64,000 bases of DNA. It comes from Alphaproteobacteria bacterium (lineage in GTDB: Bacteria > Pseudomonadota > Alphaproteobacteria > CALKHQ01). Under the pieces are notes generated by a model. It searched no databases and was not told the DNA's origin. It saw only the letters and a list, made by a program, of their open reading frames with translations. The position numbers and the translations under genes were made by a program. This document shows positions 1 through 64,000 of the stretch, in pieces. How positions within the stretch are numbered: position 1 is the first letter of the stretch; each line of letters starts with the position of its first letter. The stretch lies in the NCBI GenBank assembly GCA_965227515.1, contig CBDDFZ010000002.1, forward strand, positions 1,248,001-1,312,000. Direction: 5' to 3'.

Positions 1-399
1 CAGCACGCCCTCGCGGAACTCGGTCACCTGCAGGCCGTCGCGCAGCACGATCGCATCCTTGCCGACCAGGTCGATACGGCTGATGTGGCTGTCCAGGTTG
101 ATGCGGATGCACGGCCAATTCAGGCGCGCCGCCACCTGCTCGATATGGGTCGATTTGCCGGTGCCGTGATAGCCCTGGATCATCACCCGGCGGTTGTGGG
201 CGAAGCCGGCCAGGATGGCGAGCGTGGTGTCGTGATCGAAGCAATAGGCTTCGTCCACCGGCGGCACGTGCTCGGTCGGCGTGCTGTAGCCCATGACTTC
301 CATATCGACGTCGATGCCGAATGTCTGGCGGACGTCGATCTTGATGTCGGGTGCGCCCTCGGGCATGGCGGGGGCGTCGTCGACGGTATCCAATGGCAT
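1..399 (-). CDS. cobS: Cobaltochelatase subunit CobS (AAA+ ATPase), 5' part; runs off the window start
   Basis: Not in the ORF track; my translation is MPLDTVDDAPAMPEGAPDIKIDVRQTFGID...NRRVMIQGYHGTGKSTHIEQVAARLNWPCIRINLDSHISRIDLVGKDAIVL, with Walker A and CobS signature. Next to a J-domain gene and bolA, the usual alphaproteobacterial context. Confidence 0.93.
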   Translation of the reverse strand, partial: MPLDTVDDAPAMPEGAPDIKIDVRQTFGIDVDMEVMGYSTPTEHVPPVDEAYCFDHDTTLAILAGFAHNRRVMIQGYHGTGKSTHIEQVAARLNWPCIRINLDSHISRIDLVGKDAIVLRDGLQVTEFREGVL

Positions 400-454
400 G
401 GTTCTTCAATTCCGCAATTTCGGTGGGTCGAGTGCCCTCGACCGGGTTGTCATA

Positions 455-1087
455 TCAAGACGTGAGCGCCGATACCAAGGTCTTTAACGTGGCATAGGCC
501 TGATTGACCGCCTTCAGCCGATCTTCCGCTGCCTTGTCCCCGCCATTGGCATCCGGATGGTGACGTTTTACCAGCCGCTTGTACTGCGCCTTAAGCTCGT
601 CCGCCGTAACCGGTGGGGTGACCTCCATGACCGCCAGCGCCTGTTCGGCTTCGGCGCCGATCTGCCGCCAGCGGGCCCGTTCAATATCCTCCGCGGTGCG
701 GAAGCGGCGCTGCGCACCGCCCGGCATGTCGTCCTCGGCGAACGTCGCATAGAACTTGTTGAACGCTTGGCGCGCCGCGTTGTCGTTCTTCTGGCCGTCC
801 TGACTCATGCGGCCGTCGCCCAGCGGCCATGTCGGGCGCTGCCACGTCGTGTCCTGCCTGATATGGCGCTCGATGGCGGCCTGGTCCATGCCTTCGTAGT
901 AGTTCCAGGCCGCGTTGTAGGCGCGCACATGATCCAGGCAGAACCAGAAATAGTCGCGGAGCTGGTCGCGCGACTTCGGTGCCGGATGCACGCCGTGGTC
1001 GGCACAGCCGGGCATGTCGCAGCCGCGTGGCGGCGGCTGGTCCTCATCGTCGATCCAGAGCGACTGAACTTTGCTGGTTCTGGCCAT
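455..1087 (-). CDS. DnaJ-domain protein (C-terminal J domain, N-terminal Cys/His motif)
   Basis: YKRLVKRHHPDANGGDKAAEDRLKAVNQAY carries the HPD motif; N-terminal CDMPGC...WFCLDHVRAYN is typical of the cobS-linked J protein. Start placed at ATG 1087. Confidence 0.88.
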   Translation of the reverse strand: MARTSKVQSLWIDDEDQPPPRGCDMPGCADHGVHPAPKSRDQLRDYFWFCLDHVRAYNAAWNYYEGMDQAAIERHIRQDTTWQRPTWPLGDGRMSQDGQKNDNAARQAFNKFYATFAEDDMPGGAQRRFRTAEDIERARWRQIGAEAEQALAVMEVTPPVTADELKAQYKRLVKRHHPDANGGDKAAEDRLKAVNQAYATLKTLVSALTS

Positions 1088-1343
1088 TTGTTGCCGAGTA
1101 TGGGGTCGAGGCTGTGGCGTGGCAACCCGGCAGGCCGGCGGCGTATCGCCCGGGCGAGGCGCCTCGCAATGGCTGTCGGCCACCGCGGCCGCCACATCCC
1201 ATGCCTAGCAGGATTGTGTCAACGACGGGTTGTCACATCCCTTCGCGTCATTCCGGCGCAGATGATGGGGCACTATTGTGGACAGGTGCCGGACGCCATA
1301 TCCGGGCACATCCGTTCTCGCCATCGCAGGAGCAGCAGACCCT

Positions 1344-1604
1344 ATGTCCCGCATCGACCGCATTCGCCAGACCCTCGAAGACACATTTCAACCGGAGTCG
1401 CTGCAGGTCGACGACGATTCGCACCTGCATGCCGGCCACGCCGGTGCCAGGCCGGGCGGTGAGACGCACTACCGCGTCGCGATGGTGGCGTCGGCCTTCG
1501 AGGGCATGAGCCGTGTCGACCGGCAGCGCGCCGTGAACAAGGCGCTCGCCGCGGAATTCGCGGATGGCCTGCACGCCCTGCAGCTCAACCTCCGCACTCC
1601 GTGA
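1344..1604 (+). CDS. bolA: BolA family protein
   Basis: DDSHLHAGHAG...GETHYRV...SAFEGMSRVDRQRAV...GLHALQL; AGGAG upstream of ATG 1344. Confidence 0.92.
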   Translation: MSRIDRIRQTLEDTFQPESLQVDDDSHLHAGHAGARPGGETHYRVAMVASAFEGMSRVDRQRAVNKALAAEFADGLHALQLNLRTP

Positions 1605-1630
1605 TACGACTAATGCGAGAAATACAGAAT

Positions 1631-1647
1631 CATTTTGTAACAAAATG
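1631..1647. promoter_or_regulatory. Perfect palindrome CATTTTGT-A-ACAAAATG in an AT-rich intergenic region; candidate operator
   Basis: 8-bp perfect inverted repeat read directly; GGTTACAAT also occurs at 1762 and 1831. Confidence 0.45.
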
Positions 1648-1988
1648 GCAGAATTAATTGTTCTAGGGTTGATCTTGAGGACATTGGTATGTCAGAAATT
1701 ACACTCTTTCGCTCATGGAGTGCAATTTTGGTGCATGCATAGGTATATGTAGCTCGGGGGGGGTTACAATTAATGCTTGGCGATAGAGGCGGCGACTGAA
1801 ACGTCGGTGTTGTCAAGCTGGGGGCTGATTGGTTACAATCGTATACATGATTTTTGAACCAACGACCCAGTAGGTATCGCGAACGGCTGGCGATTCCGAG
1901 CGTACTCGCCGACCGAATGGTCGGTCAAAACACCCTCCTGTCACCAAAATGGGCCCTTTGAGTGAAGACGGATCAAAGGGGGAAAGAC

Positions 1989-2243
1989 GTGGCATTCGAT
2001 TGGGATGATCTGACCTTGGGCTCTACCTTGGTCAGCCGAAATATTACAATTCTAGGTCGGCGTACTAGCATTCGATTAGAGCCATCTATGTGGGATGCTC
2101 TGCGCGAGATCTGCAAACTGGAGGGCGCTTCAATGCACATTATTTGCGAGGAAGTGGAGGCCCGCCGCGGCGAGTTGGGCCGAACGGCTGCCATTCGCGT
2201 TTTCATCGTCAGCTATTTTCGCGCGCTGGTACGCGGCGACTGA
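1989..2243 (+). CDS. Ribbon-helix-helix domain DNA-binding protein (RHH_4 type)
   Basis: STLVSRNITILGRRTSIRLEPSMWDALREIC...TAAIRVFIVSYFR matches the alphaproteobacterial RHH family; GTG start at 1989 follows GGGGGAAAG. Confidence 0.82.
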   Translation: MAFDWDDLTLGSTLVSRNITILGRRTSIRLEPSMWDALREICKLEGASMHIICEEVEARRGELGRTAAIRVFIVSYFRALVRGD

Positions 2244-2283
2244 CGACGCTCCGACGCGTTTCGACAGAAGCGTGGGTAGATAT

Positions 2284-3168
2284 TCAACCGCCGATTGTCG
2301 GAAACGGTCGTCGCAGGTCCATCACGATTTTCTCGTAGTCCGGGCAATTGTCGGCATCCAGGTGCCCGTGCCGGACCAGGAAATCGATGACAACCAGGTT
2401 GCAGTTCCACTTGAAGTCGTCGGTCTGGAGCACGCGCGCCGCGAGTGCCGGGACCGGCCACAGCTCGAACCCCGCCACTTCGCCATCGGTGTTGCGGGGC
2501 ACGAAATCGGCCGGCAGGTCCAGGTCGTAGAGCAGCAGCGTGTCCGCCCTCATGTGACCTTCGGCGTTGGTGCCGCAATAGCTGACATGGCCGACCGGCT
2601 GCGCACGACGCGCCAGGTGCGGCGGTACGTCGGCCTCCTCGCCGGCTTCCTTGATCAGGTTATCGGTAACCGTGGCGTCGGCCGGCTGCCCGCCAGCGAC
2701 GAAATTGTCCAGCTCGCCCGGCGCGACCAGCCGGTCGTCGGCGCGGCGGCCGACCCAGACCCATGGTCCGTCAGGTTTCCGCACATAGCCGTTCACGTGA
2801 ACGCCCCAGGAGCGAATGCCCAGCAACGCCGCCGCGGCGCGGTCGACGGACGCCAACGGGGGCGCGGAAATGCTTGTCGCGATGCGGTAGTGCTCGCCGT
2901 ACAAGGCCTTGATGCGCCCATCCTTGGCCATCGGGTGCAACAGCGCGGCAAGTGCAGCGGTGCGCGCGGCAGGGGTTTCCAAGCCGGGGTGCAGGCGGAG
3001 CGGGCCCTCGGCATCGGCTGGCGCCGGCGCGAACGCGGGGTTGTCATCGGGCAATGCGTCGGCGAAGGCGCGCGGCATCCATCCGACGTGCTCGCCTGCA
3101 ATCGTCCAGGGCCGGTACGCGCTCAGCTCGGCACGGTTACAAAGCTCAATCCAGCGCAGGTAGGACAT
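2284..3168 (-). CDS. NUDIX hydrolase (DUF4743-associated, thiamine pyrophosphokinase-related)
   Basis: GVHVNGYV...WVGRRA...PGELDNFVAGGQPA...NLIKEAGEEADVP (Nudix box)...PRNTDGEVAGF. Confidence 0.85.
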   Translation of the reverse strand: MSYLRWIELCNRAELSAYRPWTIAGEHVGWMPRAFADALPDDNPAFAPAPADAEGPLRLHPGLETPAARTAALAALLHPMAKDGRIKALYGEHYRIATSISAPPLASVDRAAAALLGIRSWGVHVNGYVRKPDGPWVWVGRRADDRLVAPGELDNFVAGGQPADATVTDNLIKEAGEEADVPPHLARRAQPVGHVSYCGTNAEGHMRADTLLLYDLDLPADFVPRNTDGEVAGFELWPVPALAARVLQTDDFKWNCNLVVIDFLVRHGHLDADNCPDYEKIVMDLRRPFPTIGG

Positions 3169-4492
3169 TGGATCCGCCGCCTGTGGCACCTTCCGAGAGC
3201 CGGGCCGGCGCCGGTCCGCCGGTGGCCCAGTCGAGCAACTCCACAGTGTGGACGATCGGCGGGCCGTCCGGATCGCTCAACTGCGCGATGCATCCGATGT
3301 TGCCTGTCGCCACCAGCGGCGCGCCGGTGCGTTCGATGTTCGCCCGCTTGCGATCGCGCAGGCGCCCGGCGATCTCTGGTTGCATGATGTTGTAGGTGCC
3401 CGCCGAGCCGCAACACAGATGGCCCTCGCCGATCTCGCGCACCTGGAAGCCCGCCTCCGCCAGCAGGGCGCGCGGCTGGCTCAGGATGCGCTGGCCATGC
3501 TGCATCGAGCAGGCGGAGTGGTAGGCGACCGCGGTCGCGTGGTCCGCCGACTTGGCGGGCTGCAGGCCGATCTCGGCCATGAACTCGGTGACGTCCTTGG
3601 CGAGCGCACTGACCTCTGCCGCCGCTCCGGCCAGATCCGGGTCGGTGCGGAACATGAAGCCGTAGTCCTTCACCGTCGTCCCGCAGCCGGATGCGTTGAT
3701 GATCACGGCGTCCAGCCCGTCGCCGTCGCGCTCCGCAATCCAAGCGCGGATATTGCGCGCGGCCTGGCGGTGGGCGAGGTCGGACTTGCCCATGTGATGC
3801 ACCAGCGCGCCGCAGCAGCCAGCCTTGTTCGCCACCACGACATCGACGCCATGGCGTGTCAGCAGGCGGACGGTAGCCTCGTTGATCTCCGGCGCCAGCA
3901 CTTGCTGGGCGCAGCCGGTCATCAGCGCGACCCGTGCCCGCCTCGGGCCCTGGGCACGAAATATTTGGGGCCGATCCACCGGGGACGGGGCGGGCAGGCG
4001 CGGCGGCGCCAGCCGCAGCATGGCCCCCATGCGGGCGCCGAACCACCTGCCCACCACACCCGCAAGCGGGCGGGCCAGCGTGGCACCGGCGAGGGCCAGG
4101 CGGAACAGCCCGGGGCGCGGCAGCACGACCGCCAGCAGGCGCCTGAGCGCGCGGTCGTGCCAGGGGCGGCGATACGTCCGCTCGATGTGGTGGCGGGCGT
4201 GGTCGACCAGATGCATGTAGTGCACGCCCGACGGACAGGTGGTCATGCACGCCAGGCACGACAGGCAGCGGTCGACATGGCGGGCGACCTGCGCGTTGGC
4301 CGGACGATCGGCCTCCAGCATCTCCTTGATCAGGTAGATGCGGCCGCGCGGACTATCCAGTTCGTCGCCCAACAGCACGTAGGTCGGGCACGTCGCGGTA
4401 CAGAAGCCGCAGTGCACGCAACTGCGCAGGATGCCATTGGCCTCGGCGATGTCAGGGTCGGCGAGCTGTGCGAGACTGAATTTGGTTTGCAT
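3146..4492 (-). CDS. glcF: Glycolate oxidase iron-sulfur subunit
   Basis: MQTKFSLAQLADP; CVHCGFCTATCPTY and CLSCLACMTTCPSGV ferredoxin motifs; two CCG domains (CCGAL, CCGSAGTYN). Confidence 0.93.
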   Translation of the reverse strand: MQTKFSLAQLADPDIAEANGILRSCVHCGFCTATCPTYVLLGDELDSPRGRIYLIKEMLEADRPANAQVARHVDRCLSCLACMTTCPSGVHYMHLVDHARHHIERTYRRPWHDRALRRLLAVVLPRPGLFRLALAGATLARPLAGVVGRWFGARMGAMLRLAPPRLPAPSPVDRPQIFRAQGPRRARVALMTGCAQQVLAPEINEATVRLLTRHGVDVVVANKAGCCGALVHHMGKSDLAHRQAARNIRAWIAERDGDGLDAVIINASGCGTTVKDYGFMFRTDPDLAGAAAEVSALAKDVTEFMAEIGLQPAKSADHATAVAYHSACSMQHGQRILSQPRALLAEAGFQVREIGEGHLCCGSAGTYNIMQPEIAGRLRDRKRANIERTGAPLVATGNIGCIAQLSDPDGPPIVHTVELLDWATGGPAPARLSEGATGGGSNVLPALD

Positions 4493-4616
4493 GGATGGGC
4501 GGCCGTCTTGCTCAAGCCTCGTTCGGGTCGGGGCGTTGCGCCCAGCCTCGCATCACATTTTTCGGCGACCTGTCCACAGGCACTTGACTCCCTTTGGCCA
4601 CAGGCGCAGCCTTCGA

Positions 4617-5013
4617 TTGATGGATGCGCTGCGGACGGCCACGAGTTGAGCCTCCAGGCTCCACTCCCTGGACGTTTCTAGCACGGGCCACGTGCCCTGC
4701 GCACCATCGCGGAGCCCTACGGCGGGCGCGTCGTTTTCGAGCGACGTTGTGCCCCAGAACATGGAGGGTGTGTAAAAGCATGGAGCCGCCGAAGATACAC
4801 CTGCGGCCCCGCTTGGTCGGGGCCACGGCTTAGGTCCAACAGACGTATCGCGCGAACGTCGGTTGCCAGGCCGCCGACAACACGAAAAATGCGACAACGA
4901 ACGCCGCAGTGGGTTTGTCCCTGGGCGTTCGTCAGAGAATGCCCGACGATCCCGTTGGGCATCGGCCAAAGAGCCATTGAAACCCCGCTCGGCCACAGCG
5001 CCGGCGGGGTTTC
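4617..5013 (+). ncRNA. Candidate unannotated structured ncRNA (~400 nt)
   Basis: About 10 consecutive stem-loops, TTGACT at 4584 upstream, and a terminator-like GAAACCCCGC...GCGGGGTTTC at 4979-5013; no credible ORF. Boundaries and strand are inferred. Confidence 0.5.
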
Positions 5014-5131
5014 TGATTCCGGTTCATCCAAATTTGGCGCGGGTGTGAGGTGGCTAACACGGCCGGCGGCTATCTGGCCCCAAATCCCAGTCATCGCAAC
5101 GGCCAATAAGGCCAATCACTGGGAGCCTACC

Positions 5132-5332
5132 ATGAACAAGATCGCCGCCATCGCCGCCGCCCTGACCTTCACCGCTGCCGCCACCGGCTCGGCGTTTGCC
5201 GACACCGCGACCGACCTGGTCGAGGAGCTGTCGGCCCCGACGACCGAGAGCGCGTCGAAGAACTACATCTGCGAGTACGTCATCGTGTACGACGCCTGGG
5301 GCAACTACTACTACGAGACCGTCTGCTACTAA
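5132..5332 (+). CDS. Small secreted protein (66 aa) with a Tyr-rich, two-cysteine C-terminus
   Basis: GGGAG RBS, host-like GC3-rich codons, Sec signal MNKIAAIAAALTFTAAATGSAFA, own terminator downstream. Confidence 0.8.
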   Translation: MNKIAAIAAALTFTAAATGSAFADTATDLVEELSAPTTESASKNYICEYVIVYDAWGNYYYETVCY

Positions 5333-5361
5333 GCCGGTCTGCATTATCGGAAGGTGCTGAG

Positions 5362-5385
5362 GGCCCGGCCAACGCCGGGCCTTTT
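5362..5385 (+). terminator. Rho-independent terminator of the small secreted protein gene
   Basis: GGCCCGGC-CAAC-GCCGGGCC-TTTT. Confidence 0.75.
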
Positions 5386-5410
5386 GCCATGCATGCCGGT
5401 GTGCGCCGGC

Positions 5411-5439
5411 AAAGAAAAAGCGGGCCCGAAGGCCCGCTT
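5411..5439 (-). terminator. Rho-independent terminator of the sugar ABC operon
   Basis: AAAGAAAAAGCGGGCC-CGAA-GGCCCGCTT on +, giving a hairpin plus U-tract on the minus strand. Confidence 0.8.
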
Positions 5440-5463
5440 CCTCATTCAACAACGATGGCGCGC

Positions 5464-6462
5464 TCAGCCGCCGACGCAAGTGTCGACGTTGTCGGCATCG
5501 CAAATGTCCAGACCCGTGTAGAGCGGATCGGAAGGCATCACCCCGTCCATCATCTGGCGCAGGACGTACATCGAGCGGTAGCCCATCTCCCACGGGCGCT
5601 GGCCGACCAGGCCGTGGGTGTCGCCGGCACGCAGGAAGTCGAGCTGCACCGGCAGGGTATCGGCGATGACCACCGTCAGTTCGCCGGCATCCATCCGCTC
5701 ACGCGCGGTGGAGATGACCTGGGCGAAGGCGTTCGGCGCGAAGTGCGGGAAGCCGCCCGTCGCCACGAAGATGTCCAGGTCCGGGTAGGTCGCGAACACA
5801 TCGGCCATCTGCTGCACCGACAGCGGGAAGTCGTCGTTGGTGTACAGCGGGGAGACCTCGACCTCGGTGAAGCCGTTCTCGCCTTCCAGGCGCGGGCCCG
5901 GGTTCGGCTCGCCCGAAACCTCACCGCGCAGGGTGTCGCGGATACCGGCCATACGCTCGTTGTGGTTGGCCGCCGCCGCACCACCCGACTGGATGACGAT
6001 GGTGCCGCCGTCCGGGTTCATGGCCTTGATCTGCTCGGCCAGGCCGACGCCGATCATGTAGTTGTGGGTGCCCACATAGGCGGCGCGCATGCCGGCGTCT
6101 TCCGGCAGCAGGTCGCTGTCCCAGGTGATGACCGGGATGCCGGCGTCTGCCGCACCCTGCAGCACCCGCGCCATGGCCGGCGCGTTCGACGAGGCGACCG
6201 CGATGCCATCCACGCCCTGGCTGATCAGATCCTGCACGATCTGGAGCTGGTCGGCTTCAGTGTGCTCGGCCGGGCCGATGTAGTAGCACTCGACGTCCGC
6301 CAGCGCTTCGGCGGCCACGAAGCAGCCGTCGCGGGCCTGGTCGAAGAACGGGTTGTTCATCGCCTTTGGCACCAGTGCGAACGTGTAGGTGTCTTGCGCG
6401 CTTGCCGCGAACGGCACGGCCAGGACGGCCGCAGCCGCCGTGGCAAAGAATAGGTTCTTCAT
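5464..6462 (-). CDS. Sugar ABC transporter substrate-binding protein (RbsB-like)
   Basis: Signal peptide; FALVPKAMNNPFF, QGVDGIAV, IPVITWDSD, GLVGQRPWEMG. Confidence 0.9.
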   Translation of the reverse strand: MKNLFFATAAAAVLAVPFAASAQDTYTFALVPKAMNNPFFDQARDGCFVAAEALADVECYYIGPAEHTEADQLQIVQDLISQGVDGIAVASSNAPAMARVLQGAADAGIPVITWDSDLLPEDAGMRAAYVGTHNYMIGVGLAEQIKAMNPDGGTIVIQSGGAAAANHNERMAGIRDTLRGEVSGEPNPGPRLEGENGFTEVEVSPLYTNDDFPLSVQQMADVFATYPDLDIFVATGGFPHFAPNAFAQVISTARERMDAGELTVVIADTLPVQLDFLRAGDTHGLVGQRPWEMGYRSMYVLRQMMDGVMPSDPLYTGLDICDADNVDTCVGG

Positions 6463-6552
6463 GCGTCTTCTCCTCCCCAGGTCTTCATTGGGATCTCAGT
6501 TTTTTGGTCGATGTACGCGGACGACCGTTCGCGCATCGACCGTACAATAGCA

Positions 6553-7653
6553 CTATTTCGGTCGTCGCAGCAGATGGCCGGCGACGTTGCGCAGGTTCGC
6601 GGATGAATCGCGCAGTCGTTCCAGCAGGACCGCCAGGATGATGAAAAGGCCGACGAACCCGAGGTGGAAGTTCGGGTCGATCTTCAGCAGCACCAGCGAG
6701 TTGCGCAGGATCTCCAGCAGCCCGGCGCCGATGAACGCGCCGAACGCGCTGGCGGAGCCGCCCATCAGGTTGGCGCCGCCGATCACGCCGGCCGCAATCA
6801 CTTCCAGCTCGTAGTTCAGGCCGATCGAGTTGTTCAGCGAGCCGGACCAGCCCATCAGCAGGATGCCCGACAGCCCGGCCAGCGAGGAGCACAGCACGTA
6901 GGCGGAGACCTTGATGAACGCCACCGGCACACCGGTCATGCGTGCGGCCTGTTCGTTGCCGCCGACGGCGTAGAGGTGGCGCCCCCAGCGCGTCAGATAG
7001 AGGAAATAGGACAGCAGGAAGGTCAGCACCAGCAACACCAGGAACGGCACCGGGAACGAGGCCAGACCCTCGCCAACCAGCGGCGGCCGGCCCTCGAATT
7101 CCTCGCCCATGATGTACGGCGACGCGATGCCGCCGGTTCCGAGCCAGAACAGGTCGTTTTCGTCAGGGCCGAACTGGTAGATGAGCTGGTTGTTGGTTGC
7201 CGCCATCGCAATGGTGCGACAGATGCTGAGCGTGCCTAGGGTGACAACGAACGGTGGCAGGCGCACGAAGGCGACCAGGCTGCCGTTGAACAGGCCCACC
7301 GCCATCGAGAAGCCAATGCCGACCAGGAACGACACTTCGATGCCGTAACCGCCCTGCATCATCAGGCCAGTGCCCACCGCACCGACGGCCATCACCGAGC
7401 CGACCGACAGATCGATGCCGCCGGTGATGATGACGCAGATCTGGCCAAGCGCGATGATGCCGATGAACGACATGTTCATCAGGCTGTTGCGGATGTTGCG
7501 CCAGCTATCGAAGGCTTCGGTGTCGGTTGCCAGGTAGGCGGCCATGATCGCCACCGCCATCGTCACCCAGAATTCCTGGCTGATCAGGACCTTGCCGGCC
7601 AGCGACTGGCCGCGGTGCCCGGTGACTTCGTCTACGCCGAATGTGCTGCTCAT
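6553..7653 (-). CDS. Sugar ABC transporter permease (RbsC-like)
   Basis: IITGGIDLSVGS, LPPFVVTLG, GRHLYAVGGNEQAARMTG, YELEVIAAGVIGG. Confidence 0.92.
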   Translation of the reverse strand: MSSTFGVDEVTGHRGQSLAGKVLISQEFWVTMAVAIMAAYLATDTEAFDSWRNIRNSLMNMSFIGIIALGQICVIITGGIDLSVGSVMAVGAVGTGLMMQGGYGIEVSFLVGIGFSMAVGLFNGSLVAFVRLPPFVVTLGTLSICRTIAMAATNNQLIYQFGPDENDLFWLGTGGIASPYIMGEEFEGRPPLVGEGLASFPVPFLVLLVLTFLLSYFLYLTRWGRHLYAVGGNEQAARMTGVPVAFIKVSAYVLCSSLAGLSGILLMGWSGSLNNSIGLNYELEVIAAGVIGGANLMGGSASAFGAFIGAGLLEILRNSLVLLKIDPNFHLGFVGLFIILAVLLERLRDSSANLRNVAGHLLRRPK

Positions 7654-7693
7654 GGTGCGGTGGTTTCTTTCGCTCTTATTTTCGCGCTGGGCG

Positions 7694-8437
7694 TCAGGCG
7701 TGCTCGATCGCGCCGGTGATCAGGCCGGTCACTTCTTCAGGCGAACTGTCCTTGATCGGCTTGTCGGCGACCACGCGGCCGCGGCGCATCACCACGATCC
7801 GGTCGCACACCGCGAACACGTCGGGCATGCGGTGGCTGATCAGGATGATGGCAATGCCGCTGTCGCGCAGGCGCTTGATCAGTTCCAGCACCTCGTGCAC
7901 CTGGCGCACGCTGATGGCGGCCGTCGGCTCGTCCATCAGGATCAGCTTGGCGTCGATCAGGCGCGTGCGTGCGATGGCGACCGCCTGGCGCTGGCCGCCG
8001 GACATCCGCTTGACCGGATCGCTGGCCCGGGTCTCCGACTTCAGCTCGTCGAACAGCGCGCGCGAGCGCCGGCGCATCACGCCGTACTTCAGCACCTGGA
8101 TGAACCCGGCCAGCCACTTCCGCTCCTCGCGGGCCAGGAAGACGTTGTCCGAGGCTGTCAGGTTGTCGCACAGCGCCAGGTCCTGATAGACGACCTCGAT
8201 CCCCCGGGCGCGGGATTCCGACGGACGGTGGAAATGAACGACATGGTCTTCCAGCCGCATCTCGCCGCCGTCTGGCGGGAAGTTGCCGGAGATCATCTTC
8301 ACCAATGTGGACTTGCCGGCGCCGTTGTCGCCCATCAGGCCGACGACTTCACCAGGCTCGATGTGGAAATCTACGCCACCCACCGCTTCGATCGCACCGA
8401 AGCGCTTGACGATTCCTGACATCGTCAGAAGCGACAC
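7694..8437 (-). CDS. Sugar ABC transporter ATP-binding protein (single domain)
   Basis: GDNGAGKST Walker A, MSGGQRQ signature, LILMDEPTAA. Confidence 0.92.
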   Translation of the reverse strand: MSLLTMSGIVKRFGAIEAVGGVDFHIEPGEVVGLMGDNGAGKSTLVKMISGNFPPDGGEMRLEDHVVHFHRPSESRARGIEVVYQDLALCDNLTASDNVFLAREERKWLAGFIQVLKYGVMRRRSRALFDELKSETRASDPVKRMSGGQRQAVAIARTRLIDAKLILMDEPTAAISVRQVHEVLELIKRLRDSGIAIILISHRMPDVFAVCDRIVVMRRGRVVADKPIKDSSPEEVTGLITGAIEHA

Positions 8438-8648
8438 TCATCCTCCCCCTGCGGTGTATGTAACGCCGCTATTCTTGTTACTGGCCGTTTGGCGCCCCAA
8501 AGATGCTCACGCGTCCGTGCGAGTCAAGCAAATGGTGCGCGCGGCAGCGCCTGTGGACATGGCCGGTTGCGCGGTTGGGAGCGGGCGGCAATGATGAGCC
8601 GCAACACGTGGCGGGAATGGCCGCCCACCAACGGTCGGGAGCAGCGCG

Positions 8649-9491
8649 TTGTCACTGGAGACCATCAGCGAACAGAAATGCTTCGGCGGTGTGCAGGGGT
8701 TCTACCGCCATGCGTCGGCGGCCACCGGTACCGACATGCAGTTTGCCGTCTATCGTCCGCCGCAAGCGAAAAGCGGTCCGGTGCCGGTGGTGACCTATCT
8801 TGCCGGCCTGACCTGTACCGAGGAGACGGCGACCATCAAGGCGGGTGCCCAGCGGCTCGCCTCCGAACTTGGGTTGATGCTGGTGATGCCGGACACCAGC
8901 CCGCGCGGCGCCGGCATCGAAGGCGAGGATGTGGATTGGGACTTCGGCACCGGGGCCGGCTTCTATCTCGACGCCACGGAGCCGCCGTGGGCCACGAACT
9001 ACCGCATGTACACCTACGTCACCGAGGAACTGCGCGGCCTGATCGAAGAGAGCTTTCCGGCCCGCGCCGATGCGCAGGGCATCGTCGGCCACTCCATGGG
9101 CGGCCACGGCGCGCTGACCATCGCGCTGAAGAACCCGGACCGCTACCGCTCGGTCTCCGCCTTCGCGCCGATCTGCGCGCCCAGCCAGTGCCCGTGGGGC
9201 GAAAAGGCGTTCAGCAACTACCTGGGCGATGATCGTGACGCATGGGCCGCGTATGACGCCACCAAGTTGGTCGCCACCGGCGCCACACATCATGAGATCC
9301 TGATCGACCAGGGCGAGGACGACCAGTTTCTGGCCGCACAACTGCACCCGCACCTGTTCCAGGCAGAGTGCGAGAAGGTGGGGCAGGCGTGCGAGGTCCG
9401 TATGCAAGCCGGCTACGACCACAGCTACTATTTCATCCAGACCTTCATGGCCGACCACCTGCACCATCACGCCTGGCTGTTGAACGGCTGA
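8649..9491 (+). CDS. fghA: S-formylglutathione hydrolase
   Basis: YLAGLTCTEE, WDFGTGAGFYLDAT, GHSMGGHGAL, GYDHSYYFI; TTG start. Confidence 0.93.
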   Translation: MSLETISEQKCFGGVQGFYRHASAATGTDMQFAVYRPPQAKSGPVPVVTYLAGLTCTEETATIKAGAQRLASELGLMLVMPDTSPRGAGIEGEDVDWDFGTGAGFYLDATEPPWATNYRMYTYVTEELRGLIEESFPARADAQGIVGHSMGGHGALTIALKNPDRYRSVSAFAPICAPSQCPWGEKAFSNYLGDDRDAWAAYDATKLVATGATHHEILIDQGEDDQFLAAQLHPHLFQAECEKVGQACEVRMQAGYDHSYYFIQTFMADHLHHHAWLLNG

Positions 9492-9504
9492 GAGGAACCG
9501 AGCC

Positions 9505-10239
9505 ATGTCCGCGCCGGCCAAGCCCATCCTGGTGTTCCAGCACATCGCGTGCGAGCACCCGGGCGTGTTCCGCGATTTCCTGGCCGAGGACGGCATCGCC
9601 TGGCAGCCTGTCGAGCTGGACGAGGGCGAGCCGATCCCGCCGCTGGAGGACTATGCCGCGCTGTGGGTGATGGGCGGGCCGATGGACGTGTGGGAGGAGG
9701 CGGATCACCCCTGGCTGGTGCCGGAGAAGGCGGCGATCCGCACCGCGGTGGCCGACCTGAAGATGCCGTTCTTCGGGCTTTGCCTGGGCCACCAGCTTCT
9801 CGCCGACGCGCTGGGCGGCAAGGCCGGGCCGGGCACGCCGGAGATCGGCATTCTGGATGTGCGGCTGACGGCGGCGGGCCGCGCCAATCCCTTCACCTCC
9901 GGTATCGATCCCCATGGGCGTTGCCTGCAATGGCACGGTGCCGAGGTGCAGCAGGCGCCGCCGGGTGCGGTGGTGCTGGCCGAATCGGATGCCTGCGCCG
10001 TCCAGGCGATGGCCATCGGCGAAACCGCGTTCTCGCTGCAGTATCATGTCGAGTTGACGCCGACGACGGTGAGCGACTGGTGGGCAGTGCCCGGCTATCG
10101 CGCGGCGCTGGAGCGCAGCCTGGGTGCCGACGCGTTCGACACCCTGAAGGCGGAGGCCGATGCCAACCTGCCGCGCTTCACCGCCGAGGCCCGCCGCCTC
10201 TACGACAACTTCATGGCCACGACCGGGCTCAAGACCTAA
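9505..10239 (+). CDS. Type 1 glutamine amidotransferase-like protein
   Basis: VMGGPMDVWEE, FGLCLGHQLL (catalytic Cys), LQYHVE (His-x-Glu). Confidence 0.88.
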   Translation: MSAPAKPILVFQHIACEHPGVFRDFLAEDGIAWQPVELDEGEPIPPLEDYAALWVMGGPMDVWEEADHPWLVPEKAAIRTAVADLKMPFFGLCLGHQLLADALGGKAGPGTPEIGILDVRLTAAGRANPFTSGIDPHGRCLQWHGAEVQQAPPGAVVLAESDACAVQAMAIGETAFSLQYHVELTPTTVSDWWAVPGYRAALERSLGADAFDTLKAEADANLPRFTAEARRLYDNFMATTGLKT

Positions 10240-11318
10240 TCAAACACCACCACGTTGCGCAGGGCGGTGCCGGTGCGCGAGGCGGCGATGGCATCGTTGA
10301 TCTCGGCCAGCCGGAACCGGCCGGAGACGAGCTCGTCCAGCTTCAAGCGCCCAGCGCGATAGTGCTGCACCAACACCGGGATGTCGCGCGCCAGCACGGT
10401 CGAGCCCATCTTGCTGGCCAGGATGCGCTGGCCGGCGCCGACAAAATCGGCCGCCTCGATCTGCACTGCCGCGCCGGACGGCGGCATGCCGACCACGACC
10501 ATGGTGCCGCCGCGCCGGATCAGCCCCAGACCATCCTCGATCGCCCTGGCATGGCCGACCGCGATGAAGACGTAGTCGAGGCCGACCCCGCCGGTCATCT
10601 CGGCCACCGTGCCGGCGACGTCGCCCGAGCCGGCGTTGACCGCGTCCGTCGCCCCGAACGCGCGCGCGGTCGCCAGCTTGGTGTCGATCAGGTCGACGGC
10701 GAGAATGCGCTCGGCACCAGCCAGCACGCCGCCCTGCACGCAGTTCAGCCCGACGCCGCCGACCCCGACAACGGCCATCTTGGCGCCGGCCGGGACCTGG
10801 GCCGTCCGCAGCACGGCGCCGACGCCGGTGATGACGCCGCAGGCGAGGAGGGAGGCCGAGGGCGGCGGGATATCGTCCGGGATACCGACGACCTGCGACG
10901 CGTGCACGACCACCGCCTCGGCAAAGGCGCCGGTGTACATCGCCTGGTGCAGGTCGCTGCCATCGGCTGAGGCGAGCGGGCCAGCGCGCTCGCCGTTGGG
11001 CGCGGTCTGGCACAGATACGGCGCCTGGTCGGCGCACACCGCGCAGTGCCCGCAGGATCGCAGCAGCGTAACCACCACCGGCGTGCCCGGCATCACGCCC
11101 GACACGCCCTCGCCGATGGCCTCCACCACGCCGGTCGCCTCGTGGCCGTAGACGGCAGGCAACGTGCCGCCCCAGGCGCCGTCCATGTAGAGGATGTCGC
11201 TGTGGCAGATCGCGCATGCGCTCAGCCGCACCCGCACTTCCTGCGGCCCGGGCGCGCGCAGGCCAACTGTTTCAATCGATAATGGTGCGCCAAACGCGCG
11301 GCAGACGGCAGCTTTCAT
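10236..11318 (-). CDS. Zinc-dependent alcohol dehydrogenase (class III-like MDR)
   Basis: MKAAVCRAFG, ICHSD, GHEATG, CGHCAVC, LLACGVITGVGA, GVGGVG. Confidence 0.9.
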   Translation of the reverse strand: MKAAVCRAFGAPLSIETVGLRAPGPQEVRVRLSACAICHSDILYMDGAWGGTLPAVYGHEATGVVEAIGEGVSGVMPGTPVVVTLLRSCGHCAVCADQAPYLCQTAPNGERAGPLASADGSDLHQAMYTGAFAEAVVVHASQVVGIPDDIPPPSASLLACGVITGVGAVLRTAQVPAGAKMAVVGVGGVGLNCVQGGVLAGAERILAVDLIDTKLATARAFGATDAVNAGSGDVAGTVAEMTGGVGLDYVFIAVGHARAIEDGLGLIRRGGTMVVVGMPPSGAAVQIEAADFVGAGQRILASKMGSTVLARDIPVLVQHYRAGRLKLDELVSGRFRLAEINDAIAASRTGTALRNVVVFD

Positions 11319-11510
11319 GCGGATAGGCCCGGTCGATGCGGAACCGGCAGGTTGTGCCGCACCTCGGCCCCGACCGCAATGGCCGAACGAACGCAGGTTG
11401 CGGCAGGATGTCGAAATCGAACGGCCGTTCGCGTCATCTGTATGGAGCGCCGGTTGTCGCCACACGCGATGCGGGCTCCGCCACGCCAACGGAGACGAGA
11501 CGAGGGAACG

Positions 11511-11864
11511 ATGTCGTACATGATGATGATCTACGAGACGACCGATGCCATTGCTGCGCGCAGCGACGCGGCGAAGCAGGCCGAGTACTGGGGGGCGTGG
11601 GGCGCCTATCACAAGGCGCTGCAGGATGCCGGCGTCATCACCGGCGGTGCCTCGCTGCAGGGCGGGCACACCGGCACCACGCTACGTGTCCGTGACGGCA
11701 AGCGCGAGGTGCAGGACGGCCCCTATGCCGACACCAAGGAACAGCTCGGCGGCTATATGATCTTCGACGTGCCGGATTTGGACAGCGCGCTCGACTGGGC
11801 GGCGCGTTGCCCGGCGGCGGAATACGGCGCGGTCGAGGTGCGCCCGATCCACAAGATGGAGTAG
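11511..11864 (+). CDS. YciI/DGPF family protein
   Basis: VQDGPYADTKEQLGGY...ALDWAARCP...VEVRP; directly upstream of an ECF sigma factor with a C-terminal extension. Confidence 0.88.
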   Translation: MSYMMMIYETTDAIAARSDAAKQAEYWGAWGAYHKALQDAGVITGGASLQGGHTGTTLRVRDGKREVQDGPYADTKEQLGGYMIFDVPDLDSALDWAARCPAAEYGAVEVRPIHKME

Positions 11865-11892
11865 GGCGCGCGCATTTGCGAAAGGATGCAGG

Positions 11893-13152
11893 GTGGGTGA
11901 CGGCGACGACGGGCGGGACGCACGGCAGGCGGCGGCTGACGCTGCCCGTGCATCCTACGGCCGGCTCGTTGCCTACCTCGCCGCGCGCTCGCGCGATGTG
12001 GCCGCCGCGGAGGATGCGCTGGGCGACGCCTTCCGCGCGGCCGTGCAGACCTGGCCCCGCGACGGGGTGCCGGATCGGCCGGAGGCCTGGCTGTTGGCCG
12101 CCGCGCGCAACCGGGTGAGCGATCTCGCCCGCCGCCACGCCGTGCGCGATGCGGCCATGCCGGCGCTCGCGCAGTTGACCGAGGAGGCGGCGGCAAGGGT
12201 GGGCGATGACTCCTTCCCCGACGACCGCCTGAAGCTGATGTTCGTCTGCGCCCATCCCGCCATCGACCCTGGCGTGCGCACCCCGCTGATGCTGCAGGTG
12301 GTGCTGGGCCTGGATGCGGCGCGCATCGCGTCCGCTTTCCTGGTCGCACCGGCTGCTATGGGCCAGCGCCTGGTGCGGGCGAAGGCGAAGATCCGCGATG
12401 CCGGCCTGCGCTTTGCGGTGCCGGGACGCGGCGAGCTCGATGAGCGGCTGGCGGGTGTACTCGATGCCATCTACGCCGCCTATGGCACGGGCTGGGAGGA
12501 CGCGGCCGGCGCCGATCCCCGTCGCAGCGGGTTGGCGGACGAGGCGCTGTGGCTGGCGTCGCTGGTGGTCGACCTGCTGCCCGACGCGCCCGAGGCGCAT
12601 GGCCTGCTGGCGCTGATGCTGTACTGCGAGGCCCGTCGCGATGCGCGCCGCACCGCGGCCGGGGCCTATGTGCCCTTGTCGGAGCAGAACACGGCACGCT
12701 GGTCGATGCCGATGATCGCGCGCGCCGAAGCAGCGCTTGGCCATGCCGCGCGCCAGGGTCGGCTCGGCCGCTATCAGCTTGAGGCGGCGATCCAGTCGGC
12801 CCACACCGCCGGCCGCATCCAGGGCCATATCGAGTGGCGCGCGGTGGTCGATCTCTACGACCGGCTGGTCGACCTGGCCCCCACGGTCGGCGCGCTGGTC
12901 AGCCGCGCGGCCGCCGTCGCCGAGGTGCATGGCCCGGCGGCGGGACTTGAGGCGCTCGCGGAACTGCCGGATGCGCGGGTTGCCACCTACCAGCCGTTTT
13001 GGGCGCTGCGCGCCCATCTGCTCGCCGGACATGGCAAGGCAGGCGAGGCAGCCGATGCCTATGAGCAGGCCATAGGCCTGGCCGAGGATCCGGCGGTGCG
13101 ACGGTTTCTCATGGACAGGAAGACGAATGTGGCGGCACCATGGACCCTGTGA
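11893..13152 (+). CDS. ECF sigma factor with C-terminal TPR extension (ECF42-like)
   Basis: AEDALGDAF..A...WP..GVP..PEAWL...ARN; DDRLKLMFVCAHP; QRLVRAKAKI; GRYQLEAAIQSAH; paired with the DGPF gene. Confidence 0.88.
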   Translation: MGDGDDGRDARQAAADAARASYGRLVAYLAARSRDVAAAEDALGDAFRAAVQTWPRDGVPDRPEAWLLAAARNRVSDLARRHAVRDAAMPALAQLTEEAAARVGDDSFPDDRLKLMFVCAHPAIDPGVRTPLMLQVVLGLDAARIASAFLVAPAAMGQRLVRAKAKIRDAGLRFAVPGRGELDERLAGVLDAIYAAYGTGWEDAAGADPRRSGLADEALWLASLVVDLLPDAPEAHGLLALMLYCEARRDARRTAAGAYVPLSEQNTARWSMPMIARAEAALGHAARQGRLGRYQLEAAIQSAHTAGRIQGHIEWRAVVDLYDRLVDLAPTVGALVSRAAAVAEVHGPAAGLEALAELPDARVATYQPFWALRAHLLAGHGKAGEAADAYEQAIGLAEDPAVRRFLMDRKTNVAAPWTL

Positions 13153-13314
13153 CCCACGTCACAGAAAAAGTCATGGCTTTCCCAGAACTCGCCTCAATTG
13201 CCTCCCAACTGGATGAACCGAGACCGGCGTGTCATCGACCCACTCGCACGAAGCGTACTGATCCAACGAGACCCACGGCCTGCGGCGGCCGACAGAAATA
13301 ATGGAGCTTGACCC

Positions 13315-13977
13315 ATGCGGAAGATCCCAACCCTTGCGATTGCGTGCGTAATTGGCCTGGTTCCCTTGACGGCGAAGGCCTTTGAGGCGGCCGACGTGAA
13401 CGCGACGCTGACCTACGGCTCGTGCCCGGAATGCGATCTGGCGGGTGCCGATCTCGGCTATGCGACGCTTGGCGGCGCCGACTTCACCGGCGCGGACATG
13501 GAGCAGACCAACCTGGGCAGCGCCAATCTGCAGGGCACCAACCTCAGCGAGGTCGACCTGAGCCTGGCCAACCTGACCTACGCCAACCTGAACAACGCCA
13601 ACCTGACCGAGGCGTCGGCTGGCAACGCCAGCTTCGCCAACGCCCAACTGCGCGGCGCGGTGCTGTTTGGCGCCGATCTGGACGGCGCCAACTTCGCCAG
13701 CGCGATCCTGGAAGGCGCGGACCTGCGCGAAGCCAGCGTCGACGAGGCCAACTTCTCGGCCGCCAATCTGGCGCGCGCCAACCTGCAGGAAGTCGATTTC
13801 GACGGTGTGAACCTGTGGTCGGCCAATCTGCAGGGCGCGAACCTGGTCGGCACCGACCTGTCGGATGCGCTGTACCTGGAGACCGCCAACCTGGCGGACG
13901 CGCGCTGCAACGAGGAAACTGAGATTCCGAGCCACATCGGCTGGCAGTGCGTCGTCGGCCGCATGCAGTTCAAGTAG
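13315..13977 (+). CDS. Secreted pentapeptide repeat protein
   Basis: Signal peptide, CPECDLAGADL, a long run of A(D/N)LXX repeats, C-terminal Cys pair. Confidence 0.9.
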   Translation: MRKIPTLAIACVIGLVPLTAKAFEAADVNATLTYGSCPECDLAGADLGYATLGGADFTGADMEQTNLGSANLQGTNLSEVDLSLANLTYANLNNANLTEASAGNASFANAQLRGAVLFGADLDGANFASAILEGADLREASVDEANFSAANLARANLQEVDFDGVNLWSANLQGANLVGTDLSDALYLETANLADARCNEETEIPSHIGWQCVVGRMQFK

Positions 13978-14017
13978 GGCCGGAGCCGACTTCAGCTCAA
14001 GCTGACACAGCCTAACT

Positions 14018-14056
14018 CACGCCGTCGGTGGCAACGCCGGCGGCGTGTTTGGTTTT
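14018..14056 (+). terminator. Rho-independent terminator
   Basis: CACGCCGTCGGTG-GCAA-CGCCGGCGGCGTG followed by TTTGGTTTT. Confidence 0.7.
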
Positions 14057-14119
14057 GGCAGCCGGTCACGCAATCGTCTAAGTTCCGGCGGAACCCATCA
14101 TCACCGCCGAACCCGCTTG

Positions 14120-14938
14120 ATGCCCGAATCCTCCGTTCCGCCGGCCGATGCCGCAACCCTGCTCGGCGTGGGCGACCCGCCGCCGTTCGAGGCCGTCCGC
14201 GCGACGTCGGACGTGCCGCTGGTGATCGTCTGCGACCACGCTTCCAATCGCATCCCGACGGCGCTCGGCGACCTCGGCCTGACCGAAGAGCAGCGGCGTC
14301 AGCACATCGCCTGGGATATCGGCGCCGCGGAGGTCGCCTACCGGTTGGCGCACCGCTATGGCGCCGGGCTTCTTCTCGGCAACTACTCGCGGCTGGTGAT
14401 CGATCTCAACCGCCATCCGCCGGATGCCGCGGCGATGCGGGCGGACAGCGATGGTGTGGCGGTGCCCGGTAACGCCGACCTCAGCTTCGATGCGCGCCAG
14501 GCGCGGGTCAGCGAGATTCACCGCCCATACCACACCCGCATCGCCGAATACCTGGACGATCTGCTGGTGCATGGGGTGCGGCCACTGTTCCTGGCCGTGC
14601 ATTCGATGACCGACCAGCTTTCCGACGGTCACCATCGGCCGCAGCAGATCGCCTTCTGCTGGGCCGAGGATGCGCGCTGGATGCGGGCCGCCAGCAAGGT
14701 GCTGGAGGCGAACGGCGACATCGTCGTCGGCGACAACGTGCCCTACGCCATCGACTTCACCGACTACACGGTGCCGGAGCACGCCATGCGGCGCGGCCTG
14801 CCGCATTTGCAGGTCGAGTTTCGCCAGGACCTGATCGCAACGCCCGCCGACGCCGCCACATGGGCGGACCGGTTCGTGCCGGCGCTCGATGCCGTGCTCG
14901 GCGATGCGGCCCTGATGGCCGAGGGGAAACGGTATTGA
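14120..14938 (+). CDS. N-formylglutamate amidohydrolase family protein
   Basis: VCDHASNRIP, HIAWDIGA, YSRLVIDLNR, AVHSMT, EFRQDLI. Confidence 0.88.
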   Translation: MPESSVPPADAATLLGVGDPPPFEAVRATSDVPLVIVCDHASNRIPTALGDLGLTEEQRRQHIAWDIGAAEVAYRLAHRYGAGLLLGNYSRLVIDLNRHPPDAAAMRADSDGVAVPGNADLSFDARQARVSEIHRPYHTRIAEYLDDLLVHGVRPLFLAVHSMTDQLSDGHHRPQQIAFCWAEDARWMRAASKVLEANGDIVVGDNVPYAIDFTDYTVPEHAMRRGLPHLQVEFRQDLIATPADAATWADRFVPALDAVLGDAALMAEGKRY

Positions 14939-16980
14939 GCGGCCGCGACCCGCGCTTCGACATCCTGTTCGAGCCGGTGCAGATCGGCCCGGTGACCGCG
15001 CGCAACCGCTTCTATCAGGTGCCCCACTGCAACGGCATGGGCCATGTCCACCCCAAGGCGATGGCGGCGATGCGCGGCGTGAAGGCCGAGGGCGGATGGG
15101 CCGTCGTGTCGACCGAGGAGGTGGAGGTCGACGTCTATTCCGATATCAGCCCCTACATCGAAGGCAGGCTGTGGGACGACGGCGACATCGCCTATCACGC
15201 CGCGATGGTGGAGGCGGTGCATGCCCACGGTGCGCTGGCGGCGATCGAGCTGGTCCACCAGGGGCTGGCCTGCGCCAACCTGACCAGCCGTGAGCTGCCG
15301 ATGGGGCCGTCCGGCGGACCGGTGAACCCGATGCATCCGGTGGCCGCGCGCACCATGACGCTGGACGACATCGCGGCCGCGCGCCGGCGCCATCGCGAAG
15401 CGGTCGAGCGGTCGGTCCGCGCCGGCTACGACATTGTCTATGTCTATGCCGGCCACGACTTGGCCTTACCGATGCATTTCCTGCTGCCGCGCTACAACCA
15501 GCGCGACGACCGCTATGGCGGCTCCCTGGAGAACCGGGTGCGCTTCCTGCGCGAGATGCTGGAGGACACGGCGGAGGTGCTGGACGGGCGCGCCGCCTTG
15601 GCGCTGCGCATCTCGCTGGACGAACTGCGCGGCGCGGACGGCATGCAGTCCAGCGGCGAGATGCGCGACATCGTCGGCATGCTGGCCGAACTGCCGGACC
15701 TGTGGGACGTGGCGCTGTCCGACTGGTCGAACGACAGCCAGACCGCGCGTTTCGCTGAGGAAGGTTTCCAGGAAGCACATTTCGGCTTCGTCAAGTCGCT
15801 GACCAGCAAGCCGGTGGTCGGCGTCGGCCGCTACACGTCGCCCGACCGCATGGCGTCCCTGGTGCGCAAGGGCGTGCTCGATCTGATCGGGGCGGCGCGG
15901 CCGTCCATCGCCGATCCCTTCCTGCCGGCGAAGATCGAGGCCGGGCGCGTGGACGACATCCGCGAGTGCATCGGCTGCAATATCTGCGTCTCCGGCGACA
16001 TGACGATGACGCCGATCCGCTGCACCCAGAACCCGACCATGGGCGAGGAATGGCGCAAGGGCTGGCATCCCGAGCGTTTGCCGACGGCCACGTCGGACGA
16101 CACCGTGCTGGTGGTCGGTGCCGGCCCGGCGGGGCTGGAGTGCGCCCGCGCACTCGGCCAGCGCGGTACGCCCGTGGTGCTGGCGGAGGCGGGCACGGCA
16201 CTTGGCGGGCGGGCGAAGGCGGAGGCGACGCTGCCGGGGCTGGCGAGCTACGGCCGGGTCGCCGACTACCGCATCCAGCAGCTTCAGCAGATGGCGAATG
16301 TGGAGGTCTATCTGGACAGCCGCCTCGGCGCCGAGGACGTGATCGGCTTCGGCTTCCCGCACATCGTGCTGGCGACCGGGTCGACATGGCGGCGCGATGG
16401 CGCCGGCCGCGCCGCGCGCGTGGGTTTTCAGGTTGCCGATGGCCTGCCGGTGTTCACGCCCGACGACGTCATGGCCGGCAAGCTGCCGCCGCCGGGCCGG
16501 GTGCTGGTGTTCGACGACGACCACTACTACATGGGCGGCGTCGTGGCCGAGCGGCTGGTCGACGCCGGTTGCACCGTGACCATGATGACGACCGCACCGG
16601 TGGTGTCGCAATGGACGGTGCACACGCTGGAGCAGCATCGCATTCAGGCCGGGCTTCTGGCGCGCGGGGTAACGCTGCTGACCGGGCGGCGGCCGGTCGG
16701 CTTCGGCCCGGTCACGCGGCATGCGTGCGTCTACAGCAGCGCTGAGGACAAGATCGACGTCGACGCGGTGGTGATGGTGACGTCGCGCGCGCCCGACGAT
16801 GCGCTCCACCAGGCACTTCTGGACACGGTAGGCGAGGGGACGCCGCCCTGGGCAAGTCTGCGGGTGATCGGCGATGCGGCAGCGCCGGGCACCGTCGCTG
16901 CCGCTGTCTATGCCGGTCACAAGGCCGCGCGCGCCCACGATGCGCCGCCTGCCGCCGAGGTGCCGTTCCGCCGCGAGTAG
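14935..16980 (+). CDS. Trimethylamine/dimethylamine/histamine dehydrogenase-like flavoprotein (OYE barrel, 4Fe-4S, Rossmann)
   Basis: RDPRFDILFEPVQIGPVTARNRFYQVPHC (Cys for covalent FMN), RECIGCNICVS..IRCTQNP, VVGAGPAGLE; TTG start overlaps the upstream TGA. Confidence 0.87.
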   Translation: MSGRDPRFDILFEPVQIGPVTARNRFYQVPHCNGMGHVHPKAMAAMRGVKAEGGWAVVSTEEVEVDVYSDISPYIEGRLWDDGDIAYHAAMVEAVHAHGALAAIELVHQGLACANLTSRELPMGPSGGPVNPMHPVAARTMTLDDIAAARRRHREAVERSVRAGYDIVYVYAGHDLALPMHFLLPRYNQRDDRYGGSLENRVRFLREMLEDTAEVLDGRAALALRISLDELRGADGMQSSGEMRDIVGMLAELPDLWDVALSDWSNDSQTARFAEEGFQEAHFGFVKSLTSKPVVGVGRYTSPDRMASLVRKGVLDLIGAARPSIADPFLPAKIEAGRVDDIRECIGCNICVSGDMTMTPIRCTQNPTMGEEWRKGWHPERLPTATSDDTVLVVGAGPAGLECARALGQRGTPVVLAEAGTALGGRAKAEATLPGLASYGRVADYRIQQLQQMANVEVYLDSRLGAEDVIGFGFPHIVLATGSTWRRDGAGRAARVGFQVADGLPVFTPDDVMAGKLPPPGRVLVFDDDHYYMGGVVAERLVDAGCTVTMMTTAPVVSQWTVHTLEQHRIQAGLLARGVTLLTGRRPVGFGPVTRHACVYSSAEDKIDVDAVVMVTSRAPDDALHQALLDTVGEGTPPWASLRVIGDAAAPGTVAAAVYAGHKAARAHDAPPAAEVPFRRE

Positions 16981-17154
16981 ATGCCGCGCGGGACGGACAC
17001 AACACCCCGCGCCCGCCATCTATTCCCGGAGAATAAAAAAAGAATTTTCTCTGGATAGCCGGAATAAAGCCGTTTGCATTGGTGTTCTGCATACAACAAC
17101 GCAAAACAGCGGGGGTCCGAGTGGTCCTTTCACAGGAGCAAACGGAGCAGAACG

Positions 17155-17676
17155 ATGCCGAACTACACCATGACCCGTGTCGTCAATCCTTCCAGTTTTA
17201 CGCCCAGCGCAGCCTTCCAGCGCCAGAATTTCAATCAGGCGCAACGCACCAACCGCGGCAATGGCCTGGCCGAGGCCATGCAGAGCATCGGTGGCTGGAT
17301 CGACGGGTACCTGCTGGATGCGGAGCAAAAGGAAGTCTTCGACAGCCTGCAGTTTGAAATCGAAAAGGCGCTTGGCGGCAATGTCGTCGGCGGGGCCCTG
17401 GTAGCTCTGTACAGGTACCAAGACCCGTCGACGGGACGCCGTCGCTATACCTTCGGCGCACTGCTCGGTGTCGGCTTTACCTTCCAGTCGGCTTACCATG
17501 AATATCTTTGCGGCAAGCGCAAGTCCATGGGCAACCATATCGAGCTGAACATCATGACCAAGGAATACTATTGGATCCAAAAGACATCGCCGAACAGCGT
17601 CAACATGCCTTCGCTGTCCAAGGGCATCTTCACCGAGAATGCCAAGCTCAAGAGTTTTGATCCGCTGACCAACTGA
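17155..17676 (+). CDS. Hypothetical protein (orphan, 173 aa)
   Basis: GGAG RBS, coding-like codon bias, AT-rich upstream region; no recognisable family. Confidence 0.7.
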   Translation: MPNYTMTRVVNPSSFTPSAAFQRQNFNQAQRTNRGNGLAEAMQSIGGWIDGYLLDAEQKEVFDSLQFEIEKALGGNVVGGALVALYRYQDPSTGRRRYTFGALLGVGFTFQSAYHEYLCGKRKSMGNHIELNIMTKEYYWIQKTSPNSVNMPSLSKGIFTENAKLKSFDPLTN

Positions 17677-17746
17677 CCAACTGACTGACTGGTCGAAGGA
17701 CAGGGTGCTGGCCGCCGTTGGTCGAGCGCCCGTCCTTATTGCGGGG

Positions 17747-19720
17747 TCAGGCAGCCTTGGCGGTTACGTCGGCGCCGGGCGTCCTGGGCCAGACCTTCGG
17801 CCAAGTGAACGCGATGGTCGAGCCTTCGCCCGGCGCTGTCTTCGGGTCGACCTCGATCGTGCAGTCGATGGACTGTGCGATCTTGCGCAGGATCGCCAGG
17901 CCCATGCCGCTGCTCTCCAGTTCGTCGCGTGCGCGCAACGTCTGGAACATCCCGAAAATGCGCTCGTGATGCTCCGGGGCGATGCCGGGGCCGTCGTCAC
18001 TGACCTCAAAGCGCCAGCGTGTTCCTTCATCCCGCGCACTCACCGTCACCAGGCCCTTGGGCTTGTCGTGATGCAGGCAGGCGTTGCTCAGCAGGTTGCG
18101 GAAGAACTGCTCCAGCGGCGCCTGGGCGGTCTCGATGACCGGCAGGTCGGTTGCGATCACCAGGGCAATCCTGTCGGCCGGCGCGACCAGGTCGAATGCG
18201 TCCTGAACGAGGCGCAGCACATCGACATTGGCGATTTCCGCGTCGTCGCGGCCGACACGCGAGTAGTTCAGCAGATCGTCCAGCAGGCGCTCCAGACGCG
18301 CCACCCGGCTCTTGATCAACTCCATGTGCATCAGCGATTCGGCATCGACCCTGCCTTGCAGGTCCTGCTCCAGGAACCCGGTGAGGTCGGCGATGCCGCG
18401 CAGCGGTGCCTTCAGATCGTGGGAGGCGACATACGCGAACTGGGCGAGTTCGGCATTGGTGCGCTGCAGCTCGATCGCGTTGGTGCGGAACTGGCGGACC
18501 GCGCTGGCCATCTCGCCGAGCTCGTCGCTGCCGCTGACAGTGACCTCGGTCTGCAGGTCGCCTTTGGCGATGGCAAGCGTGGCGTCGCTCAGAAGGCGCA
18601 GCCTCAATGCCACGCCGCGCATCACCATGCGCCAAGCCAGCGTGCCCGCAACAAGGAACGCGACGAACGCGATAGCAATCAGGGCATATTGCGCCACGCG
18701 GACGATATCGCTGACGCTGCTTGCATCGTCCTCGACCATGCCTTCCACGGTCTGAAACAAGCTGGTGACCTGGTTGCCCAGTTGACGGCCCAGATCAGTG
18801 TTTTCCTGATCAAGGTCGTCGATACCGCGCGTGATGTCGGCAAATCTATTGCGCACCGCCACCAGGCCATCCTCGTTGAGCACCTGTTCGTTGAGCAGTC
18901 CGAGCTCGGCGCCAATCGCCGCCTTCAGGCTTTCGTCCTGCAGATCCAGAACGGCGCGCGCCACGTGGCGTACGTCCAACAGGAAGCGGTCGCGCAAGAT
19001 GTCGATCTGGGAGGGATCTGTGGTCGCGCGCAATGTCTCGGAGATATCGCGCATGTCCTCCACCCGAGAGCGCAGGACCAGAATGGTTTGTATGTTGAAG
19101 ATGTCGCGACCACCCAGGTCGTCCAACAACCTGTTGACATCCTCCACCTGCATGTCCGGCGATGTCGCCATCGCGCGAAGGTCGTCCATGTCCCGGAACA
19201 GCTTGTCCATGGCGTCGACATTGGCGGGGGCCAGCCGACTGAGTATGAGGCTGGCGCTCTCTGCGGCTTCATCGGCCCGGTCGTTCGTCGAACGGCCAAG
19301 GATGTAGCGCTGTTCCACGAGTTGGAACAACTCGCGGATGTTGTCGCTCATCGCGCGCAACGTCGCATCGATCCGCTCGACGGACTCGGCGTCGATGTCG
19401 CGCAAACGGCTCAGCTTTGAGCGGGCATAGACCATGGCGCCGCTCAGTTCGCTGTAAAGCCGGGTGAAGCTGTCTGGGTCTTCGATGGACGTCACATCGG
19501 CGGCGTCGACGATGATCTCCAGCCCCAGGTCCTGCAGGCTCTTGGCCGTCTGCATCGCCGGCAGCGCGTCGTCGAGCATGTGGTCCTGCGCGACATCGAT
19601 CATGCGAAGGCTGGCCATGCCCACCAGTGCCGCGAGCAACGCAAACACAGCAATAGCCAGGAACGCGACCCGGAGCCGCGAACTGACACTTTTCCCAGTT
19701 TGTCCAGATGCACGCCCCAT
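17747..19720 (-). CDS. Membrane sensor histidine kinase (TorS-like helical periplasmic domain, HAMP, HisKA, HATPase)
   Basis: Two TM segments, HAMP GSDELGEMA, H-box FAYVASHDLKAPLRGI, N/G boxes (NLLSNA, DDGPGI, GMGLAI). Confidence 0.9.
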   Translation of the reverse strand: MGRASGQTGKSVSSRLRVAFLAIAVFALLAALVGMASLRMIDVAQDHMLDDALPAMQTAKSLQDLGLEIIVDAADVTSIEDPDSFTRLYSELSGAMVYARSKLSRLRDIDAESVERIDATLRAMSDNIRELFQLVEQRYILGRSTNDRADEAAESASLILSRLAPANVDAMDKLFRDMDDLRAMATSPDMQVEDVNRLLDDLGGRDIFNIQTILVLRSRVEDMRDISETLRATTDPSQIDILRDRFLLDVRHVARAVLDLQDESLKAAIGAELGLLNEQVLNEDGLVAVRNRFADITRGIDDLDQENTDLGRQLGNQVTSLFQTVEGMVEDDASSVSDIVRVAQYALIAIAFVAFLVAGTLAWRMVMRGVALRLRLLSDATLAIAKGDLQTEVTVSGSDELGEMASAVRQFRTNAIELQRTNAELAQFAYVASHDLKAPLRGIADLTGFLEQDLQGRVDAESLMHMELIKSRVARLERLLDDLLNYSRVGRDDAEIANVDVLRLVQDAFDLVAPADRIALVIATDLPVIETAQAPLEQFFRNLLSNACLHHDKPKGLVTVSARDEGTRWRFEVSDDGPGIAPEHHERIFGMFQTLRARDELESSGMGLAILRKIAQSIDCTIEVDPKTAPGEGSTIAFTWPKVWPRTPGADVTAKAA

Positions 19721-19839
19721 AACCAAACCGGTGCACCTTAGTATTGAGTTGTCTGCATGCTCGCCACTTTGGCTTGAACTATCTTAACCAATCGCTGATA
19801 TCACACAAATTGACGAAAATTGTATATGAGGGCCAGTCG

Positions 19840-21297
19840 TTGAGGCGCCGCCATTTTCTGTCCGCGGCCACCGCGTGCCTTGTGGGGCCGCGCCTATTCG
19901 CCGATGACGCGGCAGCGCAATCGCCTGCGCAGCCATTCGACCTGGAAACGGTCGATACCCAGGCGACGGATGCCGCGCGAGCCTTGGCCAGCGGCCGCGA
20001 TATCACGCTGACCATCCTGATGCCGGAAGGGTCGCCGGCGAATGTCCTGCCGGCGACGGAAGCGTTTCGCGCGGCCACCGGTATCGGCTTCGCGTTTCTC
20101 GAGACCCCGGTCGACGACATCAACACGCGCATGATCATCAACGCGCTGGCGGGGGAAAGCGAGTTCGACCTGGCCTTGCCGGCCACGTTCGGAATCCCCG
20201 ATCTGGCGGAGGCGGGAACGCTTGCGGAACTGGACGCCTATGCCGCTAAATACCAGCCGCATGATTTTGGCGACCAGGCGCTCTACAAGCTGGGCGACAC
20301 CTACAACGGCCATCTCTACGGTTATCAGACCGATGGCGACGCCTACGTCATGTTCTACAACAAGGCGTTGCTGGACGACCCCGACGAACAGGCCCGGTTT
20401 GCCGACGCGCATGGCTATCCGCTGGGAATCCCGCACACATGGGCTGAACTCGATGCGATGATGGCCCACTTTCACCGGCCCGATGAGGGCCGCTACGGCG
20501 GCGCGCTGTTCCGCTCCATCTTCTACATCGTCTGGGAGTTCTGGATCCGTATGCACGCGAAGGGCTGCTGGCCGTTCGACGCGGACATGGAGCCGAAGCT
20601 TCTGGATCCGGCCGCCGTTGCCGCTGCCGAGGAACTGGTTGCCGCGTCGCAATATCTTCACCCCGACGTGCGTACCGACGGCCTGTTCGAGAACTGGGTC
20701 GCCTACGCAGAGGGCAATACGTTCTGCAACATCGGCTGGGGCGGCACCCAGAAATACCTCAACGGTCCGCAGTCCGCCATACGTGGCAAGCTGGCGTTCG
20801 GGCCGACCCCCGGCGGCATCGTGGACGGCACGATGCTCTCGGTCCCCTACTTCAACTGGGGCTGGAACTACACGGTCTCCAAGGGATCGCGGTTTCCCGA
20901 GATCGCCTACCTGTTCGCATTGTTCGCTTGCAGTCCGCGGATTTCGACCGCGGCGGTGCGGCCGGCCGATGGGTTCTTCGACCCTTTCCGGGCCGAGCAT
21001 TACGAGGATGCCGAAATCGTATCGGCCTACACCGAGAGTTTCCTGGAGACCCACAAGGCCAGCATGCTTGGCAGTATTCCCGACCTCTACCTGTCGGGCC
21101 AAGGCGAGTATTTCGATGCCCTGCGCGAGAACCTGATCCTGGCCGACACCGGACAGGTCTCGGCGTACGAGGCGATGGATCGCACGGCCAAGCAGTGGTC
21201 GCAAACCACGCGTCGGCTCGGGCGCGCCAATCAGATCGCGCAATGGAAAAAGCTCCGTGACCGCTACCCAGCCGAGATCAGCGCCCTCCTGAGATAG
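19840..21297 (+). CDS. Extracellular solute-binding protein (family 1), Tat-exported
   Basis: LRRRHFLSAATACL twin-arginine signal; FYNKALL and HTWAEL SBP motifs; start uncertain. Confidence 0.82.
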   Translation: MRRRHFLSAATACLVGPRLFADDAAAQSPAQPFDLETVDTQATDAARALASGRDITLTILMPEGSPANVLPATEAFRAATGIGFAFLETPVDDINTRMIINALAGESEFDLALPATFGIPDLAEAGTLAELDAYAAKYQPHDFGDQALYKLGDTYNGHLYGYQTDGDAYVMFYNKALLDDPDEQARFADAHGYPLGIPHTWAELDAMMAHFHRPDEGRYGGALFRSIFYIVWEFWIRMHAKGCWPFDADMEPKLLDPAAVAAAEELVAASQYLHPDVRTDGLFENWVAYAEGNTFCNIGWGGTQKYLNGPQSAIRGKLAFGPTPGGIVDGTMLSVPYFNWGWNYTVSKGSRFPEIAYLFALFACSPRISTAAVRPADGFFDPFRAEHYEDAEIVSAYTESFLETHKASMLGSIPDLYLSGQGEYFDALRENLILADTGQVSAYEAMDRTAKQWSQTTRRLGRANQIAQWKKLRDRYPAEISALLR

Positions 21298-21333
21298 CCG
21301 GCCGGCGCCCAGCCGGTGCAGCCCGCGCCGGCG

Positions 21334-22719
21334 CTACTCGCTCGTCGGCAACCCGATCATCTGCTTGGCCTCGTCGTCGAAAATGCGACCACCCTCGATC
21401 CCCTCGGGGCGGCCCGCGATGACGATCAACAGCTTCGACGGATCCAGCCAGATCTCCGCGGTCTGGCGCGCCACGTCCAACGTGACCGCATCCACCAGGG
21501 CCGGGCGCAGGTCGTAATAGTCGATCGGCAGTTCGAGTTCCTGGTAAGTGCGCAACGCGGTCGCAATCGACGACGTGTTGTCATAGCGCAAGGGGTAGGA
21601 GCCATTGACGAACGTGCGCGCGTCCGCAACCTCCTGTGCCGTCGGCCCGTCCGTCGCCATCTTGTCCCACTCGGCCAGAAGCACTTCCAGCGTCTCGGCC
21701 GCGCGCGCGTTGATGGTGGACGTCTGGCCCATGATCATGCCGGCCTCGTCCCAGGACTGGAGCCATGTCGCCACGCCATAGGTCAGGCCGCGCTGTTCGC
21801 GAATCTCGTCGTACAGGCGCGAACTGAAGCCGCTGCCGCCAAGAATGCGATTGACGATGTTGACGGGGTGATAGTCGTCGGAATCGACCAGCGGGCCGGG
21901 TTGCCCGAACAGGAACACCGACTGCGCCAGGTCCACATCGACAATGACGATCTCGCCTTGTCCCTGCATCTCCACAGGCGGCAGCTCCCAAGGCGTCGCC
22001 TCGGCCGGCAGGCCGCCGAACACCTGGTCCAGGTAGGCGCCGAGCGCGTCCTTGTCGATGTCGCCGACAACGCCGATCACCAAATTGTCGCGGGCGAACC
22101 GGCGCTCGACGAAACCGCGCAGGTCGTCGGCCGTCATGGCGGCAATGGTGTCGAGCGTGCCCGACACAGGGCGCCCGTAGGGGTGGTCAGGGAATGCGGT
22201 GGCGAACCATGCAAGGCTGGCCAGGGTGCCGGGGTCCTGCAGGCTGCTGCGCAGGCCGGCCACAAGCGCGCGCCGCATGCGCTCCAAGGGCTCCTCGTCG
22301 AACCGGGGCGCGTTCAGCGCCTTGGTCAGCAGGTCGAAGCCCAGGTCTGCGTCCGAACTCAGCATATAGAGCGAGCCCGAAAAGCCGTCGCGATAGGCGC
22401 TGAAGCCAATGCCGATGGAGTTCTCGTTCAGCAGTCCTTGAAAGGCGCGCGAATCAAGGTCGTCCGCGCCCTCGTCGAGCATCACGGACACAAAGTCCGC
22501 CAAGCCCTCCTTGCCCTCCGGGTCCAGCGCGGACCCGCCCAGGAATGAGAACTTGACCGAGATCACCGGCACATCGGGCGCATACAGGTACCAGGCCTCG
22601 ATGCCGCCGGGCGACACCACGCGCTCGCCGACGAAGGCATCGGCGGGCCGGGTGGTCAGGGCGAGGCCGCAAACGGCAGCGAGGCCGACCAGCGTCATGA
22701 AGCGGGTGAGCAGGATCAT
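21334..22719 (-). CDS. M16 (pitrilysin) peptidase, non-catalytic subunit
   Basis: SPGGIEAW, GKEGLADFVSVMLDEG (no HxxEH), SSRLYDEIREQRGLTYG. Confidence 0.9.
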   Translation of the reverse strand: MILLTRFMTLVGLAAVCGLALTTRPADAFVGERVVSPGGIEAWYLYAPDVPVISVKFSFLGGSALDPEGKEGLADFVSVMLDEGADDLDSRAFQGLLNENSIGIGFSAYRDGFSGSLYMLSSDADLGFDLLTKALNAPRFDEEPLERMRRALVAGLRSSLQDPGTLASLAWFATAFPDHPYGRPVSGTLDTIAAMTADDLRGFVERRFARDNLVIGVVGDIDKDALGAYLDQVFGGLPAEATPWELPPVEMQGQGEIVIVDVDLAQSVFLFGQPGPLVDSDDYHPVNIVNRILGGSGFSSRLYDEIREQRGLTYGVATWLQSWDEAGMIMGQTSTINARAAETLEVLLAEWDKMATDGPTAQEVADARTFVNGSYPLRYDNTSSIATALRTYQELELPIDYYDLRPALVDAVTLDVARQTAEIWLDPSKLLIVIAGRPEGIEGGRIFDDEAKQMIGLPTSE

Positions 22720-22813
22720 CGTCAGGCTCCTATTCCGGCCGGGCGCGTGGCGCCGGTTGCGGCCGGTTTGAAATATCGATCCGGTGCGGTTGGCCAACGT
22801 CTTGGCGGCGTGG

Positions 22814-24205
22814 CTATTCGGCCGGAGCCGGCATCAGGATCGATGTCACCGAATTGGCGGGATCGAAAACGTAGGCGATGGCAGCGTTCACATCAGCCAC
22901 CGTGACCTCACCCAGCTTCTCCGGCCAGTTCTCGACATCCTCGATAGAGCGACCGGCCGCCAAAGCGCTGCCAAGGGTGCGCGCACCGGCCATCAGCGAA
23001 TCCTGGGCGAAGATGGCGTCCGACTGAAGCTGCTTGATCGCCGATGCGACCTCCTCCTCGGTCACGCCGTCGGTCATCAGCATGTCGATCTCAGCCTCGA
23101 TCGCGGCCTCGAGCGCCGCGACGGCTGCTTCGTCGTCGCCGTCGCTGACCGGCGAGCCATAGACGCCGAAGATGCCGTGATCGATGTTGTCGGGACCGTA
23201 GTAGGCCCCCGCGCTGACCGCGATGCCCTGCTCGAAGACCAGCCGCTCATAGAACCGGCTGTCGGTGCCATAGCCCATGATCTCGGCCAGCACTTGCAGT
23301 GCATAGGCGTGCTCGCTCGCCCCGTACTGGTAGCTGGGCGCCAGGTAGGAGCGGGACCACGACGGCTGGCCGATGGTGGGATGCTCCAGGTAGACCGTGC
23401 GCGGCGCATAGTGCGGCGGCTCCTCGATGCGCGCACGTTCCGGCGTGTCGGCGCGCGGAATTTCGGCAAAGTACTGCTCGACCAAGGGGCGCAATTCGTC
23501 CATCGACACCGCGCCGGCCACTGCCAGCACCGCGTTGTTGGGCGCGTACCACGTGCCGTAGAACTCCAGCATCTGCTCGATGGACAGGGTCTCGATCTCG
23601 TGCCGCCAGCCCAGGATCGGCGTGCCATAGGGATGGTGCGAGAACAGGGTCGCCAGGGCCTCGACCTGCGCCCAGGAGGACGGCTCGTTGCTGATGCGGG
23701 TGGCGAATTCCTCCAGCACGACCAGCCGCTCGGGCTCCACCACGTCCGGCGTCAGGATCAGGTTGGTCATCCGGTCAGCCTCGAACTCAAGCGCGCGTTC
23801 CAGGTGCTCCGGCGCGATGATTTCGTAGTAGGCGGTTTCGTCCCACGAGGTGTGGGCGTTCTGCTGGCCGCCGACGCTGGCGATGAACCTGTCGAAGGCG
23901 CCATGCTCGAACGTGGTGGTCTCGCCGAACATCAGGTGCTCGAATATGTGCGCGATCCCGGACTGGCCGCGCAGCTCATCGGCCGACCCGACGCCGTAGT
24001 AGATGATGACGCCGACCGAGGGCATCGCCGGCTTTTCCAGCAACAGGACGCGCAGGCCATTGTCGAGCGTGAAGCTCTGCGGGTTGAACACGCCAGCCGA
24101 TGCCGCCGGTGCGACGGCAGCCACGCCTGCCGAAATCAGCGCCGCGCCGGCCAGTCGGCGCGTCGTCGTCAACATGCGTGAGTGACCGGTCTCATTGTTC
24201 GCCAT
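22814..24205 (-). CDS. M16 (pitrilysin) peptidase, catalytic subunit
   Basis: FTLDNGLRV, GIAHIFEHLMF (HxxEH), NAHTSWDETAYY, HPYGTPILG, YAPNNAVL; start uncertain. Confidence 0.92.
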   Translation of the reverse strand: MANNETGHSRMLTTTRRLAGAALISAGVAAVAPAASAGVFNPQSFTLDNGLRVLLLEKPAMPSVGVIIYYGVGSADELRGQSGIAHIFEHLMFGETTTFEHGAFDRFIASVGGQQNAHTSWDETAYYEIIAPEHLERALEFEADRMTNLILTPDVVEPERLVVLEEFATRISNEPSSWAQVEALATLFSHHPYGTPILGWRHEIETLSIEQMLEFYGTWYAPNNAVLAVAGAVSMDELRPLVEQYFAEIPRADTPERARIEEPPHYAPRTVYLEHPTIGQPSWSRSYLAPSYQYGASEHAYALQVLAEIMGYGTDSRFYERLVFEQGIAVSAGAYYGPDNIDHGIFGVYGSPVSDGDDEAAVAALEAAIEAEIDMLMTDGVTEEEVASAIKQLQSDAIFAQDSLMAGARTLGSALAAGRSIEDVENWPEKLGEVTVADVNAAIAYVFDPANSVTSILMPAPAE

Positions 24206-24305
24206 GGCAGTGTCCTTCATCGGCAGTGCGGGCTCGTTCCGCAGCAAGTATTCCAGGTGGCGATGCTGACGTTCGATCAGCCTCGCCAGTCGTCGCAGGC
24301 GTCGA

Positions 24306-24854
24306 TCAGAACAGGACGATCGTGTCCGTGCGGCGCTCGATCACCGGCGTCTCGCCTTCGTTGATCGGTGCGCCGCGGGCCTGGTTGGCGCTGATCCGCT
24401 CAGCCTCGGCCGCGGCGTTCAGCACCGAGCCGGACGGGCCGTCATCCTGCCAGAACAGCAGATAGTCGGCCAAACCGCCGCTGTCCTCGTCCGACACGCG
24501 GCTTTCGGCGCTCAGGATGGCCCGGATCGACGGGTCGACGTCGCTGGCGCCGGCCTGGTTCAACAGCGCCTGTTCCGCCGCGCTGCCGGTCACGACCGGG
24601 GCGCCGGTGGCACCGACCAGCGCTTCGCGTGCCTGTTGCGCCGGCGCCTCGATGGTCGGGTCGGGCGCGTTCGGGTCCGGCGGCCGCAAGGTGAAGTCCG
24701 GCGGAATCGACAGCGGCAGGTTGGTCACCACCTGGAACTCGTCCGGCGGGTTCTGTCGCTTCAGGCCCAATGCCTCCGACAGGCCGCTGCACCCGCCGAG
24801 GACCATGGTCGCGGCGCATGCCATCACGATTGTAAGTGTCGTCCTAGAGGTCAT
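24306..24854 (-). CDS. DUF3035-like lipoprotein
   Basis: Lipobox LGGC; PPDEFQVVTNLPLSIPPDFTLRPP; typical lspA-downstream gene. Confidence 0.85.
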   Translation of the reverse strand: MTSRTTLTIVMACAATMVLGGCSGLSEALGLKRQNPPDEFQVVTNLPLSIPPDFTLRPPDPNAPDPTIEAPAQQAREALVGATGAPVVTGSAAEQALLNQAGASDVDPSIRAILSAESRVSDEDSGGLADYLLFWQDDGPSGSVLNAAAEAERISANQARGAPINEGETPVIERRTDTIVLF

Positions 24855-24871
24855 TCCTGTTTCCCCCTCTT

Positions 24872-25426
24872 TCAACCTTTCTTGGTCAGTCCGAACAGGG
24901 CGTCGATCACCACAAGTCCCACCCCTATGGTGATCGCAGAATCAGCCACGTTGAACGCCGGCCAATGATAGTCCGCTACGTGCAGGTCCACAAAATCAAC
25001 AACCGCACCGAAGCGGGCGCGATCGATCACGTTGCCCAAGGCGCCGCCGGCGATCAGCCCGACGGCCCAGGCGAGCCAGCCCTGGCGCGAGCGCCACAGC
25101 CAAATCATCAGGCCGGCGGTCACCGCCAGCGCGATGGCGACGAACACCCACGGGCCGACGCCGCTCAACATCCCGAATGACACGCCCTGGTTGCCGACCA
25201 ACACCCAGTTCAGGAAGCCGGTGACTTCAATCGGCCGGGCCGGCACGAAGTTCTGGAACAGGCCGGCATCGCCGAAGTCGCGGCCGAACATTTCGACCGC
25301 CCAGAACTTGGTGGCCTGGTCGAGCACGATCACGACGATGGCGAGCACGATGGACACCCCGAACAGCCGGGAAAGTCGGCGTGGGCTGCTCGAGCCTTGC
25401 ATGGCGCTGGAGGCTTCCGCTGTCAT
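24872..25426 (-). CDS. lspA: Lipoprotein signal peptidase
   Basis: LDQATK, NQGVSFGM, GGALGNVIDR, GAVVDF, WPAFNVADSAI. Confidence 0.95.
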   Translation of the reverse strand: MTAEASSAMQGSSSPRRLSRLFGVSIVLAIVVIVLDQATKFWAVEMFGRDFGDAGLFQNFVPARPIEVTGFLNWVLVGNQGVSFGMLSGVGPWVFVAIALAVTAGLMIWLWRSRQGWLAWAVGLIAGGALGNVIDRARFGAVVDFVDLHVADYHWPAFNVADSAITIGVGLVVIDALFGLTKKG

Positions 25427-25430
25427 CGGT

Positions 25431-28334
25431 TTATGCCGCGATCGCCGGGCGGGCGCGCACCGCATCGGCACAGCGTCCGCAGACACCGGGCACGTCGGCA
25501 CTGGCGCCCACGTCGGGCAGCACCTGCCAGCACCGCGCGCACTTTTCGCCGTCCGCAACGCTGACCACGACCGCCACGTCCGCCACATCGGGCAGGCGGA
25601 ACGCGCCCTCGGGCGCCGCCGTCGTCACCGCCTCGGCGGACGAGGTGATGGTGATCTCGGCCAGGTCCAGGCCAGCCAATGTCGACACATCGTCGGGCGT
25701 CACGTGAACCTGAACGGCGGCCTGCAACGAGGCGCCGATCTGCTTGTCGGCCCGCGCCAATTCCAGCGCGCCGGTCACCGTCCGGCGGATGTCGCGCACC
25801 CGCGCCCACTTGGCCGCCAGCCCGGGGTTCGCCCAGTCCTTCGGCGTCTGCGGGAACTGGCGCAGATGGACGCTGGACGCGGCATCGCCCATGCGGGCCA
25901 GCCACGCCTCCTCGGCGGTGAACACCAGGATCGGCGCCAGCCACGCGGTCAGCCGGTCGAACACCAGGTCCAGCACGGTGCGCGCGGCACGGCGGCGCAC
26001 GCTGGTCGCCGGGTCGCAATAGAGCGCATCCTTGCGGATGTCGAAATAGAACGCCGAGAGGTCCGCCGTCGCGAAATTGTGGAGCGCGGTGAACTGGGCA
26101 TGGAAGTCGAACGTGTCGCTGGTCTTGTGCACCAGCTCGTCCAGCACCTGCAGGCGATGCAGGATCAGCCGTTCCAGTTCCGGCATCTCCTCAATCGGCA
26201 GCCGCTCCTGCGGGTCGAAGCCGTGCAGGTTGCCGAGCAGGAAGCGGAACGTGTTGCGGATGCGGCGATAGAGATCGACCTGGCGCTTCAGGATCTCCGG
26301 CCCGATGCGCAGGTCCTCCGAATAGTCGGAGCCCACCACCCACAGCCGCAGAATGTCGGCGCCGTACTGCTCGATCACCTGTTGCGGCACCACCTGGTTG
26401 CCCAGCGATTTCGACATCTTGCGGCCGTCCTCGGCCATGACGAAGCCGTGGGTCAGCACCGCGTCATAGGGCGCGCGCCCGCGTGTGCCGCAGCTTTCCA
26501 GCAGCGAGGAATGGAACCAGCCACGGTGCTGGTCGGTCCCCTCCAGATAGAGTGACGCCGGGAATGACAAGTCGTCGCGCGCCTCCAGCACGAACTGATG
26601 GGTCGAGCCGCTTTCGAACCACACGTCCAGGATGTCGTCGACCTTCTCCCAGTCGTCGGCATCGTAACTATTGCCCAGAAAGCGGGCCGCCGCACCTTCC
26701 GCGAACCAAGCGTCGGCACCCTCTTCGGCGAATGCGGCAGCAATGCGACCATTCACGGCGTCGTCGTGCAGCAGTTCGCCGGTGCGCCGGTGGACGAACA
26801 CGGTGATCGGCACGCCCCAGGCGCGCTGGCGCGAGATCACCCAGTCGGGCCGTTGCTCGATCATGCCGCGCAGGCGCTTCTGGCCGCTCGGCGGATAGAA
26901 TTTTGTCTCGTCGATTGCCTTCAGCGCCTTGCCGCGCAGCCCGTCAGGCCCAGCCGCGTCGTTCATGGCGATGAACCACTGCGGCGTGTTGCGGAAGATC
27001 ACCGGTTTGCGCGACCGCCACGAGTGCGGGTACTGGTGCTCCAGCCGCCCGCGCGCCGCCAGCATGCCGGCGGCGACCAGCGCGTCGATGACGGCCTTGT
27101 TGGCGTCGCCCTTCTTGCCGTCCTCGGTCAGCACATGATGGCCCTCGAAGCCCGGCGCCTCGCTGGTGAAGCTGCCGTCGTCGGCCACCGTGAACGGGAT
27201 GCGGGTGTCGATGCCGGCGTCCTTCAGCACGGCCTCGTTGTCCATCCAGATCTCGAAGTCCTCGGCACCATGGCCGGGGGCGGTATGGACGAAGCCGGTG
27301 CCGGCGTCCGACGTCACATGGTCGCCGTCGAACAATGGAACGGTGAAGTCATAGCCCTTGCCGGCCAACGGGTGGCGGCAGGTCAGGCCGGCCGAGTCCA
27401 CCGCCTGCAAGCGCTTGACGCCGTCCTCCGGCACCCGGGCGGCCTTGAACACGTCGGCGGCCAGGCTGTCGGCGATGACCAGGCGCTCGCCTGATTTCAC
27501 CCAGTTGTCCTCGGGCGCGCCGGTGACTTCGTAGAGCCCGTACTCGATGCGCGATGAGAAGCTGATCGCCCGGTTGCCGGGGATCGTCCATGGCGTCGTG
27601 GTCCAGATCACCACCGCGGCGCCGTCCAGAGCATCCTTGCCGTCGCGGATCGGGAACTTCACCCACACCGTGTCGGAGACGTAGTCGTGGTACTCGACCT
27701 CGGCCTCGGCCAGCGCGGTGCGCTCCACCACCGACCACATCACCGGCTTGGAGCCGCGATAAAGCTGGCCGGAGGTGGCGAACTTCATCACCTCGCGCGC
27801 GATCTGCGCCTCGGCCGCGAAATGCATGGTCGAGTAGTAGTTCTCCCAGTCGCCTGTTACGCCCAGGCGTTGGAACTCCTCCGACTGCACGTCCAGCCAG
27901 TGCTGGGCGAACTCGCGGCATTCGCGCCGGAATTCGTTGATCGGGATCGCGTCCTTGTCCTTGCCCTCGGCACGGTACTGTTCCTCGACCTTCCACTCGA
28001 TCGGCAGGCCGTGGCAGTCCCAGCCGGGCACGTAGATCGAGTCCTTGCCCAGCATCTGCTGGGACCGGCTGATCACGTCCTTCAGGATCTTGTTGAGCGC
28101 GTGCCCGATGTGCAGGTGCCCGTTCGCATAGGGCGGGCCGTCATGCAGGATGAAAGGTTCGCGCCCCTTAGCGTCGGCGCGCATCTGGTGCCAGACGTCG
28201 TCCTGCTTCCAGCGGGCCAGCATGTCGGGCTCGCGGTTCGGCAAGTTGGCCTTCATCGGAAAGCTGGTCTGCGGCAGATAGATAGTCGGGCGATAGTCGG
28301 GGTTGCCGTCCTTGTCGCGCGGCAGCTCGGTCAT
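25431..28334 (-). CDS. ileS: Isoleucine--tRNA ligase
   Basis: [43 protein letters not shown]-terminal CARCW...CGRC. Confidence 0.98.
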
Positions 28335-28401
28335 ATCGAATTCCTGGTTCGGTTACACCGCCTGCCGGTCCGCGAGGGCGCCGGTCTGGCGCGGCGTTCA
28401 G

Positions 28402-28555
28402 TCATGTCCTTGATATCCGGGGATATCGAAATGGGGATATCGGAAGATATCGGATTGGGTCTGGCATCGCCAATGGCCGGCGCGGCGGCGTGCGTTTGGC
28501 GTCAAACGCTCGGCCGGTGCGCCGGGGCGGTAATTCGTTCGTGGAAGGCGGCCAT
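28402..28555 (-). promoter_or_regulatory. Candidate ileS leader with short uORFs, a hairpin and four GATATC repeats
   Basis: uORFs 28502-28555 (MAAFHERITAPAHRPSV) and 28402-28467 (MPDPIRYLPISPFRYPRISRT); function is inferred. Confidence 0.35.
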
Positions 28556-28646
28556 CAAACGCATCTCCGAGTTCGGCGCGGAGACTACGCCAATTGATGG
28601 CGGAATTGAAGCAATCTGATGCGGCAGGCCGGCAACCGCATACGGC

Positions 28647-29651
28647 TTACGGGAAGGGACCGGAGAAGCGACCCCAAACGGAGCGTTCGAAGGCCGCCTT
28701 GCTCTCGTCGTCAAGGCGCTGCAGCAGGGAGCGTGCCTCCTCGCTGTCACTCGCGATCTGGGCGCGCAGGGCATCGAGCCCGTCGAACTTCTGCTCGTCG
28801 CGCAAATGGGCGATCAGGGTCACGTCCAGTCGCTGCCCGTATAGGTCGCCATCGAAGTCGAACAGGTGGACTTCCAGCAATTCGTTCTCGCCGTCGACCG
28901 TTGGCCGGCGGCCGAGATTCGCTACGCCGGGCAGGCATTCCGACCCGTTCGGGCCTGTGCGCGATACCCGCACCGCGTAGACTCCGAACGCGGGCCGCAA
29001 GTGGCGGCCCAGCGCGATGTTGGCGGTCGGAAACCCCAGTGTGCGCCCCAGCTTGCGGCCGGTGGCGACACGGCCCTGGATCGACCAGGTCCAGCCCAAC
29101 AGCTTGGCCGCATCGTTCAGCCTTCCCGCGGCCAGATGTTCCCGGATCGCCGTCGACGAGAAGATGGTGTTCTCGCCGTCGGTCACCGGCACCATCGAGG
29201 TGACGCCGAACTTGCCGGCCTCGGCGCGCGACTGCAGCAGCGTGGCGTCGCCGGCGCGTTTGTGGCCGAAGCGGAAGTTGTGGCCGACAACGACATGGGA
29301 CACGCCCAGGCCGCTGACCAGTACATCGTCGACGAAGCGTTCCGCCGGCATGTTCGCCAGCGCCCGGTTGAAGCGCATGGCAAAGACGGCATCCACGTGC
29401 AGGTGGTGCAACAGTGCCAGCTTCTTGCGCACGGGCGACAGGCGAAAGGGCGGGGCGTCGGGGGCGAAGAGCGCACGCGGATGCGGCTCGAACGTCAGCA
29501 CGGCCAGCGGCGCGTTCAGATGTGCGGCGATGGACCGCGCCTCGCTGATGACAGCCCGATGGCCGAAATGCACGCCGTCGAAGTTGCCGAGCGCCACAAC
29601 GCAGCCGCGCGCACGGGGCGGCACGGTCGTCAGGTCGCGGATCAGCAGCAT
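28647..29651 (-). CDS. ribF: Bifunctional riboflavin kinase/FAD synthetase
   Basis: ALGNFDGVHFGH, TFEPHP, GRTLGFPTAN, LLEVHLFDF, LRDEQKF. Confidence 0.96.
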   Translation of the reverse strand: MLLIRDLTTVPPRARGCVVALGNFDGVHFGHRAVISEARSIAAHLNAPLAVLTFEPHPRALFAPDAPPFRLSPVRKKLALLHHLHVDAVFAMRFNRALANMPAERFVDDVLVSGLGVSHVVVGHNFRFGHKRAGDATLLQSRAEAGKFGVTSMVPVTDGENTIFSSTAIREHLAAGRLNDAAKLLGWTWSIQGRVATGRKLGRTLGFPTANIALGRHLRPAFGVYAVRVSRTGPNGSECLPGVANLGRRPTVDGENELLEVHLFDFDGDLYGQRLDVTLIAHLRDEQKFDGLDALRAQIASDSEEARSLLQRLDDESKAAFERSVWGRFSGPFP

Positions 29652-29763
29652 CGCGTTGGGGAGGTCGCTCGCATCGCGGGCATTCTTAGCCGTTTTCGGT
29701 CCACTGGCGAACATGATAAACGGCCGCGAGAACGAATGCGTACCAACGGGGGGCAGGCCAACC

Positions 29764-30375
29764 ATGCGCACTATCGACACTATCGAGGCGCTGGAAGCGC
29801 TCTATGGCACACCGGGCCCAGCCTCGACCGTGAAGGTCGCCGACCGGATCACGCCGCAGTACGGCGCGTTCATCGACGCCGCGCCGTTCGCGGCGCTGGC
29901 CACCGTGGGGCCGGAGGGCGTGGACTGCTCGCCCCGCGGCGACATGCGCGGGTTTGTGCGCGTGGCCGATCCGAAAACGCTGATGATGCCCGACCGCCGC
30001 GGCAACAACCGGGTCGACAGCCTGCGCAACATCGTGCGCGACCCGCGCGTGGCCTTGATGTTCATGGTCCCGGGCAGCGGCAATTGCGTGCGCGTCAACG
30101 GACGTGCGGTCGTGGCGGTGGAGCCGGACCTGCTGGCGTCGTTCGAGGTCGACGGCAAGGCGCCGCGTTCGGTGATCGTGACGACTGTCGAGGAGGTCTA
30201 TTTCCAGTGCGCCCGCGCCATCGTGCGCTCAGACCTCTGGAACCCGGCGCATCATGTGGCGCCGGGCAGCCTGCCGACACCCGGCCAGATTCTGGCCGAG
30301 TTGAGCGAGGGCACGGTCGGCGGCGCCGATTACGACCGGGAATGGCCGGAGCGCGCTGCCAAGTCCATGTGGTAG
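29764..30375 (+). CDS. Pyridoxamine 5'-phosphate oxidase-like FMN-binding protein (MSMEG_1061 type)
   Basis: DCSPRGD, PDRRGNNRVDSLRNI, EVYFQCARAIVRSDLW. Confidence 0.88.
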   Translation: MRTIDTIEALEALYGTPGPASTVKVADRITPQYGAFIDAAPFAALATVGPEGVDCSPRGDMRGFVRVADPKTLMMPDRRGNNRVDSLRNIVRDPRVALMFMVPGSGNCVRVNGRAVVAVEPDLLASFEVDGKAPRSVIVTTVEEVYFQCARAIVRSDLWNPAHHVAPGSLPTPGQILAELSEGTVGGADYDREWPERAAKSMW

Positions 30376-30403
30376 TGCCGGTGTGGTAGTGCCGGTGTGG
30401 TAG
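30368..30403 (+). repeat. 14-bp tandem repeat TGTGGTAGTGCCGG, about 2.6 copies, over the stop codon
   Basis: Read directly: tgtggtagtgccgg tgtggtagtgccgg tgtggtag. Confidence 0.8.
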
Positions 30404-30445
30404 GGGCTGGCGCGGTTATGGGGCCGCGCCAGCGACAGAATCGGA

Positions 30446-30919
30446 TCAGGCCGCGGCGCGCGTCGGCACCAGGATCTCGGCCTCGCCTTCCAGCACCACG
30501 GTGTCGCCAACCGAGCACACGGTGCGCAGCTTGACGCGGCGGCGCTCGGTCTGGATTTCCAGCACGGTCGCCCGCGTTTCCACGGTTTCGCCGACCCGGA
30601 CCGGGGCTTTGAACTTCAGGTCCTGCTTCAGGTAGATGCAGCCCGGACCCGGCAGCTTGGTGCCGATCAGGGTCGAAATCAGGCTGGCGGTAAGCATGCC
30701 ATGGACGATACGGCCGCCGAAGCGGGTCCGCTTGGCAAACTCCTCGTCCAGATGCAGCGGGTTGGTGTCGCCAGACACGCCGGCGAACATGATCAGGTCC
30801 GCTTCGGTCACCGTCTTGCCGAACACCGCGGTCATGCCCACGGCCAAATCTTCAATGTAGAAGCCGTGCAACTCGTCGATGGACGGTTCGCGGGATACCA
30901 GATTTCCGTCAGGCGCCAT
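30446..30919 (-). CDS. phaJ: MaoC family (R)-specific enoyl-CoA hydratase
   Basis: FAGVSGDTNPLHLDEEFA..TRFGGRIVHGML...LPGPG; two PhaR-like boxes upstream. Confidence 0.85.
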   Translation of the reverse strand: MAPDGNLVSREPSIDELHGFYIEDLAVGMTAVFGKTVTEADLIMFAGVSGDTNPLHLDEEFAKRTRFGGRIVHGMLTASLISTLIGTKLPGPGCIYLKQDLKFKAPVRVGETVETRATVLEIQTERRRVKLRTVCSVGDTVVLEGEAEILVPTRAAA

Positions 30920-30942
30920 TGAGGGTAGCCTCCAAGTGATGA

Positions 30943-30954
30943 TGCATTGCACAA
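30943..30954. promoter_or_regulatory. PhaR-like operator (proximal)
   Basis: TGCATTGCACAA fits the TGC-N3-GCA alphaproteobacterial PhaR motif, just upstream of the phaJ-like start. Confidence 0.6.
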
Positions 30955-31094
30955 ATCCAAAGCGAATATCTGCCGCGCTCTGCCACCCGATTCGGTTGTC
31001 CGGTTCAATGACGAGCCGCAGCGTTGGCTGATTGGCTCAGGAATCGGGCCGCTTCCGGGTACCGCGCGACCGCAGACACCCTCGGTCGTGCAAA

Positions 31095-31111
31095 ATTGTG
31101 CAGCGCACAAT
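31095..31111. promoter_or_regulatory. PhaR-like operator (distal)
   Basis: Palindrome ATTGTGC-AGC-GCACAAT containing TGCAGCGCACAA. Confidence 0.62.
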
Positions 31112-31273
31112 ATAGCGGTCTGTCACAAACCTGCAAGGGGGAACTGGTGGCGGAGTTGTGCGGTCAGGTAACTTCGTGGCGGCGTCGTCGAATCCTCCGC
31201 TTGGCCAGCGCGCTACTGTTCACCACAAATGGTTAACGTATTGCAAGCGCCGCAATCGCGGATGAGCCGGCGG

Positions 31274-33454
31274 TCAGGCGCCGGCCGCCACCGCCCGCTC
31301 GGACTCGGTGTCGTCGATGACCCGATCGATGGGGAAGGTCAGGTTCACGGTGGTGCCGGCATCGCGGGCACTGACGATGTCGAGCTTGCCGCCGTGGAAC
31401 TCCATCAGCGCCCGCGCGATCGGCAGGCCAAGCCCGGTACCCTCGATACCGGTGCGGTCCGGCGTTTCGATCCGGCCGAAAGGTTGCAGCGCGCGCTCGA
31501 TGCCCGCCTCGTCCATGCCGACGCCGGTGTCGATCACCGAAATCCGCATGGTGCCCTCCGGCGTCAGGCGCACGGAGACGCCGATCTCTCCGCCCGTGGG
31601 GGTGAACTTGATGGCATTGCCCAGCAGATTGAGGATGATCTGGCGGAACCTCAGCACGTCGGCGCGCAACTTGGGCAGCGCGTCCGGCAGGTCGCTGACG
31701 AATTCCAACCCGGCCTTGTCGATCTGCTCGGACACCAGGCGCGCGCACGATGCCAACTCGTCGCCGACGTCGAAGATGATGTCGGCCAGGTCCAGTTCCT
31801 CGGCTTCCACCCGCGAGATGTCGATAATGTCGTTGATCAGGTCGCGCAGATGCCTGCCGCTGGTGCTGATGTCCGCGAGATAGCCCTTGTAGCGCGGGGT
31901 GCCGATGGGCCCCAGGGTCTCTTTTTCCATCAGCTCGGCGAAACCGATGATGGCATTCAGCGGCGTGCGCAGTTCATGGCTGACACTGGCGATGAACCGG
32001 CTCTTGCGCACGCTGACCGCTTCCGCCGCGTTGCGCGCCTCGATCAAGGCGGCGTACTCGGCGTTCTCGGCGCTCGACTCAACCAGCAGTCCCAGGACGT
32101 CGACATGGTCCTCGGCGTCGATCCGGCGCAGCCAGTGGCGCATCCAGATGTGATTGTCGCTCGTGCCCAGTCGCAGCCACCCGCCATTGGCGGACTGCGG
32201 CGCGTCGCCCGGCAGGCCGGCGGCGAGCTGGATCGCGCGTTCAAGCGCGAACCGGTCGTCGCGGCACAACGCTTCAAGGAAGGCCGAGGAGGAGTTCTGC
32301 GTGTGGCTTTCCAGGTGCGGGCAGCCCGGCAGATCTCCGACATGGACATCGTGCAGGTCGATATCGCCGTTGCTATCGACCCGTGCGCGGTAGGCCACGA
32401 TCGGCTGCGGGCGCAGAATTTCCGAGAGGCCGGTCCTAAGGATCGCGTTATGGCCCGGGGCGGCAGTGGCATCGGCCGTGCCTGCGGGTTCCTCAGATAC
32501 AGATGCGCCCGACACCGATACGTCCGACACCGATACGTCCGAGACCGGCGCGCCGGCACCTGCGACGGTCTCAGCCATATCCATCTCAGCGCCGCCATGG
32601 CCCGCCAGTGACGGTTGAGTGGCCTCTGGCGCCGGGCCGGGGCGGGACGCCACCGCGAAGCGCACAGCGATTGCCGTGCCCAGGATCAGCAGTGCACTGA
32701 TCACGATGGTCGGGATGACGCCGGTCCACCACGCCGCTGGCAGTCCGGGCGTCGTCGGGTGCAATGCCAGCTCAAGCCCGAATGGCGAGGCAATCGGGGC
32801 CACAAGCGCATTTGCCGGCACGTCTCCGTCGCCGAACGGTGCATCGGCCGGCTGCCCGATCGCCGCAGGATCGAACGGCGCGCTGATCCAGACCCGGCCC
32901 GTCGAGGCCGAGACCACAGCCACGCCGGGCACCGACGCGGCCGCCTCCTCCAAGGCGGAAAGGATCGGCTCCAGCGGCATTGCCGCCGCGGCCAACCCGC
33001 CCTCACGGGGGGCATGCAGCGCCGCGACGAACCACTGGCCGTTTACGTTGTATGGCAGCGTCAGCGCCGGCAGGCCGGGGCCGGCGCCATTCGCCACCGC
33101 CGACGCGCGCGCATCCGGGGGCAGCAACGCCCAGGTCTCGCCGGCCGCAAGCACGCGCGCGACGATGCCGTGTGCGCCGGTCAATGTCCCGGTCGCGTCC
33201 GCCTCGCTGGTCGCGCCAATGTTGTTGACCGCGCTGGCCAGCATGTTGATTTCCATGCTCAGCGTGGCAGCGGCGCGCGCGCCGATCAACTGCTGCTGGG
33301 CGATCTGGTGATCGGTCTCGAGCGAAATGGTCCGGGCGATCCAAAGCGCCAAAACGGCTGCGCCCGCCAGAATGACGACAGCCGACCAGCGCCATTGCCG
33401 CCAGTGGTGCGTCCAACGTCTTGAATTCTGTTTACCGGCCAAACCACCGGTCAT
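31274..33454 (-). CDS. Membrane sensor histidine kinase (PleC/DivJ-like transmitter)
   Basis: KSRFIASVSHELRTPLNAIIGFAELM, QIILNLLGNAIKFT, DTGVGM, GTGLGLP; two TM segments; start uncertain. Confidence 0.88.
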   Translation of the reverse strand: MTGGLAGKQNSRRWTHHWRQWRWSAVVILAGAAVLALWIARTISLETDHQIAQQQLIGARAAATLSMEINMLASAVNNIGATSEADATGTLTGAHGIVARVLAAGETWALLPPDARASAVANGAGPGLPALTLPYNVNGQWFVAALHAPREGGLAAAAMPLEPILSALEEAAASVPGVAVVSASTGRVWISAPFDPAAIGQPADAPFGDGDVPANALVAPIASPFGLELALHPTTPGLPAAWWTGVIPTIVISALLILGTAIAVRFAVASRPGPAPEATQPSLAGHGGAEMDMAETVAGAGAPVSDVSVSDVSVSGASVSEEPAGTADATAAPGHNAILRTGLSEILRPQPIVAYRARVDSNGDIDLHDVHVGDLPGCPHLESHTQNSSSAFLEALCRDDRFALERAIQLAAGLPGDAPQSANGGWLRLGTSDNHIWMRHWLRRIDAEDHVDVLGLLVESSAENAEYAALIEARNAAEAVSVRKSRFIASVSHELRTPLNAIIGFAELMEKETLGPIGTPRYKGYLADISTSGRHLRDLINDIIDISRVEAEELDLADIIFDVGDELASCARLVSEQIDKAGLEFVSDLPDALPKLRADVLRFRQIILNLLGNAIKFTPTGGEIGVSVRLTPEGTMRISVIDTGVGMDEAGIERALQPFGRIETPDRTGIEGTGLGLPIARALMEFHGGKLDIVSARDAGTTVNLTFPIDRVIDDTESERAVAAGA
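32494..32546 (+). repeat. In-frame 15-bp tandem repeat in the kinase linker
   Basis: CCGACACCGATACGT x2 plus degenerate flanking copies, encoding VSDVSVSDVSVSGASVS. Confidence 0.75.
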
Positions 33455-33774
33455 AAGCCTGCCTGCATCGGTCACGATCTGCCGCCATCCTGGGGCAAAC
33501 GGCGAGGCCGCGCAGGCCCGTCGAACTGGAATGCCCCCAAACTCCCCCATCGGCGCCAATCGTTTCCTACGATTGGCTGTTCTCGCGCAAAATCCCCATC
33601 CGGATGATGCGCCATGCGAACGCCGACCCATAGCAGCTTTGGCCGCGAATCGCGAGATGAAATGCGGTTAACTACATATGGAAGTTCGGTTGGGCGCGTT
33701 AACCATGCCGAGTGCTGAGCCCCGCGACGCCACTGGTTGACTGTCAAAGTGTCGTTTATTACTTGTCGCGCGTT

Positions 33775-34725
33775 CTAATTTTGCACCGCGTTTGAGAAGT
33801 AATACAAGACAGCGGACAGCGTAACAATGGATACTAGCGTTGAGAATATGATCACGGAGACGGCGCGCTGAACATAGATGTTGTGCTGCTGCGCCAATAC
33901 ATAGACCAACGAGCCGGTTGGCAGCGCCGCGAGTGTCATCGCGATCGCGAAGCTGGATTCCGGCAGCCCGATCACAAGTGCGAGCGCCAAGGTGATCGCC
34001 GGGTGGACGATCAACTTGAACCAGGTGACCCAGGCTACTTCGCGCCATCCGTCTGAAAGGCGCCGCCCCACCATGAACAGGCCCATGGCGAACAGCGCGC
34101 ACGGGCCCGCGGTGGCGGCCAGCAGGTCGAAGACCCGCGACAGGGCGGTCGGCATGGCATCGGTGCCGACGAAATACGACCACAGCACACCTGCCGCGGC
34201 CGACACGACCAATGGGTTGCTGATGCCCGCCAGGAAGGCCGATTGCGCCGTCTTGACCGGGTTCGAGCGCTCTGCCGTCGCCAGCTTCAGCAGGATCGCA
34301 CACAGCGGCATCACGATCGTGCCGGTACACAGGGTGGCGATCACGGCGGGCAGGGTGCCGGTGGGGCCGAACGCGGCGGTAATCAGGGGGATGCCCATGT
34401 AACCGGTATTGCTGAACATGGCAGACATCGCGTGCAGCGTGCCGGATCCGGGCGCGTCGTCGACAAAGATGCGGTGCAGCAGCAGGGCGAGTGCGAAACT
34501 GACGAGGAGCCCGCCCAGGAAGACGGCGATGAAGGGCCAGTCCAGCACAGCCTCGACCGGCGCGCGGGCCATCGAGATGAAGAACAGGGCCGGCAGCGAG
34601 ATGTAGAAGACGAAACGGTTCAGCGCCTCGGAACTGGCGGCCCCCATCAGCCCGATGCGGCCGACCGCGTATCCGCACCCGATGATCGCGAAGATCGGCA
34701 CGACGACGTCGATGATTGCATTCAT
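33775..34725 (-). CDS. AEC (auxin efflux carrier) family transporter
   Basis: LNRFVFYISLPALFF, FSNTGYMGIP, PCALFAMG, FKLIVHP, ALPTG. Confidence 0.9.
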   Translation of the reverse strand: MNAIIDVVVPIFAIIGCGYAVGRIGLMGAASSEALNRFVFYISLPALFFISMARAPVEAVLDWPFIAVFLGGLLVSFALALLLHRIFVDDAPGSGTLHAMSAMFSNTGYMGIPLITAAFGPTGTLPAVIATLCTGTIVMPLCAILLKLATAERSNPVKTAQSAFLAGISNPLVVSAAAGVLWSYFVGTDAMPTALSRVFDLLAATAGPCALFAMGLFMVGRRLSDGWREVAWVTWFKLIVHPAITLALALVIGLPESSFAIAMTLAALPTGSLVYVLAQQHNIYVQRAVSVIIFSTLVSIVTLSAVLYYFSNAVQN

Positions 34726-34910
34726 GGGGTGTGGCGGGTCTCTTGGCGATGGTTTGGCGCCCGGTCCGGCCGGGTGCGTTCGGCACCCCGCGCTTGACGG
34801 GCGGGCCGGCATTCCCTAAGTGCGAGGCTTCGGTCTGCCGATGGCTTAGCCGAAGCGGGCCGCGCTGCAAATCGAAAGCTGATCCCCAACAAGGACAATT
34901 CTATTCCGCC

Positions 34911-35315
34911 ATGCTCGATGCACAGACCGCTCTCATCTACACGATGATCCTTTGCTCCGCCGCCGACAGTGAAATGAACGATCACGAGTTCAACAAGATT
35001 GGTGTCATCGTGCGTGGCCTGCCGATTTTCGAGGAGTTCGATGCGGCGATGCTGCCGCGGATCGCATCCGGTGTGGTCGACAAGCTGAACGAGGAAGACG
35101 GGCTAGATCATCTGCTGGACGAGATCCACGCATCGTTGCCGGACAATCTGGCGGAGACCGCCTATGCGCTGGCGTGCGACGTGGTCGCGGCCGACGGCCA
35201 GGCAAGCCAGGAAGAGCTGCGCCTGCTGGAGATGTTGCGCTACCGTTTGGAAGTGGGCCGGCTTTCCGCCGCTGCCATCGAGCACGGTGCGCGCGTCCGC
35301 CACCAAACCCAATAG
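34911..35315 (+). CDS. TerB family protein
   Basis: ALIYTMILCSAADSEM, ETAYALACDVVAADG..EELRLLE, AAIEHGARVR. Confidence 0.85.
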   Translation: MLDAQTALIYTMILCSAADSEMNDHEFNKIGVIVRGLPIFEEFDAAMLPRIASGVVDKLNEEDGLDHLLDEIHASLPDNLAETAYALACDVVAADGQASQEELRLLEMLRYRLEVGRLSAAAIEHGARVRHQTQ

Positions 35316-35512
35316 GATTTGGCGCCCCGCCTGTTGCCCTCGTTTCCGGCGTCAGGTTCAAGCATCGCAAACATGGCGTCGCGGTACGCCTTGCCAAACG
35401 TGATTGGCATGCCGCCCTCAACATGACCACTATGTGACCGAGCACGGCCACCCCGCACGGGACAGGGCGCGGGACGGGCCGGCGAACGTCGAGTGGACGG
35501 GAAGGCGGCGCG

Positions 35513-36556
35513 ATGGAACCGATCGCACCTCTACCGAGGCGAATTGCGCAACGACGCATTGCCTTTCTGCTCGTCCCCGATTTCTCGATGATCGCGTTCA
35601 CCACTGCCGTGGAGCCGCTGCGCGTGGCGAACCGCGTGCTTGGCGATCGGGTCTACGACTGGACGGTGCTGTCGGTTTCCGGTGCGCCGGTTTCCGCCAG
35701 CAACGGTGTGTCGGTGATGGTGGATGGCGCGCTGCCCAGCCATCCGCCCCACGTACCGCCGCGCCCCGACCTGGTGATGGTCTGCGCCGGCCTGAACGTC
35801 GCCGCCGCGGCCGACCGGATGTTGTTGCAGGCATTGCGGCGCTGGCACCATGCCGATGTGGCCCTTGGCGGCGTGTGCACCGGCACATGGCTGCTGGCGG
35901 AGGCCGGCCTGCTGGAGGACGTGCGCTGTGTGATCCATTGGGAGGCGCTGCCGGCGTTCGCCGAGCGCTTTCCCGATGCCGACGTGCGCGCCGACCTCTA
36001 CCAGAGCGACCGGGGCTTCCTGACCTGTGCCGGCGGTACCGCGCCGCTGGACATGATGCTGCACATGGTGGCCGAGGATCTGGGCGACGATGTGGTGTCC
36101 GGTGCCTGCCAGCAGATCATCACCGACCGCGTGCGTCAGCACGGCGAAAGCCAGACCCTGCCGATCGGTAGCCGGCTGAAGATCGCCAACGGGCGCCTGT
36201 TGGAGATGGTGCGGCTGATGGAGACCAACATTTCCGAGCCATTGTCGCTGGAGGACATCGCGGCCGCCGTGAAGCTCTCCCGCCGCCAGGTCGAGCGGCT
36301 GTACCAGCGGCATCTCGGCATGTCCCCGGCGCGCTGCTACACGCTGCTGCGGCTCAATCGCGCCCATTTGCTGCTCACCCAGTCCGACCTGCCCGTGCTT
36401 CAGGTGGCGCTTGCATGCGGCTTCGTCTCGGCGTCGCACTTCTCCAAGTGCTACCGCGCCGTGTACGGGCGGCCGCCGGCGCGCGACCGGATGGGGCAGG
36501 GAACGTTCGAGACCGGCCTTGCCGCGCCGGCCGATCGGCCGCTGAAGATGGCGTAG
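35513..36556 (+). CDS. GlxA/GbdR family AraC transcriptional regulator
   Basis: FSMIAFTTAVEPLRVAN, GGVCTG, TCAGGTA, SRRQVERL, VALACGFVSASHFSKCYR. Confidence 0.92.
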   Translation: MEPIAPLPRRIAQRRIAFLLVPDFSMIAFTTAVEPLRVANRVLGDRVYDWTVLSVSGAPVSASNGVSVMVDGALPSHPPHVPPRPDLVMVCAGLNVAAAADRMLLQALRRWHHADVALGGVCTGTWLLAEAGLLEDVRCVIHWEALPAFAERFPDADVRADLYQSDRGFLTCAGGTAPLDMMLHMVAEDLGDDVVSGACQQIITDRVRQHGESQTLPIGSRLKIANGRLLEMVRLMETNISEPLSLEDIAAAVKLSRRQVERLYQRHLGMSPARCYTLLRLNRAHLLLTQSDLPVLQVALACGFVSASHFSKCYRAVYGRPPARDRMGQGTFETGLAAPADRPLKMA

Positions 36557-36805
36557 CGCCACGGAAAGGCTGGGCGCCGGTTACAATCAGTTACAGTAAT
36601 TAAAGAGAAAATCGAAAAAATCTGTTCTGAAAATAAATAATGGACAAGTTTATATTTGATTTCAGATAATAACAGTTGGAAGTGATAACCAATCTGAAAC
36701 CAATCTTTAAAGGATAGACTATTAGCGTCCCCACGAAGGTAATGCGTGCATTGGTGAAATCTGTGCGTCCTGACAACAAAGAAGCAGGGCGAGGGGACAG
36801 GCAAC

Positions 36806-37660
36806 ATGAACTCACAGACCTATGTGGTCGACGGCGATGTCGACACGCGTGTCACGGTCACGGAGCTGGAGGACGGCTCCCTCAAGATCGACCTGGAGGT
36901 GCTCGACGACACCGGCTTCATCGGCGACCTGGGCGCGATGTATTTCGACCTGGCGGACGATGGCCTGGCCGAGAGCCTTTCGGTCAGTGGCGAGCAGGTC
37001 GCGACGTCGTCGTTCACCGGCGACGTCTTTGCGGCGTTCGACCAGTATGAAATGTCCGACGCCGCGTATGGCGCGGTTGGCGACACGTTCGATGGCGGCA
37101 TCGAGCTCGTCTCACTCGGTGCCGACGGCGACGGCATCCAGGCGACGACGTTCTATCTGTCGAGCAGCCTGCGCGACCTGACGGTCGACGACCTCGTGCA
37201 GCAACAGATCGCCATCGGGGTCACCAGCGTCAGTTTCGTCACGAGCGATGACTCAGAGCCGGAGCCGGATCCCGACCCGGCCGAGGAGGCAGAGGCCACG
37301 CCGTTGGACGCCCTGGACGACATCCTGTTCGTGTTCGATGCCGATCGCGCCAGCGGCAACACGCTGGACAACGATACCGGCGACATGCTTGCGGTCAGCG
37401 CGGTCAACGGCGAAGCGGGCAATGTGGGCCAGGCGATCACGGTCACGTCCATTGGCGGGCGGACCGGGCAGCTGACCATCGATGCCGACGGCATGTTGCT
37501 GTTCGATCAGCTCGGCAATTTTTCCGACCTCGGGCAAGGCGAGGTCGACATCGTCATGGTCACCTATCAGGCGACCGACGGCGGCGGCGCGTTCGACACC
37601 GCGACCACGTCGTTGCAGATCGTCGGCGGCAACAATTCCGACGAGTTCCTGCTTGGCTAG
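36806..37660 (+). CDS. Acidic extracellular protein with a cadherin/VCBS-like Ig domain
   Basis: GGGGA RBS; DALDD..GNTLDND..VSAVNG..GQLTIDADG..FSDLGQGE..TYQATDG is typical of T1SS adhesin repeats; no Sec signal. Confidence 0.72.
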   Translation: MNSQTYVVDGDVDTRVTVTELEDGSLKIDLEVLDDTGFIGDLGAMYFDLADDGLAESLSVSGEQVATSSFTGDVFAAFDQYEMSDAAYGAVGDTFDGGIELVSLGADGDGIQATTFYLSSSLRDLTVDDLVQQQIAIGVTSVSFVTSDDSEPEPDPDPAEEAEATPLDALDDILFVFDADRASGNTLDNDTGDMLAVSAVNGEAGNVGQAITVTSIGGRTGQLTIDADGMLLFDQLGNFSDLGQGEVDIVMVTYQATDGGGAFDTATTSLQIVGGNNSDEFLLG

Positions 37661-37684
37661 GTTGCGTTTCGACAGGGAGCCCGG

Positions 37685-38128
37685 CTACGGGTTCAGCACC
37701 AGCGGCAGCACGGTGCGGCCGGGCGGGAAGCCCTCGCCGTCGGAGACGTCTTCCTCGTAGACCTCCAGGTGGCCCACCTGCTGTTCCGTCACCGCAAAAT
37801 CGACGGTGAACGAGAATGCGCCGGGCCCGTCGACGGCGCCGCCCATGGTGAAGCCGTCGGCGACCACGCTGCCGTCGCGGGCGAGCAGGCGCCACACCAC
37901 CGTGCCCTCGAACGTGCGCGAGCAGCCGGCGACCGCGAAGCCGCTGTCGACGCGCGCTCCGGCGACCGGGGTGGTGGCGATGACGAAGGCGGCGCTGGAG
38001 AGCGCTGCATCGCTGTTGTCGCAAGAGTCAGGCGTTGCGGGGGGATCGCCGCCCGACTGCGCCGGGCTCTGGGTGCAGCCGATCACCATCGCCGTGAGCA
38101 GCGCCACGGCGCCTGGAACCTTCGTCAT
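37685..38128 (-). CDS. Lipoprotein with a Gmad2-type immunoglobulin-like domain
   Basis: Lipobox VIGC; P..GARV..GF.VAGCSRTFEGTVVWRL...DG..VADGF...GAFSFTV...G.LEVYE...DG; GGAGG RBS. Confidence 0.72.
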   Translation of the reverse strand: MTKVPGAVALLTAMVIGCTQSPAQSGGDPPATPDSCDNSDAALSSAAFVIATTPVAGARVDSGFAVAGCSRTFEGTVVWRLLARDGSVVADGFTMGGAVDGPGAFSFTVDFAVTEQQVGHLEVYEEDVSDGEGFPPGRTVLPLVLNP

Positions 38129-38220
38129 CTGACCCTCCGTGTGTTTTGTGGCCTTGTTGTTCGCCCCACTATCCAATGTCCGGCGGGCAATGGCCAGCAA
38201 CCAAGGCCTCGACATCGAGA

Positions 38221-38247
38221 GTCATTGATTGCAATGCAATCAATGAC
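38221..38247. promoter_or_regulatory. Operator of the FitAB-type TA module
   Basis: Perfect 13-bp inverted repeat GTCATTGATTGCA-A-TGCAATCAATGAC, 24 bp before the antitoxin start. Confidence 0.75.
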
Positions 38248-38271
38248 TACATTGCTGTCTTTGGAGGTGGC

Positions 38272-38514
38272 ATGGCGAGCATTACGATCCGGAACCTGGA
38301 CGAGGGGCTGAAACGGCGGCTGCGCGTGCGCGCTGCCGAGCACGGTCACTCGATGGAGGAGGAGGTGCGTGAGATCCTCCGTCAGGTTGTCGAGGGCAAT
38401 GCGCCACCTTCAAACCTGGCGGCCGCCATTCGTGCCCGGATCGCACCACTCGGGGGCGTCGATCTGGAGGTGCCGCCACGGGAGCTCATGCGAGCGCCCC
38501 CAGACTTCGAGTGA
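38272..38514 (+). CDS. FitA-like RHH antitoxin
   Basis: MASITIRNLDEGLKRRLRVRAAEHGHSMEEEVREIL; GGAGG RBS. Confidence 0.92.
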   Translation: MASITIRNLDEGLKRRLRVRAAEHGHSMEEEVREILRQVVEGNAPPSNLAAAIRARIAPLGGVDLEVPPRELMRAPPDFE

Positions 38515-38538
38515 AACCCAACCTGATTGGCCGGGCGC

Positions 38539-38961
38539 GTGGTCATCCTGGATACAAACGTGATTTCTGAGATGCTGCGGCCGACACCGGCGCCGCGCGT
38601 TGAAGGCTGGCTCGCGGTACAGGAGAGCACAGGCACATTCTTGACGGCGATCAGCGAGGCCGAACTGCGCTACGGCGTGGCTTTGCTGCCCGCCGGCCGG
38701 CGGCGCGCGATCCTTGCCGATGCGGTCGACAACATCATCCGCGTGGATTTTCGCGGTCGTGTTCTGCCGTTCGGGAGCGCCGCCGCTGTGGCCTACGCAG
38801 CCATTGCGGCGGACCGGCGGGCGGCTGGGCGGCCGATCAGTCAACCGGATTGTCAGATCGCCGCGATCGCGCGCGCGGCCGGCGCGGCCGTTGCCACGCG
38901 CAATGTCATGGATTTCGAAGGTTGCGGGATCGGGGTGATCGATCCTTGGACCGCCGGATAG
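38539..38961 (+). CDS. vapC: FitB/VapC PIN-domain toxin
   Basis: VILDTNVISE, ISEAELRYG, DCQIAAIA, ATRNVMDF. Confidence 0.92.
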   Translation: MVILDTNVISEMLRPTPAPRVEGWLAVQESTGTFLTAISEAELRYGVALLPAGRRRAILADAVDNIIRVDFRGRVLPFGSAAAVAYAAIAADRRAAGRPISQPDCQIAAIARAAGAAVATRNVMDFEGCGIGVIDPWTAG

Positions 38962-39043
38962 GGCCGGCACCGCGCGGGTGGGTTGACGGCATGCGCCCAC
39001 TAGCCATATGGATTCTTGATCGGATATCGATAGGAGCGGCGTC

Positions 39044-39304
39044 ATGGCTGGCGGATGGGCCCGCGACGGGGCGGTGCAGGATCAGATCGACGACACCATC
39101 GCGGATGGCGTGAAGCACGCACGCGGCCAGATGCCGACCGGCGAAAGCGCGCTCTATTGCGTTGTGTGCGAGGAGGAAATCCCCGAGGCTCGGCGCCTGG
39201 CTGTGCCCGGCGTGAAAACGTGCGTCCACTGCCAGTCGAAGAACGACAACCGCATCCCGCCCGGCTTCAACCGCCGCGGCAGCAAGGACAGCCAGCTGCG
39301 GTAA
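39044..39304 (+). CDS. DksA/TraR family C4 zinc-finger protein (YbiI-like)
   Basis: MAGGWARDGAVQDQID, CVVC..IPEARR..PGVKTCVHCQ, NRRGSKDSQLR. Confidence 0.92.
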   Translation: MAGGWARDGAVQDQIDDTIADGVKHARGQMPTGESALYCVVCEEEIPEARRLAVPGVKTCVHCQSKNDNRIPPGFNRRGSKDSQLR

Positions 39305-39324
39305 AGGCCCTGGGTGGCAATCGT

Positions 39325-39382
39325 CGTAGCCTGGGTGGAACGAAGTGGAACCCGGGTTTCGTTGCACTTCACCCAGGCCACG
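39325..39382. repeat. GTAG-family REP doublet (inverted pair)
   Basis: CGTAGCCTGGGTGGAACGAAGTGGAACCCGGG plus an inverted degenerate copy sharing CCCGGG. Confidence 0.85.
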
Positions 39383-39417
39383 CTTGCTATCTAGCCTGTG
39401 TGGATCAACACCACGTC

Positions 39418-39526
39418 CGTCATCGCGAGCCCGCGCAGCGGGCGCGGCGATCCAGGCGATTAACGGACATTTGCAGGTGTTACTCTGGATTGCCGCGTCG
39501 CGCTTTTGGCGCACCTCGCAACGACG
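39418..39526. repeat. CGTC-type palindromic element (MITE/REP-like)
   Basis: CGTCATCGCGAG...GCGGCGATCCAG - spacer - CTGGATTGCCGCG...CTCGCAACGACG terminal inverted repeats. Confidence 0.78.
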
Positions 39527-39537
39527 AGCATGGAATT

Positions 39538-39568
39538 GTAGCCTGGGTGAAACGAAGTGAAGCCCAGG
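39538..39568 (+). repeat. GTAG-family REP, solo copy
   Basis: GTAGCCTGGGTGAAACGAAGTGAAGCCCAGG, with no adjacent inverted partner. Confidence 0.82.
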
Positions 39569-39598
39569 TTTTGCGGAGTCCCGCATGCTTCAAGAAAA

Positions 39599-40201
39599 TC
39601 AGGTTAGTTTTCGTTTTCTAACAAAATCGAGAGCATCTTGAATTTTGGGAATTGATTCACCCAATAACTCTTTATTGAGTTCTATTTCAGTGTAACCTTC
39701 ATAGTTGTGATACATGTAAGCTGTGTTCTCTCCGGATTTGTTTGCGCCTAGGTAAATATTGGCGTAGCGGTTCACGAACGATCGGTGTCGATTGGTGAAG
39801 CGATACCCGCCATGATTATCTCGGAGCGGTAAGGTATCATTGTTGCCTATCCAGCATTGCGCGATCTGAAGGCTTTTCAGTAGGCCGCGGATCTCCAAGC
39901 ATTTTGTGGTCCGCATGGGTTCTCTATAATATTCTGCATGGCTATCATAGCAGGTGCTGCTCGTGTTAGTTTTGGTGCAGATTACAACACTCCACGTTTT
40001 GTTCCAACCGCGAAAGTAGTATATATTGACTAGCTTCGTTCGCTGGAATCGAAAAATATAGCCACGTCCGATCCAGCAAATACTCATAATAAGATATGAC
40101 AGAGCCAAGAAAAAGATTTCAATGGGTATCAATATTAGTGGGACAAATCGTTCCAGAGTCAATGTTTTGCGAGGTGTATCGCTGCTCGATTTGCCTGTCA
40201 T
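39599..40201 (-). CDS. AT-rich hypothetical protein with one N-terminal TM segment (foreign)
   Basis: 200-aa open frame spanning the whole low-GC patch; no family recognised. Confidence 0.6.
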   Translation of the reverse strand: MTGKSSSDTPRKTLTLERFVPLILIPIEIFFLALSYLIMSICWIGRGYIFRFQRTKLVNIYYFRGWNKTWSVVICTKTNTSSTCYDSHAEYYREPMRTTKCLEIRGLLKSLQIAQCWIGNNDTLPLRDNHGGYRFTNRHRSFVNRYANIYLGANKSGENTAYMYHNYEGYTEIELNKELLGESIPKIQDALDFVRKRKLT

Positions 40202-40275
40202 CCCGACAACGCCTCGTGTTCCGAAATATGCGGGCCACCGGCGATGATGTGGGCCGGGTGGAACTGGTAGACACC

Positions 40276-40332
40276 CGTAGCCTGGGTGGAACGAAGTGGA
40301 ACCCGGGTTTCGCTCCGCTCCACCCGGGCTCG
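40276..40332. repeat. GTAG-family REP doublet
   Basis: First 37 nt (CGTAG...GGGTTTCG) identical to the copy at 39325, then an inverted copy. Confidence 0.87.
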
Positions 40333-40354
40333 TTTCGCCTGCGTGCCGTGCCGG

Positions 40355-41014
40355 CTAATAGAACCGGCAGCCGTCGTTGTCGAATAGGTCGAGTTGTTGG
40401 GCGTACTGCGCCTCACCGCGGGCGATGGCATCGCCCAGGCGCTCGGCGATGAATTCGCGTTCGACGATGACCTCGCCGGTGGTGGCGTCGGCGAAACCGA
40501 CGCGGATCGGCTTGCCGGCCGCAAACGTGTTCACCAGCACATCGAAAATCTCGTCGCCACTGTCGGTCCTGTTTTCGCCGTCGACGATGTAGGCGGCAAC
40601 GCGGTTATTATCCTCAACGTCCGCCTCCGCGGTCATCGTGCGCTCGCTGCTGCCGAACAGGCCGCCGGAATACTGGAACACGACCTGCAACTCGCGGCCC
40701 TCGAACGGCCAATAGCCGCCCTGCGTACGACGCACCTCCGGCACGAGCCGTGGCGCAAACTCCATCCCCGGCGGCATCGGCAACGAATAGAAAAGCTGCA
40801 CGCCGCCGTCTTGCGGCGCGTCGAAGTAGATATTGTAACCGTTCGGGTCGGCGTAAAGCTCCACTGAGCCGATCGTCTCGGTGACGGCGCAATCGGGCAG
40901 CGACGTCTGTGCGAAGGCGGCGTTTCCGCCCAAGGCCAACAGTAACGTGGCGACGCAAGGCCATCGGCGGAAGTGCTGCGTTGCCGATAGCGGCCGGCGG
41001 ATCGGATTATGCAT
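40355..41014 (-). CDS. Secreted hypothetical protein
   Basis: GGAGG RBS, signal ...LLLALGGNAAFA-Q, one Cys near each end of the mature chain. Confidence 0.72.
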   Translation of the reverse strand: MHNPIRRPLSATQHFRRWPCVATLLLALGGNAAFAQTSLPDCAVTETIGSVELYADPNGYNIYFDAPQDGGVQLFYSLPMPPGMEFAPRLVPEVRRTQGGYWPFEGRELQVVFQYSGGLFGSSERTMTAEADVEDNNRVAAYIVDGENRTDSGDEIFDVLVNTFAAGKPIRVGFADATTGEVIVEREFIAERLGDAIARGEAQYAQQLDLFDNDGCRFY

Positions 41015-41060
41015 TGGTGCCTCCATCCAGTTCGACTTTTCGAAGACCAATGCAGCAAGT

Positions 41061-41153
41061 GTAGCCCGAATGAACGTGAGCGTAATCCAGGGATTGTTGG
41101 CTTAGAGCGTGTTCAATTCGTCCCCGGGTTTCGCCTCGCTTCACCCGGGCGAC
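41061..41153. repeat. GTAG-family REP inverted pair with spacer (REPIN-like)
   Basis: GTAGCCCGAATGAACGTGAGCGTAATCCAGGGA ... TCCCCGGGTTTCGCCTCGCTTCACCCGGGCGAC. Confidence 0.72.
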
Positions 41154-41158
41154 TGTTC

Positions 41159-43594
41159 TCACCCCCTCAAGACCGTGTTCTCCGGATCGTAGGGGCTTTC
41201 GGCGATAATGCGCGCCGGGCGTAGCTGGTCGAGCACGCGGACGTGGCATGCCGTGCCCTCGGCGGCGTGTTCGGTCTTCATATAGCCCATCAGCAGGCTC
41301 TTGCCGACATAGTGGCCGTAGCCGCCCGCCGTTCCCCGGCCGACCACCTCGCCGTCGATCAGCACCGGCTCGTTGCCGAACGGATCTGCATCGTCGGCGT
41401 CAATCTCGATGGTGACGAATTTGTTGGCGACGCCTTCCTGTTGCTCGCGCACCAGGGCGTCGCGGCCGACGAAACTGCCCTTGTTGAGCCGGATGAAGCG
41501 GTCGAGCCCGGCCTGCAGGGCCGAGTTCTCCTGGTTCAGGTCGGTGCCCCACAGGCGGTAGGACTTCTCCAGCCGCATGGAGTCCATCGAGCGCATGCCG
41601 CAGAGCCCGATGTCGTGGGCGGCACCCGCCTCCATCAGCGCGTCGTAGAGCGCGTTGTGGTACTCGATCGGGTGGTGCAGCTCCCAGCCCAGCGAGCCGA
41701 CGAAGTTCACCCGCATCGCGCGCACGCCGCTGGCCGGCCCCAGCGCCAGTTCCTGCATGGTGAGCCAGGGGAAGGCGGCGTTGGAGACGTCGCGGTCGGC
41801 CAGCTGCGCCAGCACGTCCCGCGCCTTCGGCCCGGCCAGCACGAACACGCCGTACTTCGTCGTCACGTCCTGCAACGAGACCGAGCGGTCGTCGGGCAGG
41901 TGCTTCATCAGATAGTGCAGGTCGTAGTCGTGGGCGGCACCGGCGGAGACCAGCAGGAAGCGCTCCGGCCCCAGCTTGGTGATGGTGAACTCCGAGCGGA
42001 TCGCGCCCGAGGGCCTGAGCGCGTGGCAGAGCCGGATCGCGCCCTCCTTGGCCGGCAGCACGTTGGCGACCAGCCCGTCGAGCCAGTCCCTGGCCCCCGG
42101 TCCCTCCACCTCGAACTTGGAGAAGCCGCCGAACTCCATCAGGCCGACCCGCTCGCGCATGGTGCGCACCTCGTTGCCGACATGGGGGAACCAGTTGGAG
42201 CGGCGGAACGAGTATTCGTCGCGCGGCTCCACACCCTCCGGCGCGAACCAGTTCGGCCGCTCCCAGCCGAAGCGCTGGCCCCATACCGCGCCGGCCGCGC
42301 TCAGCCGGTCATAGCTGGGCGGCGCCTTCGCCGGGCGACGGGCCGGCCGCTCCTCCATCGGGTAGTGGATGATGAAGACGTGCTCGTAGGCCTCCCCGTT
42401 CTTCTCCTTGGCGTAGTTCTTGTTGGCGTAGGCGCCGAAGCGGCGCGGGTCGACGCCGATCATGTCGACCGAGGGCTGGCCCTCCACCATCCATTCCGCG
42501 AGCTGCCAGCCCGCGCCACCGGCCGCGGTCACGCCGAAGCTGTGGCCCTCGCTGAGCCAGAAGTTCTCCAGCCCGAAGGCGGGGCCGACCATCGGGTTGC
42601 CGTCGGGCGTGTAGGAGATCGGGCCGTTGACGATGTCCTTGATGCCGGCGGTCTCGAAGCTCGGCACCCGGCGCATGCAGGCCTCCACATGGGGCAGCAG
42701 CCGGTCGAGGTCGCCGGGGAACAGGTCCTTCTCGAACGTCTCCGGCACGCCGTCGACGAAGCAGGCCGGCGCGCCCTTCTCGTAGGGGCCCAGGATGTAG
42801 CCCATCCGCTCCTCGCGCAGATAGTACTGCGCGTCGCTCTCGCGCAGGATAGGCAGCTCGGCGTTGCCGGCCTCACGGTACTCCTTCAACTCCTGCGCCA
42901 CGTCGGTGACGATGTACTGGTGCTCCACCGGGATTGCCGGGATTTCCAGGCCGACCATGGCGGCGGTCTGGCGCGCATAATTGCCGCTGGCCGAGACGAT
43001 GTGCTCGCAGACGATGTCGCCCTTGGTGGTGGACACCATCCACTCGCCGCTCGGCGTCTGGCTGATGCCGGTGACCGAGGTTTGCTGATAGATTTCCGCG
43101 CCCATCTGGCGCGCGCCCTTGGCCAGCGCCATGGTCACGTCGACCGGGGCGATGTGGCCGTCGGTCGGGTGCCACAGCGCGCCGACCAGCCCCTCGGCGT
43201 TGATCAGCGGCCACAGCTTCTTGATCTCGTCGACGCCGATCAGATGGCACTCGACGCCGATGGTCTCCGCCGTGCACTGGTAGTTGCGGTACTCGTCCAT
43301 CCGGTCGCGATTGGTGGCGAGCCGGAGGTTGCCGGTCTGGTGGAAGCCGACGTCCTGGCCGGTCTCCGCCTCCAGCGTCTTGTAGAGCTCGACCGAGTAC
43401 TGGTGGAGCTGGCCGACCGAATAGCTCATGTTGAACAGCGGCAGCAGGCCGGCGGCATGCCAGGTGGAGCCTGCCGTCAGCTCGGTGCGCTCGCACAGCA
43501 CCACGTCGGTCCAGCCCTTCTTGGCCAAGTGGTAGAGGGCGGACACCCCGACCACGCCGCCACCGATCACCACCACCCGCGCATGGCTTTTCAT
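41159..43594 (-). CDS. Dimethylglycine/sarcosine dehydrogenase-like FAD oxidoreductase with GcvT domain
   Basis: VVIGGGVVG, GSTWHAAG (His for covalent FAD), NGPISYTPDG, GWERPNWF, GWELH, SMRLEKSY. Confidence 0.92.
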   Translation of the reverse strand: MKSHARVVVIGGGVVGVSALYHLAKKGWTDVVLCERTELTAGSTWHAAGLLPLFNMSYSVGQLHQYSVELYKTLEAETGQDVGFHQTGNLRLATNRDRMDEYRNYQCTAETIGVECHLIGVDEIKKLWPLINAEGLVGALWHPTDGHIAPVDVTMALAKGARQMGAEIYQQTSVTGISQTPSGEWMVSTTKGDIVCEHIVSASGNYARQTAAMVGLEIPAIPVEHQYIVTDVAQELKEYREAGNAELPILRESDAQYYLREERMGYILGPYEKGAPACFVDGVPETFEKDLFPGDLDRLLPHVEACMRRVPSFETAGIKDIVNGPISYTPDGNPMVGPAFGLENFWLSEGHSFGVTAAGGAGWQLAEWMVEGQPSVDMIGVDPRRFGAYANKNYAKEKNGEAYEHVFIIHYPMEERPARRPAKAPPSYDRLSAAGAVWGQRFGWERPNWFAPEGVEPRDEYSFRRSNWFPHVGNEVRTMRERVGLMEFGGFSKFEVEGPGARDWLDGLVANVLPAKEGAIRLCHALRPSGAIRSEFTITKLGPERFLLVSAGAAHDYDLHYLMKHLPDDRSVSLQDVTTKYGVFVLAGPKARDVLAQLADRDVSNAAFPWLTMQELALGPASGVRAMRVNFVGSLGWELHHPIEYHNALYDALMEAGAAHDIGLCGMRSMDSMRLEKSYRLWGTDLNQENSALQAGLDRFIRLNKGSFVGRDALVREQQEGVANKFVTIEIDADDADPFGNEPVLIDGEVVGRGTAGGYGHYVGKSLLMGYMKTEHAAEGTACHVRVLDQLRPARIIAESPYDPENTVLRG

Positions 43595-43700
43595 CGCCGT
43601 TTCCTTCCCCAGGTCATTTCCGGCCAGTTTGCGATTTAATGGCGGGCGGGGGAACCGTCATGCATGCCCGGCTGCGACACGCGCGTTGCCGCGCGCGACA

Positions 43701-44864
43701 TCATCCCGGCGTGGTTGTTTTCAAGATCGCGTCGGACAGCGGCTCGGCGGCGCCATCGGTGACCAGGTTGGTGCGGCCCAGGGTCATGGCGAGGTCGCGG
43801 TCGTCGTCGAAGATGATGATGTGGATGAAGAACACCATGCCGGGCGCCAGCGTCACCGGGTTGTCGCGGTAGATCATCGGCCGGTCCATCCAGCTCGGCG
43901 GGTAGACCGCGCCCAGGCTGTAGCCGCACGCGGTCATCCGTGCGTGGCGCAGGCCGGCGGCATCCAGCGCGCGGGCGTGGGCGGCATAGACGTCGCCGAC
44001 ACTGCGGCCGGGACATAGCGCGTCCTCGCAGGCCAGCAGGGTGTCACGGGCCACTCTGAACAGATGGGCGGCATCCGCGTTGTCTGGCGCGCCCACTGTG
44101 ACCGTGCGCATCAGGCAGGCATGGTACTGGCGCCAAATACCAGCAAACTCCAGCGTCAGTTGATCGCCGGCTTCCAACACCCGCCGCCCGCTGGCATAGC
44201 GGCATAGACGGGCGCGCGGGCCGGAGCCGATGATGAACGGGTTGCCGGGATAGTCGCCACCGGCGCCGAACACAGCCGTGTGCATGGCGGCCAGCACCTC
44301 GGCCTCGCTGGCGCCGGGTTTCGCGGTGGCGAGGGCCGCCGCCCAGGCATCGTCGGCCAGCGCCGCGGCCTGGCGTACATGGGCGATCTCGGCGGGACTC
44401 TTCACCAGCCGCAACGTGTCGACCAGGTCGGAGGCGTCCTCCAGCATGGCAACCGTGCCGACCGCGGCATCGACCTGGCGGCCGAGTGCTGCCGTCAGCC
44501 CATGGGCCGCATACTCCACGCCCAGCCGCTCGCCGCGCGCGCCCTGTTCCAGCACGATGTCGGCCAGGTCGGCCGCCGGATCGGCATCGGCGCCGTCGGC
44601 CCAGGTGCGAATGTCGCCAATGATCGACGTCATCTCGGCCTGGCGCCGGTCGGGATTGCGGGTCAACAGCACCAGCGCGCCGTCGACGCCGACATAGAGG
44701 CACTGGAAGAAGCAGAAGCCGAAGGTGTCGTAGCCGGTCAGGTAGTACATCGACTCCTGGCGGAACAGCAGCAGTCCGGCCAGCCCGCGCGCAGCGGCGG
44801 CCTTGCGCGAGGCGGCCAGCCGCCGGTCGAACTCGGCGCGCTCGAAGTGCAGGTTCGGGATCAT
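43701..44864 (-). CDS. M24 / Xaa-Pro peptidase family (creatinase/ectoine hydrolase-like)
   Basis: QESMYYLTGYDTFG, LRLVKSPAEI, LEFAG..YHACLMRT, CGYSLG. Confidence 0.85.
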   Translation of the reverse strand: MIPNLHFERAEFDRRLAASRKAAAARGLAGLLLFRQESMYYLTGYDTFGFCFFQCLYVGVDGALVLLTRNPDRRQAEMTSIIGDIRTWADGADADPAADLADIVLEQGARGERLGVEYAAHGLTAALGRQVDAAVGTVAMLEDASDLVDTLRLVKSPAEIAHVRQAAALADDAWAAALATAKPGASEAEVLAAMHTAVFGAGGDYPGNPFIIGSGPRARLCRYASGRRVLEAGDQLTLEFAGIWRQYHACLMRTVTVGAPDNADAAHLFRVARDTLLACEDALCPGRSVGDVYAAHARALDAAGLRHARMTACGYSLGAVYPPSWMDRPMIYRDNPVTLAPGMVFFIHIIIFDDDRDLAMTLGRTNLVTDGAAEPLSDAILKTTTPG

Positions 44865-45670
44865 GTGCTGGAGTTGTGTCGTGCCTTGAAGGCGGCGTCG
44901 CGTGCGGCGCGCTCGTCGAGCAGGCGACGGTAGTAGGCGGCCGTCTCGCCGAACAACTGATCGATCTCCCGGTGATTGGCCGCCACCAGTGCCGCCATCG
45001 CCTCGCCCATGTGGCGGTGTTGGCCGACCCAGGTCTCCGGGTGGGTGAGCAACTGGAACGAACGGCCCCGGTCCAACAGGTCGTGCGGCGTCTCCTGCCG
45101 CCACGCCATCAGGGAATCGGAGATATAGGTCATCGGCGGCGCGGTGAAGCGCGGCGCGTAGGCATCGTTGGCGACGTGGACCCCAATGTCGAAGTCGACA
45201 CCGTCGATCGGTACGTGCTCGGCGGCGGAGTGCACCTGAAAGCCGCTGAGGCCGGCGACCAATTCCAGGTCGACCTTCAGCCGCGCCTCGCCCTCGTCCT
45301 TGTCGACGTAGTGGGCGGCGTAATAGTGCAGCCCGACCTCGTGGCCCTCGTCGGCCAGCCCGCGCACGATGGCGCGGCTGCGCTCCGACAGCAGATTGTA
45401 GAACGGGCAGGCCGGCTGCACGAAATAGGTGGCGGCGACACCTTCCTCCGCTTCCAGCCGGCCAAATATCGCCGCCGACTCCAGATCATGGTCCAGGTCG
45501 TGGCGCAACAACAGCACCGGCGCATCGTCCGTGGGCTCGACGAACTCGCGAAACGTGGCGATCCGGTAGCCGAGCGCCTTGGCGCGGCGCAGGATGGCGC
45601 GATAGCCTTCGAGCGTGAAATAGCGGTCGTCGCCGTGATCGGGGAAGTCGGGAAGCGGAGGCGGCTGCAT
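44861..45670 (-). CDS. Polysaccharide deacetylase-like protein
   Basis: LLLRHDLDH, ATYFV, GHEVGLHY, YISDS, QLLTHPETW. Confidence 0.75.
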   Translation of the reverse strand: MQPPPLPDFPDHGDDRYFTLEGYRAILRRAKALGYRIATFREFVEPTDDAPVLLLRHDLDHDLESAAIFGRLEAEEGVAATYFVQPACPFYNLLSERSRAIVRGLADEGHEVGLHYYAAHYVDKDEGEARLKVDLELVAGLSGFQVHSAAEHVPIDGVDFDIGVHVANDAYAPRFTAPPMTYISDSLMAWRQETPHDLLDRGRSFQLLTHPETWVGQHRHMGEAMAALVAANHREIDQLFGETAAYYRRLLDERAARDAAFKARHNSST

Positions 45671-45731
45671 CCGCCCAACATACACGGGCCGGCGGCCGGG
45701 CAGAACCGAAGAGGTGCGTTCCGGCGGGGCC

Positions 45732-46769
45732 TCAGCCTGCGGCGGCTTGGCGCTGCTGGCCCACGTCCAGATAGTGTTCCAGGGTCAGGCGCAGGCCGTC
45801 GGCGAACGGCGTGTGCGGCGCGAAGCCCAGCACCTCGCGGGCGTGGGAGATATCCGGCACCCGGTTCCAGCTATCGTCGAACTTCTGGGTGTAGGTGAAA
45901 CTGTCGGAGACGATGGGCAGTGGCGCTGCCAGCAGGCCGACCTCGACCGCCATGGCAACCATGGCCTCGGCCAGGTCGCGCATAGACATCGGGTTGGACG
46001 CGCCCAGGTTGAAGCAGTCGGTGAACGGTCCCTGCTTGCCTGTCGCATAGGCCAGGGACTGGATCATGCCGGCGACAGTGTCCTCGACATAACAGAAGCT
46101 GCGGGTCTGGCTGCCGTCGCCGCTCAGCTTTAGTGGCGCCTTGTTCAGGATGGCGTCGATGAAATGCGGCACCACGCGCTTGGCGTGGGGGTAGTCCATC
46201 GCCGGGCCGTACGTATTGAACACCCGGATGACGATCGACCGCGCCGGCGTGTTGGCGATGACGTTTTCCTCCAGCGCCTTCACGTGGGCATAGACCCAGC
46301 GGTTGACCTGGGGGTGCTCCATCAGCAGATGGTCGTCCTCGCGCATCGGCCGGTCGTAGAGATGGGAATGCGCGGCATAGACGTCGGCCGACGAGCCGAA
46401 CAGCACCACGTGGCTGGCTGTCAGCGCGCGGGCGATGTTGAGCGTGCCTTCCAGATTCTCGACCGTCTCGACCGGGCGCGAGATCGTCTCCTGCACGCCA
46501 ACGACGCTGGCGAAGTGCACCACGGTGGCATGCTCGGCCACCAGGTCCTCGACGAGCTGGCGGTCGAACACCGAGCCTTCGATGCACGTGATGCCCGGGG
46601 TCGCGAGCTGGGGACAGTCGAACGTGCTGTTGGCGCAGCTCAGATCGTCCAGGACGGTGACGTCCAGGCCGCCGTCCTTCAGGGCCTTGGCCAGGTATCG
46701 GCCAATGAAGCCCGCGCCGCCCGTGATCAGCACGGGACCGCGCACTTGCGCCACCGAGTAGACGCTCAT
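45732..46769 (-). CDS. NAD-dependent epimerase/dehydratase (UDP-glucuronate decarboxylase-like)
   Basis: ITGGAGFIG, YAHVK (YxxxK), RVFNTYGP, GDGSQTRSFCYVED. Confidence 0.9.
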   Translation of the reverse strand: MSVYSVAQVRGPVLITGGAGFIGRYLAKALKDGGLDVTVLDDLSCANSTFDCPQLATPGITCIEGSVFDRQLVEDLVAEHATVVHFASVVGVQETISRPVETVENLEGTLNIARALTASHVVLFGSSADVYAAHSHLYDRPMREDDHLLMEHPQVNRWVYAHVKALEENVIANTPARSIVIRVFNTYGPAMDYPHAKRVVPHFIDAILNKAPLKLSGDGSQTRSFCYVEDTVAGMIQSLAYATGKQGPFTDCFNLGASNPMSMRDLAEAMVAMAVEVGLLAAPLPIVSDSFTYTQKFDDSWNRVPDISHAREVLGFAPHTPFADGLRLTLEHYLDVGQQRQAAAG

Positions 46770-46853
46770 TTCGCTCTCCTCTCGGTGCACCTGCCTACGC
46801 CCTGCGCCGGCCGGTCCACCTGCAACGTCCTGCCTTGACAGCGGGCGAGGGCG

Positions 46854-47930
46854 TCAAGCCCGCGCCGCCGACGAAACCATGCCATGCCGGCCCGGGTCAC
46901 GCTCCGACGACAGATCGTCGAGGTCCGCGCTGGCCAGGCTGTCCGGCGAGCGCCGGCGTGCGGCCCAGGCGCGTCGCGCCACCGGCACCAGGTACAAGTA
47001 TCCCGCCAGAAGGTTAAGAAGATAGACCCCCACAACCTGCCACGCGGCGGACCACCGGCCGGGCGCACTTGCGCCGCCTTGTTCCAGCGCGACGACATTG
47101 TGCTTGTCGCCGAACGACAGGCGCTGCGCCTTGCTGAACAGCCGGACCAGGTTCATCGGGTCCAGCGTGAAGGCGATGTCGGCCAGGGGCAGCACCGCGA
47201 TGCGCCACAGCGGGAAGTTCTTCAGCGCGAAGTACATGCGGCTGCGGCCGGTCAGGAGCGGACGCACGCGGCGCGAGTGGCCAGCGAAATGGTGCACGAC
47301 GGGCACATGGCCGACAACGGCGGCCTTCAGCCCGGTCTGGTTCAGGCGGTAGACGAAATCGGTGTCGTCCCAGTGGAACACGCAGCCCTCGTCGAAGCCC
47401 TTCAGCGCCATGAAGGTCTCGCGCCGGACCATCAGGTTGCAGCCTTCCAGCATGTTCGCCGGATGCAACTCATAGGGGGCGAGTTCCATCAGATAGGAGC
47501 CGCGCACCATGCCGTTCAGCAGCAGTGTCAAGGTCTTGGTGCCGATCGGCCGGCCGGTATCGTCGACCACCGCCTCACCGCCGACCGCGCCCAGTTCGGG
47601 ATCGGCCTGCATGATCGCCACCAGCCGGGTCGCCGCGTCCGGATCGATGATCTCGGCATCGTTGTCCATGAACCACAGCATGTCGCCGGTGCTCATCAGC
47701 GCGGCGGCATTGCGGCCGGCGCAGATGCCGTGGTTGCGCGACGCACGGTACAGGCGCACCTCCGGGAACTCCCGGGCGATCATGTCGGGCGCTTCGGTGA
47801 CGCTGCCATTGTCGACGACAACGGTCTCGAGGTTCGGGTAGCGCAACCGGCGGATCGATGCCAGGCAGGCGCGCATTTCCTCGATCCTGTTGTAGGAGAG
47901 GATGATGATGGACAATTTCGGCGTGGTCAT
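46854..47930 (-). CDS. Glycosyltransferase family 2
   Basis: LSIIILSYN, VVVDNGS, WFMDND, GFDE..DDTDF. Confidence 0.9.
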   Translation of the reverse strand: MTTPKLSIIILSYNRIEEMRACLASIRRLRYPNLETVVVDNGSVTEAPDMIAREFPEVRLYRASRNHGICAGRNAAALMSTGDMLWFMDNDAEIIDPDAATRLVAIMQADPELGAVGGEAVVDDTGRPIGTKTLTLLLNGMVRGSYLMELAPYELHPANMLEGCNLMVRRETFMALKGFDEGCVFHWDDTDFVYRLNQTGLKAAVVGHVPVVHHFAGHSRRVRPLLTGRSRMYFALKNFPLWRIAVLPLADIAFTLDPMNLVRLFSKAQRLSFGDKHNVVALEQGGASAPGRWSAAWQVVGVYLLNLLAGYLYLVPVARRAWAARRRSPDSLASADLDDLSSERDPGRHGMVSSAARA

Positions 47931-48145
47931 CTCGCCCCGCCTACGTTGACCTCGCCCAACATGACGAAGTGCCTGCACATGCGCTCCGCGCACCCTTCTG
48001 GTGAGCCCGTGGTAACTCTATTCAACTGTTGGGGGCGACCGCCGGTCGGCCAACGACAGGGCAGCCAGCCGCAGCTTGCGACCGTCCTACCCTTGCCCCA
48101 CACCTATAGAAAGGTAGGGTCAAACATTAAAAAAATCAATAATGA

Positions 48146-48571
48146 TCAGCGCACCACAAGTACCGAAACATGCGACTCATTCACAACCCTTGAGCCTGTC
48201 GTGCCAAGTATATAGTGAGACACTTCATCCTTGTTGCTGCTTAGAACTATTAGATCACAAGAAAGGCTACGCGCCTGCTCGACAATTGTCTGGTGAATGT
48301 TTCCCTCGGCCACGTGGGCTTGCCAGGTAACATTCGCGTCCATCGTCTCTGCCAGCAGTTTTTCCAGTCCCTCCTTGGCCGTTGCCAGCATCCGGGCCTT
48401 GTGGTCCGGCGGAAAGAACTGTGCAACCAGGCCAAACCGGAACGCCGGCACAACGGACAGGGCGTGCAGCGTGGCACCGAACGTGCCGCAAAGCTGGCTG
48501 GCCACCGGCAGCGCCTTGACCCAGGACTCGCGGTCGTCGAGGTCAATCGGCACCAGGATGTTCTCGTACAT
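48146..48571 (-). CDS. Universal stress protein (TeaD-like)
   Basis: MYENILVPIDL, CDLIVL, ILGTTGSRVV..S..SVLVVR; downstream of the TRAP permease. Confidence 0.9.
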   Translation of the reverse strand: MYENILVPIDLDDRESWVKALPVASQLCGTFGATLHALSVVPAFRFGLVAQFFPPDHKARMLATAKEGLEKLLAETMDANVTWQAHVAEGNIHQTIVEQARSLSCDLIVLSSNKDEVSHYILGTTGSRVVNESHVSVLVVR

Positions 48572-48596
48572 GCCTCGCCCCTTCCTATGCCTATGC

Positions 48597-51500
48597 TTAC
48601 GCCTGGGCCGTCGCGGTACGCAGTTGCTCGCCCCGCCGGCGGCGCTGCACCCAAATCACCAGCGCCAGCAACACGAATGCCGGAATGAAGAACAGCTCCT
48701 TCGGCGGGCGGTCGGCCTCGACCTCCAGGTGGAGAATTTCGAAGCCGCTGTCCAGGCCGGCGGCGAACGCCGGGGTTTCCGGCTGCACGAAGGTCGCCTG
48801 CACCATGTCGCCCATCGCCATGAACTGGGCGCCGGTGGCCGACAGCCGCTCCATGCCGCCGGCGCCGGCCTCGCCAAGCGGCAGCATGGCGGTGATGGTC
48901 ACGAAGTCGCCGTCGATGGTCAGCCCCTCCGCCACCATGCGGATGTCGGCGCCGTCGGGTGCGGCTTCCGCCCGCTCGAACAGCTCGCTGGCCGGGGCCT
49001 GCTCCAGCGGTTCCTGGATCATGTCCATCCAGAAGCCCGGTCTGAGCAGGGTGAATGCGACCAGCAACAGGGCAACCGCCTCCCAGATCTTGTTCTTGGC
49101 CAGGAACCAGCCTTGGGTCGCGGCGGCAAACACGAGCATGGCTATGGTCGAACTGACCACCACCAGGATCAGGTCAATCGTGTCCTCCACCCCGATCATC
49201 AGGAGCTGGGTATTGAAGATGAAGATGAAGGGCAGGGCCGCCGTCCGCAGGGAATAGGCGAACGCCGTGAAGCCGGTGCGGATCGGGTCCGCCCCGGATA
49301 TTGCCGCCGCCGCGAACGAGGCGAGGCCCACCGGTGGCGTTACGTCGGCCATGATGCCGAAGTAGAACACGAACATATGGACCGCGATCAGCGGCACCAC
49401 CAGGCCGTTCTCCGCGCCCAGCGCCACCACCACAGGTGCCATCAGCGAGGAGACGACGATGTAGTTCGCGGTGGTCGGCAGGCCCATGCCCAGGATCAGG
49501 CTCAGCACCGCCACCCACAGCAGCATCAGGATCAGGCTGCCCATTGACAGCACTTCCACGAACTGCGCCATCACCTGGCCGATGCCGGTCAGCGACACTG
49601 TGCCGACGATAATGCCGGCGGTCGCGGTCGCGATGCCGATGCCGATCATGTTGCGCGCACCGGTGACCATGCCCTCCCACAGGTCGCGCATACCTTCGCC
49701 GAAGGCAGCGCCCAGGGCGCCGCTGTTGCGCATGACGGCCAAGAGCGGGCGCTGGGTCACCAGGATCACCAGCATCAGCACCACCGCCCAGAATGCCGAC
49801 AGGCCGGGCGACAGCCGCTCGACCATCAGGCACCAGATCAGCACCACCACCGGCAGCAGGAAGTAGAGTCCGGAACGCACGGTCGGGCCGACCTCGGGCA
49901 GCGCCACGATCTCGGCGTCCGGGTCTTCCATCTTCAAGGGCGGGTTCTTGGACGAGATCCAGAGCAGCCCGACATAGGCCGCGGCGATCAGAACCAGGAT
50001 CGGCAGCATGCCCCAGGCCGTGCCGAACACCTCGTCGATCAGGCCGATCAGCAGGAACAGGCCATAGGCGCCGATCACGATGTTGCAGGCGACGATGGCG
50101 CCGGTGGAAATGAAGTGCAGGCGCTGGTCGGGCGTCGTGCGGCTGCGCACACCGAAGTAGAGCACGACCTGCAGCGCGATCACGGCCAGGATGCCGATCA
50201 GCGCCAACCCGTTGTCGGACAGCCATTCGAATGACAGCCACAGATAATAGAGCGCGCCCGCCACGATGAAGATCGAGGCGACGGTGATGCCGAACGACAG
50301 CAGCGCCCATTTGGCGGCGAGTTGCTTGCCGGGCTTGGGCAGCCCCTGCATGTCGGCCTTCATCGCCTCCAGGTGGACGATGTAGACCAGCGCGATGTAG
50401 CTGATCACCGCCGGCAGGAAGGCGTGCTTGACCACGTCGAAATAGGCGATGCCGACATACTCGGCGATCAGGAACGCGGCCGCGCCCATCACCGGCGGCA
50501 TGATCTGGCCGTTGACCGAGGAGGCGACCTCGACCGCGCCTGCCTTGTCGGCGCGGAAGCCGACCCGTTTCATCAGCGGGATGGTGAAGGTTCCGGTCGT
50601 CACCACGTTGGCGATGGACGAGCCGGAGATCAGGCCGGTCATGCCGCTGGCGACCACGGCGGCCTTGGCCGGGCCGCCACGCAGGTGGCCGAGCAGCGAG
50701 AACGCGACCTGGATGAAGTAGTTGCCGGCGCCCGCCTTCTCCAGCATCGCGCCGAACAGCACGAACAGGAACACCATCTTGGTCGACACGCCGAGGGCGA
50801 CGCCGAACGTGCCCTCCTGGGTCAGCCACTGGTGCTCCATGGTGCGGGCCAGCGACCGTGGCGCGGTCGCAATGACGTCGGGCATGTACTGGCCGAGGAA
50901 GGTGTAGCAGAGGAACACCAGGGCCACGATCATCAGCGGCGGGCCCAGGGTGCGCCTGGTCGCTTCCAGCAGCATGCCCATGCCGACCACGGCGACCACC
51001 ATCGACAGGTCGGACGGCCGGCCGGCGGCGGCGGTGACGCTCTCATAGAACCAGTACAGGTAGCTCGCGCAGAACGCGGCGATGAAGGCGATGAACCAGT
51101 CCGGCCAGGTGATCTTGGTCCGGGTGACCGGGCCGAACATCGGGATTGCCAGCAGCAGCAGCGCCGCCGCGCCGGCCGAGATCGCCACGTGGGCGCGGAT
51201 GCCGCGGTCGTCGATATCCAGGAAGCCCGTCAGGTCGTCGCGCAGGGACGAAATGCCGACCAGGTAGTAGGCGATCAGCGCCAGGCCGACGATGCCGACG
51301 ATCCATTGCGTGCTGCCGCGCATGCCGGGAATGCGCCCGCTGACGATGGGGTTGACGGACAGCAGCGCCAGGAAGCCCAGCAAGCCGGCGATCCACGGCA
51401 GGATGCCGCCGCCAGCCCCGGCCTCGGAGACCATGGTGCCGGCCTGGGCCAGCGCCTCTTCGATCACGGCCGGGTCGGCGGTCTCCTGGATGCCCATGCC

Positions 51501-51935
51501 CATGAACACGGCCTCCATCGTCAGGCCGAAATAGGTGAGCAGCGAGAAGACGACGACCACCAGGCCGGCGAGCAGCAGCAGCCAGCCGAAGAAGCGCTTG
51601 CCGATGGGCTTGGCCTGCAGATAGGCGGGGTAGGCGCAATAGCCCAGGAAGACGGCGAAGCCGAGGTGGATGGTCCGCGCCTCGTGGTCGTTCAGCGTCC
51701 AGTTGCCGGGCAGAATGTCGGTGAAGATGAAGGGCAGGGGGGAGGCGAAGTAGATCTGGAACGCCGACCAGGCGAACGCGATGCAGGCCAGCAACAGACC
51801 GATGCTGCCGGTCGGGCTGCGCGCGCCGGTGTCCGACTGCGCAACCATCTCTTGCAGCTTGTCCTGGTCGACCCCGGCCGCCTGGGCGTCTGGCGCGCCT
51901 GCGGGCACATCCCGATCGTCGGTTGATGCCGCCAT
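48597..51935 (-). CDS. TAXI-TRAP fused permease (4TM/12TM), unusually long
   Basis: LLEATRR..GPPL, FLFVLFGA, RGGPAKAAV, GQIMPPVMGAAAF, LGMGLPTTANYI, ADVTPPVGLASFAAA; C-terminal DUF3394-like tail. Confidence 0.93.
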   Translation of the reverse strand: MAASTDDRDVPAGAPDAQAAGVDQDKLQEMVAQSDTGARSPTGSIGLLLACIAFAWSAFQIYFASPLPFIFTDILPGNWTLNDHEARTIHLGFAVFLGYCAYPAYLQAKPIGKRFFGWLLLLAGLVVVVFSLLTYFGLTMEAVFMGMGIQETADPAVIEEALAQAGTMVSEAGAGGGILPWIAGLLGFLALLSVNPIVSGRIPGMRGSTQWIVGIVGLALIAYYLVGISSLRDDLTGFLDIDDRGIRAHVAISAGAAALLLLAIPMFGPVTRTKITWPDWFIAFIAAFCASYLYWFYESVTAAAGRPSDLSMVVAVVGMGMLLEATRRTLGPPLMIVALVFLCYTFLGQYMPDVIATAPRSLARTMEHQWLTQEGTFGVALGVSTKMVFLFVLFGAMLEKAGAGNYFIQVAFSLLGHLRGGPAKAAVVASGMTGLISGSSIANVVTTGTFTIPLMKRVGFRADKAGAVEVASSVNGQIMPPVMGAAAFLIAEYVGIAYFDVVKHAFLPAVISYIALVYIVHLEAMKADMQGLPKPGKQLAAKWALLSFGITVASIFIVAGALYYLWLSFEWLSDNGLALIGILAVIALQVVLYFGVRSRTTPDQRLHFISTGAIVACNIVIGAYGLFLLIGLIDEVFGTAWGMLPILVLIAAAYVGLLWISSKNPPLKMEDPDAEIVALPEVGPTVRSGLYFLLPVVVLIWCLMVERLSPGLSAFWAVVLMLVILVTQRPLLAVMRNSGALGAAFGEGMRDLWEGMVTGARNMIGIGIATATAGIIVGTVSLTGIGQVMAQFVEVLSMGSLILMLLWVAVLSLILGMGLPTTANYIVVSSLMAPVVVALGAENGLVVPLIAVHMFVFYFGIMADVTPPVGLASFAAAAISGADPIRTGFTAFAYSLRTAALPFIFIFNTQLLMIGVEDTIDLILVVVSSTIAMLVFAAATQGWFLAKNKIWEAVALLLVAFTLLRPGFWMDMIQEPLEQAPASELFERAEAAPDGADIRMVAEGLTIDGDFVTITAMLPLGEAGAGGMERLSATGAQFMAMGDMVQATFVQPETPAFAAGLDSGFEILHLEVEADRPPKELFFIPAFVLLALVIWVQRRRRGEQLRTATAQA

Positions 51936-52088
51936 GTTCGGCCTCCCGCTATCCGTGTGGCGCCGAACGCGCCACCGGTACCCCAATGATCGATGCGAAA
52001 CGGTGCGCCCGGTCGTCGATGGCGGGCGCGGCAGGAAAGGTCGGGCGGCGCGACTCCGGTTGAACCGGGCCCGCGCCGCCCGCTCGGC

Positions 52089-53054
52089 CTACATCAGGCC
52101 AGCTTCTTCGTAATAGCGGATCGCACCGTCATGCAGCGGGGCCGACAGGCCGAAGCTCACCATTTCTTCCTTCTGCAACGTGCCGAAGGCCGGGTGCAGG
52201 CGCTTGAAGTCCTCGAAATTGTCGAAGACGGCCTGAACGACCGTGTAGACCACGTCGTCGGCCAGCGCGGTCGAGCTGACGAAAGTCGCCTTCACGCCGA
52301 AGGTGGCGACGTCGTCGTCATTGCCCGGATACATGCCGCCGGGAATGGTGGCGGTGGCGTAGTACGGGTTGTCGGCGATCAGCTGGTCGATGGCCTCACC
52401 GGTCACCGGCACCAGCACGGTCTCGCACGACGAGGTCGCTTCCTGGATCGAGCCGGACGGGTGGCCGACGGTGAAGACGATGGCGTCGACATTGTTGTCG
52501 CACAGCGCGGCCGCCTGCTCCGACGACACCAGTTCGGACACCAGCGAGAAGTCGTCCATGGTCCAGCCCAAGGCGCCCATCACCACTTCCATGGTGCCGC
52601 GCTGGCCAGAGCCCGGGTTGCCGACATTGACGCGCTTGCCGAGCAGGTCCTCGAAGGTGGCGATGCCGGCATCGGCCCGCGCCAGCACGGTGAACGGCTC
52701 GGAGTGGACCGAGAACACCGCCCGCAGGTCGGGGTTGGCGGTCTCGAAGTTCTCGTGGCTGCCGTGATAGGCGTGGTACTGCCAGTCGGACTGGGCAACC
52801 GCGAGATCGAGCTCGCCGCCGGCGATGGCGTTCAGGTTGAACACCGAACCGCCCGTGCTTTCCACCGAGCAGCGGATGCCGTGCTCGGAACGGCCGGCGT
52901 TGACCAGACGGCAGATCGCGCCGCCGGTCGGATAGTAGACACCGGTGACACCGCCGGTGCCGATGGTGACGAACTGCTCCTGGGCCGCGGCCCCGGTGGC
53001 ACCGGCAATCGCCAGCGCGGCGCCGGCCAGTGCAAAACTCTTGATGAAACTCAT
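52089..53054 (-). CDS. TAXI family TRAP solute-binding subunit
   Basis: TIGTGGVTGVYYPTGG, STGGSVFN, GNPGSGQR, PLHDGAIRYY. Confidence 0.94.
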   Translation of the reverse strand: MSFIKSFALAGAALAIAGATGAAAQEQFVTIGTGGVTGVYYPTGGAICRLVNAGRSEHGIRCSVESTGGSVFNLNAIAGGELDLAVAQSDWQYHAYHGSHENFETANPDLRAVFSVHSEPFTVLARADAGIATFEDLLGKRVNVGNPGSGQRGTMEVVMGALGWTMDDFSLVSELVSSEQAAALCDNNVDAIVFTVGHPSGSIQEATSSCETVLVPVTGEAIDQLIADNPYYATATIPGGMYPGNDDDVATFGVKATFVSSTALADDVVYTVVQAVFDNFEDFKRLHPAFGTLQKEEMVSFGLSAPLHDGAIRYYEEAGLM

Positions 53055-53132
53055 ATGCGTCCTCTCCTCTACTCTTCTGTCGTTATCCCAATCCGCTGAA
53101 TGACGCTGCGGCCGGCGGCTCGTAACAGATCG

Positions 53133-53978
53133 TCAAGCCATCATGCGGCGCGCCGCATCAGCATCGCCGATCGGGCGGCCCAGGGCATCGGCCCCGCTCC
53201 GGACCTGTGCGACCAACGCCGCATTGTCGGCGGCCGTCGTTCCATCGCGCAGTAAGGTATTGTTCTCAAACCCTACCCGACTATGCCCACCCAACGCCGC
53301 CGCCGTCAACGCGCAGGCGTTTTCCGTCGCGCCGAACGCGCATACGAACCACGGCAGCGCGAGGTCCAGGGTTTGCCACGCCGCCAGAAACGGCAGCAGG
53401 TCGGCGGGCGCGGACTGCTGGCCGGCGGTATAGCGGCCGAGCACGAAAAGCACGCTGGCCGGCGTGGACGGCACCACCTCGCGCGCAACCAGGTCGCCGA
53501 ACCGCGCGACATCTTCAGGGCTGTAGAGGATGTACTGCGGCAGCGTGCCATCGGTGACGGTATCGGCCAGGAACCGTGCCGCCTCGGCCTCGTCGTCCGG
53601 CCCCGGCACCAGTTCGCGCACCGCCAGCGAGACCGCATCCGGCCGCACCGCCCGCACGACAGCCATCTGTTCGGCCGGCGTGTAGCGCCCCACCGCCTCG
53701 CTGGTGATCTGGATCAGCAGGCGGTCGCCGACCTCGGCCTCGACCTTGGAAATGGCATCCAGGTACAGGTCGGCATCCAGCACATGGCCGCCACGCCGGT
53801 CGCGCACATGCAGGTGCAGCATGGCGGCACCCGCATCGGCGCATTCGGCCGCGCAGCGCGCCATGTCCTCGTTGTTCACCGGCACCGCCGGGTGGTCTGC
53901 CTTGGTCTTGCGCGCGCCGTTCGGTGCGACCGCGACGATCAGCGGCGTCCAGTCCGGACCTGCCGCCAAATCGCTCAT
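53133..53978 (-). CDS. Beta-keto acid cleavage enzyme (BKACE/DUF849)
   Basis: VAPNGARKTKADHP, AGAAMLHLHVRD (HxH), GGHSRVGFENN. Confidence 0.9.
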   Translation of the reverse strand: MSDLAAGPDWTPLIVAVAPNGARKTKADHPAVPVNNEDMARCAAECADAGAAMLHLHVRDRRGGHVLDADLYLDAISKVEAEVGDRLLIQITSEAVGRYTPAEQMAVVRAVRPDAVSLAVRELVPGPDDEAEAARFLADTVTDGTLPQYILYSPEDVARFGDLVAREVVPSTPASVLFVLGRYTAGQQSAPADLLPFLAAWQTLDLALPWFVCAFGATENACALTAAALGGHSRVGFENNTLLRDGTTAADNAALVAQVRSGADALGRPIGDADAARRMMA

Positions 53979-55363
53979 TCGGCGGCAGCGACCGAGGCGC
54001 CGACCTCGTCCAAGCCGGTGCGGATGGCTTCGGCGACACCGTCGGCGATGGTGTCGATGTCGGCCGCCGTGACGATGAAGGGCGGGGCGATCAGGACGTG
54101 GTCGCCGCGTTGGCCGTCGATAGTGCCGCCCATCGGATAGATCATCAGCCCGTTGTCCATGGCCGCCCGCTTGATCTTGGCGTGCAATTTCAGTGCCGGG
54201 TCGAACGGGGCCTTGGTCTCGCGGTCGGCCACCAGTTCGACGCCGCGGAACAGGCCGCGCCCGCGAATGTCGCCGACATGGGGGTTCTGGCCCAGACGCT
54301 CGCTCAAGCCGTCCTGCAGCCGCGCGCCCATGGCGCGCACGTTGTCCAGCAGGTTGTCGCGCTCGATCACCTGCTGCACCGCCAGCGCGGCGGCACACGC
54401 GGTGGGGTGGCCCATATAGGTGTGACCGTGCTGGAAGAATCCGCTGCCGGCCGCGATCGCATCGAAGATGTGACGGCCGACCATGACCGCGCCGATCGGC
54501 TGGTAGCCGGCGCCGAGCCCCTTGGCGATGGTCAGCAGGTCGGGGCGCACGCCGTCCTCGGCGCAGGCGAACAGATGCCCGGTGCGGCCCATGCCGCACA
54601 TCACCTCGTCCAGGATCAACAGCACGCCGTGCCGGTCGCAGATCTCGCGCACCCGGCGCAGATAGTCGGCCTCGGCCGGCACCGCGCCGGCGGTCGCGCC
54701 GACCACGGGCTCGGCCACGAATGCCATCACGTTTTCCGGCCCCAGCCGCTCGATCTCGGCTTCCACCAGGCCGGCGGCGCGGGCGGCATAGTCCTCCAGC
54801 GATTCGTCGGGCCGCTTCAGGCGATAGGCGTAGCAGGGGTCTACGTGGTGGGTGTCGATCAGCAAGGGCGCGAACGGCGTGCGCCGCCATTGGTTGCCGC
54901 CGGCCGCCAGTGCGCCCAGGGTGTTGCCGTGATAGCTCTGCTGGCGCGCGACGATGTGGCGGCGCTGCGGCTGGCCGGTCTCCAGATAGTACTGGCGCGC
55001 CAGCTTCAGCGCAGCCTCCACCGCTTCCGAACCGCCGGAGACGAAATAGACCCGGTCCAGCGCGCGCGGGTCGTCGGCGCTGTAGTCAGGCGAGCGCGCG
55101 ACCAAATGGTCGGCCAGGTCCTCCATCGGCTGGTTGGTGAAGAACCCCGTATGGGCATAGGGCAGGGCGTCGAGCTGGGCCTTGATCGCCGCGATCACGT
55201 CCGGGTGGGAATGGCCGAGGCACGAGACCGCCGCCCCGCCGGAGGCGTCGAGGTAGCGCTTGCCGCCGCTGTCGACGATGTGGATGCCGTCGCCCTGCGC
55301 CGCGACCGGCAGGCGCATGGCCGTGTGGCGGTGAAAAACGTGGCCGGAGGTGCTTGCGCTCAT
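53975..55363 (-). CDS. Class III PLP-dependent aminotransferase
   Basis: YLDASGGAAVSCLGH, SGGSEAVE, SYHGNT, ILDEVMCGMGRTG, AKGLGAGY, HGHTY. Confidence 0.93.
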   Translation of the reverse strand: MSASTSGHVFHRHTAMRLPVAAQGDGIHIVDSGGKRYLDASGGAAVSCLGHSHPDVIAAIKAQLDALPYAHTGFFTNQPMEDLADHLVARSPDYSADDPRALDRVYFVSGGSEAVEAALKLARQYYLETGQPQRRHIVARQQSYHGNTLGALAAGGNQWRRTPFAPLLIDTHHVDPCYAYRLKRPDESLEDYAARAAGLVEAEIERLGPENVMAFVAEPVVGATAGAVPAEADYLRRVREICDRHGVLLILDEVMCGMGRTGHLFACAEDGVRPDLLTIAKGLGAGYQPIGAVMVGRHIFDAIAAGSGFFQHGHTYMGHPTACAAALAVQQVIERDNLLDNVRAMGARLQDGLSERLGQNPHVGDIRGRGLFRGVELVADRETKAPFDPALKLHAKIKRAAMDNGLMIYPMGGTIDGQRGDHVLIAPPFIVTAADIDTIADGVAEAIRTGLDEVGASVAAAE

Positions 55364-55505
55364 GGAAAATTCCCGTGCGGCAGGTTAGATGAACGTCGGT
55401 ACCAATCTTTTGCGCGCCCTCGGGCAAATCATCAAGCCGTTCGGAGATTGTCGCCTGCGTCGGCAGGCCACGGGCCAGAACGCGGAACGACGACGGAGTG
55501 CAGGC

Positions 55506-56021
55506 GTGGACCTGAAGGCACATATCCGCACCATTCCGGATTTCCCGAAGCCGGGCATCCAGTTCTATGACATTTCGACCTTGCTGGCCGACGGCCCGGC
55601 GTGGCGTGCGGCGGTAGACCGCATGGCCGAGATGATTGGCCCCTACAAGCCCGACATGCTGGCCGGCATCGAATCCCGCGGCTTCCTGGTCGCGGCCCCG
55701 CTGGCGCTGGCGCTCGGCTGCGGTTTCATGATGGTGCGCAAGAAGGGCAAGCTGCCGGGCGGCATCGTGGAGCACGACTACGACCTGGAATACGGCACCG
55801 ACACCATCGAGGTGCAGCAGGACGCTCTGGCCAAGGGCCGACGGGTGGTGGTGCTGGACGACCTGATCGCCACCGGCGGCACCCTGGCCGCCTCGGTCCA
55901 CCTGCTCGACAAGATCGGCGGCGACGTGGTGGCGGCGGCCACCATCATGGAGCTGAGCTTCCTGAAGGGACGCGACAGCCTGGGCGTGCCGTTCCACAGC
56001 CTGGTGGTCTACGACGAGTGA
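55506..56021 (+). CDS. apt: Adenine phosphoribosyltransferase
   Basis: [44 protein letters not shown]. Confidence 0.95.
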
Positions 56022-56071
56022 GGTTGCGCGCCTTGGTTTGGGTTTGGCGCGCAGCTCGATCCGATAGAGAC

Positions 56072-56247
56072 CGTCGCCCTCGCGCTTGTCGCGAGGGTCC
56101 ATTTGCGGGGCGGTAAGAACCGGTCGGATTGGCAACGGGAAGCGTTGGCCCATCGGGATCCAGCGCCTGCCACCTTGCCTGGCGATTCAGATTAACTTGT
56201 TGGAATATTGGATTAAAATGGGTCCTCGCCACAAGGGCGAGGACGAC
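56072..56247. repeat. CGTC-type inverted-repeat element (MITE/REP-like)
   Basis: CGTCGCCCTCGCGCTTGTCGCGAGGGTCCAT ... ATGGGTCCTCGCCACAAGGGCGAGGACGAC around a ~115-bp spacer. Confidence 0.7.
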
Positions 56248-56260
56248 AAGATTGGGTGTG

Positions 56261-56292
56261 AAAAACGCCCCCGGCACGAGGCCGAGGGCGTT
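56261..56292 (-). terminator. Rho-independent terminator of the giant repeat protein gene
   Basis: AAAAACGCCCCCGGC-ACGAG-GCCGAGGGCGTT on +. Confidence 0.65.
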
Positions 56293-56317
56293 AACTGCCA
56301 GGTACGGATCGCGCGCG

Positions 56318-59300
56318 TTACAGCAGGCGGTCCATGTCCTCCAGGGCGTCGGCCAGCGATTCCAAAGTGTCCTCGCTGAATGCCTGCACCAGCGCATTGA
56401 TGGTGACGGGCGCGTTGGCGATGCCGTCCGGGAACAGCTCGATCTGGCTGATCGCGTTGTCGTCATCGTAGTCGTAGTTGGCGATCAGGCCGGTCGCGAT
56501 GACCGGTCCGGTCAGCATGGTCGCCAGATGCACTGCCGTCTTCTGGCCGAGATCCAGGAACCCGTCGCTTTGGGCGTTCACCGCCCACTTGGCGCCGAAG
56601 CGCGTCACCCGGGCCAGCTCGGCATGGGTCAGGCGGCCGTCGCCGGTGATATCGGCGAAGCCCCAGAACACATCGACGCACTGCTGCTCGCTGCCGGCGA
56701 CGCAGACGTCGGCCAGTTCGCTCACCAGCTCGCCGAAGCGCGCGGCGGGCTCGTCGAACATGTGGCTCTCCACCGACGCACCGCCGACGCCGACCGGCCC
56801 CACCGGACCTTCGTCGCACGGTGTCAGCAGCTCGACCTCGGGATCCCGGCCCTCGGATGTTGCCGTCACCTCCAGCACCGAGCCGCCGTCGACCCAGACC
56901 AGGTCCACGATCGCCGGGTTGCCGTCGTCGTCATTCGTATCGAAGGTGACGCCGTCCTCGGTCTCGTACATCGAGAGGTAGATCATCTCGGCAATGAACT
57001 CGCCGCCGTCGATCACTTCCAGACGGTCGCTGTAGAACGTGATCTGCAGCTCGTCCGCGCCGCACGGCCCCATGGCATAGCTGCCCTGATAGGCATCCGG
57101 CAGCCGGTCCAGCGGATTGCCGATCGGCAGCGGGTCGATGATGTCGCCATCGCTGCAAGGTGTCAGCACATCGGCATCGACGTCGCCACCGCCTTCAGGT
57201 TGGAACGCGACTTCCAGGCCGTTCGGGCCCCACACCATGTCGATTGTGCCGGGGCCTTCGGAGCTTTCCGAGTGCATGGTGATGCCGTCCTCGGTCTGCT
57301 GGATCTCGCTCAACTCGATCTCTGCGACCAGCTCAGCGAACTGGTACACTTCGATGAAGGTGCCGTTGATCATCACCTCGACGTCGGCACTCTCGCACGA
57401 CCCCATGGCATAGGCGCCCTGGAACGCGTCCGGCACCATGTCCAGGAACTCGCCGGTCGGGTTGACCACAGCCTCGCTGCAAGGTGTCAGCTCGACGACT
57501 GCCGGGCGCTGATCGTCCAGGCTCTCCCACATGGTCGCTTCCAGCAGGCCGTCCACCCAGGCGAGCTGCATGCGGCCAATCTCGCCCTCGACAGTGACCT
57601 CGATCATCAAGACGCCGTTCTCGTCGGCCTCGATGGTGTTGAAGTCGATCAGCGTGTCGATGGCGCCGCGCTCGATCACTTCGATCCGGTCGGCAAAGAA
57701 CTCGATGAACTCATCGTCGCCGCACGGCCCGATGGCGTAGATGCCCTGGAAGTCGGTCGGCAAGCTTTCGAGCACCGCCAGCGACTGGATCGGACCGTCG
57801 GTCGGACCGTCCCCGCACCTTGTGAGGTCGATGGTCTGCGGGCTGCTATCGTTCGCGCCCTCCCAAATGGTTGCGGTCAGCACGTCGCCGCTCCAGGCAA
57901 ACGCGATCTGGCCGAATTCGTTCTCATCGAACACGACGTCGATCAGCACGCCGTTGTCGGTCGGCCAGATGGTCTCGAACTCGACCGACTCTTCCAGTGC
58001 GCCGTTCTCGATCACCTCGATGCCGGCTGTGGAGATCTGAACGACAACGTCGTCCTGCCCACATGGGCCGATCGAATATGAACCGGCGTACTCGGCCGGC
58101 AGTTGCGGCAATGGCTGCGGAGACATCGCCGGGCCGTCGGTGCACCGCACCAGTTCCACGCTCTGCGGGCTGTTGTCGTTCTCGCCCTCCCAGATCGTGA
58201 TGCGCAGCACGTCGCCGACCCAGGTGAACTCCATCAGGCCGGGCTCGTCGCCATCCAGCAGCACATCGGCGGTCACGGCGAGATCGGCCGGATAGACGGT
58301 CAGGATCTCGACGTACTCCTCCAGCTCACCGCCTTCGATGACCTCTATGCTGTTGGGGTAGATGTCGACCACCAGGTCGCCCTCGCCGCAGGTCCCGATG
58401 GCGTAGCTTCCGACATAGCTCGCCGGCAGTTCGGGCATCGTCGGCACTTCCGGAACGTCGGTCGGGCCCTCGTCGCAATTGGTCAGGTCGAACACCTGCG
58501 GGTTCTGGTCGTTGGCGCCTTCCCAGACCGTCAACTGCACATCCTGCCCCACGGGCATGAATTGCATCTGGCCAGCATCGCCATCGCCGAACAGGATGTC
58601 GGCCATCACCGTGCCGTTGGCCTCGCTCAGGCCGACGAAGGTGATGGACTCGTCCACGCCTTCGGAGGAGAGCACCTCCATCATGTCGCCGTAGATGACG
58701 ACGCCGTACTCGCTGCTCTCGCAAGCGCCGATCGCATACATGCCGATCAGGTCGTCCGGCATGGCGGTCAGCGCCAGGTCCGGCGGCGGATTGACCGGGC
58801 CGTCATCGCAGGGGATCAGGGTTTCGACATCGGGCCCGACACCAGAGGCATCGTAGAAGCCCGTCTCAATGCCGCCATTGGCCAGCAAGCGCATTTCCAG
58901 GGTGCCGGCGTCGGGACCAAAGGCCAGGTCGACGGCGATGCCGTCGCCAAGGTCGGTCACGCTCAACACGTCAGCGACGACCACAAGCTCGCCGCCCTCG
59001 CTGATCTCCAGGCTGTTGCCGAAAATCTCGATCTGCTGGTCGCCCGATGCGTCGCTGAAGCAGGCACCGACCGCATAGTGGCCCTGGAACTCGACCGGAA
59101 TGCTGCCCAGGTCGCCTGGATCCTGCTGCTGGCCGAAGCCGCACAGATAAAGCAGTTCCGGCGGATCCTGGCTGCCGTCGGTGTCGACGCGGATGCCCTC
59201 GAGGGTGCTTTCGTCGACATGGCTCAGCAGCAGGGTCAGCGGGTCGCCGTCCAGGTTGGCAACAAGCTGGATGCCGGTCGGCGTCTCATACACCTCGCTG

Positions 59301-60493
59301 ACGGCGGCGATGGCCAGTTCGGCGCCGGTGACGGGGTCGAGCAGGACAAGCTGGTTGGCCTCGAAGCGCACCAGGTCGGTCGCGGCCTCGCAGGAACCCA
59401 ATGCCCACTCGCCATGGAAATTCGCTGGAATGCCCGGCAGCGAAGCCTGTACCGGCACGGACGCGTCGCAGCGATAGAGTGACTCCGGCGGCTCGGCCTG
59501 GCCGTCGATGACCGCGACGATGCTGAGCTCGTCTTCGCTGACGATGTTGATCAGCACATCCATCGGCGTGCCGTCGAGATCGAGCGACACCACGTAACCG
59601 TCGGCGGTCGCGGCGATGTTGTACAGGTCCGCATCGACCACCACGGCGCCGTTGTCGGCAGCCTCGACGTAGAGGTGGGTGCCGGTCAGTTCGGCGAATA
59701 CCTGCGGTGCCTCGCAGCTGCCGCTGACGTAGTCGCCGGTGATGTTGCCGGGCAGCGATGCCAGGGCATCGACGCTTGGGCCGTCCACCGCCGGCCCCTC
59801 GCAGGCCTCGACCACTTCCGCCGGCTCGGCATTGCCGCTGGCGTCGATGAAGATGACCTCCACACCGCCGGCGACCAGCCGCAGCTCGATGGTGGCGTCG
59901 TTGCCTTCGAAATCGACCAGCAGGCGCTGGCCGTCCATCATGCCCTCGATGCCCAGGATCGACGCCGTGGCGACGACCTGATTGTTGGCGGGGTCGATGA
60001 CTTCCAGGGCGTTGGGGCCGATGTCGACCAACTGCTCGGGCGCGGCGCACGAGCCGAGCGCGAACAGGCCGTTGAACACATCGTCCAGAGGCTCGGTCGG
60101 CAGGTCCGACGGGCCGGCCGCAGAACACAGCGTCAGGGCCTGCGGCGCCTCCGGCGAGCCGCCGTCCGGCGTGTAGAAGATTTCGACATCCCCGCCGGAG
60201 ATCGGCGCGATCTCCATCACGCCGCGCTCGGTCCCGTCGATGACGACGTTCAGCACCACGCCGTCGGCGGCCGGGGTCGCCGACGTCACCTCGACGATGG
60301 TGATGATGTTGTCCGGGCTGCCGTCGTAGATGGTCATCGTGTCTGATTCGATCAGCACGCTGGCATCCGGGGCGCCGCAGGAGCCGATGGCGTAATCGCC
60401 CTGGAACGACAACGGCACGGCGTCTTGCGCCCATGCCGGCAGCGCTCCCGCCATCAGCAATAGTCCGCCCGCGAGCGTTTTGAATGCAGTCAC
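56318..60493 (-). CDS. Large secreted acidic protein: 11 tandem ~110-aa two-Cys beta-rich repeats and a C-terminal EF-hand-like domain
   Basis: GAGG RBS, signal MTAFKTLAGGLLLMAGALPAWA, repeats P..(F/Y).G.(Y/W)A.G.C ... L..C. Confidence 0.88.
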   Translation of the reverse strand: MTAFKTLAGGLLLMAGALPAWAQDAVPLSFQGDYAIGSCGAPDASVLIESDTMTIYDGSPDNIITIVEVTSATPAADGVVLNVVIDGTERGVMEIAPISGGDVEIFYTPDGGSPEAPQALTLCSAAGPSDLPTEPLDDVFNGLFALGSCAAPEQLVDIGPNALEVIDPANNQVVATASILGIEGMMDGQRLLVDFEGNDATIELRLVAGGVEVIFIDASGNAEPAEVVEACEGPAVDGPSVDALASLPGNITGDYVSGSCEAPQVFAELTGTHLYVEAADNGAVVVDADLYNIAATADGYVVSLDLDGTPMDVLINIVSEDELSIVAVIDGQAEPPESLYRCDASVPVQASLPGIPANFHGEWALGSCEAATDLVRFEANQLVLLDPVTGAELAIAAVSEVYETPTGIQLVANLDGDPLTLLLSHVDESTLEGIRVDTDGSQDPPELLYLCGFGQQQDPGDLGSIPVEFQGHYAVGACFSDASGDQQIEIFGNSLEISEGGELVVVADVLSVTDLGDGIAVDLAFGPDAGTLEMRLLANGGIETGFYDASGVGPDVETLIPCDDGPVNPPPDLALTAMPDDLIGMYAIGACESSEYGVVIYGDMMEVLSSEGVDESITFVGLSEANGTVMADILFGDGDAGQMQFMPVGQDVQLTVWEGANDQNPQVFDLTNCDEGPTDVPEVPTMPELPASYVGSYAIGTCGEGDLVVDIYPNSIEVIEGGELEEYVEILTVYPADLAVTADVLLDGDEPGLMEFTWVGDVLRITIWEGENDNSPQSVELVRCTDGPAMSPQPLPQLPAEYAGSYSIGPCGQDDVVVQISTAGIEVIENGALEESVEFETIWPTDNGVLIDVVFDENEFGQIAFAWSGDVLTATIWEGANDSSPQTIDLTRCGDGPTDGPIQSLAVLESLPTDFQGIYAIGPCGDDEFIEFFADRIEVIERGAIDTLIDFNTIEADENGVLMIEVTVEGEIGRMQLAWVDGLLEATMWESLDDQRPAVVELTPCSEAVVNPTGEFLDMVPDAFQGAYAMGSCESADVEVMINGTFIEVYQFAELVAEIELSEIQQTEDGITMHSESSEGPGTIDMVWGPNGLEVAFQPEGGGDVDADVLTPCSDGDIIDPLPIGNPLDRLPDAYQGSYAMGPCGADELQITFYSDRLEVIDGGEFIAEMIYLSMYETEDGVTFDTNDDDGNPAIVDLVWVDGGSVLEVTATSEGRDPEVELLTPCDEGPVGPVGVGGASVESHMFDEPAARFGELVSELADVCVAGSEQQCVDVFWGFADITGDGRLTHAELARVTRFGAKWAVNAQSDGFLDLGQKTAVHLATMLTGPVIATGLIANYDYDDDNAISQIELFPDGIANAPVTINALVQAFSEDTLESLADALEDMDRLL

Positions 60494-60710
60494 CTCTACC
60501 TCCCAGACAGACCCTGTCGACGTTCCCTGTTGGCGCGATTAGACCACAGCGCCGGCGCCATCGACAACCGTGCAAGTCCTCGAAAGTCTTTGCCAATTGT
60601 GACGAAGTGACGGCTGTTCACGCGCAACGCTGGCCGCTATATCGGTGCGACCTCGGCACCGGTTGCGCGCTATTGGGTGCGACCCCGCGTTGCCGTCCAT
60701 GATTGGAGTG

Positions 60711-61304
60711 ATGCGTTATCACGTGATCTTTGGCCATCCGGTCGAAACCAGCTATTCCGCCAGTGTATTCAAAACCGCCTGTCGCGCGCTTGCCGACGCG
60801 GGCCACGACGTGGACCCGGCGGACCTCTATGCCGAGGGGTTCGAGCCCTGTCTCAGCCGGCAGGAGCGCCAGTGCTACCATGACACGGAGATCAACACCC
60901 AAGGGGTCGAAAGCTATGTCGATCGCCTGCGCGCCGCCGATGGTGTCGTGATGGTGTTCCCGGTGTGGAACTTCGGCCCGCCCGCCATCGTCAAGGGGTG
61001 GCTGGACCGGGTGTGGTTGCCCGGCGTGGCGTTCCGGCTCGACTCCGGCAGCATCAGGCCGGCGCTGGACAATATCCGCCGGTTCGCCGTCGTGGTGAGC
61101 TACGGCCAGCGCGAATGGATTGTGCGCTGGGTCATTGGCGACCCGTTGCGCAAACAGCTGATGCGCTCGTCACGGCGGTGCCTGAACCGGCAGGCCAGAA
61201 CGCTGTGGATGCCGCTCTACGACATGAACCGCAACGATGACGACGTGTGCCGGCGCCATCTGGACCGGGTCGCGGCGGGGATGACGCGGCTTTGCGCGCC
61301 TTGA
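60711..61304 (+). CDS. NAD(P)H-dependent flavodoxin-fold oxidoreductase (KefF/MdaB-like)
   Basis: GHPVETSY, DLYAEGFEP, FPVWNFGPPAIVKGWLDRV. Confidence 0.88.
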   Translation: MRYHVIFGHPVETSYSASVFKTACRALADAGHDVDPADLYAEGFEPCLSRQERQCYHDTEINTQGVESYVDRLRAADGVVMVFPVWNFGPPAIVKGWLDRVWLPGVAFRLDSGSIRPALDNIRRFAVVVSYGQREWIVRWVIGDPLRKQLMRSSRRCLNRQARTLWMPLYDMNRNDDDVCRRHLDRVAAGMTRLCAP

Positions 61305-61320
61305 GGGGAGTGTAAGCCGC

Positions 61321-61965
61321 ATGCGCGCGCTGGTCGTGTACTGCCATCCGGTGGCAGACAGCTTCTGTGCCGCGGTTCGCGCGGCGGCCGAAGCCGGGCT
61401 TGCCGACGGCGGCCACGAGGTCGAGGTGATCGATCTCTACGCAGAGGCGTTTCGCCCGGCGCTCGACGAGGGCGAGCGGCTGGCCCACCTGGAGCCGGCG
61501 CCCGATGGCCTGGATCCCGTGCTGGTGCGGCACATCGAGCGGCTGCAGGCGGCCGAGTTGCTGGTGTTCGTCTATCCGACCTGGTGGTACGGCCTGCCGG
61601 CGATGCTGAAGGGGTGGATCGATCGGGTGATGCGCATCGGGGTCGCCTATGACCTGCCGCCAGGCGCCAACGTCATCACGCCGGAGTTGAGACACATCCG
61701 CCGCATCGCCGTGGTGACCACATATGGGTCGCCGTGGTGGCTGATCCGCTATGTCGGCGACCACGGTCGCCGGCTGATCTGTCGCGGCATGCACCTGTTG
61801 TGTCCCAATGCCCACCGCCCTGTTTGGCTCGGTCTCTACAGCATGGATACCATCGGGCCGAAAGAGCGGCAGCGCTTCCTTGGGCGCGTGCGCCGGCGGT
61901 TGTCCAGCTTCGCCGCCGCCACTGAGCGGCGCCAATCCAGCAACGACTTGCCGGACCCGAAGTGA
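61321..61965 (+). CDS. NAD(P)H-dependent flavodoxin-fold oxidoreductase, second paralog
   Basis: YCHPVADSF, DLYAEAFRP, YPTWWYGLPAMLKGWIDRV. Confidence 0.9.
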   Translation: MRALVVYCHPVADSFCAAVRAAAEAGLADGGHEVEVIDLYAEAFRPALDEGERLAHLEPAPDGLDPVLVRHIERLQAAELLVFVYPTWWYGLPAMLKGWIDRVMRIGVAYDLPPGANVITPELRHIRRIAVVTTYGSPWWLIRYVGDHGRRLICRGMHLLCPNAHRPVWLGLYSMDTIGPKERQRFLGRVRRRLSSFAAATERRQSSNDLPDPK

Positions 61966-62155
61966 TGAACGATGGCGCGCGCAGCTGCCGCGAGTAACAT
62001 CCGTAGTAATCCCGAAAATCTACGGAAAATTTGATGCGCCTTTACGCATTTTTCAGGCGTTGACCCGAACTTTAGTGGTGCAAGACGCTGAGATAACGCA
62101 ATATGCGGTCGAATAGCTCGACCCGAGGCCCAACAATTCACGACTGGCATAGTGC

Positions 62156-64000
62156 ATGAAGTTCCTGCCGGCTTCATCTAACCGCGTGACGTGGATCATC
62201 CTCGGCACCGTTTTCGTCGGGCTGATCGTTTTTACGCTGTTCAGCACCCAGAACATGCGTGCCGTGGTGGAGCAGGCCGAGATCGAGCGCCTGGAGGTGG
62301 TCGCCGATTCCCATCAGAAGGAACTCAACCTTCTTCTGGACGCCTATCTCGGCAAGGCACGATTGATTGTTAGCCGGACGCGATTGCGGCAGATCCTATC
62401 CGGCCAGGCGTCAGGCCTGGGCGAAGACGAGATGTCGGCCATGTCGGCCATACTCGTGGACGCTGCCGCGGCGGACGGCACCGTCCGATCTATCGCACTG
62501 GCCGGGCTGGGCGGCACGGTGGTGGCCGCGACCGATCCCGAGACGATTGGGCACGACGCGCGCGCGTTGTTCGGGCCATCCATGGACCTTGCTCGCCAAG
62601 GTCAGGTGGAGATTCTGGAATCGGTCCCGGTGGGCGAAACGGTCGGCATCGTGGCCAATCTCCCGGTCCCCTGGGAGTCGGACCTCATCGGCAGCATTCG
62701 GATCGTTTTCTCGTCGGATGCGTTCGACCAAGCCGTGCTCGGCACCCGGTTTGGCGAGACCGGAGAAGTGGTCCTCGGCCAGCGAGATGGCGATGGCAAC
62801 GCCGTGTTCGTGGTCGACCCGAGGGCCGGCGCCGAGGGTGCGCTCTCGTTGCTGGCGCCGGCCGAGCGTTTCGACGTGCCGATGATCCGGGCGCTTCGTG
62901 GCGAGGCGATCGTGATGCCCGAGGGCTCGGTCGATTACGACGGGACCGAGGTCATCGCCGTCACCCGCTACATTCCGCGATTGCGCTGGGGTTTGGTGGC
63001 TAAGATCGACCGCGACGAAGTGGTGGGGAAGGCGACCGACGGTCAGTGGATACTGCTGTTTGTCGCCCTGCCGGTCATCCTGTTGGCCGCCATCGCCGGC
63101 AGCGTCGTTGTGCGCCGGCTCCGGGCCGAGCATGTCAATCGGGCGCGCACCGAGGCGTCGTTTACCGAGATGTTCGCCAACTCGCCCAACGCGACCTTGA
63201 TGATTGGCACGGACGGCATCATCGCCCAGGCCAATGCGCGCGCGGAAATGCTGTTCGGCTTCAAGCCGGGGAAGTTGGTTGGCAAGCCGGTCGACGACCT
63301 GGTGCCCATGCACCAACGCGCCGGCCACGTGGCAATGCGACAGCGCTACAACGCGCAGCCGACGGCGTACAATATGGGTCAAGCCCGAGACTTGAAGGCC
63401 CAGCGCCTCGACGGTTCGGAAGTGCCGGTGGAGGTCAGCCTGACACCGGTTCAATTTGGTTCGCACACCATGATAGTGGCGTCAGTGCTGGACATTTCCG
63501 CGCGCAAGGACATCGCGGAACTGAGACGGGTCAAGGCCGATCTGGAAGCTCATGCCGGCGAACTCGCCCGCAGCAACCGCGAACTGGATCAGTTCGCTTA
63601 CATCGCGTCGCACGACCTGCGCGCGCCGCTGCGCGGGATCGACCAGTTGGCGCAGTTCATCGAGGAAGACGCAGGCGACGTGCTGCCCGCGCAGTCGCGC
63701 CAGGATCTCACGCTGCTGCGTGGCCGCATCATGCGGCTGGAAAACCTGCTGCACAGCCTGCTCGCCTACTCTCGCGTCGGGCGGAAAGAGGCAAAGCCGA
63801 CCAGGGTCGAGCTCCCGCCATTGATCGACGAGTTGGCGGAACTTTATGTCCCGGCCGATCGTTTCTCCGTTTCCGTGCCCAGGAACCTGCCGGCGCTGTT
63901 TGCGCCGCAGCCGGCGGTCGAGTTGGTGTTCCGCAACGTTCTGATGAATGCGGTGAAGCACCATGACAAGGCCGAGGGCCGCATCGTCGTGGAGTGGGGA
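62156..64000 (+). CDS. Sensor histidine kinase (TM, Cache-like periplasmic domain, TM, PAS, HisKA); runs off the window end
   Basis: Not in the ORF track; my translation is MKFLPASSNRVTWIILG..., PAS NARAEMLFGF, H-box SNRELDQFAYIASHDLRAPLRGI, VFRNVLMNAVKHH. Confidence 0.9.
   Translation, partial: MKFLPASSNRVTWIILGTVFVGLIVFTLFSTQNMRAVVEQAEIERLEVVADSHQKELNLLLDAYLGKARLIVSRTRLRQILSGQASGLGEDEMSAMSAILVDAAAADGTVRSIALAGLGGTVVAATDPETIGHDARALFGPSMDLARQGQVEILESVPVGETVGIVANLPVPWESDLIGSIRIVFSSDAFDQAVLGTRFGETGEVVLGQRDGDGNAVFVVDPRAGAEGALSLLAPAERFDVPMIRALRGEAIVMPEGSVDYDGTEVIAVTRYIPRLRWGLVAKIDRDEVVGKATDGQWILLFVALPVILLAAIAGSVVVRRLRAEHVNRARTEASFTEMFANSPNATLMIGTDGIIAQANARAEMLFGFKPGKLVGKPVDDLVPMHQRAGHVAMRQRYNAQPTAYNMGQARDLKAQRLDGSEVPVEVSLTPVQFGSHTMIVASVLDISARKDIAELRRVKADLEAHAGELARSNRELDQFAYIASHDLRAPLRGIDQLAQFIEEDAGDVLPAQSRQDLTLLRGRIMRLENLLHSLLAYSRVGRKEAKPTRVELPPLIDELAELYVPADRFSVSVPRNLPALFAPQPAVELVFRNVLMNAVKHHDKAEGRIVVEWG

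Follow-up and report, generated by a model that had tools for sequence, protein, structure and literature searches.

A discrete, lineage-restricted non-coding RNA of ~340-380 nt without a known family, encoded upstream of glcF in an alphaproteobacterium

Does the hairpin-rich gap between glcF and a small-peptide gene in this alphaproteobacterial genome give rise to an RNA of its own? By direct reading, the gap spans 639 nt (4493-5131) of the window, as we call the whole 64,000-nt stretch of DNA that was analysed. A preliminary description of the window proposed that this gap encodes an unannotated, highly structured and independently transcribed non-coding RNA of ~400 nt or, alternatively, a long regulatory leader of the downstream peptide gene. 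Our combined findings show that it gives rise to a real, lineage-restricted orphan non-coding RNA of ~340-380 nt that has no known family.

The gap is non-coding. Its G+C content is 63.2%, versus 69.7% in glcF, and unlike the two genes on its flanks, which both have a strong third-position G+C bias, it shows none. None of the six gap ORFs matched a Pfam domain. Eleven ORFs of at least 20 amino acids overlap positions 4600-5030 (six within the gap, three from glcF, one partly in the RNA and one running into the peptide gene), all of them arginine-rich and off-frame-like. The earlier statement that the gap holds no credible ORF is thus borne out. A protein-coding gene or pseudogene was rejected for want of codon periodicity, of a Pfam match and of a glcE remnant; the latter was sought with the GlcE protein of the family relative G001, for which the best match in the gap had an E-value of 0.31. 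Also rejected was a 147-codon frame (4889-5332) that is in frame with the peptide gene. Its third-position G+C climbs only past ~5100, it contains the terminator-like hairpin at 4979-5013, and its upstream part is not kept in the family relative G003. At its 5' end, glcF matches genes annotated as glcF on plasmids, among them those of Paracoccus. Short matches to the gap across the class sit in unrelated genes. A repeat element (repetitive extragenic palindrome or MITE) was discarded since the stretch is single-copy and finds only itself, with the remaining matches in its own genome being 15-80 nt long and having E-values of at least 0.044.

We searched for the locus in public sequencing runs, using window positions 4000-5600 (1601 nt) as the query, and seven runs were listed. 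One of them contains the query in full and is possibly the source sample; the other six carry just 9-20% of the query words. Three of these six are recorded as metatranscriptomic RNA, their samples bearing the label jellyfish metagenome; the other three carry a different organism label, with their RNA status only guessed. Contigs were aligned to the locus from four of the six, two of which are on record as metatranscriptomic, and the small shares of the other two runs are not counted as evidence. Each of the four runs yielded exactly one contig, with no mismatches and lying entirely inside the gap (Table 1), and the contigs had neither loose ends nor any continuation into unlike sequence. Cover was zero in all four runs on the 493 glcF bases of the query (4000-4492), on the 145 nt from 4637 to the glcF start, and on positions 5026-5600, which hold ~470 bases of the peptide gene and the region beyond it. 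Because the organism's DNA would cover the flanks as well, the contigs represent RNA rather than DNA carry-over. Thus, an RNA at least 343 nt long, discrete and with borders of its own, accumulates well above both of its neighbours, as expected of the separately accumulating large non-coding RNA that had been proposed. The runs were examined at this one locus. Their sizes are given in contig letters, so no share of any library is claimed for the RNA; the two groups of runs may stem from one campaign, which limits their independence.

Table 1 Features of the locus and of the genome. Positions are those of the window unless a contig (C1, the large contig; C2, the 1.45-Mb contig that carries the window) or another locus (L002, L107) is named. 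Hairpins and linker are predicted; energies are in kcal/mol.
Feature	Position	Strand	Details
glcF	3146-4492	minus	Pfam CCG and 4Fe-4S domains
TTGACT	4584-4589	plus	RNA left edge 48 nt downstream; promoter role not supported
RNA body	4637-4980	plus (probable)	left edge 4637-4641, right edge 4927-4980
Run contig	4638-4980		343 nt, depth 23.8
Run contig	4637-4945		309 nt, depth 4.8
Run contig	4641-4973		333 nt, depth 4.5
Run contig	4640-4927		288 nt, depth 2.6
Hairpin 1	4643-4666	plus	9 pairs, one U-C mismatch, directly past the 5' end; -12.1 on both strands
Hairpin 2	4681-4695	plus	5 pairs; -6.9 on plus versus -5.4 on minus
Hairpin	4714-4723		from local folding
Hairpin with UUCG loop	4724-4754	plus	two G-U pairs (A-C mismatches on the other strand); -15.9 versus -11.2 on minus
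Long-loop hairpin	4764-4803	plus	7-mer CATGGAG just before the stem (4760) and in the loop (4779)
G+C hairpin	4804-4824	plus	7 pairs; -14.4 on plus versus -16.6 on minus
Interrupted hairpin	4826-4873	plus	19 pairs; -19.9 on plus versus -17.1 on minus
A-rich linker	4874-4896	plus	unpaired in the minimum-energy fold; CGACAAC at 4875 and 4892
Hairpin	4897-4932	plus	14 pairs; -21.3 on both strands
Hairpin	4939-4962	plus	10 pairs, one G-U; -15.9 on plus versus -12.0 on minus
Terminator-like hairpin	4979-5013 (to 5021 with tail)	plus	14 pairs; -26.4; tail TTTCTGATT overlaps the last bases
Peptide-gene leader (neighbour, outside the RNA)	about 5031-5131	plus	conserved
Small-peptide ORF	5132-5332	plus	66 codons, signal-peptide-like N-terminus, good Shine-Dalgarno
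Peptide loci	5031-5332; L002 about 1485-1800; L107 about 835-1143
RNase P RNA	C2:981243-981674		261 bits
6S RNA	C1:1045097-1045252		72.6 bits
alpha-tmRNA	C1:305198-305515		257.5 bits

The contigs carry no strand and no exact ends. Their left ends fall within 5 nt of one another whatever the depth, and the right end reaches furthest in the contig of highest depth. A fixed left and a fading right border would correspond to the sharp 5' end and fading 3' end of an RNA in random-primed libraries, which suggests transcription from the plus strand. Individual hairpins were more stable on the plus strand in six cases, on the minus strand in three and equally stable in two, and the hairpin energies in the core sum to 123.8 kcal/mol on the plus strand versus 111.1 kcal/mol on the minus strand. 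The G-U pairs, previously taken to favour the plus strand, do so by number (seven versus three), whereas the z-scores of the global folds are about equal on both strands. On the plus strand a U-rich tail follows the hairpin at 4979-5013, which is likely the 3' end of the RNA; this hairpin sits before the peptide leader exactly as the rpsD terminator does in G003. A simple terminator scan did not list it. Overall, the RNA is probably encoded on the plus strand, with a length of ~380 nt from ~4637 to ~5015-5021.

A TTGACT motif upstream of the RNA had been put forward as a promoter element. The sequence is there, but it has no -10 element and would start transcription near 4615, with the 5' end of the RNA (~4637) lying ~25 nt further downstream. 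In a sigma-70 consensus scan neither promoter match precedes 4637, and no motif common to the region upstream of 4637 and those upstream of the RNase P, 6S or tmRNA genes was seen. Since no recognisable promoter precedes 4637, the 5' end may be a processing site. A motif common to the upstream regions of 6S RNA and the peptide gene was dropped, having three occurrences in the genome versus ~1 expected. Inside the RNA, the A-rich linker gives rise to two entries of the consensus scan: on the plus strand a promoter-like site (4863-4890; TTGCCA, 16 nt, AAAAAT), and on the minus strand a terminator-like hairpin (4908-4880) that has a T run. The contigs span 4863-4908, so at least some molecules run through these sites.

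Local folding reproduced every stem-loop with which the preliminary description had tiled the gap between glcF and the peptide gene. The plus strand of 4584-5013 has a minimum free energy of -203.9 kcal/mol compared to -175.3 ± 6.2 kcal/mol for 100 dinucleotide shuffles (z = -4.64), none of which folded as well. The z-score does not discriminate between strands because the minus strand folds about equally well (z = -4.43). For the RNA-covered core (4637-4980) it is only -2.47 and -2.37 on the plus and minus strands, respectively, and a long-range closing helix, together with the terminator-like hairpin, accounts for much of the folding excess. As a genome control, 23 random 430-nt windows had a mean z-score of -1.52 (sd 1.83), with three at -4 or below; the target's own value in this re-run was -3.92. 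Folding is thus above shuffle level, yet within the upper tail of this genome (66.6% G+C) and not exceptional, and by itself it would not carry the claim of a non-coding RNA. Of the earlier wording, "~400-nt highly structured", the advantage over shuffles stands; as a modelled property, "highly structured" refers to thermodynamics only, with a core z-score of about -2.5 and 3 of the 23 genome windows being comparable. There is no covariation support for the fold because our searches found no homologue to align, and k-mer repeats in the RNA do not go beyond shuffle level and so offer no clue to a binding partner. The A-rich linker would be a candidate interaction site according to the predicted fold, in which the unpaired probability exceeds 0.7 for its A run at 4885-4889 only.

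We sought known RNA families in positions 3500-6500 by running cmscan with permissive filters against Rfam 15, and found none at the gathering cut-off, in keeping with the earlier suggestion of an unannotated RNA. The sole match overlapping the RNA was P15 (RF00627), with 15.5 bits versus a cut-off of 70 and an E-value of 4.6; there were no others at E-values of up to 10. A divergent housekeeping RNA was rejected, since the genome's own RNase P RNA, 6S RNA and alpha-tmRNA were found elsewhere, above their cut-offs; for RNase P and tmRNA this agrees with the earlier reading, which had seen no hallmarks of either in the gap. A literature search found nothing specific to this RNA, and our claim of novelty is limited to its absence from Rfam 15.

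Homologues were sought at several phylogenetic distances. BLAST searches found none in 60 relatives, only noise of 15-40 nt in three genomes of the same family at E-values of up to 10, and matches of at most 47 nt in 400 genomes of the class, with 25 other genomes having matches at E-values of 0.01 or lower. Among the class-genome matches to the RNA body, one sits in a gene for a transporter and another in an amidotransferase-like gene, and two further loci that were checked match the G+C-rich terminator hairpin only. With the peptide as an anchor, no loci were found in metagenome contigs. With glcF as an anchor there were 80 (the best being 72% identical), and neither blastn nor nhmmer found the RNA in them. 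An exact 24-mer from the RNA is absent from the genome and viral contig collections. A covariance model built from a single sequence, that of the 3' half (4804-4965), reached a best non-self E-value of 0.074 in 60 genomes and found no match in the three family genomes. The homologues with covariation that the preliminary description had looked to were thus not found in these searches. However, the order comprises only four species genomes in the collection, and absence of relatives is also expected for this reason.

The genomic surroundings of the RNA are themselves specific to the lineage. In G001, glcE directly abuts glcF (locus L006, 1480-4073). In the genome studied here, the glcE orthologue (62% identity) is found on the large contig, at C1:498437-499678, and the window's copy of glcF, alone on C2 with its 639-nt upstream gap, is the only true one. 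With glcE on C1 and glcF on C2, the RNA gene lies at a lineage-specific rearrangement junction. The RNase P RNA gene is located on the smaller contig (1.45 Mb), so this replicon has an essential gene and behaves like a second chromosome or a chromid. Genes for two RNA-related proteins, CsrA (PF02599 at C1:1396031-1396183, 70.1 bits) and Hfq, are present in the genome.

On the other side of the gap, the peptide gene has a leader of ~95 nt that is kept in three peptide loci with different upstream neighbours: this RNA, the rpsD terminator and a divergent gene. A common fold of this leader is possible and may be a hairpin, with its 3' part overlapping the ribosome-binding site. The peptide family is rare, being found in this genome and one family relative only, and has a signal peptide and a conserved, aromatic-rich C-terminus with two cysteines; a weak second match to this C-terminal motif is found in the same genome at C2:639046-639105 (E 0.2). 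Further downstream, two successive G+C-rich terminator-like hairpins (window 5340-5450) separate the convergent peptide gene from a periplasmic-binding-protein gene (5464-6462, minus strand). These hairpins have weak, sub-threshold Rfam matches to the sRNA terminator regions SorX, sX14 and sX6 (E 2.5-3.9).

We propose that the gap contains a stand-alone non-coding RNA gene on the plus strand, from ~4637 to ~5015-5021, whose product of ~380 nt may be a trans-acting regulatory RNA; taken as a whole, we put this reading at about an even chance. The RNA would be a string of ~ten local hairpins with one A-rich single-stranded linker, would end in a hairpin of the Rho-independent type with a U-rich tail, and would be restricted to a genus-level lineage, at the junction separating glcF from glcDE. 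A trans-acting regulatory role fits the length of 340-380 nt, the modular hairpins, the unpaired A-rich linker, the U tail of the terminator and the presence of an Hfq gene. Hfq-dependent trans-acting sRNAs have an intrinsic terminator with a U tail as well as single-stranded A-rich or U-rich sites for Hfq, in a genome with an Hfq gene; observed here are the terminator-like hairpin with its TTTCTGATT tail, a predicted unpaired A-rich linker and an Hfq gene. As to the mode of action, our best guess is Hfq-assisted base pairing in trans, which we put forward tentatively; binding or titration of a protein is another guess, which we rank only slightly lower.

Several other explanations for the RNA have to be weighed against this one. 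The contigs could stem from DNA, from a contaminant or from a fragment common to another organism, as RNA status is no more than a guess for three of the six runs with small shares, and the organism's presence in the runs was judged at this one locus. Against such an artefact, two of the four aligned runs are on record as metatranscriptomic, the four contigs lie completely in the gap without mismatches, loose ends or unlike continuation, and the organism's DNA would cover the flanks. In addition, the stretch is single-copy in the genome and its 24-mer is absent from the genome and viral contig collections. We consider this the least probable of the explanations. The RNA could also be a cis-acting riboswitch- or attenuator-like leader of the peptide gene that mostly stops at 4979-5013, the alternative raised in the preliminary description. 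It is common for terminated leaders to show up as short RNAs of high abundance, and the RNA is oriented like the peptide gene and located 119 nt ahead of it, with a terminator between the two. However, such a role is disfavoured because the peptide gene has its own conserved leader (~5031-5131), kept at three loci that differ in their upstream neighbours. Furthermore, the RNA does not travel with the gene, being absent from the two other peptide loci, both of which are in one family relative, and no riboswitch family matches it, all of which makes a peptide leader very unlikely.

A leader on the opposite strand is decidedly improbable as well. In this case, the contigs would represent a stable fragment of the glcF 5' leader, with its start near 4980 or upstream of it and its end, formed by processing or attenuation, near 4637. 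Having lost its operon partners, glcF needs a promoter inside the gap, the contigs are strandless, and overall folding is as good on the minus strand as on the plus strand (minus-strand z = -4.43 and -2.37 for the longer stretch and the core, respectively). Yet both glcF and the 145 nt before it are uncovered in all four runs, the minus-strand hairpin at 4666-4643 has no U-tract behind it, and a start at 4980 would place the promoter inside a perfect G+C hairpin. The G-U pairs and local energies favour the plus strand, and the sharp end of the contigs would have to be a 3' end, a less usual pattern of coverage. Finally, the RNA may be real but functionless, a young transcript of the junction that arose when glcF was parted from glcDE and accumulates only because its hairpins and terminator let it resist nucleases. 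Absence of conservation even in the family is what such a transcript would show. The gap is a lineage-specific junction with glcE on C1 and glcF on C2, homologues are missing from all three family genomes, the 400 class genomes and the 80 metagenomic glcF loci, and the folding z-score is inside the genome's upper tail. On the other hand, the borders of the RNA are discrete, its depth reaches 23.8 with both neighbours unassembled, and it has a dedicated terminator-like hairpin; a lack of relatives is also expected with only four species genomes in the order. We regard absence of function as unlikely.

How does the proposed regulatory RNA compare to known bacterial RNAs? Lineage-specific intergenic sRNAs are a class known from (meta)transcriptomics. 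Similar to these, the RNA reported here is intergenic, non-coding and discrete, has a terminator-like 3' hairpin and no Rfam family, and is found as its own molecule in community RNA data. Papers on such sRNAs include PMC7368042 and PMC5069720. Base-pairing sRNAs are usually a half to a quarter as long as the candidate (~340-380 nt), which is without a known seed, target or conservation. Protein-titrating RNAs of the CsrB/RsmZ type carry many GGA motifs, mostly in hairpin loops. The candidate is like them in its size of hundreds of nucleotides, its many local hairpins and its end terminator, and CsrA is encoded in the genome. Nonetheless, a CsrA sponge was rejected: the RNA has four GGA motifs in 377 nt versus 6.7 ± 2.0 in 300 shuffles, with two of the four unpaired and no AGGA, and it has no Rfam match to the CsrB/Rsm families. 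It shares with 6S RNA (RF00013), RNase P RNA and tmRNA the property of an abundant, stable, structured RNA that stands above mRNAs, but matches none of them and is predicted to be a chain of separate hairpins, not one long interrupted helix. GOLLD, ROOL, OLE and raiA are large orphan structured RNAs and, like the candidate, exceed the usual size of bacterial non-coding RNAs; in contrast to the candidate, for which our searches found no relative, they are conserved across many genomes with strong covariation. In a bolder reading, which we find quite unlikely, this deep-branching and sparsely sampled alphaproteobacterial order would have an undescribed class of large (~380 nt) RNAs with high expression and a regulatory or protein-binding role, of which this RNA would be the founding member. 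Expression would take place on an animal host, as suggested by the labelling of the metatranscriptome samples as jellyfish metagenomes, and the small number of sequenced species in the lineage, four, would be all that keeps its relatives from view.

A hairpin-rich gap flagged from sequence alone thus gives rise to a real, separately accumulating RNA. The reach of this finding is limited to the present lineage until relatives are sequenced. If the RNA is functionless, it would be an example of structure alone making a junction transcript abundant. If it has a function, a barely studied alphaproteobacterial lineage would have a regulatory RNA of unusual length and, with the split of glcDEF as the known rearrangement junction, a clean case of a young RNA gene at such a site.
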